Shown: in pieces, positions 1 through 64,000 of the stretch | Position numbering within the stretch: position 1 is the stretch's first letter | How the letters are laid out: every line of letters starts with the position of its first letter | NCBI GenBank assembly: GCA_035546575.1 | Contig: DASZWN010000002.1 | Span: 257,056 to 321,055 of the forward strand | DNA length: 64,000 nucleotides | From: Minisyncoccota bacterium | Lineage (GTDB): Bacteria; Patescibacteriota; Minisyncoccia; Phycocordibacterales; SBAW01 | Direction: 5' to 3' | Program-made: the position numbers and the translations under genes | The notes under the pieces: model-generated | What the model was told of the DNA's origin: nothing | The model's database searches: none | The model's input: only the letters and a program-made list of their open reading frames with translations

Positions 1-567
1 AGCAAAGTTGAGGAGGGCGATAGGGTACAAGTGCTTTTCAAACAAAAATCGCGGCACTACTATGCGTACAACAAGCCGCGCGGTATTATCACGCATTCGC
101 CGCAAGAGGGCGAGAAAGATATTCTGGAAAGCATTCCGCTCAAAGGAGTATTCCCTATCGGCCGACTCGATAAAGACTCCGAGGGTTTGATTATATTGAC
201 CGACGACGGCCGCATTACCGACAAACTACTTAACCCTGAGTACGAACACGAGAAGGAGTATGTGGTAACTACTAAAGAAAAGCTCGTGTCCGGCTTCCAA
301 CATAAAATGGAGCGCGGTGTCGATATAGAGGAGTATGTTACAAAACCCGCCCAGATAAAGATCTTGAGCGACCACTCCTTCTCAATCGTGCTTACCGAGG
401 GCAAAAAGCATCAGATCCGCCGCATGTGTGCCGCGGTGGGCAACACTGTCGATACGCTTAAACGTACTCGGGTTATGAATATCAAACTAGGTACCCTCAA
501 GGCAGGAGAGTATCGCGAGATCACGGGCGCAGAGCTTCAGGAATTCTTAAAAATTTTAGAGCAGTAG
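1..567 (+). CDS. pseudouridine synthase, RsuA/RluB/RluF family (5' partial, frame continues off the window start)
   Basis: GRLDKDSEGLIILTDDG and KKHQIRRMCAAVG motifs; the frame is open from nt 1 (KVEEGDRVQV... is the S4-domain end). Confidence 0.8.
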   Translation, partial: SKVEEGDRVQVLFKQKSRHYYAYNKPRGIITHSPQEGEKDILESIPLKGVFPIGRLDKDSEGLIILTDDGRITDKLLNPEYEHEKEYVVTTKEKLVSGFQHKMERGVDIEEYVTKPAQIKILSDHSFSIVLTEGKKHQIRRMCAAVGNTVDTLKRTRVMNIKLGTLKAGEYREITGAELQEFLKILEQ

Positions 568-570
568 CTT

Positions 571-888
571 TTATTTAAATTCATAGAGTACGTCGCGAAA
601 GTTTTTTATACGATCGTCTTTGTCTAGTTCGATCCCCTCTTTTTTATACAGCTCCATTCGTTTTTTGCGATACTCCGCGTTGACCCACACGCGGCCGTCG
701 GCGTAGACAATTCTATGGAACGGGATTTTCTTCTCACCCGCGTCGTACGCTTTGCCTAAAATAGCGGTGATACTCTGCGAGGCCATCGGCCCTGCGCCCG
801 CTGCAATAGCGATCCGCCCATAGGTGCTCACTCGGCCTTTTGGGATCGAGAGCGCGAGCTCTACCACCTTTTCGCTAAATGTCCTCAT
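571..888 (-). CDS. MGMT-family DNA-binding domain protein (alkyltransferase-like; the catalytic PCHR Cys is replaced, PFHRIV)
   Basis: GRVSTYGRIA...IPFHRIV resembles the O6-alkylguanine-DNA alkyltransferase C-terminal domain but lacks the acceptor Cys. Confidence 0.6.
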   Translation of the reverse strand: MRTFSEKVVELALSIPKGRVSTYGRIAIAAGAGPMASQSITAILGKAYDAGEKKIPFHRIVYADGRVWVNAEYRKKRMELYKKEGIELDKDDRIKNFRDVLYEFK

Positions 889-1307
889 ACTCTCTTATCT
901 TGTACATAGCTAAGCGTGACACTCGTCGCCTTGTCATCGAGAGCAAGCGGTATCAGCCAATCGAGGTTATTGATGATGGGTGCGCTTCCTAGATCCTCGA
1001 TTTTATACCACGCAACCATTTCTTCGGTTTTAGACTCTATGTTGTAGTTTCCATGCGCAGCAAAAAAGTATACGTCGCAGTCTTGTTCGTGCATGAGTGC
1101 GTACTCTCGCCAACTCTCTACTGCAACTCCTGCCTCCTCTAAAAATTCGCGCTGCATAGCCTCAAGTGGAGTCTCGGCACCGTCTATGCCGCCGCCCACG
1201 CCATTGAGCTTGCCTTTTTGCCAGGCTGGGTGGGTCTTTGAAACCAGCGCGACTTCGCTCCTGTTTCGAAACAAAAATCCTACTACGTATCGCCTCCTCT
1301 CAGACAT
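885..1307 (-). CDS. NUDIX hydrolase
   Basis: Nudix box GGGIDGAETPLEAMQREFLEEAGV. Confidence 0.8.
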   Translation of the reverse strand: MSERRRYVVGFLFRNRSEVALVSKTHPAWQKGKLNGVGGGIDGAETPLEAMQREFLEEAGVAVESWREYALMHEQDCDVYFFAAHGNYNIESKTEEMVAWYKIEDLGSAPIINNLDWLIPLALDDKATSVTLSYVQDKRV

Positions 1308-1456
1308 GTCTCTATAGTACTACTCTTCAAGAGTAAGTACCTCGATAGGTGCCCCACTAAAGAAAGCTTTGATCTGCTGAGCTTTGCTTGGGTTGCGAGT
1401 TGAGAGAATAACTTCCATTATTCAAAATTATGATATAACACCCGAAAAGTCGAGGA

Positions 1457-2209
1457 TTACGGCAAGCACTGTACGCTAACCGAAAAGTTTGGCGAGAGAG
1501 TTGCGGTGCATACAATAGATTTGCGTTTATCCTCAAGTGCTTGCATGCGTGCACGGATATCGATAGCTCTGCTTTTAAGGCCGCTTATTTCGTTGCTCAT
1601 ATAGAGCGATGCGTGCCCTGCCTTAACGAGGCGGTCGGTGGTAGTGCCAAACGAGTTAAGTATCTTGGTGAGGTCGGAGGTTGCCGCAAGACTGATCATT
1701 GCCGTATCTGCACTGTGGTAGGTTTTGGCGTACGCTTTGTAGTGATAGAGATTCTCCAGATTCAGCTGATTGAGTGAGGCGATAGCCTTTTCTTTGCTTA
1801 ATTGGGCCGGGATAAACTCTACCCGTTTTATCTCGCTCATGAGTGCCTGGTTTCTATCGGTAATGTTGGGCGTGAGCGCCTGATAGCGGCGATACGCCTC
1901 AGCGAGTGCATCGGCAAACTTTTGGATTTTAGGGCTGTAACTGTTGACCGACTTGGTGCATTTTGCATCGCATACATTCCTGAGCTGGTTCGCGTAGTCA
2001 GCAACATCCTGTACAAACGGCTTAAGGATAGCGTACTCGCGCTCGCGGATCTCAATCTGCGCGTTGAGTTTTGCAAAATTTTCTACCGCGGTAAGAAGCT
2101 TGTCGTACTTTCTCGGAGTCTTCTTTATTACTGTTTGGGCGCTTGCCGCACCTGGCATAGCAGAAACAAGGACCGCCCCGAGCACTAGTGCCGCAATATA
2201 TGTCTTCAT
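1457..2209 (-). CDS. secreted hypothetical protein (Sec signal peptide)
   Basis: N-terminus MKTYIAALVLGAVLVSAMPGAASA; no recognisable domain. Confidence 0.5.
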   Translation of the reverse strand: MKTYIAALVLGAVLVSAMPGAASAQTVIKKTPRKYDKLLTAVENFAKLNAQIEIREREYAILKPFVQDVADYANQLRNVCDAKCTKSVNSYSPKIQKFADALAEAYRRYQALTPNITDRNQALMSEIKRVEFIPAQLSKEKAIASLNQLNLENLYHYKAYAKTYHSADTAMISLAATSDLTKILNSFGTTTDRLVKAGHASLYMSNEISGLKSRAIDIRARMQALEDKRKSIVCTATLSPNFSVSVQCLP

Positions 2210-2386
2210 AGTGCAGCAATAATAGTTGGTATCTTTTTTGCCGCAACTAGAAAAATGCTAGGGTTTGTTGCCTGCTAGCGATCATACATAGATCAGTATT
2301 TGTCCGGTAACTCCCTATATCCCGCAAGTACGGGAGATTGCCTGCGACAGCAAGCAGGGCCGCAATAATTGCTAAAGATTCTTTTA

Positions 2387-2785
2387 TTACTTCCTGTTCA
2401 TCGCCGTGACGGTGAGTTGAAGCACCGAAGCAAAGCTCACCCAAGCCAGGTATGGCAGGTTACTATAGGTGACCCATGGTATGAGTGGAAGAATCACCAC
2501 AAGCGCCCATACGAGCGTTGCCCACACGGCCAGTACATCAAGGGTCGCGAGCATAAAGTTGTGCCAACGGAACTGAATAGTGGTAAACAGCGCGTTAAAG
2601 ATAAGGTTGAGCGCAAACGGAATCGCCACCACAGTAGCAATGGCACCGCTGATCCACATATAACCCACATAACCAAAGGATATAGCAATGAGGATATACA
2701 ACACTGTCCATACCGGGCCGAAAACCCAACTGGGCGGTGCCCACGAGGGTTTTTTGTAGGAGCGATATTGAGCATAGGTGCTCAT
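2387..2785 (-). CDS. tspO: TspO/MBR family tryptophan-rich membrane protein
   Basis: KPSWAPPSWVFGPVWTVLYILIAISFGYV, a typical TspO N-terminal motif; multi-TM. Confidence 0.65.
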   Translation of the reverse strand: MSTYAQYRSYKKPSWAPPSWVFGPVWTVLYILIAISFGYVGYMWISGAIATVVAIPFALNLIFNALFTTIQFRWHNFMLATLDVLAVWATLVWALVVILPLIPWVTYSNLPYLAWVSFASVLQLTVTAMNRK

Positions 2786-2845
2786 GATGAGATAAGTATA
2801 CCGCTTAAAAAATTAACAACGACGCGACTCGAACGCGTCGTCTTC

Positions 2846-3361
2846 TTATAACTTCCTGCCGTCATACGCCCAATGCAGCACCGCCTGCCGTTGTCTGGCG
2901 TGGCAGGCAAAGTCCCCTTTGCGGCAATGCTTTTTAATCTGCGCGATATGCCGGCGAATAGCTATCCAGCGTTTAATTTGCCTGTCGTCATCGGGCCCGC
3001 GTCGACCCGTGTAGTACCGGCAATACCATTGAAACCAGCCGCGCGGGTCGTCTTTATATATCCAGCCCTTCTTGCGCCAGACCGAGAGCGGCTGGCTGGC
3101 GTTGACGCGAAAAAAGTTGAGGTTCGGGTCGTGCACATAGCTCCCCTTCTTTTGAAACTTGGCTTTCGCAAACCAGTCCTTGGGGAATTCCTTGCCGCAG
3201 TCGCGCATGTACACCCCGCCAAAGACTCCGAGCGCAAGCATTTGCTTGGGAGTGAGTTCCGGCTTGAAGCGCGAGTCGAAGCGTCTCCCTACTGGTTCGC
3301 TACGAATGTAGCGGTAGCCCCGCTGCATCCGATCGTTCACCACAATAGTGCGCGGTTCCAC
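2846..3361 (-). CDS. conserved hypothetical protein, basic and Trp/Tyr-rich
   Basis: 171 aa ORF with coding-like composition; family not recognised by me. Confidence 0.4.
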   Translation of the reverse strand: MEPRTIVVNDRMQRGYRYIRSEPVGRRFDSRFKPELTPKQMLALGVFGGVYMRDCGKEFPKDWFAKAKFQKKGSYVHDPNLNFFRVNASQPLSVWRKKGWIYKDDPRGWFQWYCRYYTGRRGPDDDRQIKRWIAIRRHIAQIKKHCRKGDFACHARQRQAVLHWAYDGRKL

Positions 3362-3452
3362 AGTGTTATTGTATCCGAAGACGAAGATAAAAAGAAAGCA
3401 TAAAAAGGTAACGATGGAATAAGATTGTGCTAAATTTTGTAGCCTGTTTAAA

Positions 3453-3668
3453 TTACTTTATCTCAACGTTCTTCGCGAGAGTCTTGAATCGTTCACCGTT
3501 TCCCTGCAATACAGTAATGGTCACAGCTCCGGTTTTACTCGTCTTTATATCTTGGACTGTTCCCGATTTACCCGCATGCGTGCCAGCAACAACCTTACAC
3601 TTAGCACCATCTTTCAATTTTTTATTTGATGTCTGTTTCATTGAATACATTATGCCATTAGAATCCAT
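3453..3668 (-). CDS. small KOW-domain protein; start uncertain (3668, 3650 or 3641)
   Basis: GAKCKVVAGTHAGKSGTV is a KOW-like motif; the ORF-track start overlaps the upstream terminator hairpin, so the true start must be an internal Met. Confidence 0.4.
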   Translation of the reverse strand: MDSNGIMYSMKQTSNKKLKDGAKCKVVAGTHAGKSGTVQDIKTSKTGAVTITVLQGNGERFKTLAKNVEIK

Positions 3669-3672
3669 AATC

Positions 3673-3700
3673 AAAAAGACCCGCAATTGCGGGTCTTTTT
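3673..3700. terminator. rho-independent terminator (bidirectional hairpin) after the hsp20 gene
   Basis: AAAAAGACCCGCAATTGCGGGTCTTTTT. Confidence 0.8.
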
Positions 3701-3702
3701 GA

Positions 3703-4206
3703 TTACTCAACATCTATCTTGACGCGTTTCTTCATTTCTTCTTCCGACTTCGGGAGAGTGATTGTGAGGACTCCGTTTTTAGATTTTGCCACAATGGAAT
3801 CCTTGTTCACCCGAGCAGGCAACGAAAATTCGCGCCTGAACTCTCCGTACTCTCTCTCATATCGGTAGACCTTACCATTCTTTTCGTCTTTATTTTCTTT
3901 TTCGATCTTTCCCGACAGTGAGAGATAGTCGTCCCCAACTTCTACATTGATATCTTTCGGATCAATACCAGGAACATTGGCTGTTACCTTGATTTCATTG
4001 TCCGTCTCTTCGACATCAACCTTAGGGAAGACTGTTGAGACATTACCAAGCCCGCGACTTCGGAAGAGACTCGGCGTCATCATGTTGAACGGATCCCACA
4101 CAGAATCGTCGAAGAATCTATCAATGAGAGAGAAGGGGCTCGCGAAGTCATCGCGTCGAGACAGTGCCTGATTCTGGTTATCTCTCTTTTGGATTTCTGT
4201 TTTCAT
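3703..4206 (-). CDS. Hsp20/alpha-crystallin small heat-shock protein
   Basis: alpha-crystallin domain (EIKVTANVPGIDPKDINVEV...GVLTITLPK). Confidence 0.9.
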   Translation of the reverse strand: MKTEIQKRDNQNQALSRRDDFASPFSLIDRFFDDSVWDPFNMMTPSLFRSRGLGNVSTVFPKVDVEETDNEIKVTANVPGIDPKDINVEVGDDYLSLSGKIEKENKDEKNGKVYRYEREYGEFRREFSLPARVNKDSIVAKSKNGVLTITLPKSEEEMKKRVKIDVE

Positions 4207-4546
4207 ATCTTATGCGATTAACTTCTGGTAATGCCCCTTGTATTCGACCTCAAACAAGGGATTAGAATTCCTTACACACCAGCCTAGGGATGTTATCTCT
4301 GATTTCCCCTAGACTCTAGAGAACCTCTGTTCTCCTATTTTCGCTTCTCGCGATTTAATTACGCACTATTCAATTTTGACTGACAGGAGATGCTAAGTGG
4401 CATCAGAAATTGAACGAATGAATTTCTTTAGCCAAGCACCTTCACTTTTTTGTCCTGCTAAAGTCATACAATCTTTATTTCTGCTTAGCGGTGGTCGACC
4501 ACTCCGCCTACACTTTATTAAACGCGAGAGTCCTCAAAAGGTGTCA

Positions 4547-4894
4547 TCAGAAATTTCTCCAAAAGTCTCTAAAAAACTTCTCCTGCTCCTCAAAGTATTC
4601 GTCCATAGCCTTCATTCTCGCTTCGGTTTGTTTTCTCATCTGTTCCAAATCTTTTTCTGTAATTGGAGTAGTCGTAGAATATGTCTTTGCCTTCCCATTC
4701 TCGTAAACAGTGACAACCTCACTGCGGAATCCGTACGGCGATTCAATAGCCAGAGACGCCTCCGAGGAAGTGGCTTGTGAAGTATTTAGTATGGGTACCT
4801 GCCTGGACTCGGGCTTCTTCCAAAGATATATATTGGCGAGGAAACTTACCACGAGCAAAGCAGACACAAAATAAAGAATCTGCCTATCTTTCAT
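4547..4894 (-). CDS. membrane-anchored hypothetical protein downstream of the ECF sigma factor (possible cognate regulator)
   Basis: N-terminal TM helix; immediately follows the sigma factor gene on the same strand. Confidence 0.4.
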   Translation of the reverse strand: MKDRQILYFVSALLVVSFLANIYLWKKPESRQVPILNTSQATSSEASLAIESPYGFRSEVVTVYENGKAKTYSTTTPITEKDLEQMRKQTEARMKAMDEYFEEQEKFFRDFWRNF

Positions 4895-4926
4895 ACCCTA
4901 GTAAACGAAGGATGAGCAAAAAGGTG

Positions 4927-5511
4927 TCATTTCTTGAGAAATCGAGGCTTAGTATATGCTCGTTTTTTCTGCCCAAAACCAGCCATGTCCTTAAGATATG
5001 GGTGAGCAGAAAGTTTTCTTCTCGTTCTAGAGAGATTGAGTTTCACCGCATTTTCTGTTGACTTTGTGATAGTTGCGATATCCTTAATTGATTTTTCGTC
5101 TTGGTAGTGCATGAGAAGAACGTCCCGATTTGATGAGGGGAGTGTTTGAATTGCATGCCAAAGTGCTTCGGCATCACTTTTGCGTTCAATATCCTCCGTG
5201 ACCTCATATGGTATATCTTCAACGTCTTCGATTGGTACCGATTTTGGTTTGCGGTAGTGGTCTATGAGAAGATGCCGGGCTATCGTTAAAAGATATGTCA
5301 GGTATGAATATCCTCTAATACGGAATTTTTGTAAATTCTGAAACGCCTTCAAAAAAGTCTCTTGCATTAAATCTTCCGACAGCGCTTTGTCGTGACCGGT
5401 TCGATACCAGAAATAATTAAATACTTTATCCGCGTATTTCTTGTACAGATCTTCAAAAGACTTTGGATCGCCTTTAGCAATTTCTACGAGTTTTGTATCT
5501 TCATTATTCAC
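4927..5511 (-). CDS. RNA polymerase sigma-70 factor, ECF subfamily
   Basis: sigma-70 regions 2 and 4 (FLKAFQNL...; DVLLMHYQDEKSIKDIATI). Confidence 0.85.
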   Translation of the reverse strand: MNNEDTKLVEIAKGDPKSFEDLYKKYADKVFNYFWYRTGHDKALSEDLMQETFLKAFQNLQKFRIRGYSYLTYLLTIARHLLIDHYRKPKSVPIEDVEDIPYEVTEDIERKSDAEALWHAIQTLPSSNRDVLLMHYQDEKSIKDIATITKSTENAVKLNLSRTRRKLSAHPYLKDMAGFGQKKRAYTKPRFLKK

Positions 5512-5525
5512 GGGTAAATTTTAGC

Positions 5526-5556
5526 AAAAAACCACCAATTTGTGTTGGTGGTTTTT
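5526..5556. terminator. bidirectional hairpin terminator
   Basis: AAAAACCACCAATTTGTGTTGGTGGTTTTT. Confidence 0.7.
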
Positions 5557-5731
5557 GCTCTGAATACCGCACTCAGCGGGTATGCCATTTTCGGAATAGA
5601 TGCCTATGCGTGTCAGTCTCCTGACTTAGCATATGGTGGCTGGCCGACTTGGGCTCGAACTTTTATCAGCCAAGCCCTGCAAGGCGGATTAGTTACATTT
5701 TACACTTTTCAAACAACGCGTCTTGAGCGCA

Positions 5732-6148
5732 CTAAATTTTAGACCATTTACCCTCGGAGATCACCTCAATAGCCCCATCTACAACCTTGATGGCGGTTTG
5801 ATCGTCTATTTGATACAGAGGATTTTTAGAAGTTTTTTTGTACTCTTCATTGCTTGCATGGCTTACGTGCTCTGGAGCGTGAGGAGATATTTCAAAATCT
5901 ACGAGCCCTACCCCGGTTAAATCAGTAAGTCCCGGCAAATTCACATCTCCTCCATCTATGCTCGCAATTGCAATACTTGGAGTAATGATAATGGTTCCAG
6001 CGCTGATGCCTACATATACTTTTGTATTGATATTTTCTTTCAACCAAATATCGAAACCTGATTTCCGCATCTGATCGAGTAAGTAGAATGTATTGCCTCC
6101 GCTCACTAAAATAATGTCTACTTCGGCAAGGCGTTTCTTCCAGTCCAC
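5732..6148 (-). pseudogene. peptidase S51 (PepE-like) family, N-terminally truncated (only about the C-terminal 60%, with GISAG Ser and PH His)
   Basis: ILVSGGNTFYLL...VGISAGTII...ISPHAPE; about 70 N-terminal residues are missing and there is only a 100 nt gap to the divergent MOSC gene. Confidence 0.5.
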
Positions 6149-6248
6149 TTCTGCCGCCCGGCTGACGGTGTTGGATAATATCCGAACCGTGCTTGAGCTG
6201 GATTGAATAATACATTAGGGTAAATAGAGTTCGTTCCCACTGCCACTT

Positions 6249-6728
6249 TTGGAAGGAAAACCCATGGCAAACGGCACAATCGTCGCGATCTGCATCAGCC
6301 CGGCCGCGGGCGCACCGATGCAGCAAGTGCAGGAAGTCGAAGCAATTGCCGGAGAAGGTCTTGCGGGTGACCGCTATTCTCGAGGCGAAGGCAGCTTCAA
6401 CAAAGGCAAGAAGGGTCGCCGGCAAGTTACCCTGATCAATGCACTCTTTGTCGAGGGAAGCGGGTTCGCCTACCACGAGACACGCCGCAACATCGCGGTG
6501 CGTGGCATCGAACTCATGGATCAAATCGGCCAAGAGTTCCACATCGACGGCGTACGTTTGCGCGGCATCAAATATTCCGACCCGTGCATGCGGCCCACCA
6601 AGCTAAGCGGCAACAAGCTAGCCTTCCGTGACGTCTTTCATGACCGCGGTGGCATCGTCGCCGAGATTCTCGAAGGCGGCACTATCAAAGTTGGCAGCGT
6701 CGTGATTCCTCGCACTAAGGACTACTGA
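6249..6728 (+). CDS. MOSC domain protein
   Basis: GDRYS...RQVTLI...conserved Cys (DPCMRP), the MOSC signature. Confidence 0.75.
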   Translation: MEGKPMANGTIVAICISPAAGAPMQQVQEVEAIAGEGLAGDRYSRGEGSFNKGKKGRRQVTLINALFVEGSGFAYHETRRNIAVRGIELMDQIGQEFHIDGVRLRGIKYSDPCMRPTKLSGNKLAFRDVFHDRGGIVAEILEGGTIKVGSVVIPRTKDY

Positions 6729-6750
6729 TCGATTCGGTGCCAACTTCTCG

Positions 6751-6782
6751 AAGACCGCTGCGCAAGCGGTCTTTTCTTTTTA
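6751..6782 (+). terminator. rho-independent terminator
   Basis: GACCGCTGCGCAAGCGGTC followed by TTTTCTTTTT. Confidence 0.8.
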
Positions 6783-6839
6783 TTATAAAGTTCGAACGGT
6801 ACAATTCCCCTACCTAGAAAACCCTTGCACCATAACGAG

Positions 6840-6910
6840 CTGGGGTACATGGATTCGAACCACGATTAAAGGCTTCAAAGGCCTCTGTCCTACCATTAGA
6901 CGATACCCCA
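6840..6910 (-). tRNA. tRNA-Gln(TTG)
   Basis: cloverleaf TGGGGTA...TACCCCAG; anticodon loop CTTTGAA. Confidence 0.6.
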
Positions 6911-7034
6911 ATACGCATTGAGGATATCAATATAGACACAAAAATGAAAGCCTGAACCTTCTTCATGAAAGACTCATAGAATGTGCGGTATTACTAGCGC
7001 AGGTCGGGAATAATTAGAAATTAGCTAAATATAA

Positions 7035-7580
7035 ATGAATATGAACAGAAACGTTGGTATAGGCGTTATTGTCATTTTGATACTTGCACTCGGCGCATGG
7101 TGGTTCTGGGGCTCTTCTAGCATGAACAGCTCTGACACATCAAACACCGCCTCAAGCACCGATGTAACTACCGGTACTAATGGTACTAATGGCCAGACAC
7201 AGACAACCTCGGGCACCGGCACCTTCCGCACGCTTGTAACGCAGGGTGGCAACTACACTTGTACGGTTATGACGACTCCTACAGAGAGCAGCCGCACAAC
7301 CGGTACGATCTACAGCGCAGGCGGCAAGACGCGCCTCGACCTCAAGATCACGACCAATGGCACAGATGTAACGATGCACACCATCCGCAGCGGTGGCACT
7401 GCATACACGTGGGTTGACGGTCAGACAAAGGGCACCAAGAGCACGATCACTGCGTCGAGCGCGATAGTGCCGCAGCCAACCGGCGCGACGATTTCGGACG
7501 ACTCGGAGATTTCTTCGGACTGCCATCCCTGGTCGCCGGTCGCATCGCAGTTTGTGGTACCGGCAGGGATAACGTTCTAA
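7035..7580 (+). CDS. membrane-anchored Thr/Gly/Ser-rich surface protein
   Basis: N-terminal TM, low-complexity T/G/S-rich. Confidence 0.45.
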   Translation: MNMNRNVGIGVIVILILALGAWWFWGSSSMNSSDTSNTASSTDVTTGTNGTNGQTQTTSGTGTFRTLVTQGGNYTCTVMTTPTESSRTTGTIYSAGGKTRLDLKITTNGTDVTMHTIRSGGTAYTWVDGQTKGTKSTITASSAIVPQPTGATISDDSEISSDCHPWSPVASQFVVPAGITF

Positions 7581-8629
7581 GCAGGCAGTCGATAGATAGC
7601 TAGCTCCAAAGGCAGCGAAGGTACGGGGGCTCGCGGGATCTCAATCAAGGCGGTCAACATTTCCGCCAGCATCTGAGAATTCACGCGAGTCCCCTCTTTG
7701 CTTGCCAGAGTTTCTAAAAATGCAAGATCGTCTGCGCCAAACTGCTCCGCTAGATCCTTTTTCATGCTCGGAGCAAACCGCAGAAGGAGCACGCCTCTCA
7801 TTTTGTTGATAGTAAGGAGCGCGAATACATGCGGCTCGGAGCCTTGCGCGAGCGCTCGGTGGAGCACGGAGAGCGCCTTTTCGATATCGTGCACCGAAAG
7901 TGCCGAGAGAAAGTCGTTGACGAGCTTGCCAGGCGGAGCGCCCACAACACGTGCAATCTCCTCTTCAGAAAGCGCATCATCTTGAGAGATCGTGAGTACT
8001 TTCTGGAGGGTCCCTAGCGTGTCGCGGAAAGAGCCGTCGCCCATAAGCGCAATTAATTCAGCCCCGGCAGGCTCCAGTTTGTAGCCCTCTTTTTTGGCCA
8101 CATCGAGCACCAACTTTTTGAGCGTCTCGTGGCTAGGCTTTTTAAAGCGGAATACCTGGCAGCGCGACTGGATAGTCTCCGGCACGCGGTCGAGCTCGGT
8201 AGTTGCGAGTACAAATATTGCATGTGCGGGCGGCTCTTCAAGCGTTTTCAAAAATGCGCCCCATGCGTCTTTAGTGAGCGCATGCGCCTCGTCGATTATG
8301 TAGAACTTGTACTTAGAGTCAAACGGGAGCGTCGAGACACCCTCGCGCAGCGCGCGGACCTCGTCGATGCCGCGATTGCTCGCCGCGTCCATCTCGTAGA
8401 TATCCTGGTCGCTTGTCTCAAGTGCATGCGCCAAGATGCGCGCCATGCTGGTCTTGCCCGTGCCGCGCCCGCCAGAAAACAAGTAGGCATGAGCGATTTC
8501 TCCCTTCTTAATCGCCGCCTCAAGCACCGAGACCACTTCCTCTTGCCCGCGTACCTCAGAGAATTTAGAAGGGCGATACTTCCGGTAAAGCGCCGTGGGC
8601 GCCTGTATCTCGTCATTAGATTTTGCCAT
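7577..8629 (-). CDS. dnaX: DNA polymerase III subunit gamma/tau (short form)
   Basis: Walker A GGRGTGKTS; SRC motif (TIQSRCQVFRF). Confidence 0.9.
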   Translation of the reverse strand: MAKSNDEIQAPTALYRKYRPSKFSEVRGQEEVVSVLEAAIKKGEIAHAYLFSGGRGTGKTSMARILAHALETSDQDIYEMDAASNRGIDEVRALREGVSTLPFDSKYKFYIIDEAHALTKDAWGAFLKTLEEPPAHAIFVLATTELDRVPETIQSRCQVFRFKKPSHETLKKLVLDVAKKEGYKLEPAGAELIALMGDGSFRDTLGTLQKVLTISQDDALSEEEIARVVGAPPGKLVNDFLSALSVHDIEKALSVLHRALAQGSEPHVFALLTINKMRGVLLLRFAPSMKKDLAEQFGADDLAFLETLASKEGTRVNSQMLAEMLTALIEIPRAPVPSLPLELAIYRLPA

Positions 8630-8652
8630 GGGCCTATTGTACCCTTTTCTCT

Positions 8653-9069
8653 TTATTTTTTCGAAACCGCTTTCTTGGCTTTCTTTGCTGTTTTTTTGGC
8701 TGTGCGCTTTGCAGTCTTGGCACCCTTAGCACCGCTCTTTTGTGCTGCTTGCATATGCACCCACGCGCTCTTAAAGTCCTTTGCCATCTGAGACATCTCA
8801 GCTGCCGAGGCTCCGGCTTTGCTTCCGTACTGCTTCAAGACTCGCTCTGCGAGCGCGATGTACTGCTCTTTATCGATATCGTTGAGCTTCTCTACTGCAT
8901 CGAGCACTTCTGCACGCGCTTTAAGCATCCAGCTTTTAGCCATCTTGCGGTGCTGCGCCGAGTGCTTGGCGCCATAGAGCCAGTATGCTGCCGCACCCGC
9001 AGTAGCCGCTGCGGCAAGACCTGCTCCCATGCCAACCGACATCTTCATTCCTGAGTTTTTCTTTGCCAT
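8653..9069 (-). CDS. hypothetical protein with a Lys/Ala-rich C-terminal tail
   Basis: ORF with a histone-like K/A-rich tail; no known domain. Confidence 0.4.
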   Translation of the reverse strand: MAKKNSGMKMSVGMGAGLAAAATAGAAAYWLYGAKHSAQHRKMAKSWMLKARAEVLDAVEKLNDIDKEQYIALAERVLKQYGSKAGASAAEMSQMAKDFKSAWVHMQAAQKSGAKGAKTAKRTAKKTAKKAKKAVSKK

Positions 9070-9127
9070 ATGAATTTTCAGATAAGTAATTAATGAACCG
9101 TTACCTAGTAGTAGTACACCATCAAAA

Positions 9128-9439
9128 CTATAGTTCTGATGAAGGCGGCTGCTTTTTGGTGCGTGGCTTAGTGGGCGGCTGGAGCGTGCGCGTTAAAAAT
9201 CCAAATACAAGATTGAGTATCGTCTTACCCTTCGTCCCCTCCTCGCGCAAGTTGGCGCGCAGCGCCTCAAAGTCCTTCTCTACCTCGTCTCCGGCCTTGC
9301 GGATCTTGCCGACTATCTCGCGGAGGTCGCGAGCCACAGGAATAAGGTAGTACAACACCATCAATATACCGATCGTAATGCAGAGAACTGCAAGCGATGT
9401 GATAAAAAAGAAGATATCGGCATGTACTACCTCGTTCAT
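9128..9439 (-). CDS. small membrane protein
   Basis: one TM helix plus a charged helix. Confidence 0.4.
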   Translation of the reverse strand: MNEVVHADIFFFITSLAVLCITIGILMVLYYLIPVARDLREIVGKIRKAGDEVEKDFEALRANLREEGTKGKTILNLVFGFLTRTLQPPTKPRTKKQPPSSEL

Positions 9440-9448
9440 ACCTAGAGA

Positions 9449-10492
9449 CTACCTCGAAGCGAGGAAACTTTCAATCAAACTCTCCACCTCCGCGGCGTTT
9501 TTTGCCTCCATTAATTGCATGCGCAGCTCTTTTGCGCCGTCAAAACCTTCGACATACGCTTTAAAGTGCTTTTTCATGATCGCAAAGTTTTTGATATCGC
9601 CTAACAGCTCTTCAAATAGCTTGGTGTGCTCTACAGCAATCTGAAGTCGAAATGCGTCCGGGAAAATAGTCTGGCCCGCAAGGGCGCCCCAAAGAGGGCG
9701 CCGCGAGACGGGAGACCCGAGGACTTTTTCTTGGGCGCTTTCGACGGAAGAAAAGAGCCACGGTTTGCCAAAAATCGCGCGCCCAAGCATGACGCCGTCG
9801 GCTCCACTCTCAGTCGCCTTCTTTCTTGCATCGGCAACATCGAGCGCATCGCCGTTGCCGATAATGAGCGTTTTGCTGCCCAACTCATTTCGGATCTCGA
9901 CGGCGCGCTTAACCCTCTCCCAATGCGCAGGCACGAGCGACATTTCTTTGCGCGTGCGAGCGTGGAGCGTAAGCGCCGCCGGCTCTGCAGCCAAAAGCTT
10001 TGGCAGCCACTCCTCCAAAATATCTTTGTTGTAACCTAAACGAGTTTTAACCGAAATCGGCAGGTTGGGCGCACCACGCTTGGCCGCTGCGATAAGCTCA
10101 ACCGCCCGCTCGGGGTTTAAAATGAGTTTTGCTCCCGCGCCTTGCTTTTCGATTGTTTTATCGGGGCAGCCCATGTTGATATCGATCCCGTCAAACCCAA
10201 GCTCTTGAGCGAGCGCCGCAGCATGCTCCATATGCTCGGGTGTGGCGGTAAAAAACTGCGCAACAATGGGCCGCTCGGCCTCGCTGTATAGCAAATCGCG
10301 CAGTAACTTGTTGCGGCCCTCTTCATGCGCCAACGCAAGTCCATCAGCAGAAACGAATTCGGTCCAAAAAACGTTGGGTCCTTCCGGCTTGCTGTACTTT
10401 GCGATAATACGGCGAAAAGCCGCGTCAGTGACGTTAGCTAAAGGCGCAAGCACAAAGAAAGGCCGCGGCAGAGAGTCCCAGAAATTTTTCAT
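9449..10492 (-). CDS. dus: tRNA-dihydrouridine synthase carrying an in-frame repeat-element insertion
   Basis: Dus TIM-barrel motifs (VLAPLANVTD, IDINMGCP); the C-terminal region contains translated element B (VLGSPVSRRPLWGALAGQTIF). Confidence 0.85.
   Translation of the reverse strand: MKNFWDSLPRPFFVLAPLANVTDAAFRRIIAKYSKPEGPNVFWTEFVSADGLALAHEEGRNKLLRDLLYSEAERPIVAQFFTATPEHMEHAAALAQELGFDGIDINMGCPDKTIEKQGAGAKLILNPERAVELIAAAKRGAPNLPISVKTRLGYNKDILEEWLPKLLAAEPAALTLHARTRKEMSLVPAHWERVKRAVEIRNELGSKTLIIGNGDALDVADARKKATESGADGVMLGRAIFGKPWLFSSVESAQEKVLGSPVSRRPLWGALAGQTIFPDAFRLQIAVEHTKLFEELLGDIKNFAIMKKHFKAYVEGFDGAKELRMQLMEAKNAAEVESLIESFLASR
9646..9744. repeat. MITE-like structured repeat element B, copy 1 (inside dus, translated in frame)
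   Basis: shares AAAATAGTCTGGCCCGCAAG-[hairpin]-GCGAGACGGGAGACCCGAGGACTTTTT with copies at about 49230 and 61410; flanked by the inverted repeat GTCGAAATGCG/CGCTTTCGAC. Confidence 0.75.
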
Positions 10493-10501
10493 ATACTCAC
10501 C

Positions 10502-11317
10502 CTACTGGTTTTTCAACTTGTAGTACAGCTTGTCGCCAAAGCGCAGATCGAGATACTCAAATTGCGAGAGGTCGTGGGTTGTAAACGGATCGGCAGTGAG
10601 GGCTAACCTAAAGCGCTCCAGCACGTCGGCGGTATCGTCTTTAAGCGCAAACATGAGTGCAAATCCGTTTGCAAATCGCATGGTTGCAGCAGTATCACTC
10701 ACCGAGACGCTCGCTACGGCAACCTTTGCCTGCTGCGCTGCAGCGGCGGCAAACGCGGCAAGCGAGCGAAATTGCTCGGGATTCAAAAATTGTTTTGGCT
10801 GGCTATTGGTCGTGCTACCAAAGTATTTTACATATACCTCTCCGGAAAAATCTGCCGCAGGAGCATAGACAACACCTACAGCATCGAGTAAGAAACAGGG
10901 TGACGGCGTAGTGGTTGATTCTCCGCACCACAGCGCATGCGGCCCGCGCTCAACAATATCTATGCGCAGATTTGTAAAATCCTGCACTTTGAGCGAGACG
11001 CTTTCAAAAACCGGAAATTGTTTTGTGAGTTGCGCTTGTACTTGGTCGCGCGGATAAAAAAGCGCATTATCTTTTGCAAACACTAAGCCATAAGTACCTC
11101 CGATCTCCTCACGCACCATGATCTCAATCGTGCTTGTCCCGACAGACGAGGCGCCTACTATCTCGATCGTCTGGATACGCAGAAATGGCGCCCAAGAGAG
11201 TGCAGTCGCCCCTGCTGCCAAAACCAACAGTAAAAACACGGCCACAGAAATAAGTACCATGCGTCGCTTACGCCGACGCGCTTTAAGCTTTGATTGCGGC
11301 AGTACGACCCGAGCCAT
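10502..11317 (-). CDS. ftsQ: cell division protein FtsQ/DivIB-like
   Basis: basic N-terminus, TM, POTRA-like IQTIEIVG; sits in a division/cell-wall gene context. Confidence 0.6.
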   Translation of the reverse strand: MARVVLPQSKLKARRRKRRMVLISVAVFLLLVLAAGATALSWAPFLRIQTIEIVGASSVGTSTIEIMVREEIGGTYGLVFAKDNALFYPRDQVQAQLTKQFPVFESVSLKVQDFTNLRIDIVERGPHALWCGESTTTPSPCFLLDAVGVVYAPAADFSGEVYVKYFGSTTNSQPKQFLNPEQFRSLAAFAAAAAQQAKVAVASVSVSDTAATMRFANGFALMFALKDDTADVLERFRLALTADPFTTHDLSQFEYLDLRFGDKLYYKLKNQ

Positions 11318-11321
11318 AGTA

Positions 11322-12608
11322 CTAATTCACTTTTTCTATCGTGTTTTTGCCAATGTAGGAGCGGAGTACTTCCGGAACTGAAACCGTGCCGTCTGCCTGT
11401 TGATAGTTTTCCAAAATTGCGATTAGGATGCGGCCGATAGCAAATGCCGTCGCGTCGTTCATATGTACCGGCTCAATAGCGCCATCTGCACGCTTGATAC
11501 GGGTGTTAAGCCGGCGTGCCTGAAAGCCGCCTACGTAGTCGGCGCTGTGCGTCTCTCTATACGTATCTTGTCCCGGCATCCATGTCTCAATGTCGATCTG
11601 ACGCTGGTCGGGAAAGCCCATATCACCGGTGCACACAAGCACCACTTGGTACGGAAGTTTCAACTGTTGGAGCAAATATTCTTGCACGGCAACCAGGAGT
11701 TCTTGCTCGGCTAAGCCGTCTTCGGGTTTGGTAAAGCACTCCATCTCGATTTTATCGAACTGATGCTGGCGCAAAATGCCTTTGGTGTCTTTGCCGTACG
11801 AGCCCGCTTCGCGGCGGAATGCGGTGGAGTAGCCAACATAGCGGATCGGGAGCTTTTCCTCATGCACAACCTCGTCCATATGGAGCGGTCCTAGTGTGTG
11901 TTCGGCACTACCGATAAGCATCGTATCTTCCTCAGGGAAAAGATAGTGCTCTTCCGGTGTGAGGAATCGCGCCATGCGCACCTGCACCTGCTTTTTTACA
12001 AATACCGGCGGCACGACCGGTATAAACGGTTTGGGGTTAATAGAAAGCCCCGCATTGGCAATAACTTTCTCCATTCCCTCTTTTGTAGAAAGCGTCTGCA
12101 TCACAAACTGTACGAGTGCAAACTGTAAGAGGGCTAGATCGCCCTTCACATAGGTAAAACGTGCGCCAGAAACCTCGGTTGCTTTTTCGGAGTCGATAAT
12201 GCCAAGCTCGCGGCCGATGTCCCAATGCGCTTTTACAGGAAAATTAAATTGCGGCTTTTCGCCCCACTGTTTGATAATCTTGTTGCCGCTCTCATCTGGG
12301 CCGATAGGCGTATCAGCAGACGGAATATTAGGGAGTTTTATCAAAAGCCCTACAAGCTCCTTTTCGAGCGTCTGATACTTTTCTTCAGCTGCTTTCAACT
12401 CCTCTTTTAAGCGCTTGCCTGCCTCCCCATCGCGTGCGGCCTGCGCCTCATTGCGCTTTTGGTTGATTTGGCTTATCTCGGTCGATGCCTGCTTGCGCTC
12501 GTCGGCAAGCGCCAAGATGCGGTCGAGGTCTACGCCCTCGCGGTTCTTGTTTTTGAGCGCAGCGCGGACGATATCTGGATTTTCCCGGATAAAAGTGATA
12601 TCTAACAT
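11322..12608 (-). CDS. serS: seryl-tRNA synthetase
   Basis: MLDITFIRENPD N-terminal coiled coil; class II motifs (FRREAGSYGKDTKGILRQHQFDKIE); start re-derived to the ATG at 12608. Confidence 0.9.
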   Translation of the reverse strand: MLDITFIRENPDIVRAALKNKNREGVDLDRILALADERKQASTEISQINQKRNEAQAARDGEAGKRLKEELKAAEEKYQTLEKELVGLLIKLPNIPSADTPIGPDESGNKIIKQWGEKPQFNFPVKAHWDIGRELGIIDSEKATEVSGARFTYVKGDLALLQFALVQFVMQTLSTKEGMEKVIANAGLSINPKPFIPVVPPVFVKKQVQVRMARFLTPEEHYLFPEEDTMLIGSAEHTLGPLHMDEVVHEEKLPIRYVGYSTAFRREAGSYGKDTKGILRQHQFDKIEMECFTKPEDGLAEQELLVAVQEYLLQQLKLPYQVVLVCTGDMGFPDQRQIDIETWMPGQDTYRETHSADYVGGFQARRLNTRIKRADGAIEPVHMNDATAFAIGRILIAILENYQQADGTVSVPEVLRSYIGKNTIEKVN

Positions 12609-12633
12609 ATGTTTCTGATACCCATAGCGTACA

Positions 12634-13494
12634 ATGACTTTCCCTCTGCGACAACTAGTATTTAATGACTTTCCTGAACTACTAAAGGAAATTCCTGACG
12701 CTCCGAGCACGCTCTGGTATCGCGGAGAAATGCCTCCAAAAGAGTACAAGATGCTGTGCGTTGTCGGCTCGCGCGCCACTACTCCCTACGGCAAACGTAT
12801 GTGCCAAAAACTTATTGCAGGTTTAGCCGGACAGCCAATCGCAATCATCTCCGGCATGGCGCTTGGGATCGACAGCGAGGCCCACAATGCCGCGATGGAC
12901 GTCGGGCTGCCCACCGTTGCAGTGCTCCCCTCGTCGTGCGACGAGAAGAGCCTCTACCCTTCTACCAATAAAGCGCTCGCGCAACGGATTCTGAGTCGCG
13001 GCGGAGCGCTCCTGAGCGAGACAAAAGGCCCATACAAAGCGATGCTGCACGACTTTGCAAAACGCAATCGCATCGGCGCGGGCATGTCGCTTGTGACACT
13101 TATCATCGAAGCGGGAGAGAAATCGGGTACTTTGATTACCGCGCGCCTTGCACTCGATTACAATCGCGAGGTACTTGCGGTGCCGCACGAGATCGGCCGC
13201 GAGACTGGAGCAGGTGTTAATGCACTGATCCGTGAAGGGGCAACCCTGGTGCGAAACTCCGAGGACGTGCTCCAAGCGCTTGGGCTCAAAGCCGCAGAGC
13301 CCGAGCAAGGCACGCTCCCAACCGATCTAACAGAGGTGGAAATAAAAGTCTTAACTGCACTAACCGAAGCGCTCGTTAAAGACGAAGTAATCGAGTATGC
13401 CGAGGTCTCCGCACAAGAAGCAAACATCGCGCTCTCCTCGCTCCTCATACGCGGCCTCATAACCGAGCGTCTTGGCAAAATTGAGCGCGTGTAG
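12634..13494 (+). CDS. dprA: DNA processing protein DprA/Smf
   Basis: VVGSRATTPYG...GIDSEAHNAA...GTLITA. Confidence 0.85.
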   Translation: MTFPLRQLVFNDFPELLKEIPDAPSTLWYRGEMPPKEYKMLCVVGSRATTPYGKRMCQKLIAGLAGQPIAIISGMALGIDSEAHNAAMDVGLPTVAVLPSSCDEKSLYPSTNKALAQRILSRGGALLSETKGPYKAMLHDFAKRNRIGAGMSLVTLIIEAGEKSGTLITARLALDYNREVLAVPHEIGRETGAGVNALIREGATLVRNSEDVLQALGLKAAEPEQGTLPTDLTEVEIKVLTALTEALVKDEVIEYAEVSAQEANIALSSLLIRGLITERLGKIERV

Positions 13495-13518
13495 TATCTG
13501 GTATAGTACTACGTATAT

Positions 13519-15756
13519 ATGAAGTTGGTGATCGTTGAGTCGCCCGCTAAGGCGAAGACTATTGAGAAGTACCTTAACGATATTGTTAAGGATGGGCGCC
13601 TGCCTGCCGGTAGGCAGGACTTTGTCGTGCGCGCCTCGGTGGGCCATGTCCGCGATCTTCCGAAGTCTAATAAAAAAGCGATCGATATTCCTGCCGGCTT
13701 TGTGCCGCACTACGAGGTTGTGGCAGGCAAGATGAAGGTGATCGACGAGTTAAAAACGCTCGCTAAAAAAGCCGACGAGGTAATACTCGCGACCGACCCC
13801 GACCGCGAGGGCGAGGCTATTGCCTGGCACATTGGCCAGGAACTCAAGCTCAAAAAGCCGGAGCGCATCGTGTTCCACGAGATCACCAAAGAGGCTATCG
13901 CCGAGGCGCTTGCTAACCCGCGTCAGATCGACGAGCACTTGCGTTATGCACAAGAGGCACGCCGCGTGCTCGACCGCCTGGTGGGCTACGACCTCTCGGG
14001 GCTTATCTGGAAGAAGGTTCGATACGGGCTCTCCGCAGGGCGCGTACAATCGCCGGCTTTGCGCATCATTATGGAGCGCGAGCGCGAGATCCGCGCATTT
14101 ATCCCTGAGACCTACTGGGTTATTACCGCACAGACCCAGACCGAGCATAAAGATGCACTCAACCTCACCTGTGTTGAGGAGCCGCGCGACAAAAAACAAG
14201 TCGACCATATTATCGAGGCGGTTAAAAAAGACGGGCTTACTGTCGCCGACGTAACCGAGAGCGAAATGAAGCGGGCTCCAAGAGCGCCATTTACCACCTC
14301 CACCCTCCAGCAGGCGGCATCAACGCGCCTTGGCTTCTCCCCCTCCAACACCATGCGTATTGCGCAAAAACTCTACGAAGCCGGCCACATTACCTACATG
14401 CGCACCGACTCGGTAAACCTTGGCGCTCCTGCACGCGCAGCACTGCTTGCTCATGTTGAGAAAAAGTACGGCAAAGAGTACGTGCAGCCGCATACATTTG
14501 CGACAAAATCTAAAAATGCGCAGGAGGCTCATGAAGCAGTGCGCCCGACTCATATAGAAAAGGAGTCGGTTGGCACAACGCCCGAACAAAAGAAGCTCTA
14601 TGAGCTGATTTGGGCCCGCACGCTCGCATCGCAAATGGCTGATGCAAAACTGCTCAAGACAAAAATAATTGCCGAGACAAAAGATGCAAAGGTTCCGCAA
14701 TTTGCAGCCAATGGATCGCGCGTGATGTTTGACGGCTGGCTGCGTGCCGACCCTGCAGCACGCGGCGAAGATGTCGAGCTGCCAAAAGTCTCTCCAAAAG
14801 AAACACTCGATGTTAAAGATGTTTCTGCGGAGGAAAAGGCTACCACCCCACCGCAGCGCTACTCCGAGGCCGGGCTGATCAAAGAGCTCGAGAAGCGCGG
14901 TATCGGCCGGCCGTCAACGTACGCAAGCATCATGAAGACGCTCCAAGACCGCGGCTACGTACTCAAGGAAGGGCGCTCGCTAATACCTACCGACACCGGC
15001 GATGTGGTCTCAACATTCCTTGAAGACAACTTCCCTACCTATATCTCGGATACGTTTACTGCAGAGATGGAAGACGAGCTCGACGAAATTGCTCTTGGCA
15101 AACGCGAGTATGCAAAGACGCTCGGCGACTTCTATACCCCGTTTCTTAAAGACGTAAAACTCAAAGACAAAGAAGCCGGTAAGATTACCGATCTGGGGCC
15201 GGCACCAAAAGAGTATACCTGCCCCATATGCGGCAGCCCGATGGTGTTTAAGCTCTCTCGCCAGGGCAAATTTATGTCTTGCTCGCGCTTCCCCGACTGT
15301 TTGGGTGCTCGTACAGAAACCGGCGAGGTAATCTCAAACGAGCCGCCAAAACCAATCGGCACGTATCCGGAAAATGGCGAACCTATTTATGTGCTCACCG
15401 GCCGCTTTGGCCCTTATGTGCAAGTTGGCGAAACTCCGACCGGCAAAGGCTCAAAGTCTAAAAACAAACCCAAACGCGGCTCAATTCCTAAAGAAAAAAT
15501 CCCTGAGGAGGTGACTCTCGAAGATGCGCTTAAATATTTGAGCCTCCCGCGTGTACTTGGCAAACATCCGGACACCGAAGAAACTATTACCGCCAACATC
15601 GGCCGCTTCGGTCCCTACATTGCGCACAACACCAAACCAAAGCCGGACTTCCGCTCGCTAAAAACCGACGACGTATATGCAATAACGCTTGAAAGAGCCC
15701 TCGAAATCTTAAGCGAAGAAAAGAAGCGCCGCGGGTTTACAAAGAAAGCAAAATAA
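13519..15756 (+). CDS. topA: DNA topoisomerase I, with an in-frame 20 bp palindrome (LPAGRQ) in the TOPRIM N-terminus
   Basis: KLVIVESPAKAKTIEKYL, SVGHVRDLP, C-terminal Zn ribbons. Confidence 0.95.
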   Translation: MKLVIVESPAKAKTIEKYLNDIVKDGRLPAGRQDFVVRASVGHVRDLPKSNKKAIDIPAGFVPHYEVVAGKMKVIDELKTLAKKADEVILATDPDREGEAIAWHIGQELKLKKPERIVFHEITKEAIAEALANPRQIDEHLRYAQEARRVLDRLVGYDLSGLIWKKVRYGLSAGRVQSPALRIIMEREREIRAFIPETYWVITAQTQTEHKDALNLTCVEEPRDKKQVDHIIEAVKKDGLTVADVTESEMKRAPRAPFTTSTLQQAASTRLGFSPSNTMRIAQKLYEAGHITYMRTDSVNLGAPARAALLAHVEKKYGKEYVQPHTFATKSKNAQEAHEAVRPTHIEKESVGTTPEQKKLYELIWARTLASQMADAKLLKTKIIAETKDAKVPQFAANGSRVMFDGWLRADPAARGEDVELPKVSPKETLDVKDVSAEEKATTPPQRYSEAGLIKELEKRGIGRPSTYASIMKTLQDRGYVLKEGRSLIPTDTGDVVSTFLEDNFPTYISDTFTAEMEDELDEIALGKREYAKTLGDFYTPFLKDVKLKDKEAGKITDLGPAPKEYTCPICGSPMVFKLSRQGKFMSCSRFPDCLGARTETGEVISNEPPKPIGTYPENGEPIYVLTGRFGPYVQVGETPTGKGSKSKNKPKRGSIPKEKIPEEVTLEDALKYLSLPRVLGKHPDTEETITANIGRFGPYIAHNTKPKPDFRSLKTDDVYAITLERALEILSEEKKRRGFTKKAK
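13599..13618. repeat. 20 bp palindromic element A (CCTGCCTGCCGGTAGGCAGG), in frame in topA
   Basis: identical or near-identical copies at 19515, 21599, 42963, 45769, 47486 (21 bp variant), 49072 and 52984. Confidence 0.9.
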
Positions 15757-15762
15757 AAAGAA

Positions 15763-15789
15763 GAAGCGCGGGACTAAGTCCCGCGCTTC
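15763..15789. terminator. hairpin terminator between topA and the convergent gene
   Basis: GAAGCGCGGGACTAAGTCCCGCGCTTC with an A/T run on the minus side. Confidence 0.7.
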
Positions 15790-15804
15790 GCGCATCTGAA
15801 ATCG

Positions 15805-16188
15805 TTAGTGGTTCTTGACGCGCTGCACCCGGCGATGCCGCGTAGGACGCGGCACACGGCCCTGCAGCGGCGACCGCGGCGTCTGATTGCGCAGATGCCA
15901 GTCCTGCCGCTCAAACGGCCGTACGTGATGAAAGGGCATGTCGCGAAGGATACTGCCTAGTGCAATTCTCATGTCTCTCTCTTCTCGCTCGATGTACTCG
16001 ATGCTGATCGCCATGAATGGCGTATGCGGAGCCGTAAGATCAAATAGATCCGGTGTTTCGGGGAAGAAGCGGTCGATCGCAGATACGGCCATATCGATTA
16101 TGACGAGGGTGTCGGATTGCTTGGGGTATTCGACCTCAGCAACAACAGTGTCCCCTTCCAGATGAAGGGTAATGCCTGGGCCTGCCAT
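15805..16188 (-). CDS. hypothetical protein
   Basis: ORF with coding-like composition; start chosen at MAGPGITLHL. Confidence 0.35.
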   Translation of the reverse strand: MAGPGITLHLEGDTVVAEVEYPKQSDTLVIIDMAVSAIDRFFPETPDLFDLTAPHTPFMAISIEYIEREERDMRIALGSILRDMPFHHVRPFERQDWHLRNQTPRSPLQGRVPRPTRHRRVQRVKNH

Positions 16189-16281
16189 GTATGCTCCCTG
16201 TCTCTCGGTGAACTTGCTAAAAAACAAAATAGCACGAGATAAAAGATGCGTCAAAATTTAAAAGGAGTACTATAGGTATAT

Positions 16282-17859
16282 ATGCCAAGCGCTCGCGACA
16301 TAGTGAGCAAGATGAGCTCTCCTACCGCAGAGGATACTGCCTTTGTAGAAAAAGCGTACGCGTTTGCGGCCGAGGCGCACAAGGACCACAAGCGCTTTTC
16401 CGGCGAGCCATTTCTGACACACCTTGCCGCAACTGCCGAGTCTCTGGCCGAGCTTGGCATGGGAGCAAAGACGATCGCTGCCGGGCTGCTCCACGACACT
16501 ATCGAGGATATGGGGGTAGACCGGGCAGTAATAGAAAAAGAGTTCGGAAAAGACATGCTCTTTTTGATTGAGGGCGTTACCAAGCTCGGGCACCTTAAGT
16601 ATCGCGGCACCGAGCGGCATCGCGAGTCACTGCGCAAACTACTTGTGGCAACCGGCAAAGATGTACGTGTGCTGATTATCAAGCTCATGGACCGCTTACA
16701 TAACATGCGCACGCTTGAGCACGTGCCGGAAGCAAAGCGCAAACGCATCGCGCTTGAGACGCTCGAGATCCACGCGGCAATCGCACACCGGTTGGGTATG
16801 GGCGTGGTACGCAAAGAGCTCGAGGACTTGGCGTTCCGCTGGGCATACCCGGAGGAATACGCCGAAGCGCAAAAACTATTGACCGAAAAGTCAAAGGAGA
16901 CGCAGGAGCGTCTCGAGGAGATGAGTCGTACGCTCAAAAAAGAGCTCGCCAAAAATGAGATTACTCGATTTGAAACAGACTACCGGGTAAAAGGGCTCTG
17001 GAGCCTGTGGCAAAAGCTCAAGCGTAAAGAGGGCGATGTGGCAAAGGTGTACGACATTGCGGCGCTGCGCGTGGTGGTAGACAGCGTTGCCGACTGCTAC
17101 CGTGTGCTTGGCATCGTTAACAACCTCTGGCAGCCGCTCCCCTATAAAATCAAAGATTATATCGCTTTCCCCAAGCCAAACGGGTATCAGTCGCTCCACA
17201 CCACGGTGTTTGCTGGCGATGGTGGGATCGTGGAGGTGCAGATCCGCACCAAAGAAATGCATCGCGATGCACAATTTGGCATCACTGCGCACGTGGTCTA
17301 CAAAGAGCGCGGTAGAGGCGCGTCTCATGCGTCAGATCAGGCACGCGGCAGAGGCACAAGCTTTGACTGGATACGCTCGCTTTTGCCCGGTTTTAGGCGT
17401 GCGCCAGTACAAGACACCAAAGGCGCAGCGGCGCCTGCGGATACCAATGAGAGCAAACCTTCGCGCACGCGATATGGCTCGGCGCCAGTGCCTGAGTGGC
17501 TCTCGGGGATTGAAGAAAACGAGCTTGAGGACCCCGACTTTGATACTGCGGTACGCGGCGACATCTTTTCGCACCGAGCGTTCGTATTTACGCCGCGCGG
17601 CGACGTGGTAGACCTGCCCACGCAAGCGACGCCAATAGATTTTGCATACGCCATACACTCAGACTTGGGCGACCGCGTATCTGGCGCCAAAGTAAACGGT
17701 AAGCTTGTGCCTCTTGATACCGAGCTCCACAACGGCGACATTGTCGAGATCCAGACTAAAAAGAGTGCTCGGCCTAAACAGAAGTGGCTCGACTTTACCA
17801 AAACAACGCTAGCGCGCCGACATATCCGCAACGCGCTGGAGGAAGAAACTAAAAACTAA
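16282..17859 (+). CDS. rel: bifunctional (p)ppGpp synthetase/hydrolase Rel/SpoT (short form: HD, synthetase and TGS; no ACT)
   Basis: HD motif (LLHDTIED), RelA_SpoT synthetase (YQSLHTTV), TGS (GDIVEIQT); low-complexity linker. Confidence 0.9.
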   Translation: MPSARDIVSKMSSPTAEDTAFVEKAYAFAAEAHKDHKRFSGEPFLTHLAATAESLAELGMGAKTIAAGLLHDTIEDMGVDRAVIEKEFGKDMLFLIEGVTKLGHLKYRGTERHRESLRKLLVATGKDVRVLIIKLMDRLHNMRTLEHVPEAKRKRIALETLEIHAAIAHRLGMGVVRKELEDLAFRWAYPEEYAEAQKLLTEKSKETQERLEEMSRTLKKELAKNEITRFETDYRVKGLWSLWQKLKRKEGDVAKVYDIAALRVVVDSVADCYRVLGIVNNLWQPLPYKIKDYIAFPKPNGYQSLHTTVFAGDGGIVEVQIRTKEMHRDAQFGITAHVVYKERGRGASHASDQARGRGTSFDWIRSLLPGFRRAPVQDTKGAAAPADTNESKPSRTRYGSAPVPEWLSGIEENELEDPDFDTAVRGDIFSHRAFVFTPRGDVVDLPTQATPIDFAYAIHSDLGDRVSGAKVNGKLVPLDTELHNGDIVEIQTKKSARPKQKWLDFTKTTLARRHIRNALEEETKN

Positions 17860-18494
17860 CCCAGATGCGCGTGATCGTTAATGACCGAAATCGACCACGG
17901 CCAAGACGGATTTTTTTCGCTGTCATAGACCAGAATAGATAGACCTGTATTTTTAGTACTGATACCGTTTACAAACGCTCCGCACTCGCGCGGCGTAACG
18001 TCCTTTCCAAATAATGCGTACGCCAAAAGGACTTTGAGGAACCAGCCGTGTGTTACTACTAAGATATGTTCGTGCGGCAAGTCTTCCAAGTATTTAAGCG
18101 CAGAAGAGACCCTCGCTGTTACCTCTGCAAAATCCTCTTCGTCGGAGTACCGGGGTTTATTATTATAAAAGTTGTCGTCAATAATTTTTTGTATACGGCT
18201 ACCTTCTCCATCAATTTCTGATATACCGATTAACTCTGAAGCATTACGGCCTTCTACGAACAGGGCTGAGCTTGTGATAACTCGCCCGGTCTTGTCGGCA
18301 ATATGCTGAGCGGTTTGTTGAGCACGCGTCATGGTGCTTGCAACAATGATGTCCAGAGGCAGCTTCATTGCTCGCTCAGCAATAAACTCTGCCTGTTCGT
18401 GGCCTTTTTGAGTAAGCGGGCTTTCAGAAGACGCGTGCACCTTTATCGCATTTGCCTCGCTTTCTCCATGCCGGACAAGATAGATTGTCTTCAT
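17856..18494 (-). CDS. histidine phosphatase family protein (phosphoglycerate-mutase-like)
   Basis: LVRHGESEAN ... VVTHG. Confidence 0.8.
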   Translation of the reverse strand: MKTIYLVRHGESEANAIKVHASSESPLTQKGHEQAEFIAERAMKLPLDIIVASTMTRAQQTAQHIADKTGRVITSSALFVEGRNASELIGISEIDGEGSRIQKIIDDNFYNNKPRYSDEEDFAEVTARVSSALKYLEDLPHEHILVVTHGWFLKVLLAYALFGKDVTPRECGAFVNGISTKNTGLSILVYDSEKNPSWPWSISVINDHAHLG

Positions 18495-19469
18495 TTATAT
18501 AGAGAAGCTATTTGGGTCAAAAGTGTTTTCGTCTTTTGTTTTTTCTTCAAGGCTCCGGTCATCGAGTGCTTGCGCGGGCGCAACGTCTGAAGCTAGAGGC
18601 TCTTCAGGGCTCGGGGTGTGCTCAACTTCCTTGCCTTGCGCGATGCGGCTTGCAAGCGCGCCAAACAGTACTCTAAGATCGTCCTCGTTGGTAAAATCGA
18701 TAGAGAGTTTACCGCCCCGCTCTTTTGGCTCAATAGCTACGCGCGTACCAAGTGCCTGAGTTAATTCGCGCTCCATTTCTAGTATTTCTGGCGCATAGAG
18801 ATACTCCTTTTTGCGCACTTTATCAAATGCAATGCGTCTTGCGATCGATTCTGTATCGCGCACTGTGAGTCGCTTGAGCATGATTTCCTTAAATAACGTG
18901 GTCTGCTCTTCCGGCCGCTCGGCAAGCATTAAAAGCGGGCGGGTATGGCCTTCGGAAATCTTGCCGTCGGCAAGCGCCTGCTGCATGTCCTCAGGGAGCC
19001 CGAGCAAACGGATGGTGTTGGAGACATACTCGCGGCTCTTCCCCACCCTTGCCGCAACCTCCGTGTGCTTAAACCCGAAGTCATTCACCAGTTGCGCAAA
19101 AGCTTTGGCACGATCTATCGGGTTGAGGTCCTCGCGCTGCAGGTTCTCTATTATTGCGAGTTCGAGCTTTGTTTTGTCATCGTCAAAAGAGTCGCGGATA
19201 AGTACCGGTACTTGCGCAATACCCGCGAGCTTTGCCGCGCGCAGGCGGCGCTCGCCGGCAATCAACTCATACTCTGCAGCCAAGCCGCCGCCCTCCTTCT
19301 CTACCTCGCGGCGCGAGACGGTAAGCGGCTGTATCACGCCATATTGGCGCACCGAGTTGGCCAGATCGCGCAGCTTTGCCTCGTCAAACTCTTTGCGGGG
19401 TTGGAAAGGATTCGGCTTTATTTTGTCTACCTCGACCCAAAAAATCGCATTGTTGTAAAAGCCTGACAT
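18495..19469 (-). CDS. parB: chromosome partitioning protein ParB/Spo0J
   Basis: ParB box (VIQPLTVSRRE...LIAGERRLRAAKLAG); start re-derived at 19469, since the ORF-track extension reads through a repeat. Confidence 0.85.
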   Translation of the reverse strand: MSGFYNNAIFWVEVDKIKPNPFQPRKEFDEAKLRDLANSVRQYGVIQPLTVSRREVEKEGGGLAAEYELIAGERRLRAAKLAGIAQVPVLIRDSFDDDKTKLELAIIENLQREDLNPIDRAKAFAQLVNDFGFKHTEVAARVGKSREYVSNTIRLLGLPEDMQQALADGKISEGHTRPLLMLAERPEEQTTLFKEIMLKRLTVRDTESIARRIAFDKVRKKEYLYAPEILEMERELTQALGTRVAIEPKERGGKLSIDFTNEDDLRVLFGALASRIAQGKEVEHTPSPEEPLASDVAPAQALDDRSLEEKTKDENTFDPNSFSI

Positions 19470-19499
19470 AAACGATATTCTAACACAGCAGAGTAGTTT

Positions 19500-19558
19500 G
19501 CCGGAGTGGCGGAACCTGCCTGCCGGCAGGCAGGTTGGTATACGCGCACGACTCAAAA
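19500..19558 (+). repeat. duplicated 5' half of tRNA-Leu(CAA) (nt 1-38), interrupted by the 20 bp palindrome A
   Basis: GCCGGAGTGGCGGAA-[CCTGCCTGCCGGCAGGCAGG]-TTGGTATACGCGCACGACTCAAAA is identical to 19803-19843 apart from the insertion. Confidence 0.85.
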
Positions 19559-19568
19559 GAGACGATGT

Positions 19569-19802
19569 ATGTATTACGTATACGCCATCAAAAGTAGCCT
19601 TAGAAACTATCTGTACGTCGGCCTAACTGCGGATATTGAGAGACGATTAAGTGAGCACAATAAAGGCCGAAATAAAACGACTCGACCATATAGACCATTT
19701 ACGCTAGTGTATAGCGAGGCCTTGTCGGATAGAAGGTCGGCAAGGAGTAGAGAAAAATACCTTAAATCAGGAGTTGGTAAGGAATTCCTGAAAAATAAAT
19801 AA
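19569..19802 (+). CDS. small GIY-YIG nuclease-domain protein (COG2827/YhbQ-like)
   Basis: MYYVYAIKSS...YVGLTADIERRLSEHNKG; sits between the duplicated tRNA half and the intact tRNA-Leu. Confidence 0.7.
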   Translation: MYYVYAIKSSLRNYLYVGLTADIERRLSEHNKGRNKTTRPYRPFTLVYSEALSDRRSARSREKYLKSGVGKEFLKNK

Positions 19803-19884
19803 GCCGGAGTGGCGGAATTGGTATACGCGCACGACTCAAAATCGTGTCTCGCAAGGGATGGGAGTTCGACTCTCCCCTCCGGCA
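19803..19884 (+). tRNA. tRNA-Leu(CAA)
   Basis: long variable arm, anticodon loop CTCAAAA, T-loop GTTCGACTC. Confidence 0.8.
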
Positions 19885-19949
19885 CAACGTTTATTTTCCA
19901 CTAGTTTATGATATTGTGCTGCTAGCTCGAACCTTGAAGGAGATATTCC

Positions 19950-20669
19950 GTGGCTTCAACAAGACTGGTTTTCGCATGTGACGTGAGTGAGCCTGGTCTA
20001 GGACGCCATCTGATTAACCTGGCGGCTCCTGAGATAGACGTCGTTAAGACCGGCCTCGAGGCAATGACTGCCGAGGACGACATGGGCGAGACTCTTGCGA
20101 GAGGATTTCGCATCAGAGCCCAGGAGCTTGGGAAAGGTTGCATGTGGGACATGAAGCTTCTCGACATCGGCAATACAATGGCCGCTGCAGTGCGCAACAT
20201 CGTGCGACATGGCTCGACCCTTTTCACCCTCCATGCCATGGCCAGCAACGACGCACTGCAAGCAGTGGTGCAAGCCACAGCTGGCACAAAATCTCTGCCG
20301 CTCGCGGTCACGGTCTTGACCGACTTGGACGATCCGCAGTGTATCTCACGCTTTGGAGTTGATTCCAACACGTCAGTACTGCATTTCGCGAAGATCGCCT
20401 ACGATTGCGGTATTCGCGGATTTGTCTGCTCAGCAAAAGAAGCGAGGGCAATTCGCGATAAATTCCCCGACGTCGTAATCGTCACGCCGGCTATCCGCCC
20501 GTTATGGGCAGTCGGTAAAGATGAGCAGAAGCGGGTTACTACCCCGACCGAGGCAGCGCAAGCTGGGGCTGACTATATCGTCGTCGGTCGGCCTATCTCG
20601 AATCCGCCACTTTCCATGAATCACCGCCAGGCCGCCCGTGAGATCCGCGAGGAACTCTTGGCAGCCTGA
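19950..20669 (+). CDS. pyrF: orotidine 5'-phosphate decarboxylase (GTG start)
   Basis: DMKLLDIGNT motif; RBS GAAGGAGA. Confidence 0.85.
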   Translation: MASTRLVFACDVSEPGLGRHLINLAAPEIDVVKTGLEAMTAEDDMGETLARGFRIRAQELGKGCMWDMKLLDIGNTMAAAVRNIVRHGSTLFTLHAMASNDALQAVVQATAGTKSLPLAVTVLTDLDDPQCISRFGVDSNTSVLHFAKIAYDCGIRGFVCSAKEARAIRDKFPDVVIVTPAIRPLWAVGKDEQKRVTTPTEAAQAGADYIVVGRPISNPPLSMNHRQAAREIREELLAA

Positions 20670-20768
20670 ATCAATACCGCGCTCCGCCGACTACAATCGG
20701 CAGAGCGCTTTCTTTTTTATACCCAAATGATATGCTCTCCGCAGTTTGTTCCAACCCGGAGAAAAACG

Positions 20769-21425
20769 ATGAACTTCTTGAAGACATTCAAGGAATTGGG
20801 TGCCATCTGGCAGCACGACAGGCACCCCGATCGGCCTTACGCGCTTCTTACGTCGGGCAAAATCAGCGATTTCTTCTTCAATGCGAGCAAGGTGATCGAG
20901 CAGCCACGCGTGCTCGGCGCAGTATCCGACGAGCTCGTGCGCCTGGCGAAGCAGGAAGATCCGGAGCTCTCTCCCGACTTTGTGGTCGGTCCCGCGCAAG
21001 GAGCTATTAGCCTTGCACATGAGGTGGCTGGTTCCTTGCCACCGGCACGCTCCTGGTTTACTGAGCTACCCAAGAATCCCGAAGATGGCACGGATCAGGA
21101 GCTTTTGCGTTTCGAGCCTGGCAGCGAAGCCCTGCTTGGCGTGCGAGTCGAAGATGTGGTGACAACTGGCGGCAGTGCGATGAAGACGAAAGACGCAGTG
21201 TTGCGTCGAAATTCGGCCGTTAAGTTCGCTCCCTTTCTGCTATGCATCGTGAATCGCTCAGGTTCGCCGACGCTTAGCGATGGGACAAAAATCATCTCGC
21301 TCATCTCCGTCACCCCCAAGACCTGGGATCGCGGGTCCAACCCGTTTGTCCCGGGCCGCGGAGAACTGGTGGAGCCTGTACGGCCCAAGGTAAACTGGGA
21401 CGCACTCACTCGTGCATACGACTAG
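20769..21425 (+). CDS. pyrE: orotate phosphoribosyltransferase
   Basis: PRTase motif VEDVVTTGGS; start re-derived at MNFLKT. Confidence 0.75.
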   Translation: MNFLKTFKELGAIWQHDRHPDRPYALLTSGKISDFFFNASKVIEQPRVLGAVSDELVRLAKQEDPELSPDFVVGPAQGAISLAHEVAGSLPPARSWFTELPKNPEDGTDQELLRFEPGSEALLGVRVEDVVTTGGSAMKTKDAVLRRNSAVKFAPFLLCIVNRSGSPTLSDGTKIISLISVTPKTWDRGSNPFVPGRGELVEPVRPKVNWDALTRAYD

Positions 21426-21509
21426 AAAAAGCTTAGGAAGAGCTGTTGCGCTTCGCCCATACAGGGCGGAGCGCTTTCTTTTTATACATACATTCGCTAG
21501 ATTGAAGCC

Positions 21510-22418
21510 GTGCACAAGCCAAAAATCATCGCTATCGTTGGTCCTACCGCCTCGGGCAAGTCTGCCCTTGGTATTTTTCTCGCGCAAAAGCTCAGGCGCC
21601 TGCCTGCCGGTAGGCAGGGCGAGATCATCTCTGCCGATTCTCGGCAGGTATACAAAGGCCTCGATATAGGGACCGGCAAAGTAACCAAAAAAGAGATGGC
21701 TGGTATTTCCCACCACCTGCTTGATGTGGCCTCACCTAAAAAAGTATTTACTGTCGACGACTTTATAAAAAAAGCCTCTGCTACAATCACTACCATATAT
21801 GGTAGTGGCCATACGCCGATTATTGTGGGTGGTACCGGCTTGTATATCGATGCGCTTCTGGGCCGCATAAGCATCCCCAGCGTACCGCCCAACGAAGAGC
21901 TACGTACGCAGCTGGAGAAAAAGAGTGCTACTACGCTATTGAAAATACTCCAAAGACTCGACCCCGAGCGCGCTGAAACAGTCGACCAAAAAAACCCTCG
22001 CAGGCTTGTCCGCGCTATCGAGATAGCCAGGGCAATCGGCAAAACTCCGCCCAAAAAAATCGAGGAAAAGTACGAGATCCTATGGCTCGGCCTGAATCCG
22101 TCTGACCAGGTACTCAAGAAAAATATCCATACTCGCCTGCTTGTCCGCATGAAATTAGGAATGGTCGCCGAAGCTAAACGACTTCACGCACAAGGCCTTT
22201 CCTACAAACGCATGCGGGAGCTCGGGCTCGAGTATCGATATCTTGCAATGTACTTGCAAGATACATTAACTAGAGGCGATTTTGAAATACAGCTTGAGCG
22301 CGCCATCTGGCACTACGCCAAACGCCAGCGCACTTGGTTTAAGCGCAATCAAGAGATCCATTGGATAAAAAACAAAACAGAAGCCCTACGGCTAGCAAAA
22401 GGCTTCCTTTCACGCTAA
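21510..22418 (+). CDS. miaA: tRNA dimethylallyltransferase (GTG start), with an in-frame palindrome A (RRLPAGRQ) after the P-loop region
   Basis: IIAIVGPTASGKS ... ISADSRQVYKGLDIGTGK. Confidence 0.9.
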   Translation: MHKPKIIAIVGPTASGKSALGIFLAQKLRRLPAGRQGEIISADSRQVYKGLDIGTGKVTKKEMAGISHHLLDVASPKKVFTVDDFIKKASATITTIYGSGHTPIIVGGTGLYIDALLGRISIPSVPPNEELRTQLEKKSATTLLKILQRLDPERAETVDQKNPRRLVRAIEIARAIGKTPPKKIEEKYEILWLGLNPSDQVLKKNIHTRLLVRMKLGMVAEAKRLHAQGLSYKRMRELGLEYRYLAMYLQDTLTRGDFEIQLERAIWHYAKRQRTWFKRNQEIHWIKNKTEALRLAKGFLSR

Positions 22419-22430
22419 TATAGCGCCATT

Positions 22431-22504
22431 GGGCGCTTAGTTTAGTGGTAGAACAGCGGTCTCCAAAACCGCTAGTGGGGGTTCGATTCCCTCAGCGCCC
22501 GCCA
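22431..22504 (+). tRNA. tRNA-Trp(CCA)
   Basis: anticodon loop CTCCAAA; CCA end encoded. Confidence 0.8.
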
Positions 22505-22509
22505 AGGTA

Positions 22510-22668
22510 TTATTTCTTAGCCTCTTTGTGCACGGTTTGAGCCCGGCACCATTTGCAGTACTTTTTGAGCTCTATCTTGCGCTCGACAAGCTTCTTGTTC
22601 TTTGAGCTCCAATAGTTGATCCGCTTGCACTTGGTGCAGGCGAGTTTTATGAGTCTATCTTGTGACAT
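22510..22668 (-). CDS. rpmG: 50S ribosomal protein L33
   Basis: hand-translated MSQDRLIKLACTKCKRINYWSSKNKKLVERKIELKKYCKWCRAQTVHKEAKK, with the L33 Cys4 pattern; under the ORF-track size cutoff. Confidence 0.75.
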   Translation of the reverse strand: MSQDRLIKLACTKCKRINYWSSKNKKLVERKIELKKYCKWCRAQTVHKEAKK

Positions 22669-22706
22669 GGCAGAGAGAATATACCCTATAACCCCTTATT
22701 TGGCAA

Positions 22707-23297
22707 CTAAAACTGCATGGCACCTTGGCAAAAGCTGAAACCAAGATTTTGTCCTGCATACAAAGGATTAACTCTCCAAGAAACACTCACCGTATATTTA
22801 AGTTGACACATTTGCGCTTCTGATAACCCAAGCTTGCTCATAAGGAATTTCTCCATATCTTGTCTTACTGTGCCAATTGGTTCCTGCAATAAATCAATAG
22901 TAAAAGTCTGATCTTGGTCTATATACTCTATAACATATGGGGGATTATCGCTGGCAGTAGGATCATCAATACCCTCATTAACATGTGGTCCTATGTAATA
23001 GTGACCAGGGTTTAGTGGATCTTTTGTAGTTGCTGGGTCATTTTTAAAGTCCTTTGCGGCTATTACTCCTCCTCCATATGCCTGTATTGAGCTTTGAGTG
23101 TTTGTTTGAGATGACGAATTAGATCCTGACGGTGAGTTAGTCACAACCGAAGTATTATTACCCGTACCTAGAGTTGTGGGATTATTGGTATTAGTATCAG
23201 GCTCACTCGAAGTGCCCGATATTAATTTCAAAAATATAAACGCGCATATTCCGATAATTACTACCGCCGCTATGATAATAGTTATGAGTTTATTCAT
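22707..23297 (-). CDS. membrane-anchored Ser/Thr/Asn-rich protein (AT-rich islet)
   Basis: N-terminal TM, low-complexity linker, C-terminal globular part; about 40% GC against roughly 55% in flanking DNA. Confidence 0.45.
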   Translation of the reverse strand: MNKLITIIIAAVVIIGICAFIFLKLISGTSSEPDTNTNNPTTLGTGNNTSVVTNSPSGSNSSSQTNTQSSIQAYGGGVIAAKDFKNDPATTKDPLNPGHYYIGPHVNEGIDDPTASDNPPYVIEYIDQDQTFTIDLLQEPIGTVRQDMEKFLMSKLGLSEAQMCQLKYTVSVSWRVNPLYAGQNLGFSFCQGAMQF

Positions 23298-23303
23298 ATA
23301 AAT

Positions 23304-24794
23304 TTAGTAGCCTCCATATTTGTCTACACACGCTTGAGATTGAGTATTGTCAGAATTCTGCACCCAAGGTTTATATCCGTCTTGTTGAACAAGGTATGCG
23401 GTTGTTTGAGCATTGCATAGATAGTTGTTAGCGGCTTCGAAACACGGTTGGCAGGCTGCAGTTTTAACTGCAACTCCATTTGCTCCTTTACACATTGCAG
23501 GACAGTTAAGTTCTCCTGTGGGGCTACAAGCAGATCCTACCAGCTTGTTTACTGTAATCATTACTTGCTGCGTGCCACAGGCATTACCATTACAACCAGT
23601 TGATCTGCCGCTATTCTCGGTCATAGCAATGCAAGACATCACATTAGCTTGCGCTGAGGTCAAACCTGCACTCATATAGGTATCTACACTGCAGTTAAGG
23701 TTAGTACATTGAGTCCCCGACCCTCCTTTGCTAGTCCTCCTAATCATAACCGGCTGCGCTATAACACTACCTTGAGCATTAACGCAGGCTTCCTGCTTGT
23801 CGTTATACGTACCCTGCTCGCAGGTAGCCACAACTTCTGTTGCAAGGACTGTGAGTTGAGCGCCTGGCGTACCCAGCACCTGTGTAAGAAGATCCCCAAT
23901 ATTTTTTCCTGTCGGCCTATCATCATTGTCTACGCATTCGATTTTATTCCACCCTTGGAAATACTTATCATTTAAGATCCCGTGCAAGATTGTTTCAATA
24001 ATAAGATAAGCGCCTAGAGCTACTACAAATCCTATAATGGCACTACTAAATATCGCTTTTGCATGCTCAATGTTGTGAAGATTGGTTGCAGAGGTGTAGT
24101 ACAACACTCCTGCCCACGCAAAGAGCGCCATCGCAATAGGAATGGAGAGACCAATTGCAAAGTTAATCACATTTTGTATGAGGCTCACTACACTGCAGGC
24201 TTGGCAGTCGGTGCCATTACATGGGATAAGACCACTTATCTGTCCGGAATTTGAGTTAGTAACACTATTACTTGTACCAGTAGTATTGGCTGATGTGTTA
24301 GTAGTATTGTTAGAATTGAGACTCGATCCTAGACTCCCCGCTTGAGGCGATTGCCCAGCAGCCTGAGATGACTGTTGCTGCGTAGAAGTAGGTTGAGGAT
24401 TTGGTACTACGGCTGGAGCGTCGGGACCGCCGATGTGGACTCTACCCTGAAGGTCGATGTAATTAGTTACTAGGAAATTACCGTCAGGATTTTTGATGTC
24501 TTGCCGGGTGCCAAGCTTGGTACCGGACGTATTCTTCCAGTCGGTGTACGTATAGACAAAGTTCGGCTGCGGCGAATCTATGGCAGATATAGCGCCATGC
24601 GTATCAATAAAATTACTAAAATATCTCCCGCTTATTACATCGTGCAAACCCTGTATTGTACCAACACCGTCACGGCCGGAATATGCGGTGTAAAAATAAT
24701 CGTTTGGAGACATCGGGGCAGCAAGAGCCATCAGCGGCAACAGGAGCCCGATACATGACGCAAAAAAGAGCAGGACACGGCGTCTAAAAGCCAT
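23304..24794 (-). CDS. secreted Cys-rich protein with an embedded VirB2/TrbC-like two-helix pilin-like domain
   Basis: signal peptide; S/T/N-rich linker; IQNVINFAIGLSIPIAMALFAWAGVLYY...AIFSSAIIGFVVALGAYLIIETIL matches the two-helix paralogs at 36007-37500; C-terminus has more than 20 Cys. Confidence 0.5.
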   Translation of the reverse strand: MAFRRRVLLFFASCIGLLLPLMALAAPMSPNDYFYTAYSGRDGVGTIQGLHDVISGRYFSNFIDTHGAISAIDSPQPNFVYTYTDWKNTSGTKLGTRQDIKNPDGNFLVTNYIDLQGRVHIGGPDAPAVVPNPQPTSTQQQSSQAAGQSPQAGSLGSSLNSNNTTNTSANTTGTSNSVTNSNSGQISGLIPCNGTDCQACSVVSLIQNVINFAIGLSIPIAMALFAWAGVLYYTSATNLHNIEHAKAIFSSAIIGFVVALGAYLIIETILHGILNDKYFQGWNKIECVDNDDRPTGKNIGDLLTQVLGTPGAQLTVLATEVVATCEQGTYNDKQEACVNAQGSVIAQPVMIRRTSKGGSGTQCTNLNCSVDTYMSAGLTSAQANVMSCIAMTENSGRSTGCNGNACGTQQVMITVNKLVGSACSPTGELNCPAMCKGANGVAVKTAACQPCFEAANNYLCNAQTTAYLVQQDGYKPWVQNSDNTQSQACVDKYGGY

Positions 24795-24839
24795 GCACTA
24801 ATCATAGCACCAGTTTTTGGTGCAAACCCTAGGGTGTGT

Positions 24840-24923
24840 GCGCCGGGCAGGATTCGAACCTGCGTAGCCCGAAGGCGACAGATTTACAGTCTGTTGTAAT
24901 TGACCACTCTACCACCGACGCGT
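24840..24923 (-). tRNA. tRNA-Tyr(GTA)
   Basis: anticodon stem-loop ACAGA-CTGTAAA-TCTGT, long variable arm, T-loop GGTTCGAATCC. Confidence 0.65.
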
Positions 24924-24961
24924 GGGAGAACCTCTATAAAATACTCTATAAATCCAAAAAC

Positions 24962-24991
24962 TAAAAGGCACCCTAGAAGGGTGCCTTTTGT
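24962..24991. terminator. bidirectional hairpin terminator (clpB 3' end)
   Basis: AAAAGGCACCCTAGAAGGGTGCCTTTT. Confidence 0.75.
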
Positions 24992-25005
24992 CTATTATTT
25001 TAATT

Positions 25006-27705
<2,700 letters not shown>

Positions 27706-27717
27706 ATATATAGTGTA

Positions 27718-28536
27718 TTACGAACTAACGGGAGCGCCAGTGGTGCTGGGAGGAGGGTTTGCAGGTGCTTGAACAGTTGCTTTTTGCTGCGCTGCGAGCG
27801 TGTAGGAACCTGCGTCGTTGTCTGCGGTATAGATCCCTATCACTTCTCCGAACAGAGTCATCAAAACGGAGCCCGAGGTTGCAGAGGATACGCTTGCCTG
27901 TATGAGATTTGGATTATCTTTGCTCGGGAGGGTCGCTATGACACCGCTTCCAACGGTATCGGCACCGCCGCCGCCTATTCTTATTACACTTTGGCCGAGA
28001 GAAAGTTTCGTGGCGTCGGCAAGCACAGCAGGAGCAAATCCGGTCGAGGTTCCTACTGCCACGTCTATATATAAGAGCGATGTCGTAGTTGCTGCCGTGC
28101 GCGGAACTGCCGCAAATCGCTCGCCCGACGGGAGGATTGCCTCAAACTCGGTTGCTGTTGACGCAGTAAGTGCCGACTTGTCGGTGATCGCGGCGCCTTT
28201 GCTGTCGATAATCAGCCCGCGAGCAATCAAGGTATCGCCGCCCTTTGCGACAATGCGGATCATGCTTTTTTGCACTTTTGCTATCGACTGAGCCGCGAGG
28301 TCGTCGTCTTTTACTACCACCGTCTTTTCGGTCGTGGTGACCGCTGCGGCACCCTGGGTAGCCGGGATAACCTTTTCTACCGTATGCTCGACAATCTGAT
28401 TAACCACCCTGGTGACCCCTGCCGGCGCCTGATCCATCAATGAAACGGTGACGATACCGGTTGCTATAGATGTGACGAACGAGACCAGAAGTGTGAGCAG
28501 AATGATTTGGTGTTTAGTCAGTTGCTCGAGGTTCAT
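27718..28536 (-). CDS. membrane-anchored protein with a degenerate trypsin-like (S1C/HtrA-like) domain
   Basis: N-terminal TM; SATSGSVLMTLFGEVIGIY resembles GNSGGPL..G.VIGI. Confidence 0.4.
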   Translation of the reverse strand: MNLEQLTKHQIILLTLLVSFVTSIATGIVTVSLMDQAPAGVTRVVNQIVEHTVEKVIPATQGAAAVTTTEKTVVVKDDDLAAQSIAKVQKSMIRIVAKGGDTLIARGLIIDSKGAAITDKSALTASTATEFEAILPSGERFAAVPRTAATTTSLLYIDVAVGTSTGFAPAVLADATKLSLGQSVIRIGGGGADTVGSGVIATLPSKDNPNLIQASVSSATSGSVLMTLFGEVIGIYTADNDAGSYTLAAQQKATVQAPANPPPSTTGAPVSS

Positions 28537-28624
28537 ACAGTTAGCCTTATTCTATCACTAAAAGTAGAAATCGCCAGGCCCGCGAGGGTCTGGCGATTGT
28601 TTTTGGAGCGAAAGTCAGATTGGT

Positions 28625-30451
28625 CTACTCGACCGTCACCGACTTCGCGAGATTGCGCGGCTGGTCGACGTCGGTCCCGAGCTTCACGGCCGTGTGATAG
28701 GCCAAGAATTGCACCGGGATCGCGTATACAAGCGGCGTAAGCACGGAGGCCATCTCCGGAAGGACAAAGGTTGCCATGGTTTTGACAGCCGCGGCTTTCT
28801 TGCCCTTCTGGTCGGTGATCAAGATGATTCGGCCTCCGCGAGCGGCGACCTCCTGCATGTTTGACACCGTTTTCTCGAAGATCTCGTTGTGCGGAGCGAT
28901 GACGATAACCGGCATCGCTTCGTCGATCAGCGCGATCGGTCCATGCTTGAGCTCGCCTGCGGCGTAACCCTCGGCATGAATGTAGGAGATCTCCTTGAGT
29001 TTGAGTGCGCCCTCCATCGCGATCGGGAACGAAGTCCCCCGACCAAGATACAGAACGTCCTTGGCTTGCATGAGATCTTGCGCCAATGCCTCGAACTGAG
29101 GCTCCAGACGCAACGCCTCACTCATGAGCCGCGGCACCTCGCTGATCGCGTGGACGAGATCTTTCTCGTCTGCTTCAGTGAGATATCCCCGCGCCTTCCC
29201 CGCCGCAACCGCGAGCGAGACAAGCACCGCGAGCTGCGAGGTAAAGGCCTTGGTCGACGCGACACCGACTTCCGGCCCTGCCAGAGTCGGCAGAATGTAG
29301 TCGGCTTCGCGAGCGATCGTCGAGCCTTGCACGTTGACGATCGCCGCGACCTTCTGGCCTTGCGACTTGGCGTAGCGCAGCGAGGCCAGCGTGTCCGCCG
29401 TCTCGCCCGACTGCGACACTACGATCGAAAGTCCGTGTTTCGGGAGCGGTTGCTCCCGATAGCGAAATTCCGACGCGATGTCGATGTCGACCGGAAGCCT
29501 CGCAAGCCGCTCGAACCAATACTTGGCGACAAGCCCGGCGTAGTATGCCGTGCCGCACGCCGTGATCGAAAGCCGATCAAGGCTTGCGAAGTCGATATGG
29601 ACGCCTTCCGGCAAGACTGCGTATCCTGCCGAAAAGTCGAGATAGCGAGCCAGCGTATGGCCTACAACCTCGGGCTGTTCGTGGATTTCCTTCGCCATGA
29701 AGTGGCGATAATTTCCCTTGTCAGCCATCAGGCTCGAAGCATTCGTGTACACCATCGGCCGCTTAACCGTGATATTGTTCTCGTCGTAGATCTTGGCACC
29801 CGAGCGAGTAAGCACTGCCCAGTCACCATCCTCGAGATACGTCACGCGATTGGTAAACGGAGCGAGCGCTACGGCGTCGGAGCCGAAGAACATCTCTCCA
29901 TCGCCGTGACCAATAGCAAGCGGCGCGCCTTTCCGAGCGCCGATCATCAGATTGTCCTGGCCCTCGAAGATGATCGCGAGCGAGAACGCACCGGTGAGGC
30001 GCTTGAGCACGTCTCGAACGACATTCTCGGGCACGGGCTCCTTCTTGAACCCTTGCTCAAGAAGCTGCGCCACCACTTCGGTGTCGGTGTCGGTATCGAA
30101 CTGCACGCCGCCTGCGATCAGCTCGTCCTTGAGCTCACGGAAGTTCTCGATGATGCCGTTGTGCACCAGCGCGAGACGCGGGGTTGCGTGCGGGTGCGCA
30201 TTGCGCTCCGTCGGAGCGCCGTGCGTTGCCCAACGCGTATGACCGATGCCGGTCTTGCCGGACAGCGGCTCTTGGTCGAGCTTCGCTTCGAGATTCTTGA
30301 GCTTCCCCTCGGCGCGACGCCGAGTGAGATGCCCATCTTCGAGAGTTGCCACGCCCGCGGAATCGTATCCGCGGTACTCAAGGCGCTTGAGAGCGTCGAC
30401 GAGTAGCGGGGCTACGGGACCTTGCCCGAGTATTCCAACGATTCCACACAT
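28625..30451 (-). CDS. glmS: glutamine--fructose-6-phosphate aminotransferase
   Basis: MCGIVGI N-terminal nucleophile, two SIS domains, C-terminal ...VTVE; start re-derived at 30451. Confidence 0.9.
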   Translation of the reverse strand: MCGIVGILGQGPVAPLLVDALKRLEYRGYDSAGVATLEDGHLTRRRAEGKLKNLEAKLDQEPLSGKTGIGHTRWATHGAPTERNAHPHATPRLALVHNGIIENFRELKDELIAGGVQFDTDTDTEVVAQLLEQGFKKEPVPENVVRDVLKRLTGAFSLAIIFEGQDNLMIGARKGAPLAIGHGDGEMFFGSDAVALAPFTNRVTYLEDGDWAVLTRSGAKIYDENNITVKRPMVYTNASSLMADKGNYRHFMAKEIHEQPEVVGHTLARYLDFSAGYAVLPEGVHIDFASLDRLSITACGTAYYAGLVAKYWFERLARLPVDIDIASEFRYREQPLPKHGLSIVVSQSGETADTLASLRYAKSQGQKVAAIVNVQGSTIAREADYILPTLAGPEVGVASTKAFTSQLAVLVSLAVAAGKARGYLTEADEKDLVHAISEVPRLMSEALRLEPQFEALAQDLMQAKDVLYLGRGTSFPIAMEGALKLKEISYIHAEGYAAGELKHGPIALIDEAMPVIVIAPHNEIFEKTVSNMQEVAARGGRIILITDQKGKKAAAVKTMATFVLPEMASVLTPLVYAIPVQFLAYHTAVKLGTDVDQPRNLAKSVTVE

Positions 30452-30540
30452 GGGTTTTGTACCCTTTCTAACTGTTGTTATAGAAGAACGTTCCATCCGT
30501 ATAGACGGACGAAATTGCTGGGCAATACAGTACTACAAAC

Positions 30541-31731
30541 TCAGCTTTGGCGATAGAGCGCGACAGCTTTTACAAGAGCTTTAGCAACACTTCTAGCCTG
30601 GCCTTTCGTAGCGCCTGGAAGCAGCGTAATGCGTATAGAATTTTTAGCTTTTGTACTTGAGATGCCGATCGCCGAGAGTACATGCGAGGGCGACTCGTCT
30701 TCGGTATCGCAAGCGGAGCGGGTCGAGATAGCGACACCCTGCGCATCAAGTGCGACAACCGCCATGTCACCGTTTAATTGCGGGATAGAAATATTGAGAT
30801 TATTAGGAGCGCGCAACTTCCCTACGGCACCATTGAGAGTTACGCCAAGAATTGCTTTTTCTATATGCTGCAAAAGATAGTCGCGAACTGCTGCCGTTTT
30901 TTCCGCTCGAGCTTCAACGCTTTGTTGCGCCTCTCTCAGCGCAATCGCGCACGCCCCAGCCAACAAGACATTTTCGGTTCCGCTCCTGCGGCCAGCCTCC
31001 TGTCCGCCTCCATATATATGCGGCTCAAGCCGTACCCCGCGACGCGCAAATAATACGCCGGCTCCTTTCGGCCCCAGCATCTTTTGCGCATCAAGCGTGA
31101 GCAGGTCGACACCCAGCTGCTCAACACCTATCTTGAGCCACAGCGGCGCTTGTGACGCATCGGTATGAAAGTAGACTGCACGCTCGGTCTCGCGGACTTT
31201 GCGTGCATGCCGAACTTCTTTTGCAAGCTCGCGAATGTTTTGTATCGTGCCCACCTCGCTATTGACCATTTGGACTGAAACAAAAAATGTTTTATCAGTC
31301 AGCGCCTCGCGCAGCGACTTATATGAAACAAGGCCCTGCTCGTCGACCGGGAGCTCTGTCAGCAGCAGCCCCTCTTTTTGGAGCGCGCGCAGGGGCTCGA
31401 GCACCGAGGAGTGCTCGATAGCAGTTGTTATCGCGTGCACATCTTCGCCCACGCGCAACAAGCGCCGCAGGGTGCCAAAAATAGCGAGGTTATTTGCCTC
31501 GGTGCCGCCGCTGGTAAAAATAATCTCGTCGGCATGCGCGCCGATTGTAGCGGCAATACTTTCGCGTGCGCGCTCCAGCTCATTTTTTGCCGCCACTGCC
31601 TCTGCATGCAACGCGCTCGGGTTGCCAAAGAGGCCCAGCAGCCGCCGCATCTCTTTGAGCACCGGTCGCGAGACCGGCGTAGCCGCCGCCGCATCGGCAT
31701 ATATTCTATTTTTTAACCTCAAAAACTTCAT
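30541..31731 (-). CDS. cysteine desulfurase (class V aminotransferase, IscS/NifS-like)
   Basis: PLP Lys region (DAQKMLGPKGAGVLF); active-site loop RSACDT. Confidence 0.85.
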   Translation of the reverse strand: MKFLRLKNRIYADAAAATPVSRPVLKEMRRLLGLFGNPSALHAEAVAAKNELERARESIAATIGAHADEIIFTSGGTEANNLAIFGTLRRLLRVGEDVHAITTAIEHSSVLEPLRALQKEGLLLTELPVDEQGLVSYKSLREALTDKTFFVSVQMVNSEVGTIQNIRELAKEVRHARKVRETERAVYFHTDASQAPLWLKIGVEQLGVDLLTLDAQKMLGPKGAGVLFARRGVRLEPHIYGGGQEAGRRSGTENVLLAGACAIALREAQQSVEARAEKTAAVRDYLLQHIEKAILGVTLNGAVGKLRAPNNLNISIPQLNGDMAVVALDAQGVAISTRSACDTEDESPSHVLSAIGISSTKAKNSIRITLLPGATKGQARSVAKALVKAVALYRQS

Positions 31732-31791
31732 TCTTTTTATGCAGCACCCCGCTCGCCCCGCGTTGCAATCTACTATATACTGCGTTTACGT

Positions 31792-33315
31792 ATGAGCGAA
31801 GGTATGCCCACAGCGGGGGCTCGACCCCCTATTGTTGCTATTGTAGGACACATCGACCACGGCAAGTCGACGCTTTTGGACTATATCCGCAAAACAAATG
31901 TGGTTGAGGGCGAAGCCGGCGGTATTACCCAGCACCTCTCGGCCTACGAAGCGGTGCATAAAAACATATCTGGCGAGCACCGCATCACCTTTCTCGACAC
32001 TCCGGGCCACGAGGCATTTAAAGCGATGCGCTCGCGCGGCCTTGAGGTTGCCGACGTCGCTATCTTGGTTGTCTCTGCCGAGGACGGCGTAAAGCCGCAG
32101 ACAATCGAGGCGCTCAAGCTGATAGAGAGCGTCAAAATCCCCTACATTGTCGCGCTTACAAAAATCGACAAAGAAAGCGCGAATGTAGAGAAAGCGAAGA
32201 TGTCTTTGCTTGAACACGGCATCTACTTGGAGGGACTCGGCGGCGAGGTGCCGTACATCGGGATCTCAAGCAAAACCGGCGAAGGAGTGCCCGAGTTACT
32301 TGATCTGATTTTGCTCGCTGCAGAACTGGAGGGCATCTCAGCTGACCCGACGCTGCCGGGCGAAGGCACAGTCATTGAGACGCATGTAGACAAGCGCCGC
32401 GGCAACAGCGCAACGCTGATTATCCAAAACGGCAGCATTGCAAGCGGCAACTATATTGTCTCGGGCGAGTCGTCTGCCCCGGTGCGCATCATGGAAAACT
32501 TTTTGGGTAAATCGATAAAAGAAGCAGGCCCTGGAAGCGCCGTGCTTATCGTCGGCTTCTCAACGCTGCCGCAGGTAGGTGCCACGTGGAAACAGATCGG
32601 AAATAAAAAAGAGGCCGAGGCGCTCGCGCAAGCGGCGCGCGTGCCAAAAGTGCAGCCGGCAGCAAAAGCAGCCACCCCACTCGCCGAAGGCGAGGAGGAA
32701 AAGATCCATATCATTTTGCCGCTCGTTATTAAAACCGATGTTGCCGGCACTGCCGAGGCCGTTATGCACGAGCTCGACAAGATTCCTAAAGACGAGCGCC
32801 TCGAGGTGCGCATTGTCTCGCGCGGCGTGGGCCCAGTATCCGAGAACGACGTAAAACTTGCCGGCAGCGGCACGCCGGGCATCGTGGTGGGCTTTAACGT
32901 AAAGGCAGAGAATACCGCGCGCGAACTTGCAGAACGCCAAGGGGTCTCGATCGGACTCTTCGACATCATCTACAAACTCTCAGAATGGCTTGCTGAGGAG
33001 CTCCTTAAGCGCCAACCGCGCGAGCAGCAAGAAGAGGCGGTCGGTAGTGCCAAAATTATTAAGATATTCAGTACCGCAAAAGGCAAAGTGATAGTAGGCG
33101 GCCGCGTCGAGAGCGGCGTGCTCACACAAGGCGCGGAGGTTAAGATCATGCGCCGCGACTTGGAACTTGGTCGCGGCACTATCGTGAGCCTCCAAACGCA
33201 AAAAGCTGCTGTAAAAGAGCTCGAGAGTGGCAAAGAATTTGGCGCGCAGATCAAAACCTCGTGCGAGCCGGCAAGCGGCGACACGATCGAGGCATTCACC
33301 ATGGTTCTTAAGTAA
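31792..33315 (+). CDS. infB: translation initiation factor IF-2 (short form, G domain onward)
   Basis: [26 protein letters not shown]. Confidence 0.9.
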
Positions 33316-33321
33316 ACTATC

Positions 33322-33639
33322 ATGGCATCGATACATCACGAGAGAATGCAAGAAGCGCTGCGCGAAATTTCGGCAGAGTTTCTCGCGCGCGAGGCAAACC
33401 GCAACACGCTTGTTACCGTTACCCGCACGATGTTGAGCGAGGACGGCAAGCGCGCAAGCATCTACATCACCGTCCTACCCGACACTGCCGAGGTTGAGGC
33501 CCTCGCGTTTGCCAACCGCAACCGCACCGAATTGCGCGACTTTTTTAAAACCCGCGTGCGCGGCGCATTGCCGCCGGACATCACCTTTGAGATAGACATG
33601 GGCGAGAAAAATCGCCTGCGCCTCGACGAACTCTCTTAA
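33322..33639 (+). CDS. rbfA: ribosome-binding factor A
   Basis: RbfA KH-like core (LVTVTRTMLSEDGKRASIYITV); follows infB. Confidence 0.75.
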   Translation: MASIHHERMQEALREISAEFLAREANRNTLVTVTRTMLSEDGKRASIYITVLPDTAEVEALAFANRNRTELRDFFKTRVRGALPPDITFEIDMGEKNRLRLDELS

Positions 33640-33643
33640 TCGG

Positions 33644-33715
33644 AGGCCACGGCGGGAATCGCACCCGCGTATACAGGATTTGCAGTCCCGTGCCTTACTA
33701 CTTGGCTACGTGGCC
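33644..33715 (-). tRNA. tRNA-Cys(GCA)
   Basis: GGCCACG...CGTGGCC acceptor; anticodon loop CTGCAAA. Confidence 0.7.
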
Positions 33716-33759
33716 GATGGGTTGTACTCTAGCATATTTTCCGCGTAAGATTAGTGCAC

Positions 33760-33847
33760 GCCGGGGTGATGGAATTGGTAGACATACAGGACTTAAAATC
33801 CTGAGAGGCCTTAACTCCTCGTGTGGGTTCGATTCCCACCCCCGGCA
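33760..33847 (+). tRNA. tRNA-Leu(TAA)
   Basis: anticodon loop CTTAAAA, long variable arm. Confidence 0.8.
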
Positions 33848-33923
33848 CAAACTCCCGACAGTATAGAAAAATAGAAGATCTGTGCTATTATTTTTCGGAA
33901 CGCGCGATTGGCGCGTGATACAT

Positions 33924-33996
33924 GCGCCCATAGCTCAGTTGGTAGAGCAGCTCCCTCTTAAGGAGACGGTCCAAGGTTCGAATCCTTGTGGGCGCA
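33924..33996 (+). tRNA. tRNA-Lys(CTT)
   Basis: GCGCCCATAGCTCAGTTGGTAGAGC...anticodon loop CTCTTAA. Confidence 0.8.
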
Positions 33997-34005
33997 CAAA
34001 ACGCC

Positions 34006-34034
34006 AAAAATCTGCCCTGCGGCAGATTTTTTGG
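34006..34034 (+). terminator. rho-independent terminator after tRNA-Lys
   Basis: AAAAATCTGCCCTGCGGCAGATTTTTTGG. Confidence 0.75.
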
Positions 34035-34168
34035 TTTTGTGCGAGGCGCAGCCTTATCCCGCATTGGCGGGATGGCGAGCCGGGGTCGCGAGCGAATTCT
34101 GCGACGGCAGAATTCGACTTGTGACCACTCGTGCGAGGAGGTTCATTTCAGAGTAGAATGCGGTAATT

Positions 34169-34250
34169 GCTGGGGTGGCGGAATTGGTATACGCACGTGC
34201 CTTAGGAGCACGCGGGGCAACCCATGGAGGTTCAAGTCCTCTCCCCAGCA
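34169..34250 (+). tRNA. tRNA-Leu(TAG)
   Basis: anticodon loop CTTAGGA, long variable arm. Confidence 0.8.
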
Positions 34251-34328
34251 CAAGCAGCACAACCGGCTTTTTGGGCGGTTTTGTGCTTAGAGGCGTTTTT
34301 TGAGCCTTATGTTACAAGGCTTTTTTAC

Positions 34329-34358
34329 TTGACAAAATGGTATGTATTGTGATATAAT
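34329..34358 (+). promoter_or_regulatory. near-perfect sigma70-type promoter (TTGACA, 18 nt spacer, TGaTATAAT) followed by a strong SD AAGGAGG before the ATG at 34431
   Basis: sequence TTGACAAAATGGTATGTATTGTGATATAAT read directly from the window. Confidence 0.6.
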
Positions 34359-34430
34359 ATTGGGTAGAGCGTAAGGCCGTAAAAAGCCCCGCGCGCTCAT
34401 CGACAATTACATAGCAAAAAGGAGGGCGAA

Positions 34431-35477
34431 ATGCCCGATACAACGGCACCAGCGCCTGATCCCTCAAAAGAGGGATACTTTCTCGATTTACCCAGTCCGC
34501 GCGATAGCACGGTTGAGCGCGATCGAGCATCTCGTGCGCTCGACTTCGCGATCTCAACCATTGTGCTGTGGGGCGGACCGATCGTTCTCCTCCTCTGGTG
34601 GTCAATGTTGGTGTCTCCCTCACTCGCACCCTTCGCGATCCTGATCGGATTCGTGATCGGCGCATTCCTGGAATATCTGGGGACGCAGAAGCTGATCATC
34701 TACAACGAGGAATGGACGGCCTATGCGACAAACGACCCGTTTAGCGGGGACAACGTCGCATACGGACCGGGAGCCCATCTGTCCCACTTCTGGGAACAGC
34801 GCAACAAGAGCGGTATCTATTCGCTCGAGCGCATAACCAGGGTGTTTACCGTCGATGTGGCGACGACGACCAGCAAGGTCACGGCAACCGTTACCTACCA
34901 ATACGCCGTGTACTTGCCTTGGTTGCTCAACTTCATCGGCAACGACATATCGACAATCGAGAGCGGCTTCATCGGCTTTCTCCAAAGCTTCCTCACGGAA
35001 AAACTCGCCGGAGATACCGCCGAAAGTGCGCGGAAGAAAATCCGCGAACTGAACACCTTACTTGCGCAGGAGTTCATGCAGGTTAAAAACCTCGCAGGAA
35101 CGAGTGCGCGGGAATTCGAGGAAAAGAACGGGATTCTTAGTGTGAGCATCCTGATTACCGGGCTCGCATTGCCGGAAGCCGTTCAGAAAACTCGCGACGC
35201 CGTCGAGGAAGCGCGAGTCCTGATGGAAGTTGCCGCTCGGATGATGGGCAAGGATCCTGAAAAATTCATGCAGCAAGTGCTTGATGGAACGATCCCGTGG
35301 TCGCAGTACGAGAAGATCCTCAACCGCGCCATGGCTGTCTCCGAGAACGCACAGCTGGAGCTGTTTGCGGTCGAAGGAGATATCGGCAATCTTGGAGCCG
35401 CTGCTCTTGCTCGCTTTGCCAAGCATGGTCTTGGCGGCGGCGAAGAAGGCGGCAAGAAAAAAGGTAAAGGAAAGTGA
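34431..35477 (+). CDS. membrane protein (2 TM), possibly SPFH/band-7-like
   Basis: two TM helices, then a roughly 250 aa domain, then a Gly/Lys-rich tail; family assignment is weak. Confidence 0.45.
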   Translation: MPDTTAPAPDPSKEGYFLDLPSPRDSTVERDRASRALDFAISTIVLWGGPIVLLLWWSMLVSPSLAPFAILIGFVIGAFLEYLGTQKLIIYNEEWTAYATNDPFSGDNVAYGPGAHLSHFWEQRNKSGIYSLERITRVFTVDVATTTSKVTATVTYQYAVYLPWLLNFIGNDISTIESGFIGFLQSFLTEKLAGDTAESARKKIRELNTLLAQEFMQVKNLAGTSAREFEEKNGILSVSILITGLALPEAVQKTRDAVEEARVLMEVAARMMGKDPEKFMQQVLDGTIPWSQYEKILNRAMAVSENAQLELFAVEGDIGNLGAAALARFAKHGLGGGEEGGKKKGKGK

Positions 35478-35947
35478 ACCTTCAGGAAGCAAAGACCAAG
35501 GCTGAAGCAACCGGCACCGCGGGCGTGAAGAAGTTCCGGATATTCATCCGGAACGGCATCATTGCCATTTCGGTAATCATCGTGTTGGTGGTGAGTCCGT
35601 TCTTCTTCATCCATCGCCAGGATACGGTAACCGCAACCACGGCACCGGCCCCAGTGGCCGTCGCTCCGATCATACCCTGTCTCGAGCGTGTCTGTTCGGT
35701 GACGTTGACACCCAACCAATCCAAACAGATAAACCCGGACGGGTACTACGTCTACCCGAGGGTCGACTATGGAAGCGTCGAACTCTCCGGACCTGGAGGC
35801 AGCATGTCTCTCGGTCCGGACGGTGCCGACTTCCAGCCCTACCTGGTGACGACGGTTCAGGCAGATGGCGGTGGCGCGAGCATGCGCTACATTCTCTGCC
35901 CTGGACCCAAGACAAAGGAAGGCATGTCCCGGTGGGACTGTTCCTAA
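35474..35947 (+). CDS. membrane-anchored hypothetical protein (GTG start, overlaps the upstream stop)
   Basis: N-terminal TM; translationally coupled to the upstream gene. Confidence 0.4.
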   Translation: MNLQEAKTKAEATGTAGVKKFRIFIRNGIIAISVIIVLVVSPFFFIHRQDTVTATTAPAPVAVAPIIPCLERVCSVTLTPNQSKQINPDGYYVYPRVDYGSVELSGPGGSMSLGPDGADFQPYLVTTVQADGGGASMRYILCPGPKTKEGMSRWDCS

Positions 35948-35957
35948 ACACGAAAAC

Positions 35958-35988
35958 ACGGCGCGCATCCCACAAGGGTGCGCGCCGT
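35958..35988. terminator. bidirectional hairpin terminator
   Basis: ACGGCGCGCA-loop-TGCGCGCCGT. Confidence 0.65.
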
Positions 35989-36006
35989 ATTGCTTTGTAT
36001 ATATGG

Positions 36007-36288
36007 TTAGTGAGGCAGGGGCGCGTTGATCGTGTTCGCTACAATTTTGAGTATGGTATATGCGGCAACCATGATAAACATGCCGATTATCCCCCAGAGC
36101 ATATGTTGCTTCCCTTTTGATTTATCCGCTTCGCCTCCCTGCATGCCCCACATAAACTCGACAATGCCGTACACGAACACGAGCAGCCCTGCAGCAAAAA
36201 TAAGTGCAATGATCGGGTTGATCACTACGTTGGTAAGGCAATTAGCGATAGCCTCGGCGCTATCAAGACATCTGGTTGATGCACCCAT
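36007..36288 (-). CDS. VirB2/TrbC-like two-helix pilin-like membrane protein (paralog 1)
   Basis: hydrophobic helix, then a GG[E/D]-K loop, then a second hydrophobic helix; paralogous to the next three genes. Confidence 0.5.
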   Translation of the reverse strand: MGASTRCLDSAEAIANCLTNVVINPIIALIFAAGLLVFVYGIVEFMWGMQGGEADKSKGKQHMLWGIIGMFIMVAAYTILKIVANTINAPLPH

Positions 36289-36296
36289 GGGAGTTA

Positions 36297-36590
36297 TTAC
36301 TGGTTATTGTACTGCGGGACAGTCGGAGCCGGGAGTGCACCGCCGCCGCTGATGCCGAGCGTATTTTGCGCCAAACGAATGATGCCCCAAACCGATACCA
36401 TCACAAAGAGCGCTACGAGACCGGCTATCATAATATTGCGACCCTGCGTGTGGTCCTCGCCGCCGCTGATGACATATTTGACCAAGCCCCAGAAAAAAGC
36501 GACGAGCGCGAGTGCAATAAAGAGCGGTATAAGCGAGTTGAGGATCCCGCCTGCAAAAGTGATAAGACTTTGAAGATTATTACCTGGCAT
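36297..36590 (-). CDS. VirB2/TrbC-like two-helix pilin-like membrane protein (paralog 2)
   Basis: same architecture; the ...WGIIRLAQNTL motif is shared. Confidence 0.5.
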   Translation of the reverse strand: MPGNNLQSLITFAGGILNSLIPLFIALALVAFFWGLVKYVISGGEDHTQGRNIMIAGLVALFVMVSVWGIIRLAQNTLGISGGGALPAPTVPQYNNQ

Positions 36591-36661
36591 AAAAGTGGTT
36601 TACGAGTATGAGTTAACTCTAGCAAGAGCGTTGCACACTACAAGGAGTGCGTGTGGATAGC

Positions 36662-36997
36662 CTACTTGGCGTTGGGAGGAATAATATTAATAGGATTCCC
36701 TGTTGCTTGAGGCTCATTACTACCACCGCCTGTGCCTAGGAAGGTGTTGGTTAGTATTTTGAGTATCCCCCAGATAGAAAAGAGTACGAACAGAGCGATA
36801 AGTCCCCACAAAAGCGCCTCACGCTCAGGACCTTTGCCACCGCTCTCTTCTGCTCTTGTGACATAGCGCACACCGGAGTACATAAAGATAACCACAGCGA
36901 GCACGGTGAGCACCGGTATCGCAAGATTAATAATGCCTATCAAAAACAGGACAACATCTTTAATCGATGATGCATTGGAGAGCATAGTTAGCCGCAA
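36662..36997 (-). CDS. VirB2/TrbC-like two-helix pilin-like membrane protein (paralog 3)
   Basis: same architecture; ...WGILKILTNTF. Confidence 0.5.
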   Translation of the reverse strand: MRLTMLSNASSIKDVVLFLIGIINLAIPVLTVLAVVIFMYSGVRYVTRAEESGGKGPEREALLWGLIALFVLFSIWGILKILTNTFLGTGGGSNEPQATGNPINIIPPNAK

Positions 36998-37500
36998 GAG
37001 CTGATGCCAGTAACGCCCAATTGCTGGAGCGTGTTCATGATCACAGCGGCAATGAGCGAAGCGCCGACAAATATCCCGATACCGATAATGACGTTCAAGA
37101 AGTTGCTTCTCGCTTCGGTCAGCTCGCCGGGGTTGCCTTGCGCAAGCACGAACTTAAACCCAGCCCAGACAATAAAGAGTATGGCTACTGGAATACCGAT
37201 TACCATCACCGCCTTGAGCAGGCCGGTTACCAACCCGCAAACCGTTTTAAATTTTAGCGGGTTGCAGAGCGTGCCCGGCTGGCAGTCTGAAGGATTAACT
37301 GTATTCCCGGTAAAGCCTGCGTTTGGTCCACTACCGAGACCAGCATTAGGCCCACTTCCAGTACCTGCATTAGGACCTGAACCGAAACCAGCATTTGGCC
37401 CGTCAGTTGCGCCCTGCACGAACATGAGCGGCAAAAGAAAAACCACAATCGTAAAAAAGATACTTATTGATTGTCTGTATTTAAAAAGAAATATGCTCAT
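36988..37500 (-). CDS. VirB2/TrbC-like pilin-like protein (paralog 4) with a signal peptide, four SGPNAGxG repeats and a Cys pair
   Basis: signal peptide; tandem 24 bp repeats at about 37290-37400; C-terminal two-helix domain. Confidence 0.5.
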   Translation of the reverse strand: MSIFLFKYRQSISIFFTIVVFLLPLMFVQGATDGPNAGFGSGPNAGTGSGPNAGLGSGPNAGFTGNTVNPSDCQPGTLCNPLKFKTVCGLVTGLLKAVMVIGIPVAILFIVWAGFKFVLAQGNPGELTEARSNFLNVIIGIGIFVGASLIAAVIMNTLQQLGVTGISSCG

Positions 37501-38795
37501 CGTCGTGGCAAAAGTTGCTGCAAAGCCTGCGCGCCTTCCGAAACCGCGGTGGCCGGAGTCGACTTGCCACTCACCACAGATTCTATCATGCTCTGAAATA
37601 CGCTATCACTCTGGAGCGGGTTCGGGTCGAGCCAGCCGCGCGCAATAAGTGCCGACTGCACAAACACGCTCGCTGCAGCCGAGCCCGCGGTGTCAACAGC
37701 CACGTCGCGGCGCACCGGCGGCAAGCTGAGTGCCCCCGAGATAAGTCCGATCGAATTCTGCGCGCTAAACTTTTCGGCAACCGCCAGCGCGCCTTGGATA
37801 TTGCGGGCACTGCGCGGGATAGCAAAACCGGTGATGTGCGCTGTAGTTACCTGCGAAGTGTTTCCGTCGATCTGCGGCACCGACGCAACCGAAAAGCGGA
37901 GGTTAGGATTGCGCTGAGCGATGGCAGTATACTCACTCGCCAAGCCAAAGTAGACACCTACATCACCCGCCACAAATGCATCTTGCGCAGACGGCAGCGA
38001 GCGATTCCACGAGTAGCTCGTCTTACTTGGGTTTGCAAACTCGGTATAAAAGCGCAGCGCCGACTCTGCCGGGTTAGAAGTCGCACCTTCGGCATTGCTG
38101 CCAAACACCACCACAGGAGCGCCCGAGGAGTTACGCATGATTATGTTGTCGCCCACTTGCATAAAGAGCGCCGAAAGGATCTCTTTAGCGTTTGGGATAT
38201 TGCGCCACTCACCAAGCGCAACCGCGCTCTTTTTAACCGTGGAGCGGGAATCGAGCGAGGTTATCTTTGGTGCGATAGTCAAAAAATCGTTCCAATGTGC
38301 CGGAGGTGCCGCGATGCCTGCGGAGGCAAAGAGGTCGCGGTTCCAGTACATCACAAGCGGATCAATCGTAAACGGCAGCGCCAACTCCCCTTGCGGCGTC
38401 AAAAATATATCCGACGCGTCGACATACGAGGCGTTGTAGCTCCCCTGAGAGAGCGCACTGTATGGAATGGTAAGTATCTTGTCGGAAAACGAGAGCAGGT
38501 CGTCGCCCGAGAGCAAAAAGAGGTCGGGCCCACTGCCTGCGGCCATCGCGTTAACGAGCGTTTCGTTGTAGGAGCCCGCGTTTTTTTGCACGTAGGTCAC
38601 ACTGTCGAGCGATTTGTCGGTCGAGTGGAGCGTGTCGATAAGCCCCTGCATCGTTTGCGAGTCGAGCGTACCCCAGATGGTCACCTGGCCGATAGTTTTG
38701 CCGCCAAGCACGCCGCCAAACAGCGCAAAGACGCCGATGCCTACCATGATGAGCGAAGCAAATATGCCGAGAACGATTATCTGAAACGTGGACAT
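37497..38795 (-). CDS. membrane-anchored extracellular solute-binding protein (SBP family 1-like), orphan
   Basis: N-terminal anchor; ...LVMYWNRDLF and HWNDF hallmarks of SBP_bac_1; no adjacent permease or ATPase. Confidence 0.5.
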   Translation of the reverse strand: MSTFQIIVLGIFASLIMVGIGVFALFGGVLGGKTIGQVTIWGTLDSQTMQGLIDTLHSTDKSLDSVTYVQKNAGSYNETLVNAMAAGSGPDLFLLSGDDLLSFSDKILTIPYSALSQGSYNASYVDASDIFLTPQGELALPFTIDPLVMYWNRDLFASAGIAAPPAHWNDFLTIAPKITSLDSRSTVKKSAVALGEWRNIPNAKEILSALFMQVGDNIIMRNSSGAPVVVFGSNAEGATSNPAESALRFYTEFANPSKTSYSWNRSLPSAQDAFVAGDVGVYFGLASEYTAIAQRNPNLRFSVASVPQIDGNTSQVTTAHITGFAIPRSARNIQGALAVAEKFSAQNSIGLISGALSLPPVRRDVAVDTAGSAAASVFVQSALIARGWLDPNPLQSDSVFQSMIESVVSGKSTPATAVSEGAQALQQLLPRR

Positions 38796-38815
38796 GACTG
38801 TTGTAATAATGCGGC

Positions 38816-39361
38816 CTAGGCCGACTTTTTGCGAACGACAAATCCCCAATGGTATGCGCCTGCGTCTACTTTTGGCCCGATACTAAACCCGTGTTGCTCA
38901 AAAAGTTTCTGCGCCTTTTCTTGCGTAATAATATGGTCTGGGTGCGGCCCGAGGCCGCCAAACGAGCCTGACCAATCTATAACAAGTGCTCGACCGGTAT
39001 TTTTGAGCACACGGCGCATCTCGGCCAAGCATTCGCCGCGATCCTCCAGGCTAAAAAGCACGTTGGTAAGAAGCACGAAGTCGAACGTACCCGCGGGCAG
39101 GCTCGTGCCGCCGGCCTTTTCTATGTCTCCATGGAGCACCTCTACGTTATTGAGGCCCTCGCTGCTTGCTAAATTTTTGATGCGGGGCAGAAGCTCGCGG
39201 TTGATATCGACCGCCCATACCACCCCGCTCTCGCCTACCGCGCGTGCTGCCGCGCGGGTAAAAAAGCCCGCGCCCGCGCCGAAGTCGGCGACTTTAAGAC
39301 CCTCGTGTATGCCGGCGGCCGCAACCGCCTTGCCCGGATGTAAAAAAGCACTTTCCTCCAT
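38816..39361 (-). CDS. class I SAM-dependent methyltransferase
   Basis: VADFGAGAGFF (motif I) ... VIDW. Confidence 0.8.
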   Translation of the reverse strand: MEESAFLHPGKAVAAAGIHEGLKVADFGAGAGFFTRAAARAVGESGVVWAVDINRELLPRIKNLASSEGLNNVEVLHGDIEKAGGTSLPAGTFDFVLLTNVLFSLEDRGECLAEMRRVLKNTGRALVIDWSGSFGGLGPHPDHIITQEKAQKLFEQHGFSIGPKVDAGAYHWGFVVRKKSA

Positions 39362-39514
39362 TACACACTAGTGTATCACCTCCCAAAAAGGAGGCCCTGG
39401 TTTATCCGAGGAGCATCGAGCCCCAATACGCGTAGCCCACCACAACCACAGCCACAAGCGCAACAACAGCGAGTTCGCTGCCATACTCTTTTTTTACTTT
39501 GTTGATGCGGGCTT

Positions 39515-39964
39515 TCATAGCTTTTGTGTTGAGGCGACCTGGAATGTTCCTACAGTGTCATAGTTCAAGTGAAGCTGGTCTGTAGTTACGGTAACTCCAG
39601 TTAATCGAACATGGTCACCGACGTCCGCGTCGGAGGGATAGTTGAATGTTGTGAGCGCGTAATACTGGCCGGAGTCGGTTTTGAGGCCTATTGCACACTC
39701 CATGGTGTGCGGACCGTCGCCTTTGTGCGGGAGGCATGCAATCGTACCGGTTATAGACTCTGCTGTAGGAGACTTTTTGCCGCCGGCGGTCGGATTGCTA
39801 GAGGTTGAAGTGCTTACAGGCGAGGAGGTGGCAGTATCATGCGAAGAGACTTCTTGGTTAGATGCTATAACGGGTGTTTTTGAGTTATCCCACGATGAGT
39901 AGGCCCAAACGCCCACAAGAGCTAAGACTGCCACTAGAAATCCTGCGAAAAATTGTAACTTCAT
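39515..39964 (-). CDS. secreted hypothetical protein
   Basis: signal peptide or N-terminal TM plus an S/T-rich linker. Confidence 0.45.
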   Translation of the reverse strand: MKLQFFAGFLVAVLALVGVWAYSSWDNSKTPVIASNQEVSSHDTATSSPVSTSTSSNPTAGGKKSPTAESITGTIACLPHKGDGPHTMECAIGLKTDSGQYYALTTFNYPSDADVGDHVRLTGVTVTTDQLHLNYDTVGTFQVASTQKL

Positions 39965-40278
39965 GCACCTATAGACGCATGATTCATGAAATTATTACAA
40001 AAAGAGCCCCCTCGGCCAGGTTTTGGGTCGAGGGAGCATAGACAGGAATTGGATGAGACGACTTCCAGAGCATGATGCCGATCACGGCAATGATGACGAA
40101 GATGACCGCTGCCGCAGCAACAATCAGGTCCCGCCTGGTGATGGGCCGCTTCGTACCCTGGTTGATTTCCATAGCCATGGATCTCTCCCTAGTTACTTTC
40201 CTATCCCTAGGGTAATCCCTCCTGACCATGCTGTCTATATAAAGAGAGCCCGCCGGTTCGGAAACCGGCGGGCAAGAC

Positions 40279-40638
40279 TCATTTCTTTTTCTTGAAGGCG
40301 CGCGTACGCACCTGCGGCTTCTTGGGCCTAAGCTCCGGCGAACGCGGAAAGTCGAAGTGCTGGTCCATCGTCGCCCGAAAGGCCTCCCAGTGCTTCCGGG
40401 TGGTAAGGAACGTCCCCATCACGCTAACCTTGGGGGCTTTCTTGCGGCTATAAAACACAGCCGCAACCATATCTTTGCTGCGGTCGGTTTCGTCCTCGCC
40501 GCAATAGAGCGTCAGGTATGGTGGTCGCGCGACGGAGAGGTCGATGGTCCCAACCGGCGCACCCGACTGTCGCTTGAAGGTGCTTCGGACCTCATTCGCC
40601 GGCCGGACAGGTTCCGGACACACATGTCGCTTGCCCAT
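40279..40638 (-). CDS. hypothetical protein with a basic tail
   Basis: ORF only. Confidence 0.3.
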   Translation of the reverse strand: MGKRHVCPEPVRPANEVRSTFKRQSGAPVGTIDLSVARPPYLTLYCGEDETDRSKDMVAAVFYSRKKAPKVSVMGTFLTTRKHWEAFRATMDQHFDFPRSPELRPKKPQVRTRAFKKKK

Positions 40639-40786
40639 TTAAAAATCTCCCGTGTTGGTGTTCTCCTGCCCTGAGTTATATCAGCTTCTACTACTTTGCA
40701 CCATCAAATACACGAATTTGAAAAATCCATGTAAAGTGTTACCTTTGGCGGCAGTTCCTTACCAAAGAGACAGCGGGAGAAGCCTC

Positions 40787-41296
40787 ATGAAAGCTATATA
40801 TGTCGGGCAACAGCCGGCAAAACGGGACCTCAAGAAAGATAGCATCTTCCTTGCCGGTCCAAGCCCTCGCAAGGACAATATATTTTCCCCTACAGGTTCA
40901 AACCCTGGCGAGAATATCGGTGAGAATTGGCGCCTGGAGGCGCTAGACGTACTTGAGCAACAAAAGTTCAAAGGCATTGTCTATGTGCCGCTCCTTGAGG
41001 ACGGCTCATGGCATACCAACTTTGATATGCAGATGGACTGGGAACTGAAGTATCTCGACTACGCCGACGTGATCGCGTTCTGGGTTCCCCGCAACATGCA
41101 GACACTGCCGGGCCTCACGACCAATATTGAGTACGGCATGTATGTGGACTCCGGCAAGATCGTGTTGGGGTATCCATTCAATGCTCCTCATACGCGTTAC
41201 ATGGCGAGGCTTGCGCAGATGCGCAAGGTTCCAACAGCACAAACGCTCTTTCAGACTCTCTGCCTTGCTATCGACAAGCTCAAGTCCGAAGAGTAA
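40787..41296 (+). CDS. nucleoside 2-deoxyribosyltransferase-like protein
   Basis: IFLAGPSP...VIAFWVP...GMYVD are motifs typical of this fold; start re-derived (RBS GGGAGA). Confidence 0.5.
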   Translation: MKAIYVGQQPAKRDLKKDSIFLAGPSPRKDNIFSPTGSNPGENIGENWRLEALDVLEQQKFKGIVYVPLLEDGSWHTNFDMQMDWELKYLDYADVIAFWVPRNMQTLPGLTTNIEYGMYVDSGKIVLGYPFNAPHTRYMARLAQMRKVPTAQTLFQTLCLAIDKLKSEE

Positions 41297-41350
41297 GGCC
41301 ATGATCGTACAAAAACAGAAGCCGCCCAAAACTCGGGCGGCTTTGATTTT

Positions 41351-41689
41351 TTATATTTTCTTAAACTTGATCCCTACTACACCATATTTTGCTTCCTCAT
41401 CGGCGAAGTAGTACTCGCGCATTTCTTCCACCTTCTTTTCTAAATCGTCTACACCAAACTCTTGGAGCGGGCGCAGGGCAAACAGCTCGCGGAACGATGG
41501 CACATGTAAAAGTTCGGTTACTTCTACCTCTTCTTTCTCTATAAAATCCGGGCGCAGTAAAAAGGTAAGTTGATCGCCTACTTTGATTCTTTGGCGCTTC
41601 TCGTCATTGAGCCGAGACTCGATTATCTGACTCCCCGTCCGTATCCGTGAGAAAGGCTCAAGATGCATCCGCATTTCATGCATATTCAT
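41351..41689 (-). CDS. ASCH (PUA-like) domain protein
   Basis: MHLEPFSRIRTGSQIIESRLNDEKRQRIKVGD. Confidence 0.6.
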   Translation of the reverse strand: MNMHEMRMHLEPFSRIRTGSQIIESRLNDEKRQRIKVGDQLTFLLRPDFIEKEEVEVTELLHVPSFRELFALRPLQEFGVDDLEKKVEEMREYYFADEEAKYGVVGIKFKKI

Positions 41690-41697
41690 AACTTGTG

Positions 41698-42345
41698 CTA
41701 TATACCAACTTGCCCTACACCTCCCGCCTCTTTTCTACATCGTTCACAAAGAGAAGTTCGGCCAATAACTCCAGGAGAGAATATTTGCGGAAAATATATC
41801 CCGCCGTTACTTGCTCGGTCTGAATATAGCGCACCGCATTTAGAGCAGACTTTTGCATTTAGATTCCCCGGTGGAGACACAAAACTTGAAGTGACCGATC
41901 CTCCGAATCCTCCACTAAATACCGAGGAGTTGGCGCCCGAAACTGTTACAAAAGTTTTATCTTCAAGTCTTTCTATTGCTCTTTTTGCCTTTTCCTCAAA
42001 ATTTTTTAGTTCGGCTTGAGCGTGTTCGATGGTGCCCTTTTTCCCTTTAATCTGTTCGAGGAGATTTTTTCCTTCGTCTTCGATATATTTTATGACCTCT
42101 CTACCGTCATCTCTTAGTTTCTGAGCATCCTTCACCATTTGGTTCTTCTGCTTACCGAGTTGTCGATATGCAATAAAACCAAAAGCGAACACGATTCCCC
42201 ATAAAATTGTGATGACCGTAAACAATACGGCAATTGCCGCTAAAATAGTATTTATAGGAGTCCACTGCTGGGTAAGAACTTCGTTGGCTTTTTGTAAAGT
42301 TTCAATAGTCTGCTGAAGAACCAGGATTTGTTGTTCTAGGTTCAT
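41698..42345 (-). CDS. membrane coiled-coil protein with a C-terminal CxxC...CxxC zinc ribbon
   Basis: TM helix, heptad-like region, CSKCG...CERC. Confidence 0.4.
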   Translation of the reverse strand: MNLEQQILVLQQTIETLQKANEVLTQQWTPINTILAAIAVLFTVITILWGIVFAFGFIAYRQLGKQKNQMVKDAQKLRDDGREVIKYIEDEGKNLLEQIKGKKGTIEHAQAELKNFEEKAKRAIERLEDKTFVTVSGANSSVFSGGFGGSVTSSFVSPPGNLNAKVCSKCGALYSDRASNGGIYFPQIFSPGVIGRTSLCERCRKEAGGVGQVGI

Positions 42346-42347
42346 CT

Positions 42348-44846
42348 CTATAAGCAGACAAAGCTTGCTATTGCATCCCCGTCGCGGAGCTTCATTATGC
42401 GTACGCCTTGGGTTGAACGGCTGAGAGATGGGATTTCTACAAGGCCGGTGCGGATCACTTGGCCTTTTTTGGACATTACTACCATCTCGTCTTCGCCTAC
42501 GCCTTCTTCTTTAGACACTACTCTTGCGGCAACAAGCGGGCCTGTTTTTGGAGTCACCTTTACCGTCTTGATGCCCGAGCCGCCGCGGTTTTGTGTTTTA
42601 TATTCCGAGACCGGAGTTGTCTTGCCGTAGCCGTTGCGCGAGACAACAAGCACTTCGAGGTCCTTGCGGCCCTTGGGCACCACATCGGCGCCCACGATGG
42701 TGTCGCCGCCCGATAGCTTCATGCCGCGCACGCCGCCGGCACCGCGACCCATCGCGCGAATGTCGCTTTCTTTAAACCGGATCGACTGCCCTTTTGCCGA
42801 GGAGAGGAATATCTCGTCGCCCTTTTCCACAAGCAGTGCCGCAATGAGCTCGTCGCCCTTTTGGAGCTTGATAGCGATGAGGCCGCTGCGGCGCACATCG
42901 TGGAAACTTGCTGCATCTACCTTCTTAGCGACACCCTGCTTGGTGATCATATAGAGGAACTCCTGCCTACCGGCAGGCAGGTCTCCCCTCCCTTTTTCTA
43001 CTTTACGCATCGGCAAAACGCTGGAGACCTTCTCGGTGTCGGTGAGTGAGAGGAAGTTAACTATCGCCTTGCCCTTGGTCGAGCGTTTGCCCTCCGGGAT
43101 ATCATAGAACTTGAGCTGGTACGCCTTGCCCACATCGGTAAAGAAGAGCAGGTCGCTATGGGTCGAGGTCGTGAGGAATGTCGTTACAAAGTCTTCCTCT
43201 TTTGTGTCGAGGTCTATCACGCCGACACCCCCGCGCTTTTGGCGGCGGAACTCGTCGGGGTTCGTGCGCTTTACGTAGCCGCCTTGGGTGAGCACGAGCA
43301 CAGCCTCCTCGTCGGGTACGAGGTCTTCGAGGTTGATCACTCCTGCGGCGCCCTTCATCACCTTGGTGTTGCGGTCGTCGCCGTACTTCTCGACGATTGT
43401 CTGGATCTCGGTCTTGATAACCGTCATCATCTTTTTCTCCGATGCCAAGAGCGAGGTAAGCTCCTCTATGAGCGCCTGAACCTCTTTCAATTCGTCCTCG
43501 ATCTTTTTGCGCTCAAGGTTTGCGAGCTTTTGGAGGCGCATCTCAAGAATAGCGGTAGCCTGGAGCTCGCTAAACTTGAACTTTTTCATCAGGTTGGCGT
43601 GCGCGTCCTGTACATCTTTCGATGCACGGATTGTTTTGATGATCTCGTCGATGATATCGAGCGCCTTTTTGAGGCCGAGCAAAATGTGCTCACGCGCCTG
43701 CGCGCCCTTAAGGTCAAACTCGGTGCGGCGGCGCACCACCTCCTGGCGATGCTTGATAAACTCTTGGAGAATCCCTTTGAGGCTGAGCGTTTGCGGCACG
43801 CCGTCTACCAGCACCACCATGTTGAAATGGAAGGTGTCCTCAAGCGCGGTGTGCTTGTAAAGATAGTTGAGCACCTTCTGCGGGTGTGCACCTTGTTTAA
43901 GCTCCACCACGACGCGGATGTCTTTGGTGGACTCGTCGCGCAGGCCGCGGATACCCTCGAGCTTTTTGTCGCGCACCAGGTCGGCGATGCGCATGATCAT
44001 GTCGGCCTTGTTAACACGATACGGGATAGAGGTAATCACAATCTGGAAGTTCCCCTTTTTGTCCTCGACAATCTCGGCTACGCCGCGCACCACAACGCCG
44101 CCTTTGCCGGTGGTGTAGGCATGCAATAGATCTTTTTTATTAAATGCGACTGCGCCAACCGGGAAGTCCGGCCCCGTGATGTGCTGCATCAGGTCCTCAA
44201 CCGTTGCGTCTTTGTTTTCTATCAAATGTATGAGCGCGTTTGAGACTTCGGTGAGGTTATGCGGCGGGATCGAGGTTGCCATGCCCACCGCGATGCCGAG
44301 CGTGCCGTTGAGCAAAATGTTTGGCACTGCGGCCGGCAACACCTCGGGCTCCTTAAGGCTGCCGTCGTAGTTGGGGCGCCAGTCGATGGTCTCCTTTTCG
44401 ATATCGCCCAGCAATTGTTCCGCCATGCGCGACATTTTTGCCTCGGTGTAGCGCATTGCCGCGGCCGAGTCGCCGTCGATAGAGCCAAAGTTACCTTGGC
44501 CGAGCACCAGCGGATAGCGCATCGAAAACTCTTGCGCCATTTTTACCATCGCGTCGTACACGGAAGCGTCGCCATGCGGGTGATACTTGCCGAGCACATC
44601 GCCCACCACCAGTGCCGACTTGCGGAAGCGCGCCGAGGGTGTGAGCCCCAAGCGATGCATGGTGTAGAGGATGCGACGGTGCACCGGCTTGAGTCCGTCG
44701 CGCACGTCGGGGAGCGCGCGATCGGTAATCACGCTCATTGCGTAGTCGATAAAGCTCTCGCGCATCTCAGCCGAGATGTTGCGACCTACGATGCCGGTGC
44801 CGCCGTCTGGTCGCGGTTCTTTTTTAATTTCGTCTTGATCAGCCAT
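42348..44846 (-). CDS. gyrA: DNA gyrase subunit A, with an in-frame palindrome A (GDLPAGRQE) in the C-terminal domain
   Basis: catalytic-Tyr region AAMRYTE, QRR loop; full length. Confidence 0.95.
42963..42982. repeat. palindrome A copy (inside gyrA)
   Basis: CCTGCCTACCGGCAGGCAGG. Confidence 0.9.
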
Positions 44847-44855
44847 ACCGAAAAT

Positions 44856-45095
44856 TTAGTATCCAGGAATGAGCGTCTGGTTGCTCGAGCTTGCCGCCTG
44901 CACCGCCTGAAGCGTCGCGGCAGTATTTGCGGTGTTGGTTGGCTGCTGGGAGCCGCTGCCCGCCAAGCGCACACCAAGCGTCGAGATCCACACCACAAAC
45001 ATAACCGCAGTAACAGTGCCGGCCACGCGCAGCGCAATCTGCCGGCGCTCGTGCGTCGATTTTTCTGCCTTTAATTTTTCGATATACGCTTGCAT
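44856..45095 (-). CDS. small membrane protein
   Basis: single TM; weak. Confidence 0.3.
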   Translation of the reverse strand: MQAYIEKLKAEKSTHERRQIALRVAGTVTAVMFVVWISTLGVRLAGSGSQQPTNTANTAATLQAVQAASSSNQTLIPGY

Positions 45096-45101
45096 GATTT
45101 T

Positions 45102-45734
45102 TTAGACGGAGAGCACAATGATCTCGCCCTCTTTGCCGTCGAGATCTTTTTTCTTGACGGTGAGCTTGTCGACTGGCTGTACGTCCTCGGCACCAGCCTC
45201 TTTTAGAAACGCCTTGAGCGCATCTTTGCCGCCCATGTCGCCATAGTGCATCGGAACAATTGCCTTCGGCTCCAATTGTACCGCAAGCTTGTAGGCAGCC
45301 CCGTGGTCAAGCACGCCATCGCCACCTACCGGCAAGAAAAGAATATCGATATTGTCGAGCTCTTGCTTTGCTGCCTGCGGCAACTCCGGCTTGGAGAGCG
45401 CTCCCAAAAAACAGAGGTTCATACCCTCGAGGGCCACACTATATATAGTATTAATCGACGGTGAGCCGCCATACTCGCTCTCTGCACCAAAGCCGCGTAC
45501 CGCAACACCCTTTACCTCGTACTCGCCGGGGCCGGTGATTGCAAACGGCTCGCGGTCGCCAAAAGCGGCATTTTCGATGCCGTTAAAGTCCTCGTGATCG
45601 GTCGAGACGAGCGCGATGTCGGAGCCAAACTTAGACGTTTTGAGGCTGGAATCGCGAGAGGGAGGGTTGAAAGCGAGCGTCAAATCACCCTGCGAAATCT
45701 TAAAACATTCGCCCCCCATGTAGCTGATAACCAT
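45102..45734 (-). CDS. metallo-beta-lactamase-fold hydrolase
   Basis: MBL-fold UPF0173-like core. Confidence 0.75.
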   Translation of the reverse strand: MVISYMGGECFKISQGDLTLAFNPPSRDSSLKTSKFGSDIALVSTDHEDFNGIENAAFGDREPFAITGPGEYEVKGVAVRGFGAESEYGGSPSINTIYSVALEGMNLCFLGALSKPELPQAAKQELDNIDILFLPVGGDGVLDHGAAYKLAVQLEPKAIVPMHYGDMGGKDALKAFLKEAGAEDVQPVDKLTVKKKDLDGKEGEIIVLSV

Positions 45735-45768
45735 ACACTAATTATAGCATATTTTAGGGCGTTTTGCA

Positions 45769-45788
45769 CCTGCCTACCGGCAGGCAGG
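45769..45788. repeat. palindrome A copy (intergenic)
   Basis: CCTGCCTACCGGCAGGCAGG. Confidence 0.9.
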
Positions 45789-45955
45789 CGCCAAAAATTG
45801 AGTGAAAATGAACGCTACCGGTGTAGGGGATTTCTTTTGTTGAAAAAATTATGTGCGGCGATATAGTTGGTAGATGCCCTATAAAACTGACTTTGGTCAG
45901 AAAAGGGACGATACAAGTTCTCGACAACTAAAACTCGTTTAGGGAGACCTCTTAG

Positions 45956-46279
45956 ATGCGACGATTGCTACTCGGCCTTTTCGCCGACGATTCGCTTACC
46001 GAGCCCCCGCACTTTTGCTCTGTGGGGCCGTACGACCCAAAGGAACGCCACCCCGAGGAGCGGGCGGCGTTCAATGCAGTACATGGGGGCAAGAAGCTTC
46101 CGGTATTTTATCAGCCTGATGAGCGGCATGACGACCACGCGCCCAAGCAACAGCAACAGCAGGGCGAGATGGGCTCAACTGGCCAAGGAGACGCTGGTCT
46201 CGGGGATTTACCCGACGACTCGCGTTCATTTGACCGGCCGCGGCAGGTCATGGACGGCGGCTTCGTTCCCGATTTGTAG
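45956..46279 (+). CDS. acidic Gln/Asp-rich hypothetical protein with its own promoter and terminator
   Basis: putative promoter TTGAAA-16-TATAGT about 110 nt upstream, RBS AGGGAGA, terminator 46296-46338. Confidence 0.4.
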   Translation: MRRLLLGLFADDSLTEPPHFCSVGPYDPKERHPEERAAFNAVHGGKKLPVFYQPDERHDDHAPKQQQQQGEMGSTGQGDAGLGDLPDDSRSFDRPRQVMDGGFVPDL

Positions 46280-46406
46280 GGAATAGCTCGATTTCGGCCC
46301 CACCGGCGTTTTGCGTCGGTGGGGCTTCACTCTTTTTACATACCGCATGTGAAGCGCCAAAAAAGCCTTGTGTATAGGCTTATTTTTGTATATCTGCTTA
46401 TTTGAC

Positions 46407-46435
46407 TTGACAAGAATAGTGGGTTGGTATATACT
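46407..46435 (+). promoter_or_regulatory. consensus sigma70-type promoter (TTGACA, 17 nt spacer, TATACT)
   Basis: read directly; followed by an RBS and a 41-codon ORF at 46509. Confidence 0.6.
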
Positions 46436-46508
46436 TGCTATTACCAATCGGCTCGAAAGTTATGCCGTTTGGGTGAACGTCCCTCGAAGAAACCAGAAGG
46501 AGATATCG

Positions 46509-46634
46509 ATGCGCAAGCATCTCATCAATTTTTCCCCAGGTCACGACTTCGGCCACTTGAAAAGCTGGATGTTCTCCACCACGTCGATCGCCGGCGTCGG
46601 CGCCGCCTCGGTACCGTCGTCCCAGGCAGCCTGA
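46509..46634 (+). CDS. 41 aa small ORF (MRKHLINFSPGHDFGHLKSWMF...) with its own promoter, then about 70 nt of untranslated sequence and a terminator; could be a leader peptide or part of an ncRNA
   Basis: RBS AGGAGA 6 nt upstream; terminator at 46701-46745. Confidence 0.3.
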   Translation: MRKHLINFSPGHDFGHLKSWMFSTTSIAGVGAASVPSSQAA

Positions 46635-46775
46635 CCGGAAGCGGCTAGGCCTTCTAGCCATCGCTTGACCGCGAAAATTTGAAGGTATGTGCTAACCCCC
46701 GACCCCCCCAAAGCTAACGCTGCGGGGGGTCACTGCTTTTTTATATAGAGGTTCCAGGCCTGTTTACAACACTGA

Positions 46776-46804
46776 TTGACCAATCTGTCCCCTTCATGTA
46801 GATT
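46776..46804 (+). promoter_or_regulatory. sigma70-like promoter (TTGACC, 17 nt spacer, TAGATT)
   Basis: read directly; upstream of the secreted-protein gene. Confidence 0.45.
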
Positions 46805-46886
46805 TTGCTGGTGCTCCAGTAACTAGTTTTGCTTTTCTGGAGACGACTTGTTTCTTCAACATCTAGAAAGAGGAGGAATACCGGGC

Positions 46887-47243
46887 ATGACCTTGAAAGG
46901 GTTCATGTTGGGAGCTGCCGCGGCTTTTGCCGTAGCTAGCTCTGCTTTCGCCGCGGATACCGCTCATCACGGGACTGGTCCCCCGGCAATCGTCGGGCAT
47001 GCCCTGAAGGATATCCTCGCAGCGGACATCTTCCCCGCGATCAACGTCGACCATGTCATCTCTCTGGCCATCAAGGAAACGAAGCTCGGCTCGATGTCGG
47101 TCGCCGAAGTCTTCCTGTCCCCGGTCGGTCACGCCCCGCCGCTCATCGTCGCGCTCGAAACTGACGATGGTCTCGGCATGTACCTCGAAGGCGACAACGG
47201 CCTCGACCTCAAGAAGGAGCTCGGCCTCACGGCCCTCTCCTGA
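46887..47243 (+). CDS. small secreted protein (118 aa)
   Basis: very strong SD AAAGAGGAGGAAT; signal peptide MTLKGFMLGAAAAFAVASSAFA/AD; terminator at 47281-47335. Confidence 0.5.
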   Translation: MTLKGFMLGAAAAFAVASSAFAADTAHHGTGPPAIVGHALKDILAADIFPAINVDHVISLAIKETKLGSMSVAEVFLSPVGHAPPLIVALETDDGLGMYLEGDNGLDLKKELGLTALS

Positions 47244-47456
47244 TGTAAAGCCCGCGCTCGGCTAAAAGAGCGCAAAAATCCCTCGGCACCATTTGAGCTT
47301 CCCTCTTACGGTGCCGAGGGTATTTCTTTTTATATAATTGCCTTTTAAAACGTTCTGAGGTATAGTCTTTGGTAATAAAGAGCAGGTCGCCCTTTATAAA
47401 AAACACAGCGCATAGGAGTAAATCCCGAACGGGACCCCTATCGTACAAAACAATAT

Positions 47457-48599
47457 ATGGCAAAAACAAAAGAAGCCGTCTTAGACCTGCCTACCGGACA
47501 GGCAGGCGCGGCCGATATCGCAACTACCGAAGCAGTCGCAACCCTCATGCAGGGTCTTTCTGAGCGTGCACCAGAGCCGCCTAAGGAGGGCGATATTGTC
47601 GAGGGTCCGGTCATTGCTCTTGACCGCGCAAAGCTCTACATCGACCTGCCTCCGTTTGGTACCGGCGTAATCTTTGGCCGCGAGTACCTCAACGCGCGAG
47701 AGGTTATCAAGCGCACCAATGTCGGCGACCGCATCGCTGCAAAGGTTATCTCGGTCGACAGTAAAGAGGGCTATATCGAACTTTCTCTCAAAGAGGCTCG
47801 CCAGGCTATTATTTGGGCCGAGGCAGAGTCTGCAGTTAAAGAAAAACGCTTGGTTGAGATCCTCGTTAAAGAGGCAAACAAGGGCGGTCTTATTTTGGAG
47901 TGGCAAGGTATCGCCGGCTTCCTCCCGGCATCTCAGCTCAAGGCTGAGCACTACCCGCGCGTACTCGACGGCGACAAAGACAAGATCCTCGACGAGCTGC
48001 GCAAGCTTGTTGGCACCAAGTTGATGGTCTCTATCATCTCGGCAACTCCTAAGGAGGGCAAACTTATCTTCAGCGAGAAGGGCGTCGACGACAAAGAAAA
48101 GAAGCAGCTCATCGCGTCGTACCAGGTTGGCGACATTGTCGAGGGCGAGATCACCGGCATGGTGGACTTTGGCGCCTTTGTAAAACTTGAGGAGGGTCTC
48201 GAGGGCTTGGTCCATATTTCCGAAATTGACTGGGGCTTAGTAGACGATCCTCGCCACTTCTTTAAGGTGGGCGACAAGGTAAAAGTGAAAATAATTGATA
48301 TTAAAGACGGCAAGATCTCCCTTTCTGCAAAACAGCTTAAGGAAAACCCTTGGCAGACTGCTATCACCAAGTACAACAAGGGCGACAAGGTTGAGGGCGT
48401 GGTTATCAAGTTTAACAAGCACGGCGCGCTCGCCTCGATTGAGGAAGGCATTGCAGGTTTGGTACACGTGAGCGAGTTCGGCAGCGAGGAAAAGCTCCGC
48501 TCAAGCCTCGAGCTCGGCAAGCGCTATCCATTTACCATTTCCCTCTTTGAGCCAAAAGAGATGCGCATGGCGCTCGCCTTTGCGGGAGATAAGAAGTAG
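47457..48599 (+). CDS. rpsA: 30S ribosomal protein S1 (four S1 domains), with a 21 bp variant of palindrome A in the N-terminal extension (LPTGQAG)
   Basis: repeated S1 motifs (GDIVEG...V..F...G..G..HISE). Confidence 0.9.
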   Translation: MAKTKEAVLDLPTGQAGAADIATTEAVATLMQGLSERAPEPPKEGDIVEGPVIALDRAKLYIDLPPFGTGVIFGREYLNAREVIKRTNVGDRIAAKVISVDSKEGYIELSLKEARQAIIWAEAESAVKEKRLVEILVKEANKGGLILEWQGIAGFLPASQLKAEHYPRVLDGDKDKILDELRKLVGTKLMVSIISATPKEGKLIFSEKGVDDKEKKQLIASYQVGDIVEGEITGMVDFGAFVKLEEGLEGLVHISEIDWGLVDDPRHFFKVGDKVKVKIIDIKDGKISLSAKQLKENPWQTAITKYNKGDKVEGVVIKFNKHGALASIEEGIAGLVHVSEFGSEEKLRSSLELGKRYPFTISLFEPKEMRMALAFAGDKK

Positions 48600-48602
48600 C
48601 CG

Positions 48603-48630
48603 AAAAATCTTTTCTCAAAAAGATTTTTCT
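48603..48630. terminator. bidirectional terminator between rpsA and pth
   Basis: AAAAATCTTTTCTCAAAAAGATTTTT. Confidence 0.75.
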
Positions 48631-48631
48631 G

Positions 48632-49204
48632 CTACTTTGAGTGTATCTGCATCATCGCGGCATCTACACCTTCTTTCAGGATTATTTCCAGCGCCTCGCT
48701 CACTACTTTTTTTGCTTTTTTGAGCTTTTCTTGCTCTGCGGGTTTAAATTTGCCGAGTACAAAGTCCACTATCTTCTCGGCATCAGGCCGCTTGAGCTTG
48801 CCCGAGGGAGTTGTAGGGCTGATCCCCACACGCACACGCACAAAGTCCTGCGTCTTGAGCGCTTTAATCACCGACTTAACGCCGTTATGGCCGCCTGCGC
48901 TGGAGCCAAACGAGATTTTGACTCTCCCCAGCGGCAAATCGAGCTCATCATGCACCACAATAAGCCTCTGCGCAGCGGCTTTAGAGGGCACCATCTTTTT
49001 TAAAGGGCCGCCAGAGTTGTTCATATATACATCGGGCGTTATAAGCGTGGCTTTAACGCCAAACAGGCTTCCCTGCCTACCGGCAGGCAGGCCTTTTTCG
49101 CCCTCTTTCTTCTCTATATCGCGCAAAAAGTCGCGACCGATGTTGTGGCGCGTGCCTACGTACTCTTCATCTGGATTTCCGAGGCCTGCTACTACCCATT
49201 GCAT
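48632..49204 (-). CDS. pth: peptidyl-tRNA hydrolase, with an in-frame palindrome A (KGLPAGRQGS)
   Basis: GLGNPDEEYVGTRHNIG, HDELDLPLG, GGHNG. Confidence 0.9.
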   Translation of the reverse strand: MQWVVAGLGNPDEEYVGTRHNIGRDFLRDIEKKEGEKGLPAGRQGSLFGVKATLITPDVYMNNSGGPLKKMVPSKAAAQRLIVVHDELDLPLGRVKISFGSSAGGHNGVKSVIKALKTQDFVRVRVGISPTTPSGKLKRPDAEKIVDFVLGKFKPAEQEKLKKAKKVVSEALEIILKEGVDAAMMQIHSK

Positions 49205-49226
49205 GGCTCAAACTATAGCATATGGA

Positions 49227-49335
49227 GTCCGCAGCAAAAAAATGCACAAAAATAGTCTGGCCCGCAAGAATTCCGCGAAGACGGAATTGCGAGACGGGAG
49301 ACCCGAGGACTTTTTTAGGCGTTTTTTTGCTGCGG
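49227..49335. repeat. element B copy 2 (intergenic, between divergent pth and lepB)
   Basis: AAAAATAGTCTGGCCCGCAAG-GAATTCCGCGAAGACGGAATTGC-GAGACGGGAGACCCGAGGACTTTTTT, flanked by the 15 bp inverted repeat TCCGCAGCAAAAAAA/TTTTTTTGCTGCGGA. Confidence 0.8.
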
Positions 49336-49371
49336 ACTTGCATACCTACTTGCGGGGAGTACAATAGTTCC

Positions 49372-49929
49372 ATGCCACAGGAGAATCGTGATAACTTTTT
49401 CACCGAACTCCTGAAATTTGCTCTCATTGCCATCATCATTGTCGTCCCGCTGCGCATTTTTGTAGCAAAACCGTTCATTGTATCGGGTGCCTCGATGGAG
49501 CCAACGTTCGACACCGGCCAATACTTGATTGTCGACGAGCTCTCCTATCGTCTTGAGGCACCGCAGCGCCTCGATGTCGTTATTTTTAAGTATCCGCGCG
49601 ATACCTCGCAATATTTCATCAAACGTATCATCGGGCTGCCTGGCGAAACCGTGATCATCTCCGGCGGGCAAGTATCTATCAAGACAGCAGACGGTAAAAC
49701 AGTAGCGCTCAGCGAGCCGTACATTAAAAACCTTGGTAACGGCGGCGACATGCAGGTAACTCTCAAGACAGATGAGTACTTTGTGATGGGTGACAATCGG
49801 CCAGAGAGCTCCGACTCGCGCATTTGGGGAGTGCTCCCGCGCGCAGACATTGTTGGCCGCGCATTTTTGCGACTGCTCCCCGTCTCGACCCTTGGCGTAT
49901 TCCCCGGCAGCGCAACCGCACAGCAGTAA
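49372..49929 (+). CDS. lepB: signal peptidase I
   Basis: SGASMEPT (Ser box), KRIIGLPGE, GDNRPESSDSR; start re-derived at 49372. Confidence 0.85.
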   Translation: MPQENRDNFFTELLKFALIAIIIVVPLRIFVAKPFIVSGASMEPTFDTGQYLIVDELSYRLEAPQRLDVVIFKYPRDTSQYFIKRIIGLPGETVIISGGQVSIKTADGKTVALSEPYIKNLGNGGDMQVTLKTDEYFVMGDNRPESSDSRIWGVLPRADIVGRAFLRLLPVSTLGVFPGSATAQQ

Positions 49930-49936
49930 TATCGCA

Positions 49937-51124
49937 ATGAGCACCTCTTCATCATCTTCTCGCTCCCCGCATCGCGAAGCGTCCGCTTCATTCATTAAAC
50001 ACGCAAGCGAGGTGGCGAGTTTTTACGGATTCCGCCCCGTACGCGAGATCGAAAAGGAGCATCGTGCGCAATCAGATGTAAAAAATCAAAAACGCATGGG
50101 CCAGGGCGTCTACTCGTTCCAAAGCGCCGCACTTATCGGCGCCGCGCGCGCTGCGTCACGACCGCAAGACCCGGTACTCGCGTTTTATGCAACGCCCGTG
50201 CCAGAACATACCCCAAGTGCGGTACCTCAGCGCGAGGCTGGAGAATTTGGGCTCCAAGTAATTGGGACTCAGGAGAGCGTCGGCGAAATCGTGCTGCTTA
50301 AAACAATTACTATGATCGCCTCTGAATGGGGCACGCCGCTTATGAAAGTGCGCGTCAACGCGCTAGGCGACAAAGACTCTCAGCAGCGCTTCGCGCGCGA
50401 GCTGGGCGGCTACCTGCGCAAACATCTCGACGAGATCGACGAGGCGCTCCGGCGCGGCGTGATGGACGATCCATTCTCGTTTTACCGGATAGGTACGCAG
50501 GTGAGCCGCGATATTCTGGCCGAGGGTCCGCGGCCGATGCATTTCCTTTCAGAAAAGAGCCGCGTGCATTTCCGCTCGGTGCTTGAACATCTCGAGCATC
50601 TTGGCGTGCCGTATGAGCTTGACGATCTTTTAGGCGGCGACGAGCGTGGGCCGCATATTGCCTTTGCGCTCGATTTTGCCGAGGGAGACACGACCATTTT
50701 GGGCGCGCTTGGCGGCCGTTTTGACGAGTACCTTAAACGCGAAACGCATCGCAAAGACTCCGCGGGCGCGGGCGCTTCAATCTACTTCCGCAAAAAGGGC
50801 GCGAACAAGACAAACTTTATGGCGCAGGTGCCGCCGATCAAGCCGAAGATATACTTCGCCCAGCTCGGGCTGCGCGCCAAACTGCAGGGACTCGCCGTTG
50901 TAGATATGCTTCGAGTTGCTCATGTACCGGTGCTCCAATCGTTTGACGCCGCTCGGCTCTCCAACCAGCTTGCTACCGCAGCGCAGCTTGGAGTCTCTCA
51001 CCTGTTTATTATGGGCCAGCGCGAGGCTCTGGACGGCACTATAATTGTGCGCTCGACCCGAAACAGCTCGCAGAACATCATTAGCCTAAACGACGTACCC
51101 CGCTTCCTGCGCAGCTTGCGCTAG
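49937..51124 (+). CDS. divergent class II aaRS-like protein of the HisRS family (histidyl-tRNA synthetase or a HisZ-like paralog) with an anticodon-binding-type C-terminal domain
   Basis: GALGGRFDEY resembles HisRS motif 3 (GGGRYD); the C-terminal ...LFIMGQREALDGTIIVRS resembles the HGTP anticodon domain; the N-terminal motifs are divergent. Confidence 0.45.
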   Translation: MSTSSSSSRSPHREASASFIKHASEVASFYGFRPVREIEKEHRAQSDVKNQKRMGQGVYSFQSAALIGAARAASRPQDPVLAFYATPVPEHTPSAVPQREAGEFGLQVIGTQESVGEIVLLKTITMIASEWGTPLMKVRVNALGDKDSQQRFARELGGYLRKHLDEIDEALRRGVMDDPFSFYRIGTQVSRDILAEGPRPMHFLSEKSRVHFRSVLEHLEHLGVPYELDDLLGGDERGPHIAFALDFAEGDTTILGALGGRFDEYLKRETHRKDSAGAGASIYFRKKGANKTNFMAQVPPIKPKIYFAQLGLRAKLQGLAVVDMLRVAHVPVLQSFDAARLSNQLATAAQLGVSHLFIMGQREALDGTIIVRSTRNSSQNIISLNDVPRFLRSLR

Positions 51125-51155
51125 CCCTAAGCGCGTGCTATTCTAGAGTCCACAT

Positions 51156-51410
51156 ATGGCAGTAAACGCAGAGGTCAAGAAGAACGATGGCGAGACGGCG
51201 GTAAACCTGATCCGCCGCTTTTCTAAGCGCGTACAAGGCGCCCAGGTGCTTGTACGTATGCGCTCACGCCGCTACTACTCGCGCCTTAAGTCTCCGGCAG
51301 TTACTCGCAAACACGCTCTCAAGGTATTGCGCCGCCGCGAGGAAATCCAGGAGCTCATCAAGCTCGGCAAACTCGTTGAGCGCATGCCAGGCGAGCGCCG
51401 CCCTCGATAA
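51156..51410 (+). CDS. rpsU: 30S ribosomal protein S21
   Basis: basic 84 aa protein, ...NLIRRFSKRVQGAQVLVRMRSRRYY... Confidence 0.7.
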   Translation: MAVNAEVKKNDGETAVNLIRRFSKRVQGAQVLVRMRSRRYYSRLKSPAVTRKHALKVLRRREEIQELIKLGKLVERMPGERRPR

Positions 51411-51424
51411 CTTCCTACTCCCGC

Positions 51425-51826
51425 ATGGGGTCAACTTTTTCTCTCAGTAATAAGACGCGCAGGAACCTCCCTCGCGTCCCTTTTCGTCTTATAAAAGAAA
51501 GCATACTCGGTAAAGAGTATGATCTTTCTGTGGCACTGGTCCCGCCGGCCCAGATGCGCTCGATAACCCTCAAGACAAAAAACAAAGACAAAGTTTCTAA
51601 CGTACTGTCGTTCCCGCTCACCGAAAACTCCGGCGAAATACTCATCTGTCCAACGGCCGCAGCTCCGTATACGGTTGGCTATTTGTTTATCCACGGTTGT
51701 CTGCACCTTAAGGGCCATAAACATAGTGATACAATGGAGCGCATTGAGCACGCCCTGCTTAAGCGCTTCGAGCTATGCAAAAAATCGTCACAGGAATCGA
51801 CATCGGCACGTACCAGGTCAAGGTAG
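51425..51826 (+). CDS. ybeY: endoribonuclease YbeY (rRNA maturation factor)
   Basis: HGCLHLKGHKH matches the YbeY H-x3-H-x5-H metal motif; the 3' end overlaps ftsA by about 50 nt. Confidence 0.7.
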   Translation: MGSTFSLSNKTRRNLPRVPFRLIKESILGKEYDLSVALVPPAQMRSITLKTKNKDKVSNVLSFPLTENSGEILICPTAAAPYTVGYLFIHGCLHLKGHKHSDTMERIEHALLKRFELCKKSSQESTSARTRSR

Positions 51827-52953
51827 TTATTGCCGCACGTCCGGAGCATCACGGCGAGCCTCCAAAAATCCTCGGTACCGGCTACGCGGAGAGCCGCGGC
51901 ATGAAGCAGGGCTACATACTCTCGATCCCCGAAGTCTCTCGCTCCATAGCCGCAGCAGTTGTACAAGCCTCTAAAGCCGCGCAGGTAAAGGTGAAGCGCG
52001 CTTACATCGGGATCGGCGGCGTTGGGCTGGACGAGGCCTTCTCGCGGGGCGAGACGGTTGTTGAGCGCGGCGACTCGGAGATCAGCTATCGCGACACTAC
52101 GCGGGTACTCTCGGCTGCCGAGGGCGCACTTTCGCCTGCCGCGCTCCTTAATCGCAAAGTACTGCACACCATTCCCCTGCGCTACTCGGTAGACGGCGTG
52201 CGCGTGATGGGCCGCTCGCCTATCGGCATGAAGGGCATGCGGCTCTCCGCTGAGACGCTTTTTATCACGTGTCTCGACAGGCACGTAAACGACCTCGTTG
52301 CCGCAGTGGAGGAAGCCGGGATCGAGGTCGAGGACATTGCAGCCTCGCCGCTTGCGGCAAGTTTTGTCGCACTTTCAAAGATGCAGAAGCGCGTCGGCTG
52401 CGTGCTCGCAAACATCGGGTCCGAAACACTTTCGATAATCGTATTTGAGGACGGCATTCCGATTTCGGTACGCGTGTTCCCTGTGGGCGCGGCCGACATT
52501 ACGCACGACATCGCGCTCGGTCTGCGCATTTCTCCCGAAGATGCCGAGCAGCTCAAACAAGGCGCTGTGTTGGGGGCCCCGTTTCCGCAGCGCAAGATCG
52601 ACGATCTCATCTCGCGCCGCGTGTCCGACATGTTTAAGCTGGTTGAAGCGCAGCTCAAAAAAATCGGCAAGAACGAGCTCCTGCCGGCTGGCATTGTGCT
52701 CACGGGCGGCGGCTCATCAGTCCAGACTATTTCCGATCTTGCAAAAGCAGTGCTGCGCCTCCCCTCGCGCGTCGCATCGCTCTCCGAGGGCGTCGGCTCA
52801 AAAGTACATCTCAAAGACGGCTCATGGGCGGTAGCCTACGGCCTTACTATATGGGGCTTTACCCAAGGCGAAGACGGCGAGGGTTCGCCGGGCGCCGGTT
52901 TGCGCGACGTACTGCGCATGTTTGTGCATTGGCTCCAGAAGTTCCTGCCGTAG
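51775..52953 (+). CDS. ftsA: cell division protein FtsA
   Basis: actin-fold motifs (GIDIGTYQVKVV; IGIGGVGLDE; VLTGGGS). Confidence 0.85.
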   Translation: MQKIVTGIDIGTYQVKVVIAARPEHHGEPPKILGTGYAESRGMKQGYILSIPEVSRSIAAAVVQASKAAQVKVKRAYIGIGGVGLDEAFSRGETVVERGDSEISYRDTTRVLSAAEGALSPAALLNRKVLHTIPLRYSVDGVRVMGRSPIGMKGMRLSAETLFITCLDRHVNDLVAAVEEAGIEVEDIAASPLAASFVALSKMQKRVGCVLANIGSETLSIIVFEDGIPISVRVFPVGAADITHDIALGLRISPEDAEQLKQGAVLGAPFPQRKIDDLISRRVSDMFKLVEAQLKKIGKNELLPAGIVLTGGGSSVQTISDLAKAVLRLPSRVASLSEGVGSKVHLKDGSWAVAYGLTIWGFTQGEDGEGSPGAGLRDVLRMFVHWLQKFLP

Positions 52954-52983
52954 TAGACAGAACAAAAGAGTAAAAAGTCAAAC

Positions 52984-53003
52984 CCTGCCTGCCGGCAGGC
53001 AGG
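52984..53003. repeat. palindrome A copy (intergenic; extended 28 bp perfect palindrome AAACCCTGCCTGCCGGCAGGCAGGGTTT)
   Basis: read directly. Confidence 0.9.
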
Positions 53004-53152
53004 GTTTGCATTATAGGCAGGGGTGGTATACTTCTACAACTGCTCTTCTATAGTCTCCTCACGTGTTACAGCGGTGCAAAGAGCAATCTTTGCATCTCAC
53101 CTCGTGCGCGACTATACTAGGCGGCGCTACTTACCAAACACTTTTACACTTT

Positions 53153-54322
53153 ATGCCACAAGTACAACCAGACATTGAAGCATTCGCTCGGATCCGCGTC
53201 GTTGGTGTGGGCGGCTCTGGAAACAATGCGGTCAATCACATGGTTGAGGCAAAGGTCCGCGGCGTTGATTTTATCGCGGTCAATACCGACGCGCAGGATC
53301 TCCATCACAGCTTAGCCAAGAAAAAGATCCATATCGGCAAAAATTTAACGCGCGGTCTCGGCACCGGCATGAACCCAGAGTTGGGCAAGCGCGCCGCCGA
53401 CGAAACAAAAGAGGAAATCCAGCAGGCCATGAAGGGCAGCGACATGGTGTTTGTAGCCGGCGGCATGGGCGGCGGCACGGGCACGGGCGCCGCGCCGGTT
53501 GTCGCAAAAACAGCTAAAGAGTCCGGAGCGCTCACCGTTGCGGTGGTTACCAAACCATTCTCATTTGAGGGCGCGCAGCGCCTGCGCTTGGCTGAGCAGG
53601 GTCTCGACGAGCTCAGAAAAGAGGTGGACGCGCTTATCGTGATCCCCAACGACCGCTTACTTGCAACCGTTGCAAAAGAGACAACGCTTAAAGACGCATT
53701 TGCGATGTGCGACGATGTGCTCAAACAAGCGGTCGAGGGTATTTCCGATCTCATCACCAACCCAGGTATTATAAACGTCGACTTTGCCGATGTACGCGCG
53801 GTTATGGAAAACTCCGGTTCGGCGCTCATGGGTATCGGCATCGCTTCGGGTGAGAATCGCGCGCAAGCTGCAGCACAGGCAGCGGTCTCTTCTCCTCTTC
53901 TTGAGCTTTCGATCAACGGCGCAAAAGGTGTCTTGTTTGCTATCGCAGGCGGCGAGGACCTCGGCATGGTCGAGGTACACGAGGCGGCAAAGATCATCAC
54001 CGAGTCGGTCGACCCGAATGCAAAGATCATCTTTGGCGCCATCAAGGACGACAAGCTCAAAAAGAACGAGATCCGCGTAACGGTTATCGCAACCGGCTTC
54101 CCTGCTGCTGGCATCAACCCGCGCGGTACGCAGCTCTTCACCTTCTCGCGCGAGAAGGATAAGGAAGCAGATGCGCAACCGCTCGGTAAGATCTACAACG
54201 CTCCAGCTATGCCGATTAAGGACGAAAAGGCCGACTCTAACACCAAACCAAAACCCGAGGATAAAGAAGAGGACGATTGGGGCGCTGTCCCTTCGTTTTT
54301 GCGAAGACCTAAGATTAAATAA
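53153..54322 (+). CDS. ftsZ: cell division protein FtsZ
   Basis: GGGTGTG tubulin signature; start re-derived at MPQVQP. Confidence 0.95.
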
Positions 54323-54326
54323 AAGG

Positions 54327-54358
54327 AAAACCCCGGCCATTAGGTCGGGGTTTTTTCT
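54327..54358. terminator. bidirectional rho-independent terminator (ftsZ and the convergent gene)
   Basis: AAAACCCCGGCCATTAGGTCGGGGTTTTTTCTT. Confidence 0.8.
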
Positions 54359-55116
54359 TGTGCTACCGGATCTTTCAGAAGATGCCAGGCATCTTCGTAC
54401 TGAAGAATATCAATTCGAGGAGCTGTCCCACCCCTTGCCTTCTTGCGCATGAGGCGGATGTTAACCATTGTCCTGACTTCTCCATTCGCAAACATACTCT
54501 TTTGGATCTGTTCGGTTGGAACGACAAAGAAGCGTACTGGATAATCAGGAATTAACACAAGAAAGATCGCGAATTTAACTTTAGCTACCGAAGACTTGAA
54601 GATTGCATATCGCGCGTATGCTTGGTTGCCTCGAACAACTCGGTGTTGCGTATTTGCATAAAAGAGTACGCACGAAATCCAATTTATTCGAAAGAAACGA
54701 GCCATCGGCAGCCATTCCGCGGCATGGTCCGAATACCAGGTCTTGTTACGGACAACGAAACCTTCTTTTTCTGCACGATTCTTAAGCGTTAGCACATATT
54801 CCCGTTGATTAGGCCCTTGTTCTGCTGCTTGCTTACGCCGATTGCGCTTGATAGCGGCCACGTGGAGCCGTCTCTCCATACCGCTACGATTGTCGCAAAA
54901 CGGTTTAAAAAGCAGGTAGAGATTTTCTATGTACCTCACAGAGACATGCATCTTCTGCGCTATCTCCACAAAAGAAAAGACTCCACGATACAGGAAGAAA
55001 AGCGTGTCAAAAAGACCGTGGACTTTCGTTCCTTTTCGAAATCGCCTTTCGTAAGCTTCCCTAGCCTTCCTCACCTCCGGATGATCAAGGGTGAAGTCTG
55101 GGATATTTTGACCCAT
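54340..55116 (-). CDS. hypothetical protein (258 aa), low-GC gene
   Basis: SD GAGAGGA upstream of the ATG at 55116; about 40% GC; the ORF-track extension to 55857 is read-through antisense to trxB. Confidence 0.45.
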   Translation of the reverse strand: MGQNIPDFTLDHPEVRKAREAYERRFRKGTKVHGLFDTLFFLYRGVFSFVEIAQKMHVSVRYIENLYLLFKPFCDNRSGMERRLHVAAIKRNRRKQAAEQGPNQREYVLTLKNRAEKEGFVVRNKTWYSDHAAEWLPMARFFRINWISCVLFYANTQHRVVRGNQAYARYAIFKSSVAKVKFAIFLVLIPDYPVRFFVVPTEQIQKSMFANGEVRTMVNIRLMRKKARGGTAPRIDILQYEDAWHLLKDPVAQEKTPT

Positions 55117-55185
55117 AGCTATCCTCTCTTGGCTTGTGTCGGTCCTTCTATTGGAGTTTTTAGCACAAAACGATATGCTATAGCA

Positions 55186-56232
55186 ATGTATGACCTTGCG
55201 ATTGTTGGTGGCGGCCCTGCGGGGGTTGCCGCTGGAGTATATGCCGCCCGCAAAAAACTCAAAACTGTTTTTATCGCAGAGCAGATAGGCGGCCAGAGCA
55301 TGGACTCGGTCGATATTCAAAACTGGATCGGCACGCAGCACATAAGCGGCATGGGGCTCGCCAAACAGCTCGAGATGCACCTGCATGCGTACGCGGCGGA
55401 TGTTGTCGACATGCACCTGGGCGAGCGCGCGCAAAAGGCGCAGAAGATTGATGGAGGATTTTCTATAACTACAGGCAAAGGCACCTACGATGCAAAGGCG
55501 CTCCTTGTCGCAACCGGCGGCATGCGCCGCAAGCTCGATATTTCTACTGCCGCACCATTTGAGAACAAGGGCCTCACCTACTGTGCCTCTTGCGATGGGC
55601 CGCTTTTCTCGGGCCAAGACGCAGTAGTAGTGGGCGGCGGCAACGCCGCGTTTGAGACTGCCGCCCAGCTTTTGGCCTACTGTAAAAGCGTCACGCTTAT
55701 CGCACGCAGCGACTTTGCTAAAGCAGATGCCGCAACGGTAGACGCGGTGCTCGCACACCCAAACATGAAGGCGCTTCAATACACGGTGCCGGTTGAGGTA
55801 AAAGGAGAGATGTTTGTCTCGGGACTTGTTGTAAAAAATACGCAGACAAACGAGCAAAGCGAGTTGCCGGTAGCTGGTATTTTTGTCGAGATAGGTATGT
55901 TGCCATCAACCGATTGGGTAAAAGACCTCGTAAAACTAGATGAGTATGCTCGCGTGGTAGTGGATGCAAGAAATCAGCGCACATATGGAGTTGTAACTCC
56001 AAAAAATTCTTCGGATGCAAGGCGCGGGGAAAGCGGAGAGGGAGACGTACTGAATGGTGCGGCGACCGAGACGCAGGAGCCCCGCAACGCCGCAGCCGGT
56101 GAATTTTTTGGAGTTTGGGCTGCGGGCGATTGTACTGATGAGTTATATCACCAGAACAACATCGCCGCAGGCGATGCCGTAAAGGCGCTTGAGGATATCT
56201 ACTACTGGGTTAAGCAGCAAAAAAGTAAATAA
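55186..56232 (+). CDS. trxB: thioredoxin-disulfide reductase
   Basis: FAD motif IVGGGPAG, redox CASCDG, NADPH motif VVGGGNAA; low-complexity insertion near the C-terminus. Confidence 0.85.
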   Translation: MYDLAIVGGGPAGVAAGVYAARKKLKTVFIAEQIGGQSMDSVDIQNWIGTQHISGMGLAKQLEMHLHAYAADVVDMHLGERAQKAQKIDGGFSITTGKGTYDAKALLVATGGMRRKLDISTAAPFENKGLTYCASCDGPLFSGQDAVVVGGGNAAFETAAQLLAYCKSVTLIARSDFAKADAATVDAVLAHPNMKALQYTVPVEVKGEMFVSGLVVKNTQTNEQSELPVAGIFVEIGMLPSTDWVKDLVKLDEYARVVVDARNQRTYGVVTPKNSSDARRGESGEGDVLNGAATETQEPRNAAAGEFFGVWAAGDCTDELYHQNNIAAGDAVKALEDIYYWVKQQKSK

Positions 56233-56319
56233 AATAAAAAATCTAGGTGGGGGCGTGCCGTTTCGCGAAGCGAAATGGGGCTAAGGATTTTTTATTTTAT
56301 TTACTTTTTTGCCGGGCTT

Positions 56320-56835
56320 CTACCAAAAGCCGTGTTCGTTGCGCACGCCTGCGGCATACGCTTGTATGCGGCGGCGGTTTGCGGGAGAAATATCGAGCGG
56401 TAGATGCTCAATTTCAAAAAGTCCGCGATCCATCACCTCTAAGTTAGGCACAAAACGCATACTGCCCTCAAAGTCGTCCGTATAGAGCACGATCACCGAG
56501 TCGCGGCGCCCCATGCGGCCTTGGTAGACGCCCACTGCTCCGCCAAAGGTACGGATCGTGTAGCCTATCTCCTCTTTGACCTCGCGCTTACCAGCCTCGT
56601 TGGGAGTCTCGTCTTTGTGGATGCCGCCGCCTGGGAGCGTCCAGATGCCAGGGCTGAACCAATGCCGGATTAAAACCACGCGGCCGTCGCGCACCAATAT
56701 GACGCGTACGCCTTTAACGTCCTCCTGGCTGCCAAATGTGTGCAGCAGCCAGTAGCGCGCGACATATGCGCACCATTCAATGGCGAGAGACAAATAAAAA
56801 AAGACCCGTTTGATATAGCTCATAGGGGTAGGCAC
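56320..56835 (-). CDS. NUDIX hydrolase
   Basis: Nudix box GGGIHKDETPNEAGKREVKEEIG. Confidence 0.8.
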   Translation of the reverse strand: MPTPMSYIKRVFFYLSLAIEWCAYVARYWLLHTFGSQEDVKGVRVILVRDGRVVLIRHWFSPGIWTLPGGGIHKDETPNEAGKREVKEEIGYTIRTFGGAVGVYQGRMGRRDSVIVLYTDDFEGSMRFVPNLEVMDRGLFEIEHLPLDISPANRRRIQAYAAGVRNEHGFW

Positions 56836-56980
56836 TAACGATACTCGGTTTTAGGGGTGGTGGCTAGGTTAGAAAAACTTTGCAAATTTAACTACCTGTG
56901 GTATAGTATCTTCAGCGTTGGACTTTTAATAACCGAACTACGGCGGCACTCCGTAGAATCGTACACAAAGGGAGATTCTT

Positions 56981-57505
56981 ATGAATCGGAGGCAATTTCT
57001 GGTCTCTGGCGGTTCGTTGTTCGCGCTTGCGCTTGGTCCGTCGATAACGATGGCTGTGCCGGTCGCACCGTTCGTACCGCCGACAACCAACATCGTGCAT
57101 CTCGCCGGCCGGATCGCCAGTCTATACTCGATTCCTTCCGACGACCTTCTCCATATACTGGGTCTCAACCCGGATCAGGTCGAGAAGGTAAAGGAGGAAG
57201 CCGCGCAAGCTATATACGCCGACGAAAACAGAAATTGGTTGAACCCTGAAAAGGCTCAATACTACGCTGAATTGGACGGGGTGCATTCGCTCGCCGAAGG
57301 CGGCAACCAGGATATCTACGAGCGAGCCCGGCTGGTGATCGATATCAAACGCAAGATGAACACGCGCTTCAACTTCGATCGCGTGCTGCAGACCGACTGG
57401 CTGTATTGGACTAATCCGCATCTGAAGGGCATGACCTTTCACGAGGTCATGAAGGCCGACCTGCGTTTAGCAGCGGAGGTCGTCGATCTGGCTTTGCAGG
57501 GTTAA
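56981..57505 (+). CDS. secreted protein with a twin-arginine (Tat-type) signal peptide
   Basis: MNRRQFLVSGGSLFALALG...AVP; no known domain. Confidence 0.45.
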   Translation: MNRRQFLVSGGSLFALALGPSITMAVPVAPFVPPTTNIVHLAGRIASLYSIPSDDLLHILGLNPDQVEKVKEEAAQAIYADENRNWLNPEKAQYYAELDGVHSLAEGGNQDIYERARLVIDIKRKMNTRFNFDRVLQTDWLYWTNPHLKGMTFHEVMKADLRLAAEVVDLALQG

Positions 57506-57527
57506 CTGTAGGATCGAACGGGAGCAT

Positions 57528-57564
57528 AGAGCGCACGACCGAAAGGTACGGCGCTCTCTTTTAT
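57528..57564 (+). terminator. rho-independent terminator
   Basis: AGAGCGC-loop-GCGCTCT followed by CTTTTATTA. Confidence 0.7.
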
Positions 57565-57853
57565 TACACACGAGCACCGGGAGTATCTTCCACAAGTTTT
57601 TGCTCTACCCTGGCCCACAACTCAAGAAGCGTGCGTGAGCCACAATAATTTTCTCGCCGTCGCAAAACTACCGGGAATCGGCTACAAGTCGAATTTTCTC
57701 GTCAGAAAATTCGCTCGCAGCCCCGACTCGCGGCCGTGCAAGTGCACGGCAACGCTCCGTCTTTCGATTCCCGGCCGCAAGCAACTCAAGTTGCTTGCTT
57801 AGGGTCAGCGTGCGAAAAAGGCCGCCCTATTGGCGGCATCTTTTTCTGTGCGC

Positions 57854-57925
57854 TGACCCTACCGGGAATCGAACCCGGATTAACGGCTTGAAAAGCCGGC
57901 GTCCTAACCGTTAGACGATAGGGCC
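57854..57925 (-). tRNA. tRNA-Glu(TTC)
   Basis: GGCCCTA...TAGGGTCA; anticodon loop TTTTCAA; T-loop GGTTCGATTCC. Confidence 0.65.
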
Positions 57926-57926
57926 G

Positions 57927-58013
57927 CGGAGAGGGAGAGATTCGAACTCTCGATCCAGTTTCCCAGATGCCGGTTTTCGAAACCGGTGCCTTCGACCACT
58001 CAGCCACCTCTCC
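57927..58013 (-). tRNA. tRNA-Ser(CGA)
   Basis: GGAGAGG acceptor, anticodon loop TTCGAAA, long variable arm, T-loop GAGTTCGAATCTC. Confidence 0.8.
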
Positions 58014-58130
58014 ATATACTTCGTGTGGAGACCGCGCTTGGCGCGGCATGGGTAGCTGAGTGGTCCAGCCACTTCGTGTGCTGGCTCGAAAGAAAGCAGT
58101 TTCTTTCTCGCCCAGCTCAGCCACCTCTCC
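58014..58130 (-). other. tRNA-Ser-derived structured fragment (begins with the first 19 nt of tRNA-Ser, then non-tRNA hairpins)
   Basis: GGAGAGGTGGCTGAGCTGG...; hairpins GAAAGAAA/TTTCTTTC, CCAGC/GCTGG, CCGCGC/GCGCGG; no T-loop. Confidence 0.4.
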
Positions 58131-58235
58131 CCGACGTCTTCGAACAGCAATCAAAGTACCATTTTTATACGTTTTCGGCAAAAAAGCGTTCAGTTGCCAG
58201 AAACTCAAAAACCCTTACACTTGTTCTACTTTTAT

Positions 58236-58913
58236 ATGCAAGCAGTGATTCTGGCAGCAGGAGAAGGAGTGCGCATGCGGCCGCTCACACTTGAGCGGCC
58301 TAAGCCGCTCATTGAAGTGGCTGGCATGCCGATACTCGAGCATGTCGTGCGTGCGCTACCTCAAGAAGTCGACCAGATCATTCTGGTTGTAAAATACATG
58401 CAGGAAAAAATCCGCAAGTACTGTGGCGATAACTTCTTTGGTAAGAAAATCACCTATGTTGAGCAGGGCGAACACAAAGGTACTGCTGCAGCACTTACTT
58501 ACGCAAAGCCGTTTTTAAAAGATCGTTTTCTTGTTACCTTTGCTGACGATATTTTGGCAAAACAAGACCTTGAAGAGCTTACTAAACATGAATATGCATG
58601 GCTGGTAACAGAAAGTGATACACCAGAGCGTTTTGGCGTCGTGTCGCTCAACCCCGACGGCACACTACGTACAATCATAGAAAAACCAGAACATCCGGAA
58701 ACAAATTTAATATCGACCGGCGTGGCAGTACTTACGCAAAAAATCTTTGACTACACACCGAGCAAAGACAAAGGCGAGCTTGGCATACCGGGAATGATCA
58801 CTGCATTGGCAAAAGACTTCCCTGTTGCTGTTGTAAAGGCCTCTTTTTGGCAACCAGTTGGATACATTGAACATATTGCAGTTGCAGAAACTGCTCTAGC
58901 AATACGTTCATAA
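58236..58913 (+). CDS. sugar-phosphate nucleotidyltransferase (NTP_transferase family)
   Basis: MQAVILAAGEGVRMRPLT...KPL. Confidence 0.8.
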   Translation: MQAVILAAGEGVRMRPLTLERPKPLIEVAGMPILEHVVRALPQEVDQIILVVKYMQEKIRKYCGDNFFGKKITYVEQGEHKGTAAALTYAKPFLKDRFLVTFADDILAKQDLEELTKHEYAWLVTESDTPERFGVVSLNPDGTLRTIIEKPEHPETNLISTGVAVLTQKIFDYTPSKDKGELGIPGMITALAKDFPVAVVKASFWQPVGYIEHIAVAETALAIRS

Positions 58914-58989
58914 GAACTTAATAGAAGCTGCGTTAGCGTGAAGAAGTGGTTTAGTAAGCCACGCTTTAGCAGCATAACTTTTAACTCGT

Positions 58990-59211
58990 ATGAAACTTCT
59001 AAAGAAAACATTTCAGGTCAGTACTGCATCGCTTCTGGCATGGACCGTGGCTGGCATTGCCTCAGCACAAACTACAGCAACTACTACGCCGGGAGTACCC
59101 AACACTGGCGCGGGCGGCGACACGATTCTCAACCTCGTGATCCTCGCAATTGCGGCAGTGGTCGTTGCAGCAGGCGTAGCATTCCTCAGCTCTCGATGGG
59201 CACAGGTATAG
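58990..59211 (+). CDS. minimal sortase substrate: signal peptide, about 13 aa Thr-rich peptide, and a cell-wall sorting signal (VPNTG, hydrophobic stretch, basic tail)
   Basis: MKLLKKTFQVSTASLLAWTVAGIASA | QTTATTTPG-VPNTG-AGGDTILNLVILAIAAVVVAAGVAFL-SSRWAQV. Confidence 0.55.
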   Translation: MKLLKKTFQVSTASLLAWTVAGIASAQTTATTTPGVPNTGAGGDTILNLVILAIAAVVVAAGVAFLSSRWAQV

Positions 59212-59224
59212 CGTTTCTTTAAAA

Positions 59225-59254
59225 ACAGCGGGTGCTCACAGCGGCACCCGCTGT
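59225..59254 (+). promoter_or_regulatory. intergenic hairpin between the substrate gene and the sortase gene (possible attenuator)
   Basis: ACAGCGGGTGC-TCACAGCG-GCACCCGCTGT, an 11 bp stem with no T-run. Confidence 0.4.
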
Positions 59255-59270
59255 TCGTCGTATCACAGCT

Positions 59271-59912
59271 ATGAGAGAGAAAGTCCTTATTGCAACGGTA
59301 GGTATTGTGACGCTGGCGGCAGCGGGGGTGTTTGCCTCTACCTTTGCGCATGCAATGTGGTACTCCTCTCCAGACGACATCGAGGTTGCGGCCAGTCCAA
59401 CTGTTTGGGGCGATGCCGCCTCAGCCACCGCAACCTCAACAACCGGTAGCTATGTGCTGCGCGACTCGGGTATGCGTTTGAGGATCCCCGCTATTGCGCT
59501 TGATGCTCGCGTGCAGAGTGTCGGTGTTTCCAAAAGCGGCAATATGGCGGTGCCGACCAATTACACCGACGTGGGCTGGTATCGAGGCGGAACCAAGCCG
59601 GGCGATATCGGTAGCGCTGTGATTAACGGACACGTGGATAATGGATTTGGGTTACCAGCAGTGTTTCGCCATCTGACTGACCTTTCAGTTGGCAGCGATA
59701 TTTTTATAGAAACAGCCGGGGGCAAAGAGCTCCATTTTGTAGTAACCGACATAGAGACATATGCCGCGAGCGATGTGCCGCTCGACGAGCTCTTCAACCG
59801 CAGCGATACAGCAAGGCTTAATCTGATAACCTGTGCCGGAGAATGGCTACCCGACAGGCAGGCCTACGACCACCGCACAGTCGTATATAGCGAGCTCATG
59901 AATGACAACTGA
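59271..59912 (+). CDS. sortase (transpeptidase)
   Basis: N-terminal TM, His in VINGHVD, catalytic LITCAG (TLxTC) motif, conserved Arg downstream. Confidence 0.8.
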   Translation: MREKVLIATVGIVTLAAAGVFASTFAHAMWYSSPDDIEVAASPTVWGDAASATATSTTGSYVLRDSGMRLRIPAIALDARVQSVGVSKSGNMAVPTNYTDVGWYRGGTKPGDIGSAVINGHVDNGFGLPAVFRHLTDLSVGSDIFIETAGGKELHFVVTDIETYAASDVPLDELFNRSDTARLNLITCAGEWLPDRQAYDHRTVVYSELMNDN

Positions 59913-59939
59913 GCACTTTTTTGCTATCGTTTCTTCGAC

Positions 59940-60015
59940 GCGCGGTTAGCTCAGTTGGTAGAGCGTCCCCTTGACGTGGGGAAGGTCACAGGTTCGATCC
60001 CTGTATCGCGCACCA
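59940..60015 (+). tRNA. tRNA-Val(GAC)
   Basis: anticodon loop TTGACGT; CCA encoded. Confidence 0.8.
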
Positions 60016-60794
60016 TGAAACTGGTGTCGCTAAACGCATGGGGCGGGACTCAATTCAACCAGCTGCTTTCTTTTGTAGAAAAGCACGCAAACTCCACCGA
60101 CGTCTTTTGCTTTCAGGAAGTAGCGGTATCCGAGCGTATACAGAGCAAGGAAGAAAAACCTCGCCATAACTTATTGCGCGACTTATCTGAAGTGCTGCCT
60201 GGATTCCAGGTTATATATGCTCCATTTCAAGAAGGATTTAATTGGGAGCCTATAGAAAAAGATATTGCCTTGTGTAACGCAATGTTTGTTCGCAATGGTC
60301 TTAACATTCTTGAGCACGGCCATGTATTTGTGCACGGCGAAAAGAACGGTTTAGACTTTGCGCAGGCAGCAGAGGGCAACTGGTATACCATGCCTCGCCT
60401 GGTGCAGTTTACGCAGATAGATGGCTTCCCCACTATTTTTAACTTCCACGGTTTTTGGCATAAAGACGGCAAGCACGACACGCCCGAACGCATCAAACAG
60501 TCTGAGAAAATAGTCGAGGTTGTACAAAAGTTTAATAATCCGCGCATTTTGTGCGGAGACTTTAACCTCAATATCGATACCGAAAGTCTGGCTATGCTTG
60601 AAGACCGCGGCGGTCTGCGCAACTTAATCAAGGATCACAAAATTGGCACGACCCGCAGCGACCTGTATCCTAAAAAGTCGATCATGCCCTATGCCGACTA
60701 TATGTTTGTCTCGCCCGATATTACTATCAACTCCTTTTCGGTACCCGATGAGCCGGCATCCGACCATTTGCCCATGATCCTTGAATTCAAATGA
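60015..60794 (+). CDS. endonuclease/exonuclease/phosphatase (EEP) family protein; the start codon overlaps the last nt of the tRNA-Val CCA
   Basis: CGDFN and SDHLP motifs; ATG at 60015-60017. Confidence 0.75.
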   Translation: MKLVSLNAWGGTQFNQLLSFVEKHANSTDVFCFQEVAVSERIQSKEEKPRHNLLRDLSEVLPGFQVIYAPFQEGFNWEPIEKDIALCNAMFVRNGLNILEHGHVFVHGEKNGLDFAQAAEGNWYTMPRLVQFTQIDGFPTIFNFHGFWHKDGKHDTPERIKQSEKIVEVVQKFNNPRILCGDFNLNIDTESLAMLEDRGGLRNLIKDHKIGTTRSDLYPKKSIMPYADYMFVSPDITINSFSVPDEPASDHLPMILEFK

Positions 60795-61960
60795 AAATCC
60801 TGGCAATAGAGACCTCGTGCGACGAGACCGGCATTGCCCTGCTTGAGGGAGAAAAAACCTCTGGCGGCTTTGCATTCACCATTCTAAAAGACGTACTACT
60901 TTCGCAGGCACAGCTGCATGCTGAGTATGGCGGCGTCTTCCCTAACCTCGCCAAGCGCGAGCATCAGAAAAACCTCCCTATATTGTTTGAGCAGTTTAAA
61001 GACGAGAAGGTAGACGCAATTGCAGTAACTCACGGCCCAGGGCTTGAGCCGGCACTCTGGACTGGTATCGAGTTTGCTAAAAAACTAGCAGAAGAGTGGC
61101 AAGTACCACTTTTGCCTACCAACCACATGGAGGGGCATCTTATTTCCTCTTTAATAAAACATTCTCAAATTCTCGAGAATTTGAGAATAAGTGTTGGGAC
61201 ACTCTCTGGCATCAAGCTACCAGTTCTGGGGCTGCTCGTATCAGGCGGCCACACAGAGTTTGTGCTTATGAAAGAGTGGTTTGAGTACGAAATAATCGGC
61301 GAGACACTCGACGACGCCGTGGGCGAGGCATTCGACAAAGTTGCGCGTATGCTCGGCCTACCGTACCCGGGAGGCCCACACATCTCAAAACTCGCAGCAC
61401 AATCGCGCCTGCAGGCAGAAAATTCTGACAAAGGTCCTCGGGTCTCCCGTATCGCAATTCCGTCTTTGCGGAATTCTCTCGGGCCAGACCATTTGCCAGA
61501 ACATTCTGCCTTTCGGCTCCCCCGCCCTATGATCAATACAGACTCATGCGATGTTTCTTTCTCCGGCCTTAAGACCGCTGCGCTTTACATGCTGCGCGAC
61601 ATGGGCGGGATACAAACATTATCTGCAGACCAAGTAGCCGACTTTGCCCGCGAGTTTGAGGACGCGGTTGGAGATATCTTTTCTGCCAAAACGCTGCGGG
61701 CACTTGAGCAGACGAGTGCAAAAACATTTGTAATTGGTGGCGGTGTTGCAGCAAATAGTTATTTACGCGCGAAACTTGGCGCAGTGGTTGCAAAAGAGTT
61801 CCCTGAGGTTGAGTTTAAACTCCCTGAGCATGCAATAACCGGCGACAACGCAATCATGATTGGCGAAGCCGCGCTAGCCCGCCGCCTTAGTGGCCTCGAC
61901 GACTCTAAATTTGAAGAAATCCGCGCCCAAGGCCAACTCTCGATTTCATCGCAGAAATAA
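60791..61960 (+). CDS. tsaD: tRNA N6-adenosine threonylcarbamoyltransferase carrying an in-frame element B insertion
   Basis: MKILAIETSCDETGIAL...HMEGH; about 30 aa inserted between ...GGPHISKLA and ...FRLPRPM. Confidence 0.9.
   Translation: MKILAIETSCDETGIALLEGEKTSGGFAFTILKDVLLSQAQLHAEYGGVFPNLAKREHQKNLPILFEQFKDEKVDAIAVTHGPGLEPALWTGIEFAKKLAEEWQVPLLPTNHMEGHLISSLIKHSQILENLRISVGTLSGIKLPVLGLLVSGGHTEFVLMKEWFEYEIIGETLDDAVGEAFDKVARMLGLPYPGGPHISKLAAQSRLQAENSDKGPRVSRIAIPSLRNSLGPDHLPEHSAFRLPRPMINTDSCDVSFSGLKTAALYMLRDMGGIQTLSADQVADFAREFEDAVGDIFSAKTLRALEQTSAKTFVIGGGVAANSYLRAKLGAVVAKEFPEVEFKLPEHAITGDNAIMIGEAALARRLSGLDDSKFEEIRAQGQLSISSQK
61414..61510. repeat. element B copy 3 (inside tsaD, reverse orientation, translated in a different frame from copy 1)
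   Basis: the reverse complement matches AAATGGTCTGGCCCGAGAG-AATTCCGCAAAGACGGAATT-GCGATACGGGAGACCCGAGGAC; flanked by the inverted repeat GGCAGAAAATTCTGAC/GCCAGAACATTCTGCC. Confidence 0.8.
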
Positions 61961-61975
61961 CGTAAACTGGGCTTC

Positions 61976-64000
61976 ATGCCTGAGAAGTTTCTAAAGCCTT
62001 ACGACCATACCGCCGTTGAGGGCCCCATCTACAAAAAATGGGAGGATTCCGGCTACTTTAACCCAGACAATCTGCCCGTTCGACTAGACGCTCAGGGCAA
62101 GCCGATGCCTCAAGAGACATTCTCTATAATCCTGCCGCCGCCAAACGTAACCGGCACGCTGCACCTCGGCCACGCCTATGAAGACGCGCTCCAGGACACC
62201 GTCGTGCGCTTTAAGCGCATGCTGGGATACAAAACACTCTGGGTGCCAGGTGCCGACTCTGCCGCTATTGCAACGCAGTCAAAAGTCGAAACCAATCTAT
62301 ATAAAGAGGAGGGCAAAACCCGCTACGACATCGGCCGCGACGAGCTGATGGAGCGCATCAAAAAGTTTACCGAGGAGAGTAAAAACACGATTCTCAACCA
62401 GGTGCGCCGCATGGGCTCCAGCCTCGACTGGAGCCGCTTTGCATACACGCTGGACGAAACTAGAAACAAAGCAGTAAACGAGGCGTTTGTACGCATGTTC
62501 AATGCCGACTTGATTTACCGCGGCGAGCGCATTGTTAACTGGGACCCGCGCATGCAGACCACGATCTCCGACGATGAGATCGAGCACAAAGAGCAAGTAG
62601 ATCCGTTCTACTACTTCCAATATGGCCCGTTTGTAATAGGCACCGTGCGGCCGGAAACAAAATTCGGTGACAAGTACGTAGTGATGCACCCGAACGACAA
62701 GCGCTATGCACAATATACACACGGCCAAAAAATTGAGCTTGAGTGGATCAATGGTCCGATTACCGCAACGGTTATCAAGGACGAAGCCGGCGACATGGAG
62801 TTTGGAAGCGGCGTTATGACCATCACTCCCGCGCACAGCGGCGTCGACTTTGAGATAGCGCAGCGCCATAAACTCGACTTTGAGCCGGTGATTGACTCAA
62901 AGGGCAAGCTCCTCCCCATTGCAGGCGAGTTTGCAGGCATGCACATCAAGAAAGCGCGGCCGCTGATTGTCGAAAAGCTCAAAGAAAAGGGTCTGCTCGT
63001 AAAGATAGACGAAAAGTATACGCACAATGTGGCGGTCAACAGCCGCGGCGGCGAGATGATCGAGCCGCAGCTCAAATTCCAGTGGTTTGTCGATGTGAAC
63101 AAAGAGTTTGTAATCCCTGACTCAGAGATACCGGGCATTGAGTCGGGCTCTACCACAACGCTCAAAAAACTTATGCGTGCGGCGGTTGAGCACAAAGGCA
63201 TGGTTATACTCCCCGACCATTTTGAAAAAATCTACTACCACTGGATCGACAACTTGCGCGACTGGTGCATCTCGCGCCAGATCTGGTTTGGGCACCGCAT
63301 CCCTGTGTGGTATCGCGGCGAGGAAGCCAGCGTAGGTAAGCCTGGCGAGGGCGAGGGCTGGGAGCAGGACCCAGATACGCTAGACACATGGTTCTCGTCT
63401 GGCTTATGGCCTATGTCGACGCTTGGCTGGCCGGAAGAGACATCTGACCTAAAGACGTATTTCCCTAACAGCATGATGGCGCCGGGATACGAGATACTCT
63501 TTTTCTGGGTAGCGCGTATGGTATTGATGTGCGGGTTTTTGCGCGGAGCAATCCCCTTCAAGACGGTATTCCTCCACGGTATTGTGCGCGACAAAAACGG
63601 AAAGAAGTTTAGCAAATCGATGGGTAACGGTATCGACCCGCTCGATATGATCGAAAAGTACGGCACCGATGCGCTGCGCATGTCCTTGCTTGTTGGGGCT
63701 GCAGCTGGAAGCGACATTAAATTTGATGAGGCTCGCGTTAAAGGCTATAAGCTTTTTGCAAACAAACTCTGGAACATTACGCGCTTTGTGTTTGATAACG
63801 CGAGCGACGCATCTGCAGACGCTCCGTTTACCCTAAAAGACGCAGAACGCGCGACCCAGTTTAAGGCGCTCGCACTCGATGTAACCAAAGACCTTGAGGA
63901 GTACCGCCTGTATATGGCAGCAGAAAAGCTCTACCACTATCTCTGGGATATTTTTGCCGCGGACATGATCGAGGAGAGCAAGCCGATATTCAAGACAGGC
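61976..64000 (+). CDS. valS: valyl-tRNA synthetase (3' partial, runs off the window)
   Basis: PPPNVTGTLHLGHA (HIGH), ...KFSKSMGN (KMSKS). Confidence 0.9.
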   Translation, partial: MPEKFLKPYDHTAVEGPIYKKWEDSGYFNPDNLPVRLDAQGKPMPQETFSIILPPPNVTGTLHLGHAYEDALQDTVVRFKRMLGYKTLWVPGADSAAIATQSKVETNLYKEEGKTRYDIGRDELMERIKKFTEESKNTILNQVRRMGSSLDWSRFAYTLDETRNKAVNEAFVRMFNADLIYRGERIVNWDPRMQTTISDDEIEHKEQVDPFYYFQYGPFVIGTVRPETKFGDKYVVMHPNDKRYAQYTHGQKIELEWINGPITATVIKDEAGDMEFGSGVMTITPAHSGVDFEIAQRHKLDFEPVIDSKGKLLPIAGEFAGMHIKKARPLIVEKLKEKGLLVKIDEKYTHNVAVNSRGGEMIEPQLKFQWFVDVNKEFVIPDSEIPGIESGSTTTLKKLMRAAVEHKGMVILPDHFEKIYYHWIDNLRDWCISRQIWFGHRIPVWYRGEEASVGKPGEGEGWEQDPDTLDTWFSSGLWPMSTLGWPEETSDLKTYFPNSMMAPGYEILFFWVARMVLMCGFLRGAIPFKTVFLHGIVRDKNGKKFSKSMGNGIDPLDMIEKYGTDALRMSLLVGAAAGSDIKFDEARVKGYKLFANKLWNITRFVFDNASDASADAPFTLKDAERATQFKALALDVTKDLEEYRLYMAAEKLYHYLWDIFAADMIEESKPIFKTG

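Follow-up and report, generated by a model that had tools for sequence, protein, structure and literature searches.

The locus examined in this study raises the question of how a very small nuclease gene came to be wedged between a broken half-copy of a tRNA-Leu gene and the intact gene itself, and of what part is played by the 20-bp perfect palindrome (here termed P) that splits the half-copy. All coordinates refer to the analysed stretch of 64,000 nucleotides, called the window. We consider it probable (roughly 0.6) that the half-tRNA with P, the GIY-YIG gene and the intact tRNA constitute a widespread, horizontally transferred three-part module, in which a hairpin-recognising nuclease is paired with its cognate repeat.

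Structure of the tRNA-Leu(CAA) locus

The locus is composed of the following elements:

19500-19514, + strand: first part of the half-tRNA (pseudo-tRNA), 15/15 identical to 19803-19817, i.e. to nt 1-15 of tRNA-Leu(CAA)
19515-19534, strand not applicable: palindrome P, CCTGCCTGCCGGCAGGCAGG, 20-bp perfect, at the D-loop position of the pseudo-tRNA
19535-19558, + strand: second part of the half-tRNA, 24/24 identical to 19818-19841, i.e. to nt 16-39 of tRNA-Leu(CAA)
19559-19568, + strand: spacer of 10 nt ahead of the start codon
19569-19802, + strand: gene of a 77-aa single-domain GIY-YIG nuclease (Pfam PF01541)
19803-19885, + strand: intact tRNA-Leu(CAA) (ARAGORN; Rfam tRNA, 58.7 bits, at 19803-19884)

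The initial annotation had recognised a duplicated tRNA half at 19500-19558, split by the palindrome. The duplicate is indeed present and is interrupted by P after nt 15 (19515-19534), but it comprises 39 nt (15 + 24, all identical) and not 38. The tRNA span proposed previously (19803-19884) agrees with the Rfam match, while ARAGORN gives 19803-19885. The coordinates of the open reading frame (ORF; 19569-19802) and its abutment on the tRNA were correct, and its length had to be changed from 78 codons to 77 plus the stop.

The 3' limit of the half-tRNA coincides with the 3' edge of the anticodon loop. The exact repeat (24 nt plus 15 nt) occurs only once in the window, and the observed layout cannot have arisen by chance. 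The TAA stop codon of the ORF is immediately contiguous with nt 1 of tRNA-Leu(CAA); this leaves no space for a promoter, so the tRNA and the GIY-YIG ORF are presumably co-transcribed. Scans of the region with consensus promoter and terminator models gave no signal, which has to be read with the reservation that Patescibacteria may use signals unlike this consensus. The Rfam scan of positions 19300-20000 returned the tRNA alone, and the half-tRNA with its hairpin matched no family. There is no integrase at the module, whose flanking genes, parB and pyrF, are housekeeping genes syntenic with those of relatives.

A genome-specific variant of the D-loop ('GGTATAC') is shared by the half-tRNA, tRNA-Leu(CAA) and the tRNA-Leu(TAG) of the window. 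The presence of this variant in the half-tRNA demonstrates that it was derived from the native tRNA. For the same reason (tRNA and half-copy both carry the variant), import of the tRNA by the element was rejected in the case of the window.

P and the ORF are set apart in the window by native tRNA sequence, which may reflect either their separate arrival or homogenisation of this stretch by gene conversion. A weak tblastn match, without Pfam support, was found near tRNA-Leu(TAG) (34487-34594).

Recurrence of the module, empty sites and dispersed palindromes

A genome scan identified 548 relatives, the best 79 loci of which were kept, with the window as the 80th. This set spans 59-100% identity and includes Bacteroidota, Ignavibacteriota, Patescibacteria and other groups. 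A tRNA-Leu gene lies beside the ORF in at least 67 of the 80 loci (the best 79 of 548 relatives and the window): in 54 loci a tRNA-Leu of the same strand starts no more than 60 nt past the ORF stop (median gap of 2.5 nt), and in a further 13 the tRNA-Leu ends at most 150 nt upstream of the ORF. In five additional loci the contig breaks off right past the ORF. All five tRNA-Leu anticodons (CAA, TAA, TAG, GAG and CAG) are represented. The carriers include the complete isolate genome of Niabella insulamsoli (CP190246) and a chromosome-level MAG (OZ245027). The closest homologues (72% identity) are found in Cyclobacteriaceae. An identical protein (100%) is annotated at NCBI on a 327-kb contig belonging to a Candidatus Paceibacterota MAG; a query of the contig index for the exact protein gave no match. 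More distant relatives (37-47% identity) show the same layout and an identical P at tRNA-Arg, tRNA-Lys, tRNA-Ser and tRNA-Asn genes. Our literature searches (GIY-YIG with tRNA-Leu, palindromes, candidate phyla radiation, YhbQ, partial tRNAs) revealed no description of such a module, and searches for the 20-mer P and its 13-mer core yielded no paper.

The palindrome proved to be a constant component of these loci. P was detected (at up to 4 edits) in 75 of the best 79 loci among the 548 relatives, and in 66 loci a match differing at most by substitutions was located no further than 200 nt from the ORF (39 exact, 15 with one mismatch). Its mean pairwise identity reaches 93.9%, as compared with 45.5% at codon position 3 of the ORF. 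The assumption that P had landed independently in the half-tRNA could not be upheld, since 75/79 loci from other phyla contain this 20-mer as a constant component of the module, and in other phyla it is also found at the same tRNA position. P is usually embedded in an incomplete duplicate of the local tRNA, where it occupies a stem/loop junction of the cloverleaf: about 45 insertions map between nt 14 and 15 or 15 and 16, about nine between nt 23 and 24, three between nt 39 and 40, and about ten in the T arm. On either side of P, these incomplete duplicates show tRNA bases specific to their lineage, and the first fragment (equivalent to nt 1-15) agrees with the local tRNA-Leu in the majority of homologous loci. 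The pseudo-tRNA of several other loci likewise stops at the anticodon loop, with an ATG no more than 10 nt downstream.

The repeat of the window starts exactly at tRNA nt 1, which had raised the possibility that the duplication originated from a mature tRNA (i.e. at the RNA level). This candidate was rejected because 15 of 42 loci, as well as a tRNA-Asn example, have a repeat that begins 4-15 nt ahead of tRNA nt 1. As the repeat extends a few bases upstream beyond tRNA nt 1 in several type-A loci, the boundary of the duplication is only approximately structural.

Empty tRNA-Leu sites, for which a search of related genomes had been proposed, were indeed found. Four syntenic relatives (L115, L241/L242, L243) contain parB, tRNA-Leu(CAA) and pyrF, with both the ORF and P absent; P is missing from 30 kb of their sequence. 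In all four, tRNA-Leu(CAA) lies on the strand opposite to that of the window. The occupied allele thus keeps an intact tRNA that is inverted relative to the empty sites, which simple insertion does not explain. The ORF is, furthermore, compositionally foreign, its GC content being 40% versus 50-57% in the neighbouring genes, which places it among the lowest 2.7% of equally sized segments. The idea of a mobile cassette directed at a tRNA gene is supported by the linkage to tRNA-Leu (at least 67/80 loci), the four empty relatives and the GC content of the ORF. The arrangement is not an invariably conserved syntenic feature, which the initial annotation had named as the finding that would speak against mobility.

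P is also dispersed outside the module. Seven copies with at most one mismatch are present in the window, versus 0 expected (100 shuffles). Apart from the copy in the half-tRNA, these are (strand not applicable):

13599-13618: in frame in topA (..RLPAGRQD..)
21599-21618: within a 21-nt, 7-aa in-frame insert in miaA
42962-42981: in frame in gyrA
45769-45788: intergenic
49072-49091: in frame in pth
52984-53003: perfect copy, intergenic, with the stem lengthened by flanking bases

Four of the seven copies in the window are therefore located in genes, and in metagenomes 47 of 121 copies fall within long open frames. The 7-aa insert of miaA is missing in three orthologues, which represents an insertion polymorphism of P. 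Direct repeats spanning P are enriched approximately 15-fold, P nested in the centre of another P was also seen, and only 6 of 120 P-containing metagenome stretches have a GIY-YIG gene nearby. P is thus mobile on its own. As single-stranded DNA it would form an 8-bp stem with a CCGG loop (fold energy of -8 kcal/mol).

The nuclease and possible explanations of the module

The protein encoded by the ORF matches Pfam PF01541 with E = 1.1e-18 (67.7 bits versus a cut-off of 22.6). The GIY-YIG domain occupies residues 1-68 of 77, i.e. the protein consists of the catalytic core, without a DNA-binding or any extra domain. The homologues are 77-82 aa long, and all invariant residues of the family alignment (Y5, Y16, G18, R26, H30, E62) are kept. 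The AlphaFold model (pLDDT 95.3) has the topology strand-strand-helix-strand-helix-helix; both the catalytic residues and the alpha/beta fold place the protein in the GIY-YIG nuclease superfamily. The profile matched the PDB entries 1YWL (E = 2.4e-7) and 1ZG2 (E = 1.4e-6), as well as Slx1 (E = 8e-3). All Foldseek matches were GIY-YIG domains, with 1ZG2 and Slx1 (TM-score 0.69, rmsd 2-3 A) ranked above I-TevI and UvrC. The window protein is nearest to UPF0213/Slx1 in sequence and fold, a resemblance and not orthology. With the family profile, approximately 3,100 clusters (50% identity) are recovered at E <= 1e-10. Searches of plasmids by tblastn gave distant UPF0213-like matches only.

In the reading that we favour, the first part of the module would be an incomplete pseudo-copy of the resident tRNA gene bearing P at a stem/loop junction of the cloverleaf, the second a gene for a 77-aa nuclease composed of the GIY-YIG catalytic core, and the third an intact tRNA gene starting within a few bases of the ORF stop. 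Given this spacing, the nuclease mRNA and the tRNA would come from one transcript, with the 3' end of the mRNA set by 5' processing of the tRNA. By analogy with Ssn and the Slx1-like fold, the nuclease might recognise the P hairpin in single-stranded or extruded DNA and nick it at the stem/loop junctions; the co-occurrence and co-conservation of the two point to P as the putative recognition site. Repair of the breaks could then distribute P over the genome, also into essential genes, where it would be tolerated as a 7-aa in-frame insert. More rarely, the gene cassette might be moved into a tRNA gene, with duplication of a part of the target; one target copy would be kept intact, and the redundant partial copy would be free to bear P. 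GIY-YIG enzymes cut DNA without joining it, so the copying of a 20-bp palindrome into new sites is not accounted for by their activity.

A bolder proposal, which we put forward tentatively and hold to be rather doubtful, is that P and the 77-aa GIY-YIG enzyme form a previously unrecognised minimal mobile system, in which a structure-specific hydrolytic nuclease drives a 20-21-bp palindrome into the stem/loop junctions that single-stranded DNA forms on folding. Its targets would be the loops of tRNA genes, coding genes (with addition of the peptide LPAGRQ) and the middle of an existing P, and the nuclease gene would ride just in front of tRNA genes. Such a system would have been transferred between phyla as far apart as Bacteroidota and Patescibacteria with one invariant 20-base recognition hairpin.

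The initial annotation had also pointed to a homing endonuclease. A classical free-standing enzyme of this type (similar to T4 SegB) would cut duplex tRNA-Leu genes devoid of the ORF, double-strand-break repair would copy the gene in, and P would merely destroy the target in the leftover copy. This would agree with the strict linkage to tRNA-Leu (the D-arm target is conserved across Leu isoacceptors and phyla), the variable presence at the syntenic site and the foreign composition of the ORF. There is also a precedent: SegB, a GIY-YIG enzyme encoded in a tRNA gene cluster, recognises the conserved T-psi-C motif of tRNA and drives inheritance of the tRNA region (PMC2330249). We nevertheless consider classical homing unlikely. 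The 77-aa protein is a bare core lacking the DNA-binding domain to which the nuclease of homing endonucleases is joined, and its match to NCBIfam TIGR01453 (group I intron endonuclease) reaches 19 bits versus a cut-off of 56. An uninterrupted tRNA-Leu adjoins the gene and another exists elsewhere in the genome, so that the enzyme would cut its own host. Moreover, flanking target duplications and tandem arrays are not made by homing, and this mechanism accounts neither for the inversion of the tRNA relative to the empty alleles nor for the dispersal of the same 20-mer in coding genes.

Alternatively, the nuclease might be a domesticated host factor (comparable to RAYT) which manages P hairpins during recombination, replication restart or the entry of single-stranded DNA, and for which a tRNA operon ensures reliable expression. 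The ORF is under purifying selection (identity of 66%, 75% and about 46% at the three codon positions) with invariant catalytic residues, each tRNA is generally accompanied by a single copy of the gene, and most copies of P are distant from any nuclease gene; in addition, Ssn of Neisseria modulates transformation, which is a role at the level of the host (PMC11893778). This explanation also appears improbable, since the module is patchy even among close syntenic relatives (with P absent from the 30 kb mentioned above) and the GC content of its ORF is foreign. Tandem arrays of the unit were found, also in complete genomes, together with decayed copies, and P in essential genes looks parasitic. 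Finally, phyla and isoacceptors are intermixed in the star-like neighbour-joining tree of the 77-aa proteins, a tree too short to resolve the history of transfers or to date them.

It is far less probable that the half-tRNA and hairpin act mainly as an RNA element, i.e. a structured 5' leader which stabilises or regulates the nuclease mRNA, or which competes with the folding or processing of the downstream tRNA. The unit formed by nt 1-15, P and nt 16 to approximately 24 persists even where the remainder of the pseudo-tRNA has been deleted, the hairpin is stable, and a single transcript must cover both the ORF and the tRNA. However, the fragment with P follows the ORF in type-B loci, dispersed copies of P in coding genes and intergenic DNA are equally conserved, and neither the Rfam scan of 19300-20000 nor the consensus promoter and terminator scans gave a signal for such an element. 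A one-off local event, whether a tRNA duplication with a subsequently captured endonuclease gene (as had also been considered) or a chimeric join made at a repeated tRNA during assembly, is refuted by the recurrence of the layout in dozens of independent assemblies (including CP190246 and OZ245027), even though MAG assemblies can collapse or mis-join repeats and several contigs break right past the ORF.

Relationship to known systems

Our best reading is that the module pairs a minimal nuclease, which would recognise hairpins, with the repeat cognate to it, and that it is comparable to Ssn/NTS but embedded in tRNA genes. Ssn is a single-domain GIY-YIG enzyme that cuts single-stranded DNA beside a hairpin repeat; this repeat flanks the ssn gene itself and recurs in dispersed genomic copies (Chenal et al., Nat Commun 2025, PMC11893778). 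The repeats that accompany Ssn enzymes are diverse, and the NTS repeat lies inside genes only 2% of the time (PMC11893778). As in the Ssn/NTS/SRM system, the nuclease is a single-domain GIY-YIG protein of less than 100 aa without a DNA-binding domain, a hairpin repeat accompanies its gene and occurs in many dispersed genomic copies, and several phyla are involved; with its 77 aa the protein falls within the limit of the Ssn family (a single domain of up to about 100 aa), and P is an inverted repeat that both flanks the gene and is dispersed. In contrast to the Ssn repeats, P is a 20-bp perfect palindrome outside the SRM consensus (HGTCWY..YYVSBRH..WNVSBRG..RNCYNB), which has 0 matches on the + strand of the window and one unrelated match on the - strand, none overlapping P. 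P is nearly invariant across nucleases diverged to 37% identity and, unlike NTS, is common in coding genes. The gene is wedged against a tRNA, with P inside a pseudo-tRNA, whereas tRNA is absent from the Ssn paper (PMC11893778). Sequence and fold searches of the PDB returned no Ssn-named structure among the matches.

The REP/BIME sequences are palindromic repeats which flank the gene of a RAYT (IS200/IS605-like Y1) transposase, with many more copies dispersed in the genome. The module shares with them an enzyme gene flanked by a palindromic repeat, the dispersed copies and the proposed recognition of single-stranded hairpins. However, its enzyme is a GIY-YIG hydrolytic nuclease without obvious strand-transfer chemistry, and not an HUH/Y1 transposase; none of the latter was found next to P at the locus, where the GIY-YIG gene is the sole gene of the module. 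Moreover, REPs are extragenic, whereas P is also present in frame in genes, and REP/RAYT lack the tRNA linkage of the module.

SegB resembles the module in the location of a GIY-YIG gene among tRNA genes; its target is built on a conserved tRNA motif, and its activity propagates the segB gene along with adjacent tRNA sequence. In contrast to the core-only module protein, SegB includes a part that binds DNA, and its site is double-stranded and 27 bp long; it is confined to phages and has neither the palindrome nor the pseudo-tRNA duplication of the module. Rickettsia palindromic elements (RPEs), reportedly described by Ogata et al. in 2000, are said to be in-frame palindromic repeats in protein-coding genes which add a short peptide to essential proteins. 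P resembles them in its in-frame insertions, but RPEs have approximately 100-150 bp and are confined to one genus, while P has 20-21 bp and is common to several phyla. We know of no dedicated enzyme assigned to RPEs.

The closest solved sequences and folds, those of UPF0213 (YhbQ/YazA) and Slx1, share only 22-34% identity with the window protein. Slx1 cuts branched DNA at single/double-strand junctions and needs Slx4 and a RING domain; to our knowledge, neither UPF0213 nor Slx1 has been associated with a repeat or with tRNA. As in islands inserted by integrases into tRNA genes, direct repeats of a tRNA part border the insert and one intact tRNA is kept. Unlike in such islands, the insert has only about 250-430 bp, the duplicated part (of variable length) may come from the 5' or the 3' side of the tRNA, and the module contains no integrase, whereas such islands would carry a tyrosine or serine integrase together with an att core repeat at both ends.

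P is scattered across phyla and is found here in frame in topA, gyrA, pth and miaA; its tie to a specific tiny nuclease gene offers a testable origin for these repeats. The pairing of a minimal GIY-YIG nuclease with a hairpin repeat, as conceived for Ssn, would thereby be extended to a tRNA-embedded form, whose mobility is made directly testable by the target-duplication footprint and the empty sites. If the bolder proposal is true, the enzyme would be a ready-made nuclease for a defined 20-nt site; with 77 aa and a fixed 20-nt hairpin site it would be of interest for single-stranded-DNA tools. The module also explains some recurring annotation errors, namely partial tRNA genes, contig breaks and over-extended N-termini; the N-terminally over-extended GIY-YIG proteins turned out to begin with translated tRNA and palindrome.

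The window locus and its empty counterparts

The layout proposed in the initial annotation, in which a GIY-YIG gene lies between a palindrome-bearing half-copy of tRNA-Leu(CAA) and the intact tRNA, stands. The half-copy consists of exact 15- and 24-nt pieces with the 20-bp palindrome (P) between them; the repeat measures 39 nt rather than the 38 nt originally given, and the end of the tRNA was off by one base. The ATG of the ORF lies ten bases past the end of the half-tRNA copy, and its TAA stop abuts tRNA nt 1.

Features of the locus
19500-19514, 5' piece of the pseudo-tRNA, identical to tRNA-Leu(CAA) nt 1-15
19515-19534, P, the perfect palindrome CCTGCCTGCCGGCAGGCAGG, between both pseudo-tRNA pieces
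19535-19558, 3' piece of the pseudo-tRNA, identical to tRNA-Leu(CAA) nt 16-39
19569-19802, GIY-YIG ORF of 77 codons with an ATG start (Pfam GIY-YIG, E = 1e-18)
19803-19885, intact tRNA-Leu(CAA) (ARAGORN; Rfam tRNA score 58.7 bits)

The NCBI annotation of a Candidatus Paceibacterota MAG includes an identical 77-aa protein, encoded on a 327-kb contig. The half-tRNA is native rather than imported sequence, since an unusual 'GGTATAC' D-loop is common to it, the intact tRNA-Leu(CAA) and the tRNA-Leu(TAG) of the window.

In four relatives (L115, L241/L242 and L243), whose PyrF proteins are 53-63% identical to that of the window, the genes follow the order relA, parB, gap, pyrF, a phosphoribosyltransferase-type gene (matched by Pfam only in L115) and miaA; in L115 a gene for a histidine phosphatase separates relA from parB. 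The parB-pyrF gap, 474 nt long in the window, measures 183-213 nt in all four; its sole gene there is tRNA-Leu(CAA), oriented oppositely to that of the window. Both the ORF and P were sought in this gap of the four relatives and neither was present. From two further syntenic contigs we have gap lengths alone (235 and 404 nt). The ORF has a GC content of 40% (GC3 40%), within the lowest 2.7% of same-size windows (most neighbours, 50-57%), and the best homologues of its product are found in Cyclobacteriaceae (approximately 72% identity). Taken together, the empty sites, the foreign GC content and these homologues indicate that the gene was acquired horizontally in this lineage and that inversion of the tRNA accompanied or followed its arrival. 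The earlier suggestion of a mobile cassette gains from this comparison, in that synteny is not invariant: the four syntenic relatives carry the tRNA without the ORF.

The tRNA-Leu(CAA) genes of the relatives lie at 2332-2414 (L115), 1841-1922 (L241) and 1832-1916 (L243). Those of L115 and L241 have a deviant D-loop, GGCGTAATGGCAGCC, without the GGAA/TTGGTAGA motif that is the usual insertion point of P. Another relative (L116/L117; PyrF 63% identical), in which the parB-tRNA-Leu synteny is missing, carries a LAGLIDADG endonuclease ORF (3372-4358) directly downstream of pyrF.

Recurrence of the module beside tRNA-Leu genes

The window protein has approximately 1,400 database relatives. Scanning one genome from each species confirmed 548 relatives, and the best 79 of these loci were kept. 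These best 79 loci belong to Bacteroidota (Chitinophagaceae, Cyclobacteriaceae, Sphingobacteriales, Flavobacteriales), Ignavibacteriota and Patescibacteria (Saccharibacteria, Paceibacterota, Kaiserbacteria, Wolfebacteria), with one locus each from Planctomycetes, Verrucomicrobia and a gammaproteobacterial bin. When the window is included (n = 80), a same-strand tRNA-Leu starts at most 60 nt past the ORF stop in 54 loci (median gap 2.5 nt), and a tRNA-Leu ends at most 150 nt upstream of the ORF in 13; the contig ends just past the ORF in 5, and the remaining 8 are mostly tandem arrays with the tRNA-Leu slightly farther off. All five leucine anticodons are used at these loci. Because a genome contains only a handful of tRNA-Leu genes, the likelihood of chance adjacency is negligible.

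Two layouts were distinguished. In type A, the form found in the window, a partial 5' tRNA copy with P is followed by the ORF and the intact tRNA, while in type B, its mirror image (e.g. L019, L020, L051 and L074), the intact tRNA with its terminator precedes the ORF and a partial 3' copy with P. Either way, part of the local tRNA gene is repeated directly on the two sides of the ORF, and P lies in the partial copy. The partial 5' copy often extends as far as the anticodon loop and is followed within 10 nt by the ATG (the window, L003, L004, L016, L023, L030, L031, L063 and L078); in other loci it is shorter or longer. The repeat starts at tRNA nt 1 or at most 15 nt before it. The unit also forms tandem arrays (L003, L021, L050). 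Their occurrence in the complete isolate genome of Niabella insulamsoli (L020) and in a chromosome-level MAG (L002) rules out an assembly artefact. On the latter, Cyclobacteriaceae chromosome OZ245027 (L002, 1736-2590), four near-identical 192-nt tandem units lie past the ORF and an intact tRNA-Leu(CAA); each comprises P, tRNA nt 16-85 and the terminator, the 5' acceptor strand being replaced, and ARAGORN miscalls them as tRNA genes.

P (with at most 4 edits) was found in 75 of the 79 loci, nearly always embedded in a partial duplicate of the local tRNA-Leu, where both of its flanks carry the lineage-specific bases of the neighbouring intact tRNA. It was inserted at the start of the D-loop (tRNA nt 14/15 or 15/16; approximately 45 cases), the end of the D-loop (nt 23/24; approximately 9), the 3' edge of the anticodon loop (nt 39/40; 3) or the T-arm junction (nt 63-69; approximately 10), and in L018, L011 and L074 it is nested in the centre of another P. 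These points are stem/loop junctions, either of the cloverleaf or of the hairpin formed by P itself (8-bp stem, CCGG loop). Among the 66 loci with a substitution-only match, P is exact in 39 and has one mismatch in 15. Its mean pairwise identity of 93.9%, as against 45.5% at codon position 3 of the adjacent ORFs (66% and 75% at positions 1 and 2), means that P is far more conserved than the adjoining gene, which indicates either direct constraint, e.g. recognition of P as a site, or continual re-copying.

Copies of the palindrome outside the module

The window holds seven copies of P with at most one mismatch, where none is expected by chance. Only the copies at 19515 (in the pseudo-tRNA) and 52984 are perfect. 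Four others lie in frame within genes.

In-frame copies of P
13599-13618, in topA, read as ..LPAGRQ..
21599-21618, in miaA, read as ..RLPAGRQ..
42962-42981, in gyrA, read as ..LPAGRQ..
49072-49091, in pth, read as ..LPAGRQ..

All four host genes are essential and P is translated in the same frame in each; these copies and an intergenic one at 45769 have in common an asymmetric variant (GGTAGG, sense strand). The miaA copy is part of an insert of 21 nt (7 aa) that is missing from three orthologues. No P was detected in 30 kb of sequence from relatives whose corresponding site lacks the module.

Metagenomes were scanned for exact P (at least 120 stretches), and a viral scan was also used. A GIY-YIG gene lies at most 400 nt away in only 6 of the 120 metagenome stretches listed, and 47 of 121 copies among the matches listed fall within open frames of at least 150 codons. 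These observations, like the miaA insert, mark P as mobile in its own right. Direct repeats of at least 8 nt span P at 10.7% of sites (0.7% in shuffled pairings), which again hints that the target is duplicated on insertion.

The same scans revealed GIY-YIG genes just 37-47% identical to the window protein, with the same layout and an identical P, at other tRNA genes: tRNA-Arg(TCG), whose D-loop contains two copies of P, tRNA-Lys(CTT), tRNA-Ser(GGA), tRNA-Asn(GTT) and a tRNA-like gene on a viral contig. On viral contig L111 (490-960), a D-arm fragment with P lies upstream of a GIY-YIG gene (47% identity). Downstream of the gene, a tRNA-like 5' part gives way at the anticodon loop to a long insert of structured appearance, possibly a group I intron; ARAGORN found no tRNA here. 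Viral contig L104 (2239-2330) carries an otherwise complete tRNA-Met(CAT) with an exact P in the variable loop; ARAGORN still calls it, as a 92-nt tRNA, and P might be tolerated there as an extra arm. A third viral contig, L113 (3915-4142), contains at least 10 tandem copies of a P-like unit, CCATGCCTACCGGCAGGCAGG, whose period of 21 nt equals the length of the miaA insert.

In the window itself, a further stretch of this kind (58013-58135, minus strand) lies upstream of tRNA-Ser(CGA) (57926-58013). A copy of tRNA-Ser nt 1-15, located 117 nt upstream of the intact tRNA, is followed directly by a different palindrome, the imperfect CTGGGCGAGAAAGAAACTGCTTTCTTTCGAGCCAG, and then by an inverted D-arm copy and the direct repeat CACACGAAGT. 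The stretch has the appearance of a counterpart to the tRNA-Leu arrangement that lacks an ORF and is based on another hairpin.

The nuclease and its possible mode of spread

The catalytic residues are kept across the family alignment, and the AlphaFold model is confident (pLDDT 95.3). Among solved structures, the small UPF0213 proteins and the Slx1 nuclease domain come nearest, both ranking above I-TevI and UvrC. Slx1 acts in a structure-specific manner, cutting where single and double strands meet. A profile search gathered approximately 3,100 clusters at 50% identity (E <= 1e-10). No second domain was found in the 77-aa window protein, which scored far under the cut-off of the NCBIfam group I intron endonuclease model.

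The closest described system, likewise a minimal GIY-YIG nuclease with a hairpin repeat, is that of the Ssn proteins: single-domain GIY-YIG nucleases of approximately 94 aa, which bind a hairpin repeat (NTS/SRM) and cut adjacent single-stranded DNA (PMC11893778). The repeat flanks the Ssn gene and has hundreds of dispersed copies, and the authors likened the system to REP/RAYT (PMC11893778). That paper mentions neither tRNA nor Bacteroidota nor Patescibacteria, and P does not fit its SRM consensus. From the Ssn analogy and the Slx1-like fold we infer hairpin recognition of P: the nuclease would bind P as a hairpin in single-stranded or extruded DNA and would nick at stem/loop junctions, and repair of the breaks would disseminate P and, less often, the gene cassette, duplicating part of the target in the process. 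GIY-YIG chemistry alone is insufficient to account for the pasting of a 20-mer. Lying 0-5 nt before the tRNA, the ORF must presumably be co-transcribed with it, which would ensure strong nuclease expression and make imprecise loss of the module costly.

Targeting of a tRNA gene and the empty sites would also suit a classical homing endonuclease such as SegB of phage T4 (PMC2330249), but the window protein has no DNA-binding domain and the target tRNA is intact in place; nor do the flanking duplications and tandem arrays, the inverted tRNA or the dispersed palindrome fit homing. If the nuclease were a domesticated host factor, its purifying selection would be accounted for, but not its patchy distribution, its foreign composition or the insertions in essential genes. 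A leader acting purely at the RNA level leaves the type B loci and the dispersed copies of P unexplained.

Literature searches for the palindrome or for a GIY-YIG/tRNA/palindrome module found no paper in the library covered. The pairing of a minimal GIY-YIG nuclease with a hairpin repeat is already known from Ssn. What appears to be new is (i) the embedding of such a nuclease and its putative cognate repeat in tRNA genes, with a pseudo-tRNA footprint, (ii) the sharing of one invariant 20-bp palindrome across phyla and by nucleases diverged to 37% identity, and (iii) the frequent in-frame insertion of P in essential genes.

Many database entries of the family bear false N-terminal extensions, which are translations of the tRNA and P (e.g. 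MPEWRNLPAGRQVG and MAELVDLPAGRQAR). Gene callers are responsible for these over-extended proteins, which include P0024, P0063, P0190, P0194, P0202 and P0244, and an alternative 98-aa GTG ORF in the window (19506-19802) is an N-terminal extension of the same kind.

Follow-up and report, generated by a model that had tools for sequence, protein, structure and literature searches.

A VirB2-like pilin domain fused to a putative lysozyme-like domain occupies, together with a small partner protein, a conserved tRNA-flanked site in Paceibacteria

The locus analyzed here lies within a 64,000-nucleotide stretch of DNA, referred to as the window, and consists of two co-directional genes, orf496 and orf196, which are separated by a 6-nt spacer and framed by clpB and tRNA-Tyr on one side and by rpmG, tRNA-Trp and miaA on the other (Table 1). 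The orf496 product is an exact match to a database entry annotated as 'MAG TPA: pilin [Candidatus Paceibacterota bacterium]'. Open reading frame calls and Pfam bear out the positions which a preceding inspection of the bare sequence (the sequence-only reading) had given for rpmG, orf196 and orf496, whereas the tRNA-Tyr gene, which it had put at 24840-24923, is placed slightly differently by ARAGORN. A hairpin followed by a T-run probably terminates clpB and likely marks the upstream limit of a unit comprising tRNA-Tyr, orf496 and orf196, while a promoter-like site, judged by its match to the consensus, suggests separate transcription of rpmG.

Table 1. Features of the locus and of the orf496 product, in order of position within the window
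Feature	Position	Strand	Basis and remarks
miaA (IPPT)	21510-22418	+	ORF; downstream flank, conserved
tRNA-Trp (CCA)	22431-22504	+	ARAGORN; right-hand frame, conserved; same place in relatives
rpmG, ribosomal protein L33	22510-22668	-	Pfam PF00471, E 1.1e-17; conserved neighbour, downstream of module
Promoter-like site TTGCCA-17-TATATT, 38-nt spacer	22678-22706	-	Consensus scan only, 10/12 matches
orf196 (O196)	22707-23297	-	ORF, 196 aa
orf496, pilin fusion	23304-24794	-	ORF, 496 aa
orf496 aa 358-496, lysozyme-like (SLT_3-type) domain, 11 Cys	23307-23723	-	Homology; AF2 pLDDT >90
orf496 aa 286-357, juxtamembrane connector, small Cys-containing beta module	23724-23939	-	Alignment; AF2 confidence low to medium
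orf496 aa 191-285, T4SS_pilin (VirB2-like) two-helix membrane hairpin, preceded by CxxxxCxxC motif	23940-24224	-	PF18895, AF2
orf496 aa 126-190, low-complexity S/T/N/Q/P linker	24225-24419	-	Sequence; pLDDT <50; GC3 0.28
orf496 aa 27-125, orphan beta-rich N-terminal domain	24420-24716	-	AF2 strands 80-122, pLDDT 70-80
orf496 aa 1-26, Sec-type signal peptide MAFRRR…LMALA|AP	24717-24794	-	Read from sequence; AF2 helix 2-23
tRNA-Tyr (GTA)	24838-24921	-	ARAGORN; left-hand frame, conserved; between clpB and pilin gene in relatives
Hairpin then T-run, likely clpB terminator	24963-24989	-	Terminator scan: 12-bp stem, 6 GC pairs
clpB	25006-27705	-	ORF; upstream flank, synteny and relatedness marker

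The orf496 product had been described as a secreted protein with an N-terminal domain, an S/T/N/Q linker and a two-helix pilin-like domain, and this succession of parts is recovered by Pfam, AF2 and the sequence itself. The pilin-like domain matches PF18895 (T4SS_pilin) over residues 202–266 with 28.0 bits against a gathering cut-off of 26.6 (E 2.3e-6), the two helices of the hairpin are placed at residues 195–234 and 239–273 by AF2, and 27/27 aligned homologues match the same family above the Pfam threshold (best E 5.7e-11). It is indeed shared with the tandem array of four small pilins at 36007-37500, all of which match PF18895; three of them pass the cut-off, with 28.9, 28.0 and 38.6 bits, and the fourth, with 23.7 bits, falls short of it. 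Both this array, which recalls the pilin arrays of other Patescibacteria, and the combination of a signal peptide with a hydrophobic two-helix hairpin in orf496 resemble what is described for the VirB2/TrbC pilins of Patescibacteria T4SS (PF18895; PMC12102498; PMC12857230). Unlike these pilins, the core of ~75 residues in orf496 is embedded between an N-terminal extension of ~165 aa and an enzyme-like C-terminal extension of ~210 aa, so that with 496 aa and large domains on either side of the hairpin the protein exceeds the small size of pilins (~70–170 aa); moreover, its gene does not adjoin virB4 in the window and its pilin domain is only 19–27% identical to the array pilins. Flanked in this way, the domain may be unable to polymerise and may serve as a mere anchor.

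Since a signal peptide, as read from the sequence, and, according to AF2, a two-helix membrane hairpin are both present, the protein is predicted to be exported as claimed, but membrane-anchored instead of secreted, and by analogy with VirB2/TraA both its N-domain and its C-domain would face outward. The domain search proposed by the sequence-only reading for the N-terminal and the Cys-rich regions yielded a lysozyme-like assignment for the latter and no Pfam match for the former. The N-terminal domain also had no tblastn match in any related locus, and a HMMER scan of 1.84 billion representatives retrieved only itself and short repeat-like matches in unrelated adhesins. In the connector that follows the hairpin, W282 and C287 are conserved in the homologue alignment. 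The protein contains 19 cysteines, 15 of them past the pilin domain, which is fewer than the more than 20 that had been counted for the C-terminal region.

Sequence comparisons assign the Cys-rich C-domain to the lysozyme-like SLT_3/SLT group (PF18896, PF01464). The PF18896 score of orf496 itself stays below the Pfam cut-off (12.6 vs 27 bits, E 0.19); among 18 close C-domain homologues (31–61% identical), 14 match PF18896 (best E 2.7e-10) and 6 match PF01464, and of the 27 aligned orf496 homologues, 14 carry SLT_3 and 9 carry SLT. Alignment of the C-domain with canonical SLT by hhalign gave a probability of 85% (E 6e-6) over the E…G.Q motif and paired E393, G407 and Q410, all three invariant in 27 homologues, with E-S-x-G…G-L-M-Q of canonical SLT. 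The putative catalytic Glu393, encoded at 23616-23618, lies within CIAMTENSG…ACGTQQV and, in the AF2 order of secondary structure, ends a helix that is followed by a beta region; the succession of helices and strands in the C-domain model would be in keeping with a lysozyme-like fold. A profile search of the PDB returned, at sub-significant E values of 0.055–2, top matches that were all lysozymes or EmtA and coincided with their catalytic Glu; in these alignments C-I-A-x-T-E-S/N-S-G … G-T-F-Q-I corresponds to the catalytic-Glu helix and beta region of insect lysozymes and EmtA. The C-domain is small and disulfide-rich as are the C-type (GH22) lysozymes, but their Asp52 has no acidic counterpart here (Ala/Cys in 'NACGTQQ'), which suggests a closer likeness to lytic transglycosylases (family 1: EmtA, Slt70). 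It differs from lysozymes and lytic transglycosylases alike by a Cys-rich insertion of ~30 aa, and a Foldseek search with the full-length orf496 AF2 model retrieved neither a lysozyme nor an SLT protein from the PDB, no match reaching E<0.001.

The orf196 product (O196) is, as had been claimed, a membrane-anchored S/T/N-rich protein, composed of an N-terminal membrane anchor (residues 3–26), an S/T/N-rich linker (residues 27–66) and an extracytoplasmic domain (residues 67–196). This conserved domain of ~130 aa, in which E139, P140, R145, C164 and C190 are invariant, is modeled by AF2 with a pLDDT >95. None of 68 homologues carries a Pfam domain, a structure search gave no match in the PDB or BFVD, and these searches found no homologue of known function. 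O196 is tightly paired with the fusion gene: all 37 O196 matches in related loci adjoin a pilin-fusion gene, and 24 of 26 genes combining pilin and SLT_3 domains are directly followed by O196.

For comparison of the site between genomes we used 79 related loci from GTDB species representatives, with clpB as the upstream and rpmG/miaA as the downstream flank. The order clpB, tRNA-Tyr, pilin fusion with or without the 196-aa partner, rpmG, tRNA-Trp and miaA is kept with both flanks in 37 of these loci and with one flank in 26 more. The same gene family thus occupies the interval in 63/79 loci, which span Adler-, Nomura-, Kaiser- and other Paceibacteria. Across the related loci the clpB product is 62–94% identical at the amino acid level, rpmG is 80–96% identical in syntenic relatives, and miaA has tblastn matches in more than 50 loci, the syntenic homologue in L082 carrying PF01715. 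L082 and L083, which are among the loci with the closest cassettes, additionally share the extended arrangement rbfA-infB-aminotransferase-protease-clpB. The orientation of tRNA-Trp flips among relatives. The interval from clpB/tRNA-Tyr to rpmG/tRNA-Trp/miaA is most probably a resident site of ancient position in the class Paceibacteria (CPR).

Horizontal acquisition, as suggested by the sequence-only reading, would mean that a foreign segment had integrated next to a tRNA gene and had brought its low GC content from the donor. Like tRNA-associated islands, the locus is flanked by tRNA genes and deviates strongly within the window in GC, GC3 and oligonucleotide signatures, and the ends of a Logan contig, which is only 2331 bp long, fall within tRNA-Tyr and rpmG. 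However, both tRNAs are part of the conserved frame, and the rpmG–tRNA-Tyr interval, which an island model would have empty in relatives, is filled class-wide by the same family; it contains two ORFs only and no integrase or mobility gene. A duplicated tRNA end (att-like repeat) was not found either, the only repeats being imperfect, of chance level, 14–22 nt long and unrelated to the tRNAs. As conserved synteny is what the sequence-only reading itself had named as evidence against acquisition, the island reading fails on the loci compared here, and we consider it highly improbable.

This leads to the question of composition. The segment has a GC content of 44.0%, instead of the ~40% that had been estimated, with 38.9% for orf196 and 46.1% for orf496 compared to 49.9% for miaA and 56.2% for clpB in the flanks. 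The claimed shift as such is real, since the segment is the second-lowest GC region of the window, in which windows of the same size average 52.5 ± 3.3%. The other low-GC patch of the window encodes an ECF sigma factor and Hsp20. GC3 amounts to 0.31 in orf196, the lowest of 76 ORFs in the window, and to 0.41 in orf496, compared to 0.53–0.69 in miaA, clpB and rpmG. Tetranucleotide analysis, which had been recommended and was carried out within the 64-kb window and 26 relatives, identifies the segment as the most deviant of the window (correlation 0.24 vs 0.78 ± 0.12), and its dinucleotide delta* is likewise the most extreme (177 vs 64 ± 27).

The homologous modules of relatives deviate in the same manner from their own flanks, which also argues against an island: in 26 relatives delta* was 125 ± 40 and the tetranucleotide r 0.47 ± 0.13, with 186 and 0.19 in the window. 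Since the oligonucleotide deviation is common to these modules, it appears to be mostly intrinsic to the genes. A uniformly low GC content of surface-protein genes, the other finding that had been named as contrary to acquisition, is not seen: GC3 is 0.48–0.60 in the pilin array and 0.66 in a solute-binding protein gene. The AT-richness of the locus probably reflects the peculiar composition of this gene class and its rapid turnover, and not the insertion of an island. In the relatives, GC3 of the module is close to that of miaA (mean difference 0.00 for the fusion and 0.03 for O196), while the O196 deficit against miaA is 0.225 here and at most 0.20 among 25 relatives. This extra drop in GC3 alone is specific to the present genome, and intrinsic composition does not account for it. 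For the calling of islands it follows that strong compositional deviation between tRNA genes can also mark a long-established locus whose gene class is intrinsically unusual in composition.

The second proposal of the sequence-only reading, a hypervariable surface locus, is supported by the comparison. Against the closest genome (L008, ClpB 94% identical at the amino acid level), only the flanks and a pilin core of 227 nt (23989-24215, 76%) align at the DNA level, the pilin domain being the most conserved part of orf496 between close genomes, and both the SLT-type C-domain and the downstream gene of L008 differ from those of the window. The C-domain found at this site in relatives is PF01464 SLT (L008, L017, L033), a weak CHAP-like match below the Pfam cut-off (L029) or a third type to which no family was assigned.

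The variability could tentatively be ascribed to replacement in place, in which the locus is old and the C-domain and O196, perhaps also the N-domain, were exchanged by recombination between homologous sequences of the conserved flanks or the pilin core. A donor from a lower-GC lineage of Paceibacteria would explain the extra GC3 drop of O196, which exceeds that of all 25 relatives. In line with this possibility, and with the differences to L008, the identity of the pilin domain tracks that of ClpB (rho 0.68, p 4e-6), whereas C-domain identity is uncorrelated with it and O196 identity does not follow genome relatedness but is anti-correlated with ClpB identity (rho -0.78, n 12, p 0.003). An NJ tree, which has long branches and carries no support values, groups the O196 of the window with those of genomes that share only ~65% ClpB identity with the present one. 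On the other hand, ancient allelic types sorted among lineages would produce the same incongruence, and no low-GC donor is present among the sampled genomes: the closest cassettes, those of L081 (69% and 58% identity) and of L082 and L083 (48–52%), have a GC3 of 0.46–0.58 and lie in the near clade (ClpB 83–87%). As identity to anything known is at most 69%, any transfer would not be recent.

To gain insights into the possible function, we compared the two proteins to characterized systems. Patescibacteria (CPR) are ultra-small, mostly uncultured epibionts. Among the VirB1-like hydrolases, diderms possess VirB1 proteins with an SLT domain, and monoderms possess TraG(pIP501), PrgK or TcpG, in which a TM anchor is combined with SLT and CHAP domains; for the VirB1* of Agrobacterium, a functional coupling of VirB1 to pilus biogenesis is established. 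As predicted from its sequence, orf496 likewise has a membrane-tethered lysozyme-like/SLT-type domain with Glu and G-x-x-Q motifs, and the presence of canonical SLT or, at one locus, of the weak CHAP-like match in relatives recalls the monoderm proteins. It differs from the VirB1-like hydrolases in that the anchor is a VirB2-like pilin hairpin and not a simple TM helix, that the putative enzyme domain is of the Cys-rich SLT_3 subtype and that the locus is chromosomal, core and outside any T4SS gene cluster in the window.

Taken together, we think it probable that the locus is a resident two-gene envelope module, made up of a hairpin-anchored wall-cutting fusion and O196, with a VirB1-like role and a composition set by its gene class. 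In its most likely role, orf496 would act as a peptidoglycan hydrolase of the VirB1 kind that is tethered through its VirB2-like domain. The signal peptide would direct export of the protein and the T4SS_pilin hairpin would retain it in the cytoplasmic membrane, and the fusion would thereby bring a peptidoglycan-cleaving activity to the site where VirB2-type pilins are handled, thus performing the VirB1 job in a pilin-tethered form. The target might be the cell's own wall, for passage of a pilus or channel, or the host wall at the site of contact, and O196 could, as a guess, be an obligate partner that positions or restrains the fusion. Since VirB4, VirB6 or VirD4 were not noticed in the 64-kb window (ORF list inspected by eye, Pfam on selected ORFs), it is the pilin domain by itself that points to a T4SS. 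The replacement of cassettes discussed above is compatible with this VirB1-like function. VirB2-like pilins occur widely in the T4SS of Patescibacteria and are essential there (PMC12102498; PMC12857230); for no other such systems has a requirement for growth on a host been demonstrated (PMC12857230), and VirB1 homologues are reported missing from most VirB2-bearing genomes (PMC12102498). The class-wide, syntenic fusion of a VirB2-like domain to interchangeable putative wall hydrolases and its partner O196 are concrete candidates for the missing wall-crossing activity, the fusion linking pilin to hydrolase functions in 'Rosetta-stone' fashion.

It could be argued that orf496 is a housekeeping autolysin that uses the hairpin only as an anchor and remodels the cell's own wall in growth or division with no tie to a pilus or secretion, its composition being that of a weakly expressed, low-complexity gene. 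The conserved core-genome position beside housekeeping genes would agree with this, as would the module GC3 in relatives, which equals that of the ordinary gene miaA, and the ORF list of the window, in which the inspection described above noticed no gene for a T4SS ATPase. We nevertheless regard an autolysin as unlikely, given that the anchor, instead of being an arbitrary TM segment, exceeds the T4SS_pilin threshold in every aligned homologue and is what close genomes conserve best in this protein, and given that a domain type this variable between close relatives is unusual for housekeeping autolysins.

The pairing of the genes might also be indicative of an effector and its immunity protein, with the lysozyme-like domain exposed on the cell or a pilus as a weapon that acts on other bacteria or lyses the host, and O196 as the immunity protein that protects the wall of the producer. 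In Xanthomonadales, some T4SS effectors with cognate immunity proteins are known to be peptidoglycan hydrolases, and the locus shares with polymorphic toxin loci a conserved anchor with interchangeable C-terminal enzymatic domains, a small partner gene next to it and rapid diversification with domain swaps. The tight, co-directional adjacency, the near-obligate co-occurrence and the predicted extracytoplasmic location of both products are in accordance with such a pair. However, O196 also follows fusions with another or a CHAP-like C-domain (L018, L048-L057, L065, L071), which is not expected of a fold-specific inhibitor, whereas the canonical-SLT fusions of L008, L017 and L033 lack it. Moreover, O196 is structurally unlike known lysozyme inhibitors in the structure search, and it is not obvious how an enzyme anchored by a membrane hairpin would be delivered. 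This explanation therefore appears doubtful to us.

Finally, orf496 may be imagined as a 'self-drilling' VirB2-type pilin encoded at a fixed core-genome site, an idea to which we attach little probability. The subunit would be pulled from the membrane into a T4SS pilus that displays an interchangeable hydrolase head (SLT_3, SLT, CHAP-like or of another type) along the filament or at its tip and breaches the host wall during epibiotic attachment, and O196, co-inherited with the fusion, would act as a chaperone or safety-catch of new fold. Such a pilin would also explain the missing VirB1 homologues in most VirB2-bearing Patescibacteria (PMC12102498).

The two-gene segment between rpmG and tRNA-Tyr consists of orf196 and orf496, the latter encoding an exported protein in which a pilin-like hairpin is joined to a putative lysozyme-like C-terminal domain (table). 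The window comes from a metagenome-assembled genome of Candidatus Paceibacterota (CPR/Patescibacteria): the orf496 product is 100% identical to a protein that is encoded on a 327-kb contig and named 'MAG TPA: pilin [Candidatus Paceibacterota bacterium]' at NCBI. AF2 modelled its pilin domain as a helical hairpin (helices 195–234 and 239–273). The sequence-only reading had recognized the same pilin-like domain in an array of small genes further along the window, which is correct at the family level, as both belong to PF18895 with 19–27% identity between the array pilins and the orf496 hairpin. The array members score 28.9, 28.0, 23.7 and 38.6 bits, three above the gathering cut-off and the one at 23.7 below it. 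An SBP_bac_1 solute-binding protein gene (37497–38849) comes after the array.

Features of the segment, of the orf496 protein and of other regions of the window
Feature	Position	Strand	Basis or remark
Hsp20	3703–4206		in low-GC block at ~3000–5500
ECF-type sigma-70 factor	4927–5511		GC3 0.36; in low-GC block at ~3000–5500
miaA	21510–22418	+	ORF listing
tRNA-Trp	22431–22504	+	ARAGORN
rpmG	22510–22668	-	ORF listing; Pfam E 1.1e-17
orf196	22707–23297	-	ORF listing
orf496	23304–24794	-	ORF listing
Sec-type signal peptide	orf496 aa 1–26		read from sequence; AF2 helix 2–23
Beta-rich N-domain	orf496 aa 27–125		
S/T/N/Q/P linker	orf496 aa 126–190		
T4SS_pilin PF18895	orf496 aa 202–266		28.0 bits, cut-off 26.6
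tRNA-Tyr	24838–24921	-	ARAGORN
Hairpin terminator	24963–24989	-	
clpB	25006–27705	-	ORF listing
Four small T4SS_pilin genes in tandem (93/97/111/170 aa)	36007–37500	-	

The N-domain of orf496 had neither a Pfam match nor a tblastn match in 79 related loci, and among 1.84 billion representatives a full HMMER scan found, besides the protein itself, only short repeat-like matches in unrelated adhesins, so that on sequence grounds we regard it as an orphan. A kinship to Bacteroidota T9SS adhesins (SprB, Y_Y_Y etc.) was rejected as a matter of beta-strand composition. The sole match of orf496 in a single-sequence phmmer search against the PDB, PsaK, is spurious. A holin/endolysin-like reading, suggested by two transmembrane (TM) helices followed by a lysozyme, was likewise discarded, as the hairpin is recognized as T4SS_pilin, a Sec signal peptide is present and there is no phage context.

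The C-terminal domain (aa 358–496) was assigned through its homologues, in which PF18896 (SLT_3, 'lysozyme like domain') or PF01464 (SLT) is found; orf496 itself scores 12.6 bits for SLT_3, under the threshold of 27. Among 18 isolated C-domains with 31–61% identity to that of orf496, 14 match SLT_3 and 6 match SLT. In a 27-homologue alignment E393, G407 and Q410 are invariant, within the motif C-I-A-x-T-E-N/S-S-G … A-C-G-T-F/Q-Q-I/V. Searched against the PDB, a profile of the isolated C-domains has lysozymes and one lytic transglycosylase, EmtA, as its only top matches, which are sub-significant (E 0.055–2) and align on the catalytic-Glu helix; hhalign with canonical-SLT sequences from this protein family gave a probability of 85% across the E…G.Q motif. 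The domain is modelled at pLDDT >90 (AF2). A Foldseek search of the full-length orf496 model against the PDB yielded nothing meaningful (best E 0.056, an unrelated protein), probably because the disordered 45% of the model swamps the search. Based on transitive homology and motif conservation we file the domain as lysozyme-like, with a putative fold and activity. The C-terminal region had been credited with more than 20 Cys; it holds 15, out of 19 in the whole protein.

The orf196 product and its homologues (O196) start with a membrane anchor, from which a low-complexity linker leads to a domain of ~130 aa with invariant E139, P140, R145 and two Cys. None of 68 homologues carries a Pfam domain. 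Although the ectodomain is modelled by AF2 at pLDDT >95, Foldseek found nothing below E 0.1 for it (best E 0.49 in the PDB and 0.11 in BFVD), and it may represent an undescribed fold. In Pfam, orf196 reaches 17 bits for 'YxzE-like bacteriocin' (cut-off 40), a match over the TM segment and linker that we dismissed as compositional. An O196 homologue directly follows 24 of 26 pilin+SLT_3 genes, and each of the 37 O196 matches has a pilin fusion as its neighbour, even where the copy lies away from the syntenic site; the genome VMHB01 has three such pairs (L049, L051, L057). O196 also follows fusions with a CHAP-like C-domain or with one unmatched in Pfam and PDB, and does not follow those with canonical SLT. 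This distribution speaks against a role of O196 as an inhibitor specific to the lysozyme fold; a partner of the anchor or assembly part, or a general regulator, fits better. That fusion and partner form an effector–immunity pair would be an alternative.

In VirB2/TraA-type pilins both termini lie outside and the inter-helix loop inside. If this topology applies to orf496, its N-domain and its disulfide-rich lysozyme-like domain would both face the wall.

T4SSs require a specialised peptidoglycan hydrolase, VirB1, which in monoderms is a membrane-anchored SLT and/or CHAP enzyme, and Agrobacterium VirB1* promotes T-pilus formation (PMC12102498). A survey of T4SSs in Patescibacteria reported VirB2-like pilins in 1,948 assemblies, whereas VirB1 homologues were scarce, and its authors took VirB1 to be possibly dispensable (PMC12102498). 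VirB2–hydrolase fusions are mentioned neither in this survey (PMC12102498) nor in the literature searched. The entity found here is a fusion of a VirB2-like pilin domain with a putative VirB1-like hydrolase domain, with an obligate O196 partner and a class-wide syntenic site. It is already present in databases under the generic names 'pilin' or 'SLT domain-containing protein'; as far as we found, the module itself is undescribed in the literature. In the simplest reading, VirB1 activity in Paceibacteria would be tethered to a VirB2-like domain, and would allow the fusion to cut through the wall of its own cell at the place where pilins are mobilised; more speculatively, the pilus might bring it to the wall of the host. 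No virB4 or virB6 was noticed in the list of window ORFs or in a Pfam scan of selected ones, nor near the pilin array, so the link to T4SSs comes from the pilin domain itself. Alternatively, the protein could be an ordinary autolysin with an anchor that only looks like a pilin. Read as a tethered VirB1, the pilin–hydrolase fusion is a testable candidate for the reported gap in Patescibacteria T4SS biology, with a function that we infer in its entirety.

To place the locus among relatives, one genome per GTDB species was scanned, which yielded the 79 related loci, all from Patescibacteria, most of them under the labels Paceibacterota, Adler-, Nomura- or Kaiserbacteria. Their context was determined by tblastn with the flanking genes of the window and by ARAGORN. 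The pilin gene has clpB upstream and rpmG/miaA downstream in 37 loci; 20 keep one flank with the contig ending on the other side, 6 keep one flank only, 9 lie clearly elsewhere in the genome and 7 are on contigs too short to judge. The conserved frame includes tRNA-Tyr and tRNA-Trp, and the closest full-length homologues (P0002 and P0003, 48–49% identity) share the extended order rbfA-infB-aminotransferase-protease-clpB-tRNA-Tyr-fusion-O196-rpmG-tRNA-Trp with the window. The sequence-only reading had considered an inserted island and had itself named conserved synteny as evidence against it. Given this synteny, the segment is not an inserted island; the ORF listing contains no integrase in it and no att-like repeat was found there. 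The 38-nt spacer ahead of rpmG holds a promoter-like TTGCCA-17-TATATT.

Within the frame, the order varies in a distant Paceibacteria lineage (L011, L043, L045, L050; ClpB ~65%), in which rpmG and tRNA-Trp directly follow clpB, with the pilin-SLT_3/O196 pair placed after tRNA-Trp and before miaA, so that the interval is the same with another internal order. The orientations of tRNA-Tyr and tRNA-Trp flip individually among relatives (L004–L080), with all four combinations occurring, while those of clpB, the pilin gene, rpmG and miaA are constant. In blastn comparisons of the window with three relatives (L008, L013, L010), the tRNA matches are reversed inside colinear flanks, which hints at recombination at the cassette borders.

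The second proposal, a hypervariable surface locus, is supported by several lines of evidence. In a blastn comparison with the closest genome (L008, ClpB 94% identical), clpB, both tRNAs and rpmG-miaA align, and the only part of the segment to do so is a 227-nt core of the pilin domain (23989–24215, 76%). The L008 protein has a canonical SLT C-domain (ESSGG…GCMQV…AYYQGAG) and is followed by a different, membrane-anchored protein of 244 aa with an S/T/Q-rich linker and no Pfam match (L008 6940–7674), so the partner gene was swapped together with the C-domain type. Across relatives the fusions at the syntenic site range from 300 to 780 aa, with N-terminal domains present in some and absent in others. 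Their C-domains are of the SLT_3, SLT (L017, L033) or CHAP-like type (L029 by a weak match, L018 by sequence), or of a further type of ~150 aa that is followed by O196 (L048, L051, L053–L057, L065, L068, L071). The latter has invariant Cys, His, Gly, Asp, Leu and Glu positions (…TSG..G.H…HG.G.K.D.R…CGN.YA.E…HWD) and no Pfam or PDB match; its assignment as an M15/LAS metallopeptidase from the motifs H..G.K.D … HWD was unsupported by Pfam and PDB profile search. In six loci (L022, L024, L026, L039, L041, L042) the site holds two pilin-fusion genes in tandem through local duplication of the module; for L022 and L026, the pilin domains of both copies resemble that of the window to about the same degree.

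Identity to the window also differs between the parts of the module. That of the pilin domain tracks ClpB identity (Spearman 0.68, p 4e-6), that of the C-domain is uncorrelated with it and that of O196 is anti-correlated (Spearman -0.78, n 12, p 0.003). In an NJ tree without support values the O196 of the window groups with genomes of only ~65% ClpB identity. Either an exchange of cassettes in place or the sorting of old allelic types would be consistent with such a pattern. A 2331-bp Logan contig (L001, SRR12170516) represents an independent assembly of the same sequence (window ~22573–24903) and ends inside tRNA-Tyr on one side and inside rpmG on the other, so the assembly graph branches at the conserved flanks, which is compatible with co-occurring relatives that have common flanks but a different cassette. 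Searching JGI metagenome contigs for conspecific strains with the species-specific clpB terminator gave 0 exact matches.

The segment had drawn attention by its composition, and the deviation is real, but the ~40% GC then stated holds for orf196 only (38.9%); orf496 has 46.1% and the segment 44.0%, the second-lowest region of the window (same-size windows, mean 52.5 ± 3.3%). In composition-normalised signatures no other stretch of the window deviates as much as this segment (its dinucleotide delta* is 177 versus 64 ± 27 and its tetranucleotide correlation 0.24 versus 0.78 ± 0.12). Third codon positions are affected most: orf196 has the lowest GC3 of all 76 ORFs (0.31), and orf496 has a GC3 of 0.41 (N-domain 0.50, linker 0.28, pilin domain 0.43, C-terminal part 0.38), compared to 0.53 for miaA, 0.69 for clpB and 0.66 for rpmG. 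Since GC3 is largely independent of the encoded amino acids, amino-acid composition was rejected as the whole cause of the low GC.

The homologous modules of 26 relatives are also strongly deviant from their own flanks (delta* 125 ± 40, tetranucleotide r 0.47 ± 0.13), and the window module (delta* 186, r 0.19) is at the extreme end, yet inside their range. Hence, the seemingly foreign signature behind the finding is probably for the most part intrinsic to this gene class with its low-complexity linkers, TM helices and Cys/Asn/Gly-rich domain. In relatives, GC3 of the fusion gene and of O196 is close to that of miaA (mean differences 0.00 and 0.03) and is ~0.10–0.15 under clpB. In the window the deficit to miaA is 0.125 for orf496 and 0.225 for orf196, the latter exceeding all 25 relatives (maximum 0.20), and this extra GC3 depression is the sole part specific to the window genome. 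No low-GC donor is visible. The closest cassettes (L081, L082, L083) have a GC3 of 0.46–0.58; that of L081 is 69% identical to the window in the C-domain and 58% in O196. A second, larger low-GC block at ~3000–5500 (41–45% GC) is lower than the segment and encodes a sigma factor and Hsp20, so low-GC patches of this genome are not restricted to surface genes. A small patch at 41351–42345 (42–45% GC) encodes an ASCH-domain protein and a 215-aa TM/coiled-coil protein, the latter with a GC3 of 0.35.

Follow-up and report, generated by a model that had tools for sequence, protein, structure and literature searches.

The stretch of DNA analysed here, referred to as the window (64,000 nucleotides), stems from a Candidatus Paceibacterota MAG (class Paceibacteria, Patescibacteria/CPR). 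All six open reading frames predicted on its minus strand between positions 36007 and 39361 proved to be real in an ORF check of the window. They are read in the order methyltransferase, solute-binding protein (SBP), pilin 4, pilin 3, pilin 2 and pilin 1, and judged from the sequence the region is a single chromosomal operon combining a cytoplasmic SAM methyltransferase, an anchored MalE-type SBP and four members of the family PF18895. Its signals place the apparent start of the transcription unit at the methyltransferase and its apparent end after pilin 1. The genes neighbouring the operon are housekeeping genes. In order of transcription, the features are:

39370..39378, minus strand: probable operon promoter, extended -10 element TGaTACACT (sequence read; conservation)
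38816..39361, minus strand: SAM-dependent methyltransferase of class I (181 aa, zero membrane segments), opening the operon
37497..38795, minus strand: SBP, 432 aa (Pfam, AlphaFold and PDB fold matches)
36988..37500, minus strand: pilin-like paralog 4, 170 aa (PF18895, 38.6 bits; PF04956 TrbC, 20.2 bits)
36662..36985, minus strand: pilin-like paralog 3, 107 aa (PF18895, 23.7 bits, below cut-off)
36652..36659, minus strand: box TATCCACA, just 3' of the pilin-3 stop, matching the core of the DnaA-box consensus TTATCCACA
36616..36643, minus strand: probable promoter within the operon, serving pilins 2 and 1, TTGTAG-16 nt-TAGAGT (conservation)
36297..36590, minus strand: pilin-like paralog 2, 97 aa (PF18895, 28.0 bits; ortholog consensus)
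36007..36288, minus strand: pilin-like paralog 1, 93 aa, closing the operon (PF18895, 28.9 bits)
35958..35988, no strand assigned (detected on the plus strand): GC-rich hairpin of 13 bp with 10 G-C pairs, 3' of pilin 1

Gene boundaries and regulatory signals

The SBP stop and the pilin-4 start overlap (ATGA), 2 nt separate the pilin-4 stop from the pilin-3 ATG, pilins 3 and 2 are spaced by 71 nt, and the pilin-2 stop is followed after 8 nt by the pilin-1 ATG. For pilin 3 the most likely start is the ATG at 36985, giving 107 aa; the TTG at 36997 was rejected because the 107-aa form matches NCBI protein VHD31_03290 at 100% identity. A TTG at 38849 was likewise rejected as start of the SBP gene, since gene callers and all orthologs use the ATG at 38795 (432 aa). 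The methyltransferase and SBP genes therefore do not overlap, with 20 nt between them, and the overlapping or abutting stops and starts described in the original prediction hold for SBP and pilin 4 but not for this first junction.

The extended -10 element lies only 8 nt before the methyltransferase ATG, so that the transcript appears to be leaderless or near-leaderless. Upstream of the element is a CCTCC-TTTTT-GGGAGG hairpin. Among 33 related genomes a TA[CT]A[CA]T box is mostly found 6-9 nt 5' of the methyltransferase start, in many of them directly after a hairpin and T-run, and it is from conservation only that we infer promoter function for the element at 39370..39378. Within the array, TATCCACA occurs a single time in the 64-kb window; it is also present in single copy in a related locus (L087), 5' of the last two pilin genes. 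Of 66 related genomes, 54 have the heptamer ATCCACA in the corresponding position, and elsewhere in these loci its frequency is at background. By its match to the consensus the conserved box is DnaA-box-like, upstream of the putative internal promoter. The distance from the box to the -10 hexamer is 30 nt in both loci counted (the window and L004), an AT-rich leader of about 25 nt separates the promoter from the pilin-2 ATG, and the length of the gap between pilins 3 and 2 is conserved (median 72 nt in 33 genomes). The internal promoter was not flagged by a simple sigma-70 scan, and the region has zero Rfam family matches. Downstream, the hairpin at 35958..35988 sits between the convergent genes for pilin 1 and a 157-aa protein and is followed on the minus strand by GTGTTTTCGTGTTT; it is probably a two-way terminator.

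The encoded proteins

The methyltransferase matches Pfam Methyltransf_31/11/25 (E 1e-17 to 2e-19), in agreement with the predicted class I enzyme sharing an operon with the pilins and the SBP; its matches to NCBIfam are all sub-threshold. Its orthologs have a mean identity of 55% and conserve the motif SFGGLGPHPDH. The gene is located immediately 5' of the SBP gene in all but one related locus holding upstream DNA (gap median 22 nt, maximum 286 nt). In the SBP a single transmembrane anchor at the N-terminus (residues ~6-24) precedes a two-lobe domain resembling MalE, and the membrane-anchored family 1 protein originally proposed is confirmed by Pfam (SBP_bac_1, E 4.6e-19, 70 bits; SBP_bac_8 also matched) and by the fold of its AlphaFold model (pLDDT 87.8), whose best PDB matches are the oligosaccharide binders 4r9g, 5ci5, 4qrz and 7bvt (E ~1e-21, TM 0.65-0.74). 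SBP orthologs share 58-81% full-length identity, and among related species genomes the identity to the window copy goes down to 39%.

Each of the four small proteins has two hydrophobic segments flanking a short charged loop, as judged by hydropathy analysis. Pilin 4 begins with a signal-like hydrophobic N-terminus, followed by four SGPNAGxG octapeptide repeats (in the DNA a 24-nt period with 3.6 copies, 37316-37401) and the helix-loop-helix domain. In these points the earlier description of paralog 4 stands; its cysteines number four (73/79/88/169), not two. Pilin 3 has no signal peptide and carries a Gly/Pro-rich C-terminal tail; its AlphaFold model (pLDDT 67.6) consists of a helix (5-45), a loop, a second helix (54-85) and a disordered tail, which bears out the predicted two-helix architecture as a helical hairpin. 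Pilin 2 lacks a signal peptide in the window, and most of its orthologs have one (MKK...). Sequence motifs are shared less widely than had been assumed: GGE is a loop motif of just pilins 1 and 2, and WGI occurs in just pilins 2 and 3, neither being common to all four, and besides the initiator Met only I79, N85 and T86 are invariant across the paralogs.

The proposed relation to VirB2 and TrbC is supported at the level of the T4SS_pilin family PF18895 (curated gathering cut-off 26.6 bits), which is matched by all four proteins with an i-E below 0.001, pilins 1, 2 and 4 scoring above the cut-off and pilin 3 below it. Taking the window together with 32 related genomes, 122 of 132 array members match the family, so the assignment is not due to chance; for homologs of pilin 3 the match is seen in 12 of 17 clusters. 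Similarity to PF04956 (TrbC/VirB2, cut-off 27.9 bits) is weak and below the cut-off for window pilin 4 (20.2 bits, E 7e-4); 34 of the 132 members match at E<=0.01, with the best value of 4.6e-8 among pilin-4 orthologs. Alignment of a pilin-4 ortholog profile to Ti-plasmid VirB2 with hhalign covers both helices (E 7e-4, 59 columns, probability 26%), and the same comparison with RP4 TrbC gives zero matches. Pilin 4 is thus, by profile comparison, the most TrbC/VirB2-like of the four paralogs. In NCBIfam a pilin-like protein of a mycoplasma ICE is matched weakly, and among the solved structures searched with Foldseek and profile searches zero pilins were found. Two hydrophobic helices with a short loop, the architecture of T4SS pilins, are seen both in hydropathy and in the AlphaFold hairpin; since the fold is generic, the hairpin is weak evidence for a T4SS pilin. 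Quinonero-Coronel 2025 defines VirB2-like arrays as 2-11 pilin-HMM-positive genes, in tandem or one gene apart, in a Patescibacteria genome, and the four adjacent PF18895-positive genes of this Paceibacterota MAG constitute such an array.

Conservation among relatives

All 62 related species genomes that include 3.5 kb or more of downstream flank carry the block of methyltransferase, SBP and pilins without interruption, and the operon link is retained in some 60 to 80 relatives at species level. Where the array is a clean set of four genes (33 genomes), its members are position-specific orthologs in the order 4, 3, 2, 1, and pilin 1 closes the array in all relatives examined. A second subclade also has the block, with 6-7 pilins. 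Median gaps are 1 nt between SBP and pilin 4 and 2 nt between pilins 4 and 3. The tandem array had been interpreted as an expansion suggesting diversifying selection, which is not supported, given the higher identity of orthologs (34-45%) than of paralogs (13-25%) and the fixed order in 33 genomes. The copy number is also stable (four in 38 of the 62 genomes, range 3-7), against a recent expansion. On these comparisons the pilin paralogs are ancient position-specific orthologs rather than products of recent expansion. The original prediction also entertained a holin-like module or a decoy family. A lysis function of the holin type, or a rapidly changing family of decoys or antigenic variants, is suggested by small proteins with two membrane segments, charged loops and low paralog identity (17-31%), and is scarcely credible given stable orthologs in fixed order, a near-invariant helix 2 (LWGLIALFVLFSIWGIL in pilin 3), zero PHROG matches to holin or other families among the small proteins, and the absence of lysin, phage or defence genes near the operon.

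Function and related systems

We consider it somewhat probable that the operon encodes a T4SS-related surface structure, a function that we infer, with the pilins as subunits made together with a glycan-binding SBP. The pilin hairpins would insert in the cytoplasmic membrane so that the basic loop faces inwards and the two termini face outwards; an outside N-terminus is proposed because orthologs with and without signal peptides both fit it. A monoderm-type T4SS (VirB4, VirB6, PrgI, TrsD), which in Paceibacteria would usually be encoded elsewhere, near dnaA, may then draw the hairpins into a pilus-like or envelope-spanning structure. Four non-redundant subunits would give a mixed structure, for example base, shaft and tip, rather than antigenic variants. 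The SBP would be produced in step with pilins 4 and 3 and would probably reside at or on the structure via its conserved anchor helix, binding a host-derived glycan and thereby either holding the host or capturing what the structure delivers. The internal promoter may additionally drive pilins 2 and 1. In the weakest step of the proposal, one of the subunits may be modified by the methyltransferase.

An unlikely alternative is a binding-protein-centred device independent of a T4SS, in which the hairpins form a small hetero-oligomeric membrane stalk or channel gripping the SBP anchor helix. Such a stalk might display the SBP beyond the wall or pass its ligand across the membrane in place of an ABC permease. 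It would fit the better conservation of the SBP compared to the pilins (mean ortholog identity 54% vs 34-45%), the translational coupling of SBP and pilin 4 by their stop/start overlap, the invariant residues of the SBP anchor (F4, Q5, G19, F23, G27 and G28 in 38 sequences) and the fixed set of four different subunits. It would also fit the absence of partners. As originally noted, the SBP has no adjacent permease or ATPase, none being found in the window, within 10 kb of the module in any of six annotated relatives, or across related loci totalling 1.3 Mb. VirB4, VirB6 and VirD4 are, as predicted, absent from the window: a motif scan of the 64 kb detects the Walker A pattern GxxGxGK[ST] in no ORF except DnaX and ClpB and an ABC signature in none, and VirB4/VirD4-type and ABC ATPases are therefore absent. 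The three genes are also not found within 10 kb of the module in ~80 relatives, save one coupling-protein-like gene in one locus, and the module never adjoins virB4 in the loci examined. VirB4 is not detected in two draft Adlerbacteria genomes carrying the module (Table S1 of PMC12102498). However, the same table lists VirB4 elsewhere in the genome for four of the six module-bearing genomes checked, and the pilin family, a relative of VirB2/TrbC, forms part of essential T4SS clusters in other Patescibacteria. We also know of no transporter built from such two-helix pilin-like hairpins. A precedent for the stalk is the Sulfolobus bindosome (Bas), where display of sugar-binding proteins needs co-encoded small pilin-like proteins (PMC3047682). 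The Bas proteins and their SBPs, however, have class III signal peptides and a PilB/PilC-type machine, whereas the window SBP has a plain N-terminal anchor that does not resemble class III (pilin-type) signals, and the four hairpin proteins are T4SS-type; with zero homology, the bindosome is a working analogy only.

Rather unlikely is a third reading, that the neighbours share no function, the SBP serving an ABC importer elsewhere, the methyltransferase being a housekeeping enzyme and their adjacency following from collinearity of the clade. Indeed, of the 37 loci with full flanks, 36 have gyrA upstream and 34 have rbfA/infB downstream; the entire gyrA...infB region is collinear in the clade, and inertia could thus account for some of the conservation of the neighbourhood. 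The gap between methyltransferase and SBP is also larger than the others, and the SBP fold is that of an ordinary oligosaccharide binder. Nevertheless, the flanks vary in length (gyrA to SBP 2.5-9 kb, SBP to rbfA 3.4-10.5 kb), and genes in the gyrA-methyltransferase and array-rbfA intervals come and go while the block is never split. The SBP/pilin-4 stop/start overlap is kept in most genomes, and the transcription unit apparently extends from the methyltransferase start to the pilin-1 end.

The proposed T4SS-related surface structure can be compared to known systems. Tandem VirB2-like pilin arrays in Patescibacteria have been published (Wang 2023; Quinonero-Coronel 2025; PMC10633639, PMC12102498), with 441 arrays of 2-11 divergent genes (~25% mean identity) in 383 assemblies and pilins located away from virB4 in ~40% of assemblies (PMC12102498). 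These arrays and the window have in common PF18895, tandem divergent paralogs, a chromosomal location and a monoderm ultra-small bacterium. In S. epibionticum, the one Patescibacterium with genetics, the T4SS and the six-gene PF18895 array (SEML1_0014-0019) are essential (PMC10633639). This Saccharibacteria array lies inside the T4SS cluster, adjoins a VirB6-like gene and is without an SBP (PMC10633639); in contrast, the window array is unlinked to virB4, has a set four-member composition and is predicted to be co-transcribed with an SBP and a methyltransferase. PMC12857230 and PMC10633639 speak of predicted pilins and a potential pilus, and in the literature consulted a pilus built of PF18895 proteins is reported in no organism.

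VirB2 (Ti) and TrbC (RP4), PF04956, resemble the window proteins in their ~70-90 residues, two hydrophobic helices and short basic loop and in weak profile matches, and pilin 4, like VirB2, has a signal peptide and, immediately ahead of helix 1, a cysteine. Unlike these systems, the window has no neighbouring VirB3-VirB11, and three of its four pilins lack a signal peptide. CedA1 of crenarchaea is homologous to VirB2. The Ced system is a conjugation-related machine with small membrane/pilin proteins (CedA1/A2) that serves import instead of export (PMC11868833); unlike the window, it imports DNA, co-encodes the VirB4-like CedB and is described without an SBP. Anaplasma and Bartonella also have several tandem VirB2 copies (as cited in PMC12102498), with a presumed role in antigenic variation or host range, whereas the window copies are conserved distinct orthologs. 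The two additional proteins also find parallels. The pilin maturation proteins of the F plasmid, the TraQ chaperone and TraX acetylase, are a precedent for an enzyme encoded alongside the pilin that it modifies, and PrgZ (pCF10) and ChvE (Agrobacterium) are SBPs that pass host or partner signals to a T4SS. All four belong to other protein families than those of the window, and to our knowledge none is co-translated with pilins. The conserved operon link between an SBP and a pilin array seems not to have been described before.

A more far-reaching proposal, which we regard as improbable, is a novel uptake or contact organ of an obligate epibiont: a short mixed filament or channel of four different VirB2-like hairpins would carry the glycan-binding SBP, the conjugation-derived T4SS would be reversed into an SBP-fed import system replacing the missing ABC permease, and a DnaA-bound promoter would couple some of the array genes to the cell cycle. 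On cargo and direction of Patescibacteria T4SS, a review speculates about uptake from the host (PMC12857230). If the link between SBP and pilins is only positional, the locus is just another instance of the published array type. An import-type SBP whose translation is coupled to that of pilin genes in much of the class Paceibacteria would provide a testable handle on the cargo and direction of the T4SS, and the fixed four-subunit composition argues that the arrays are structural sets rather than variation cassettes, at least in Paceibacteria.

The operon and its putative transcription signals

We consider it somewhat probable that a minus-strand operon of the window encodes four VirB2-like proteins that serve as non-redundant subunits of a surface structure related to T4SSs, together with a glycan-binding protein and an enzyme that possibly modifies them, the remaining machinery lying elsewhere. 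The window carries housekeeping genes throughout (topA, serS, clpB, glmS, infB, rbfA, gyrA, ftsA and an ftsZ-type gene) and derives from a Patescibacteria (CPR) chromosome. All six ORFs of the operon are present in the sequence and closely joined, as originally described.

Genes of the operon in order of transcription (best-supported coordinates)
38816-39361, minus strand, class I SAM methyltransferase (MTase)
37497-38795, minus strand, MalE-like solute-binding protein (SBP)
36988-37500, minus strand, pilin 4
36662-36985, minus strand, pilin 3
36297-36590, minus strand, pilin 2
36007-36288, minus strand, pilin 1

MTase and SBP are spaced by 20 nt, the SBP stop and the pilin 4 start share an ATGA overlap, and gaps of 2, 71 and 8 nt separate pilins 4 and 3, 3 and 2, and 2 and 1, respectively. 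A strong hairpin is found 3' of pilin 1. Pilin 3 (107 aa) and the SBP (432 aa) are 100% identical to NCBI proteins of Candidatus Paceibacterota (locus tag VHD31_03290). Two overlapping plus-strand genes at 34431-35947, convergent to the array, encode a protein of 348 aa with membrane segments and a single-pass protein of 157 aa; the equivalent convergent gene of several relatives matches Band_7/SPFH, and its sequences diverge fast. Between rbfA and the 348-aa gene lies a cluster of four tRNA genes on both strands (33644-34250). A sortase-domain protein (PF04203, E 1e-19) is encoded at 59232-59912 (plus strand).

Promoter-like elements of the operon
39370-39378, minus strand, extended -10 box, 8 nt before the MTase ATG
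36616-36659, minus strand, TATCCACA box with putative internal promoter, ahead of pilins 2 and 1

In the window and 33 relatives, a TA[CT]A[CA]T -10 box is located mostly 6-9 nt 5' of the MTase start codon, in many relatives directly after the upstream gene's terminator-like hairpin. The box is so near the start codon that it suggests a leaderless operon transcript beginning at the MTase. The second element, TATCCACA, corresponds to the DnaA-box consensus core; it lies inside the conserved gap of about 72 nt before pilin 2 and occurs as a single copy within the 64-kb window. For the window and the related locus L004, the two loci counted, a TAnAnT -10 hexamer follows 30 nt past the box, and 16 nt separate this -10 from a -35-like TTGnnn hexamer upstream of it. 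ATCCACA is kept at the gap position in 54 of 66 genomes and has background frequency elsewhere; in the six-pilin subclade the box is again found ahead of the last two pilin genes. A CCACA...TGTGG RNA hairpin in the gap was rejected as the main explanation, since ATCCACA persists in genomes without the TGTG arm (L016, L035, L048), and an Rfam scan of 33500-40200 returned the four tRNAs only, none of them in the operon or the 71-nt gap. A replication origin in the window was likewise rejected: there is one box only, and the cumulative GC skew falls near-steadily with no overall reversal. DnaA binding at the TATCCACA box is only a lead.

Binding protein, methyltransferase and conservation of the block

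The SBP model (pLDDT 87.8) consists of a MalE-type two-lobe domain and a single N-terminal membrane helix; its nearest solved structures are binders of manno-, malto- and other oligosaccharides. A class III (pilin-type) signal peptide was rejected for sequence misfit. The anchor helix has several invariant positions, an unusual degree of constraint for a simple tether, and this hints at a membrane partner. The protein had been described as an orphan, and indeed neither the window nor six Pfam-annotated relatives nor 1.3 Mb of related loci contain an ABC permease or ATPase. The MTase belongs to the generic class I enzymes and shows an SFGGLGPHPDH motif specific to the clade; no informative family could be assigned to it. 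The main rival explanation is a device centred on the SBP and independent of any T4SS. The Sulfolobus bindosome provides a working precedent (PMC3047682). We regard such a device as unlikely. We found no published link between an SBP and Patescibacteria pilins. In all 62 related loci with at least 3.5 kb downstream, the SBP is followed by 3-7 same-strand PF18895-type genes.

These loci stem from a scan of GTDB species representatives (251 relatives; 80 loci kept, with SBP identity from 81% down to 39%). SBP conservation is unusually high, more than 120 clusters aligning full-length at 58-81% identity, and the MTase lies directly upstream of the SBP in all but one of the loci holding upstream DNA. 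Array copy number, the comparison of which had been proposed originally, is four in 38 of 62 genomes (range 3-7); in a second, Zambryskibacteria-like subclade the block is the same and holds 6-7 pilins. According to best-hit analysis, the order 4, 3, 2, 1 is identical across the 33 genomes whose four-gene array is clean; their median gaps are 22 nt (MTase to SBP), 1 nt (SBP to pilin 4), 2 nt (pilin 4 to 3), 72 nt (pilin 3 to 2) and 12 nt (pilin 2 to 1). Mean identity is 34-45% between pilin orthologs, 13-25% between paralogs and 54-55% for SBP and MTase orthologs. The diversifying tandem expansion first suggested is not borne out as a recent event by these position-specific orthologs in fixed order.

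We note that the entire gyrA...rbfA-infB region is collinear in the clade, and a conserved neighbourhood alone is therefore weak evidence. Gene content nevertheless varies on either side, from gyrA to the MTase and from the array to rbfA (distances of 2.5-9 kb and 3.4-10.5 kb), yet the block is never interrupted. Merely positional linkage of its genes, the third-placed explanation, appears improbable to us.

The small proteins as T4SS_pilin-family members

Each small protein consists of a short charged loop flanked by two hydrophobic segments; pilin 4 additionally begins with a signal-like segment and contains four octapeptide repeats as well as four cysteines. The sequence motifs originally ascribed to all four occur in some copies only, and, initiator Met aside, the four copies share just I79, N85 and T86, located after helix 2, as invariant residues. 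The original family assignment proved right: in a Pfam search, pilins 1-4 match PF18895 (T4SS_pilin) with 28.9, 28.0, 23.7 and 38.6 bits, pilin 3 falling below the cut-off of 26.6 bits, and pilin 4 has a sub-cut-off match to PF04956 (TrbC/VirB2). NCBIfam gives weak matches to a mycoplasma ICE 'pilin-like conjugal transfer protein'. The 132 array members of the window and 32 related genomes include 122 with a PF18895 match (best 4e-15) and 34 with a PF04956 match (best 4.6e-8). In hhalign, both helices of the pilin-4 ortholog profile align with authentic VirB2 of the Ti plasmid (E 7e-4, probability 26%), and RP4 TrbC gives no match. AlphaFold models pilin 3 (pLDDT 67.6) as a helical hairpin that has a disordered tail. 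A search against solved structures returned no pilin, and the ortholog profiles of pilins 3 and 4 hit only chance membrane helices among PDB sequences, none of them a pilin. The modelled fold agrees with a VirB2-type pilin, without proving that identity. PHROGs gave no holin match. The holin and decoy functions also proposed are effectively excluded.

Unlike the window copies, most orthologs of pilin 2 and a few of pilin 3 begin with an N-terminal signal peptide; this fits an N-terminus outside the cell by either route. In pilin 4, C169 near the C-terminus recurs in at least 80% of 34 genomes and C88, just before helix 1, in at least half. Both residues would lie outside the membrane, and a candidate C88-C169 disulfide would tie both hairpin ends together, loosely recalling the head-to-tail cyclisation of VirB2/TrbC. 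A fifth PF18895 domain (residues 202-266, 28.0 bits) is part of a 496-aa protein at 23304-24794 (minus strand). The N-terminus of this protein is signal-like, its linker is a low-complexity stretch of Ser, Thr and Asn, and a CNGTDCQAC motif precedes helix 1. The C-terminal half is rich in Cys and weakly matches the lysozyme-like domain PF18896 SLT_3 (E 0.19), and the protein may be a pilin-lysozyme (VirB1-like) fusion.

Published arrays and location of the machinery

The array as such belongs to a published class, because Patescibacteria PF18895 arrays were reported in 2023 and 2025. Southlakia epibionticum has six PF18895 genes within an essential T4SS cluster (Wang et al. 2023, PMC10633639). 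Quinonero-Coronel et al. (2025, PMC12102498) searched 3,035 Patescibacteria genomes with PF18895, PF04956 and related profiles; 383 assemblies carry 441 arrays of 2-11 pilin genes each, members of an array share about 25% identity, and the pilins lie away from virB4 in roughly 40% of the assemblies positive for VirB4. In a 2025 review the arrays figure as potential pili of a T4SS of monoderm type, and uptake from the host is raised as a speculation (PMC12857230).

As originally noted, a search of the window found no VirB4, VirB6, VirD4 or other T4SS gene; its sole Walker-A proteins are DnaX and ClpB. An 8-kb Logan contig recovered from one window end has no T4SS genes, the TsaD-like protein at the other end has no database record, and large-ORF clustering and Pfam scans detected no VirB4 within 10 kb of the module in relatives. 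The only T4SS-type ATPase found near a module there is a coupling-protein-like gene of 578 aa (TrwB_AAD_bind, TraG-D_C) at 13824-15560 (plus strand) of locus L062, about 8.8 kb downstream of the SBP start. VirB4 is listed for four of the six module-bearing genomes in Table S1 of PMC12102498, the two without being drafts of 500-540 kb. The same study places the Paceibacteria T4SS near dnaA. Six loci on very long contigs of 345-754 kb (L004, L038, L057, L063, L066, L073) have the module about 13-24 kb from a contig end and a few kb from gyrA; if these contigs start at dnaA, the module is near the origin, like the reported T4SS.

In the reading we favour, the four VirB2-like pilins would be non-redundant subunits of one T4SS-related surface structure, made together with the glycan-binding SBP, possibly modified by the MTase, and assembled by machinery encoded elsewhere.
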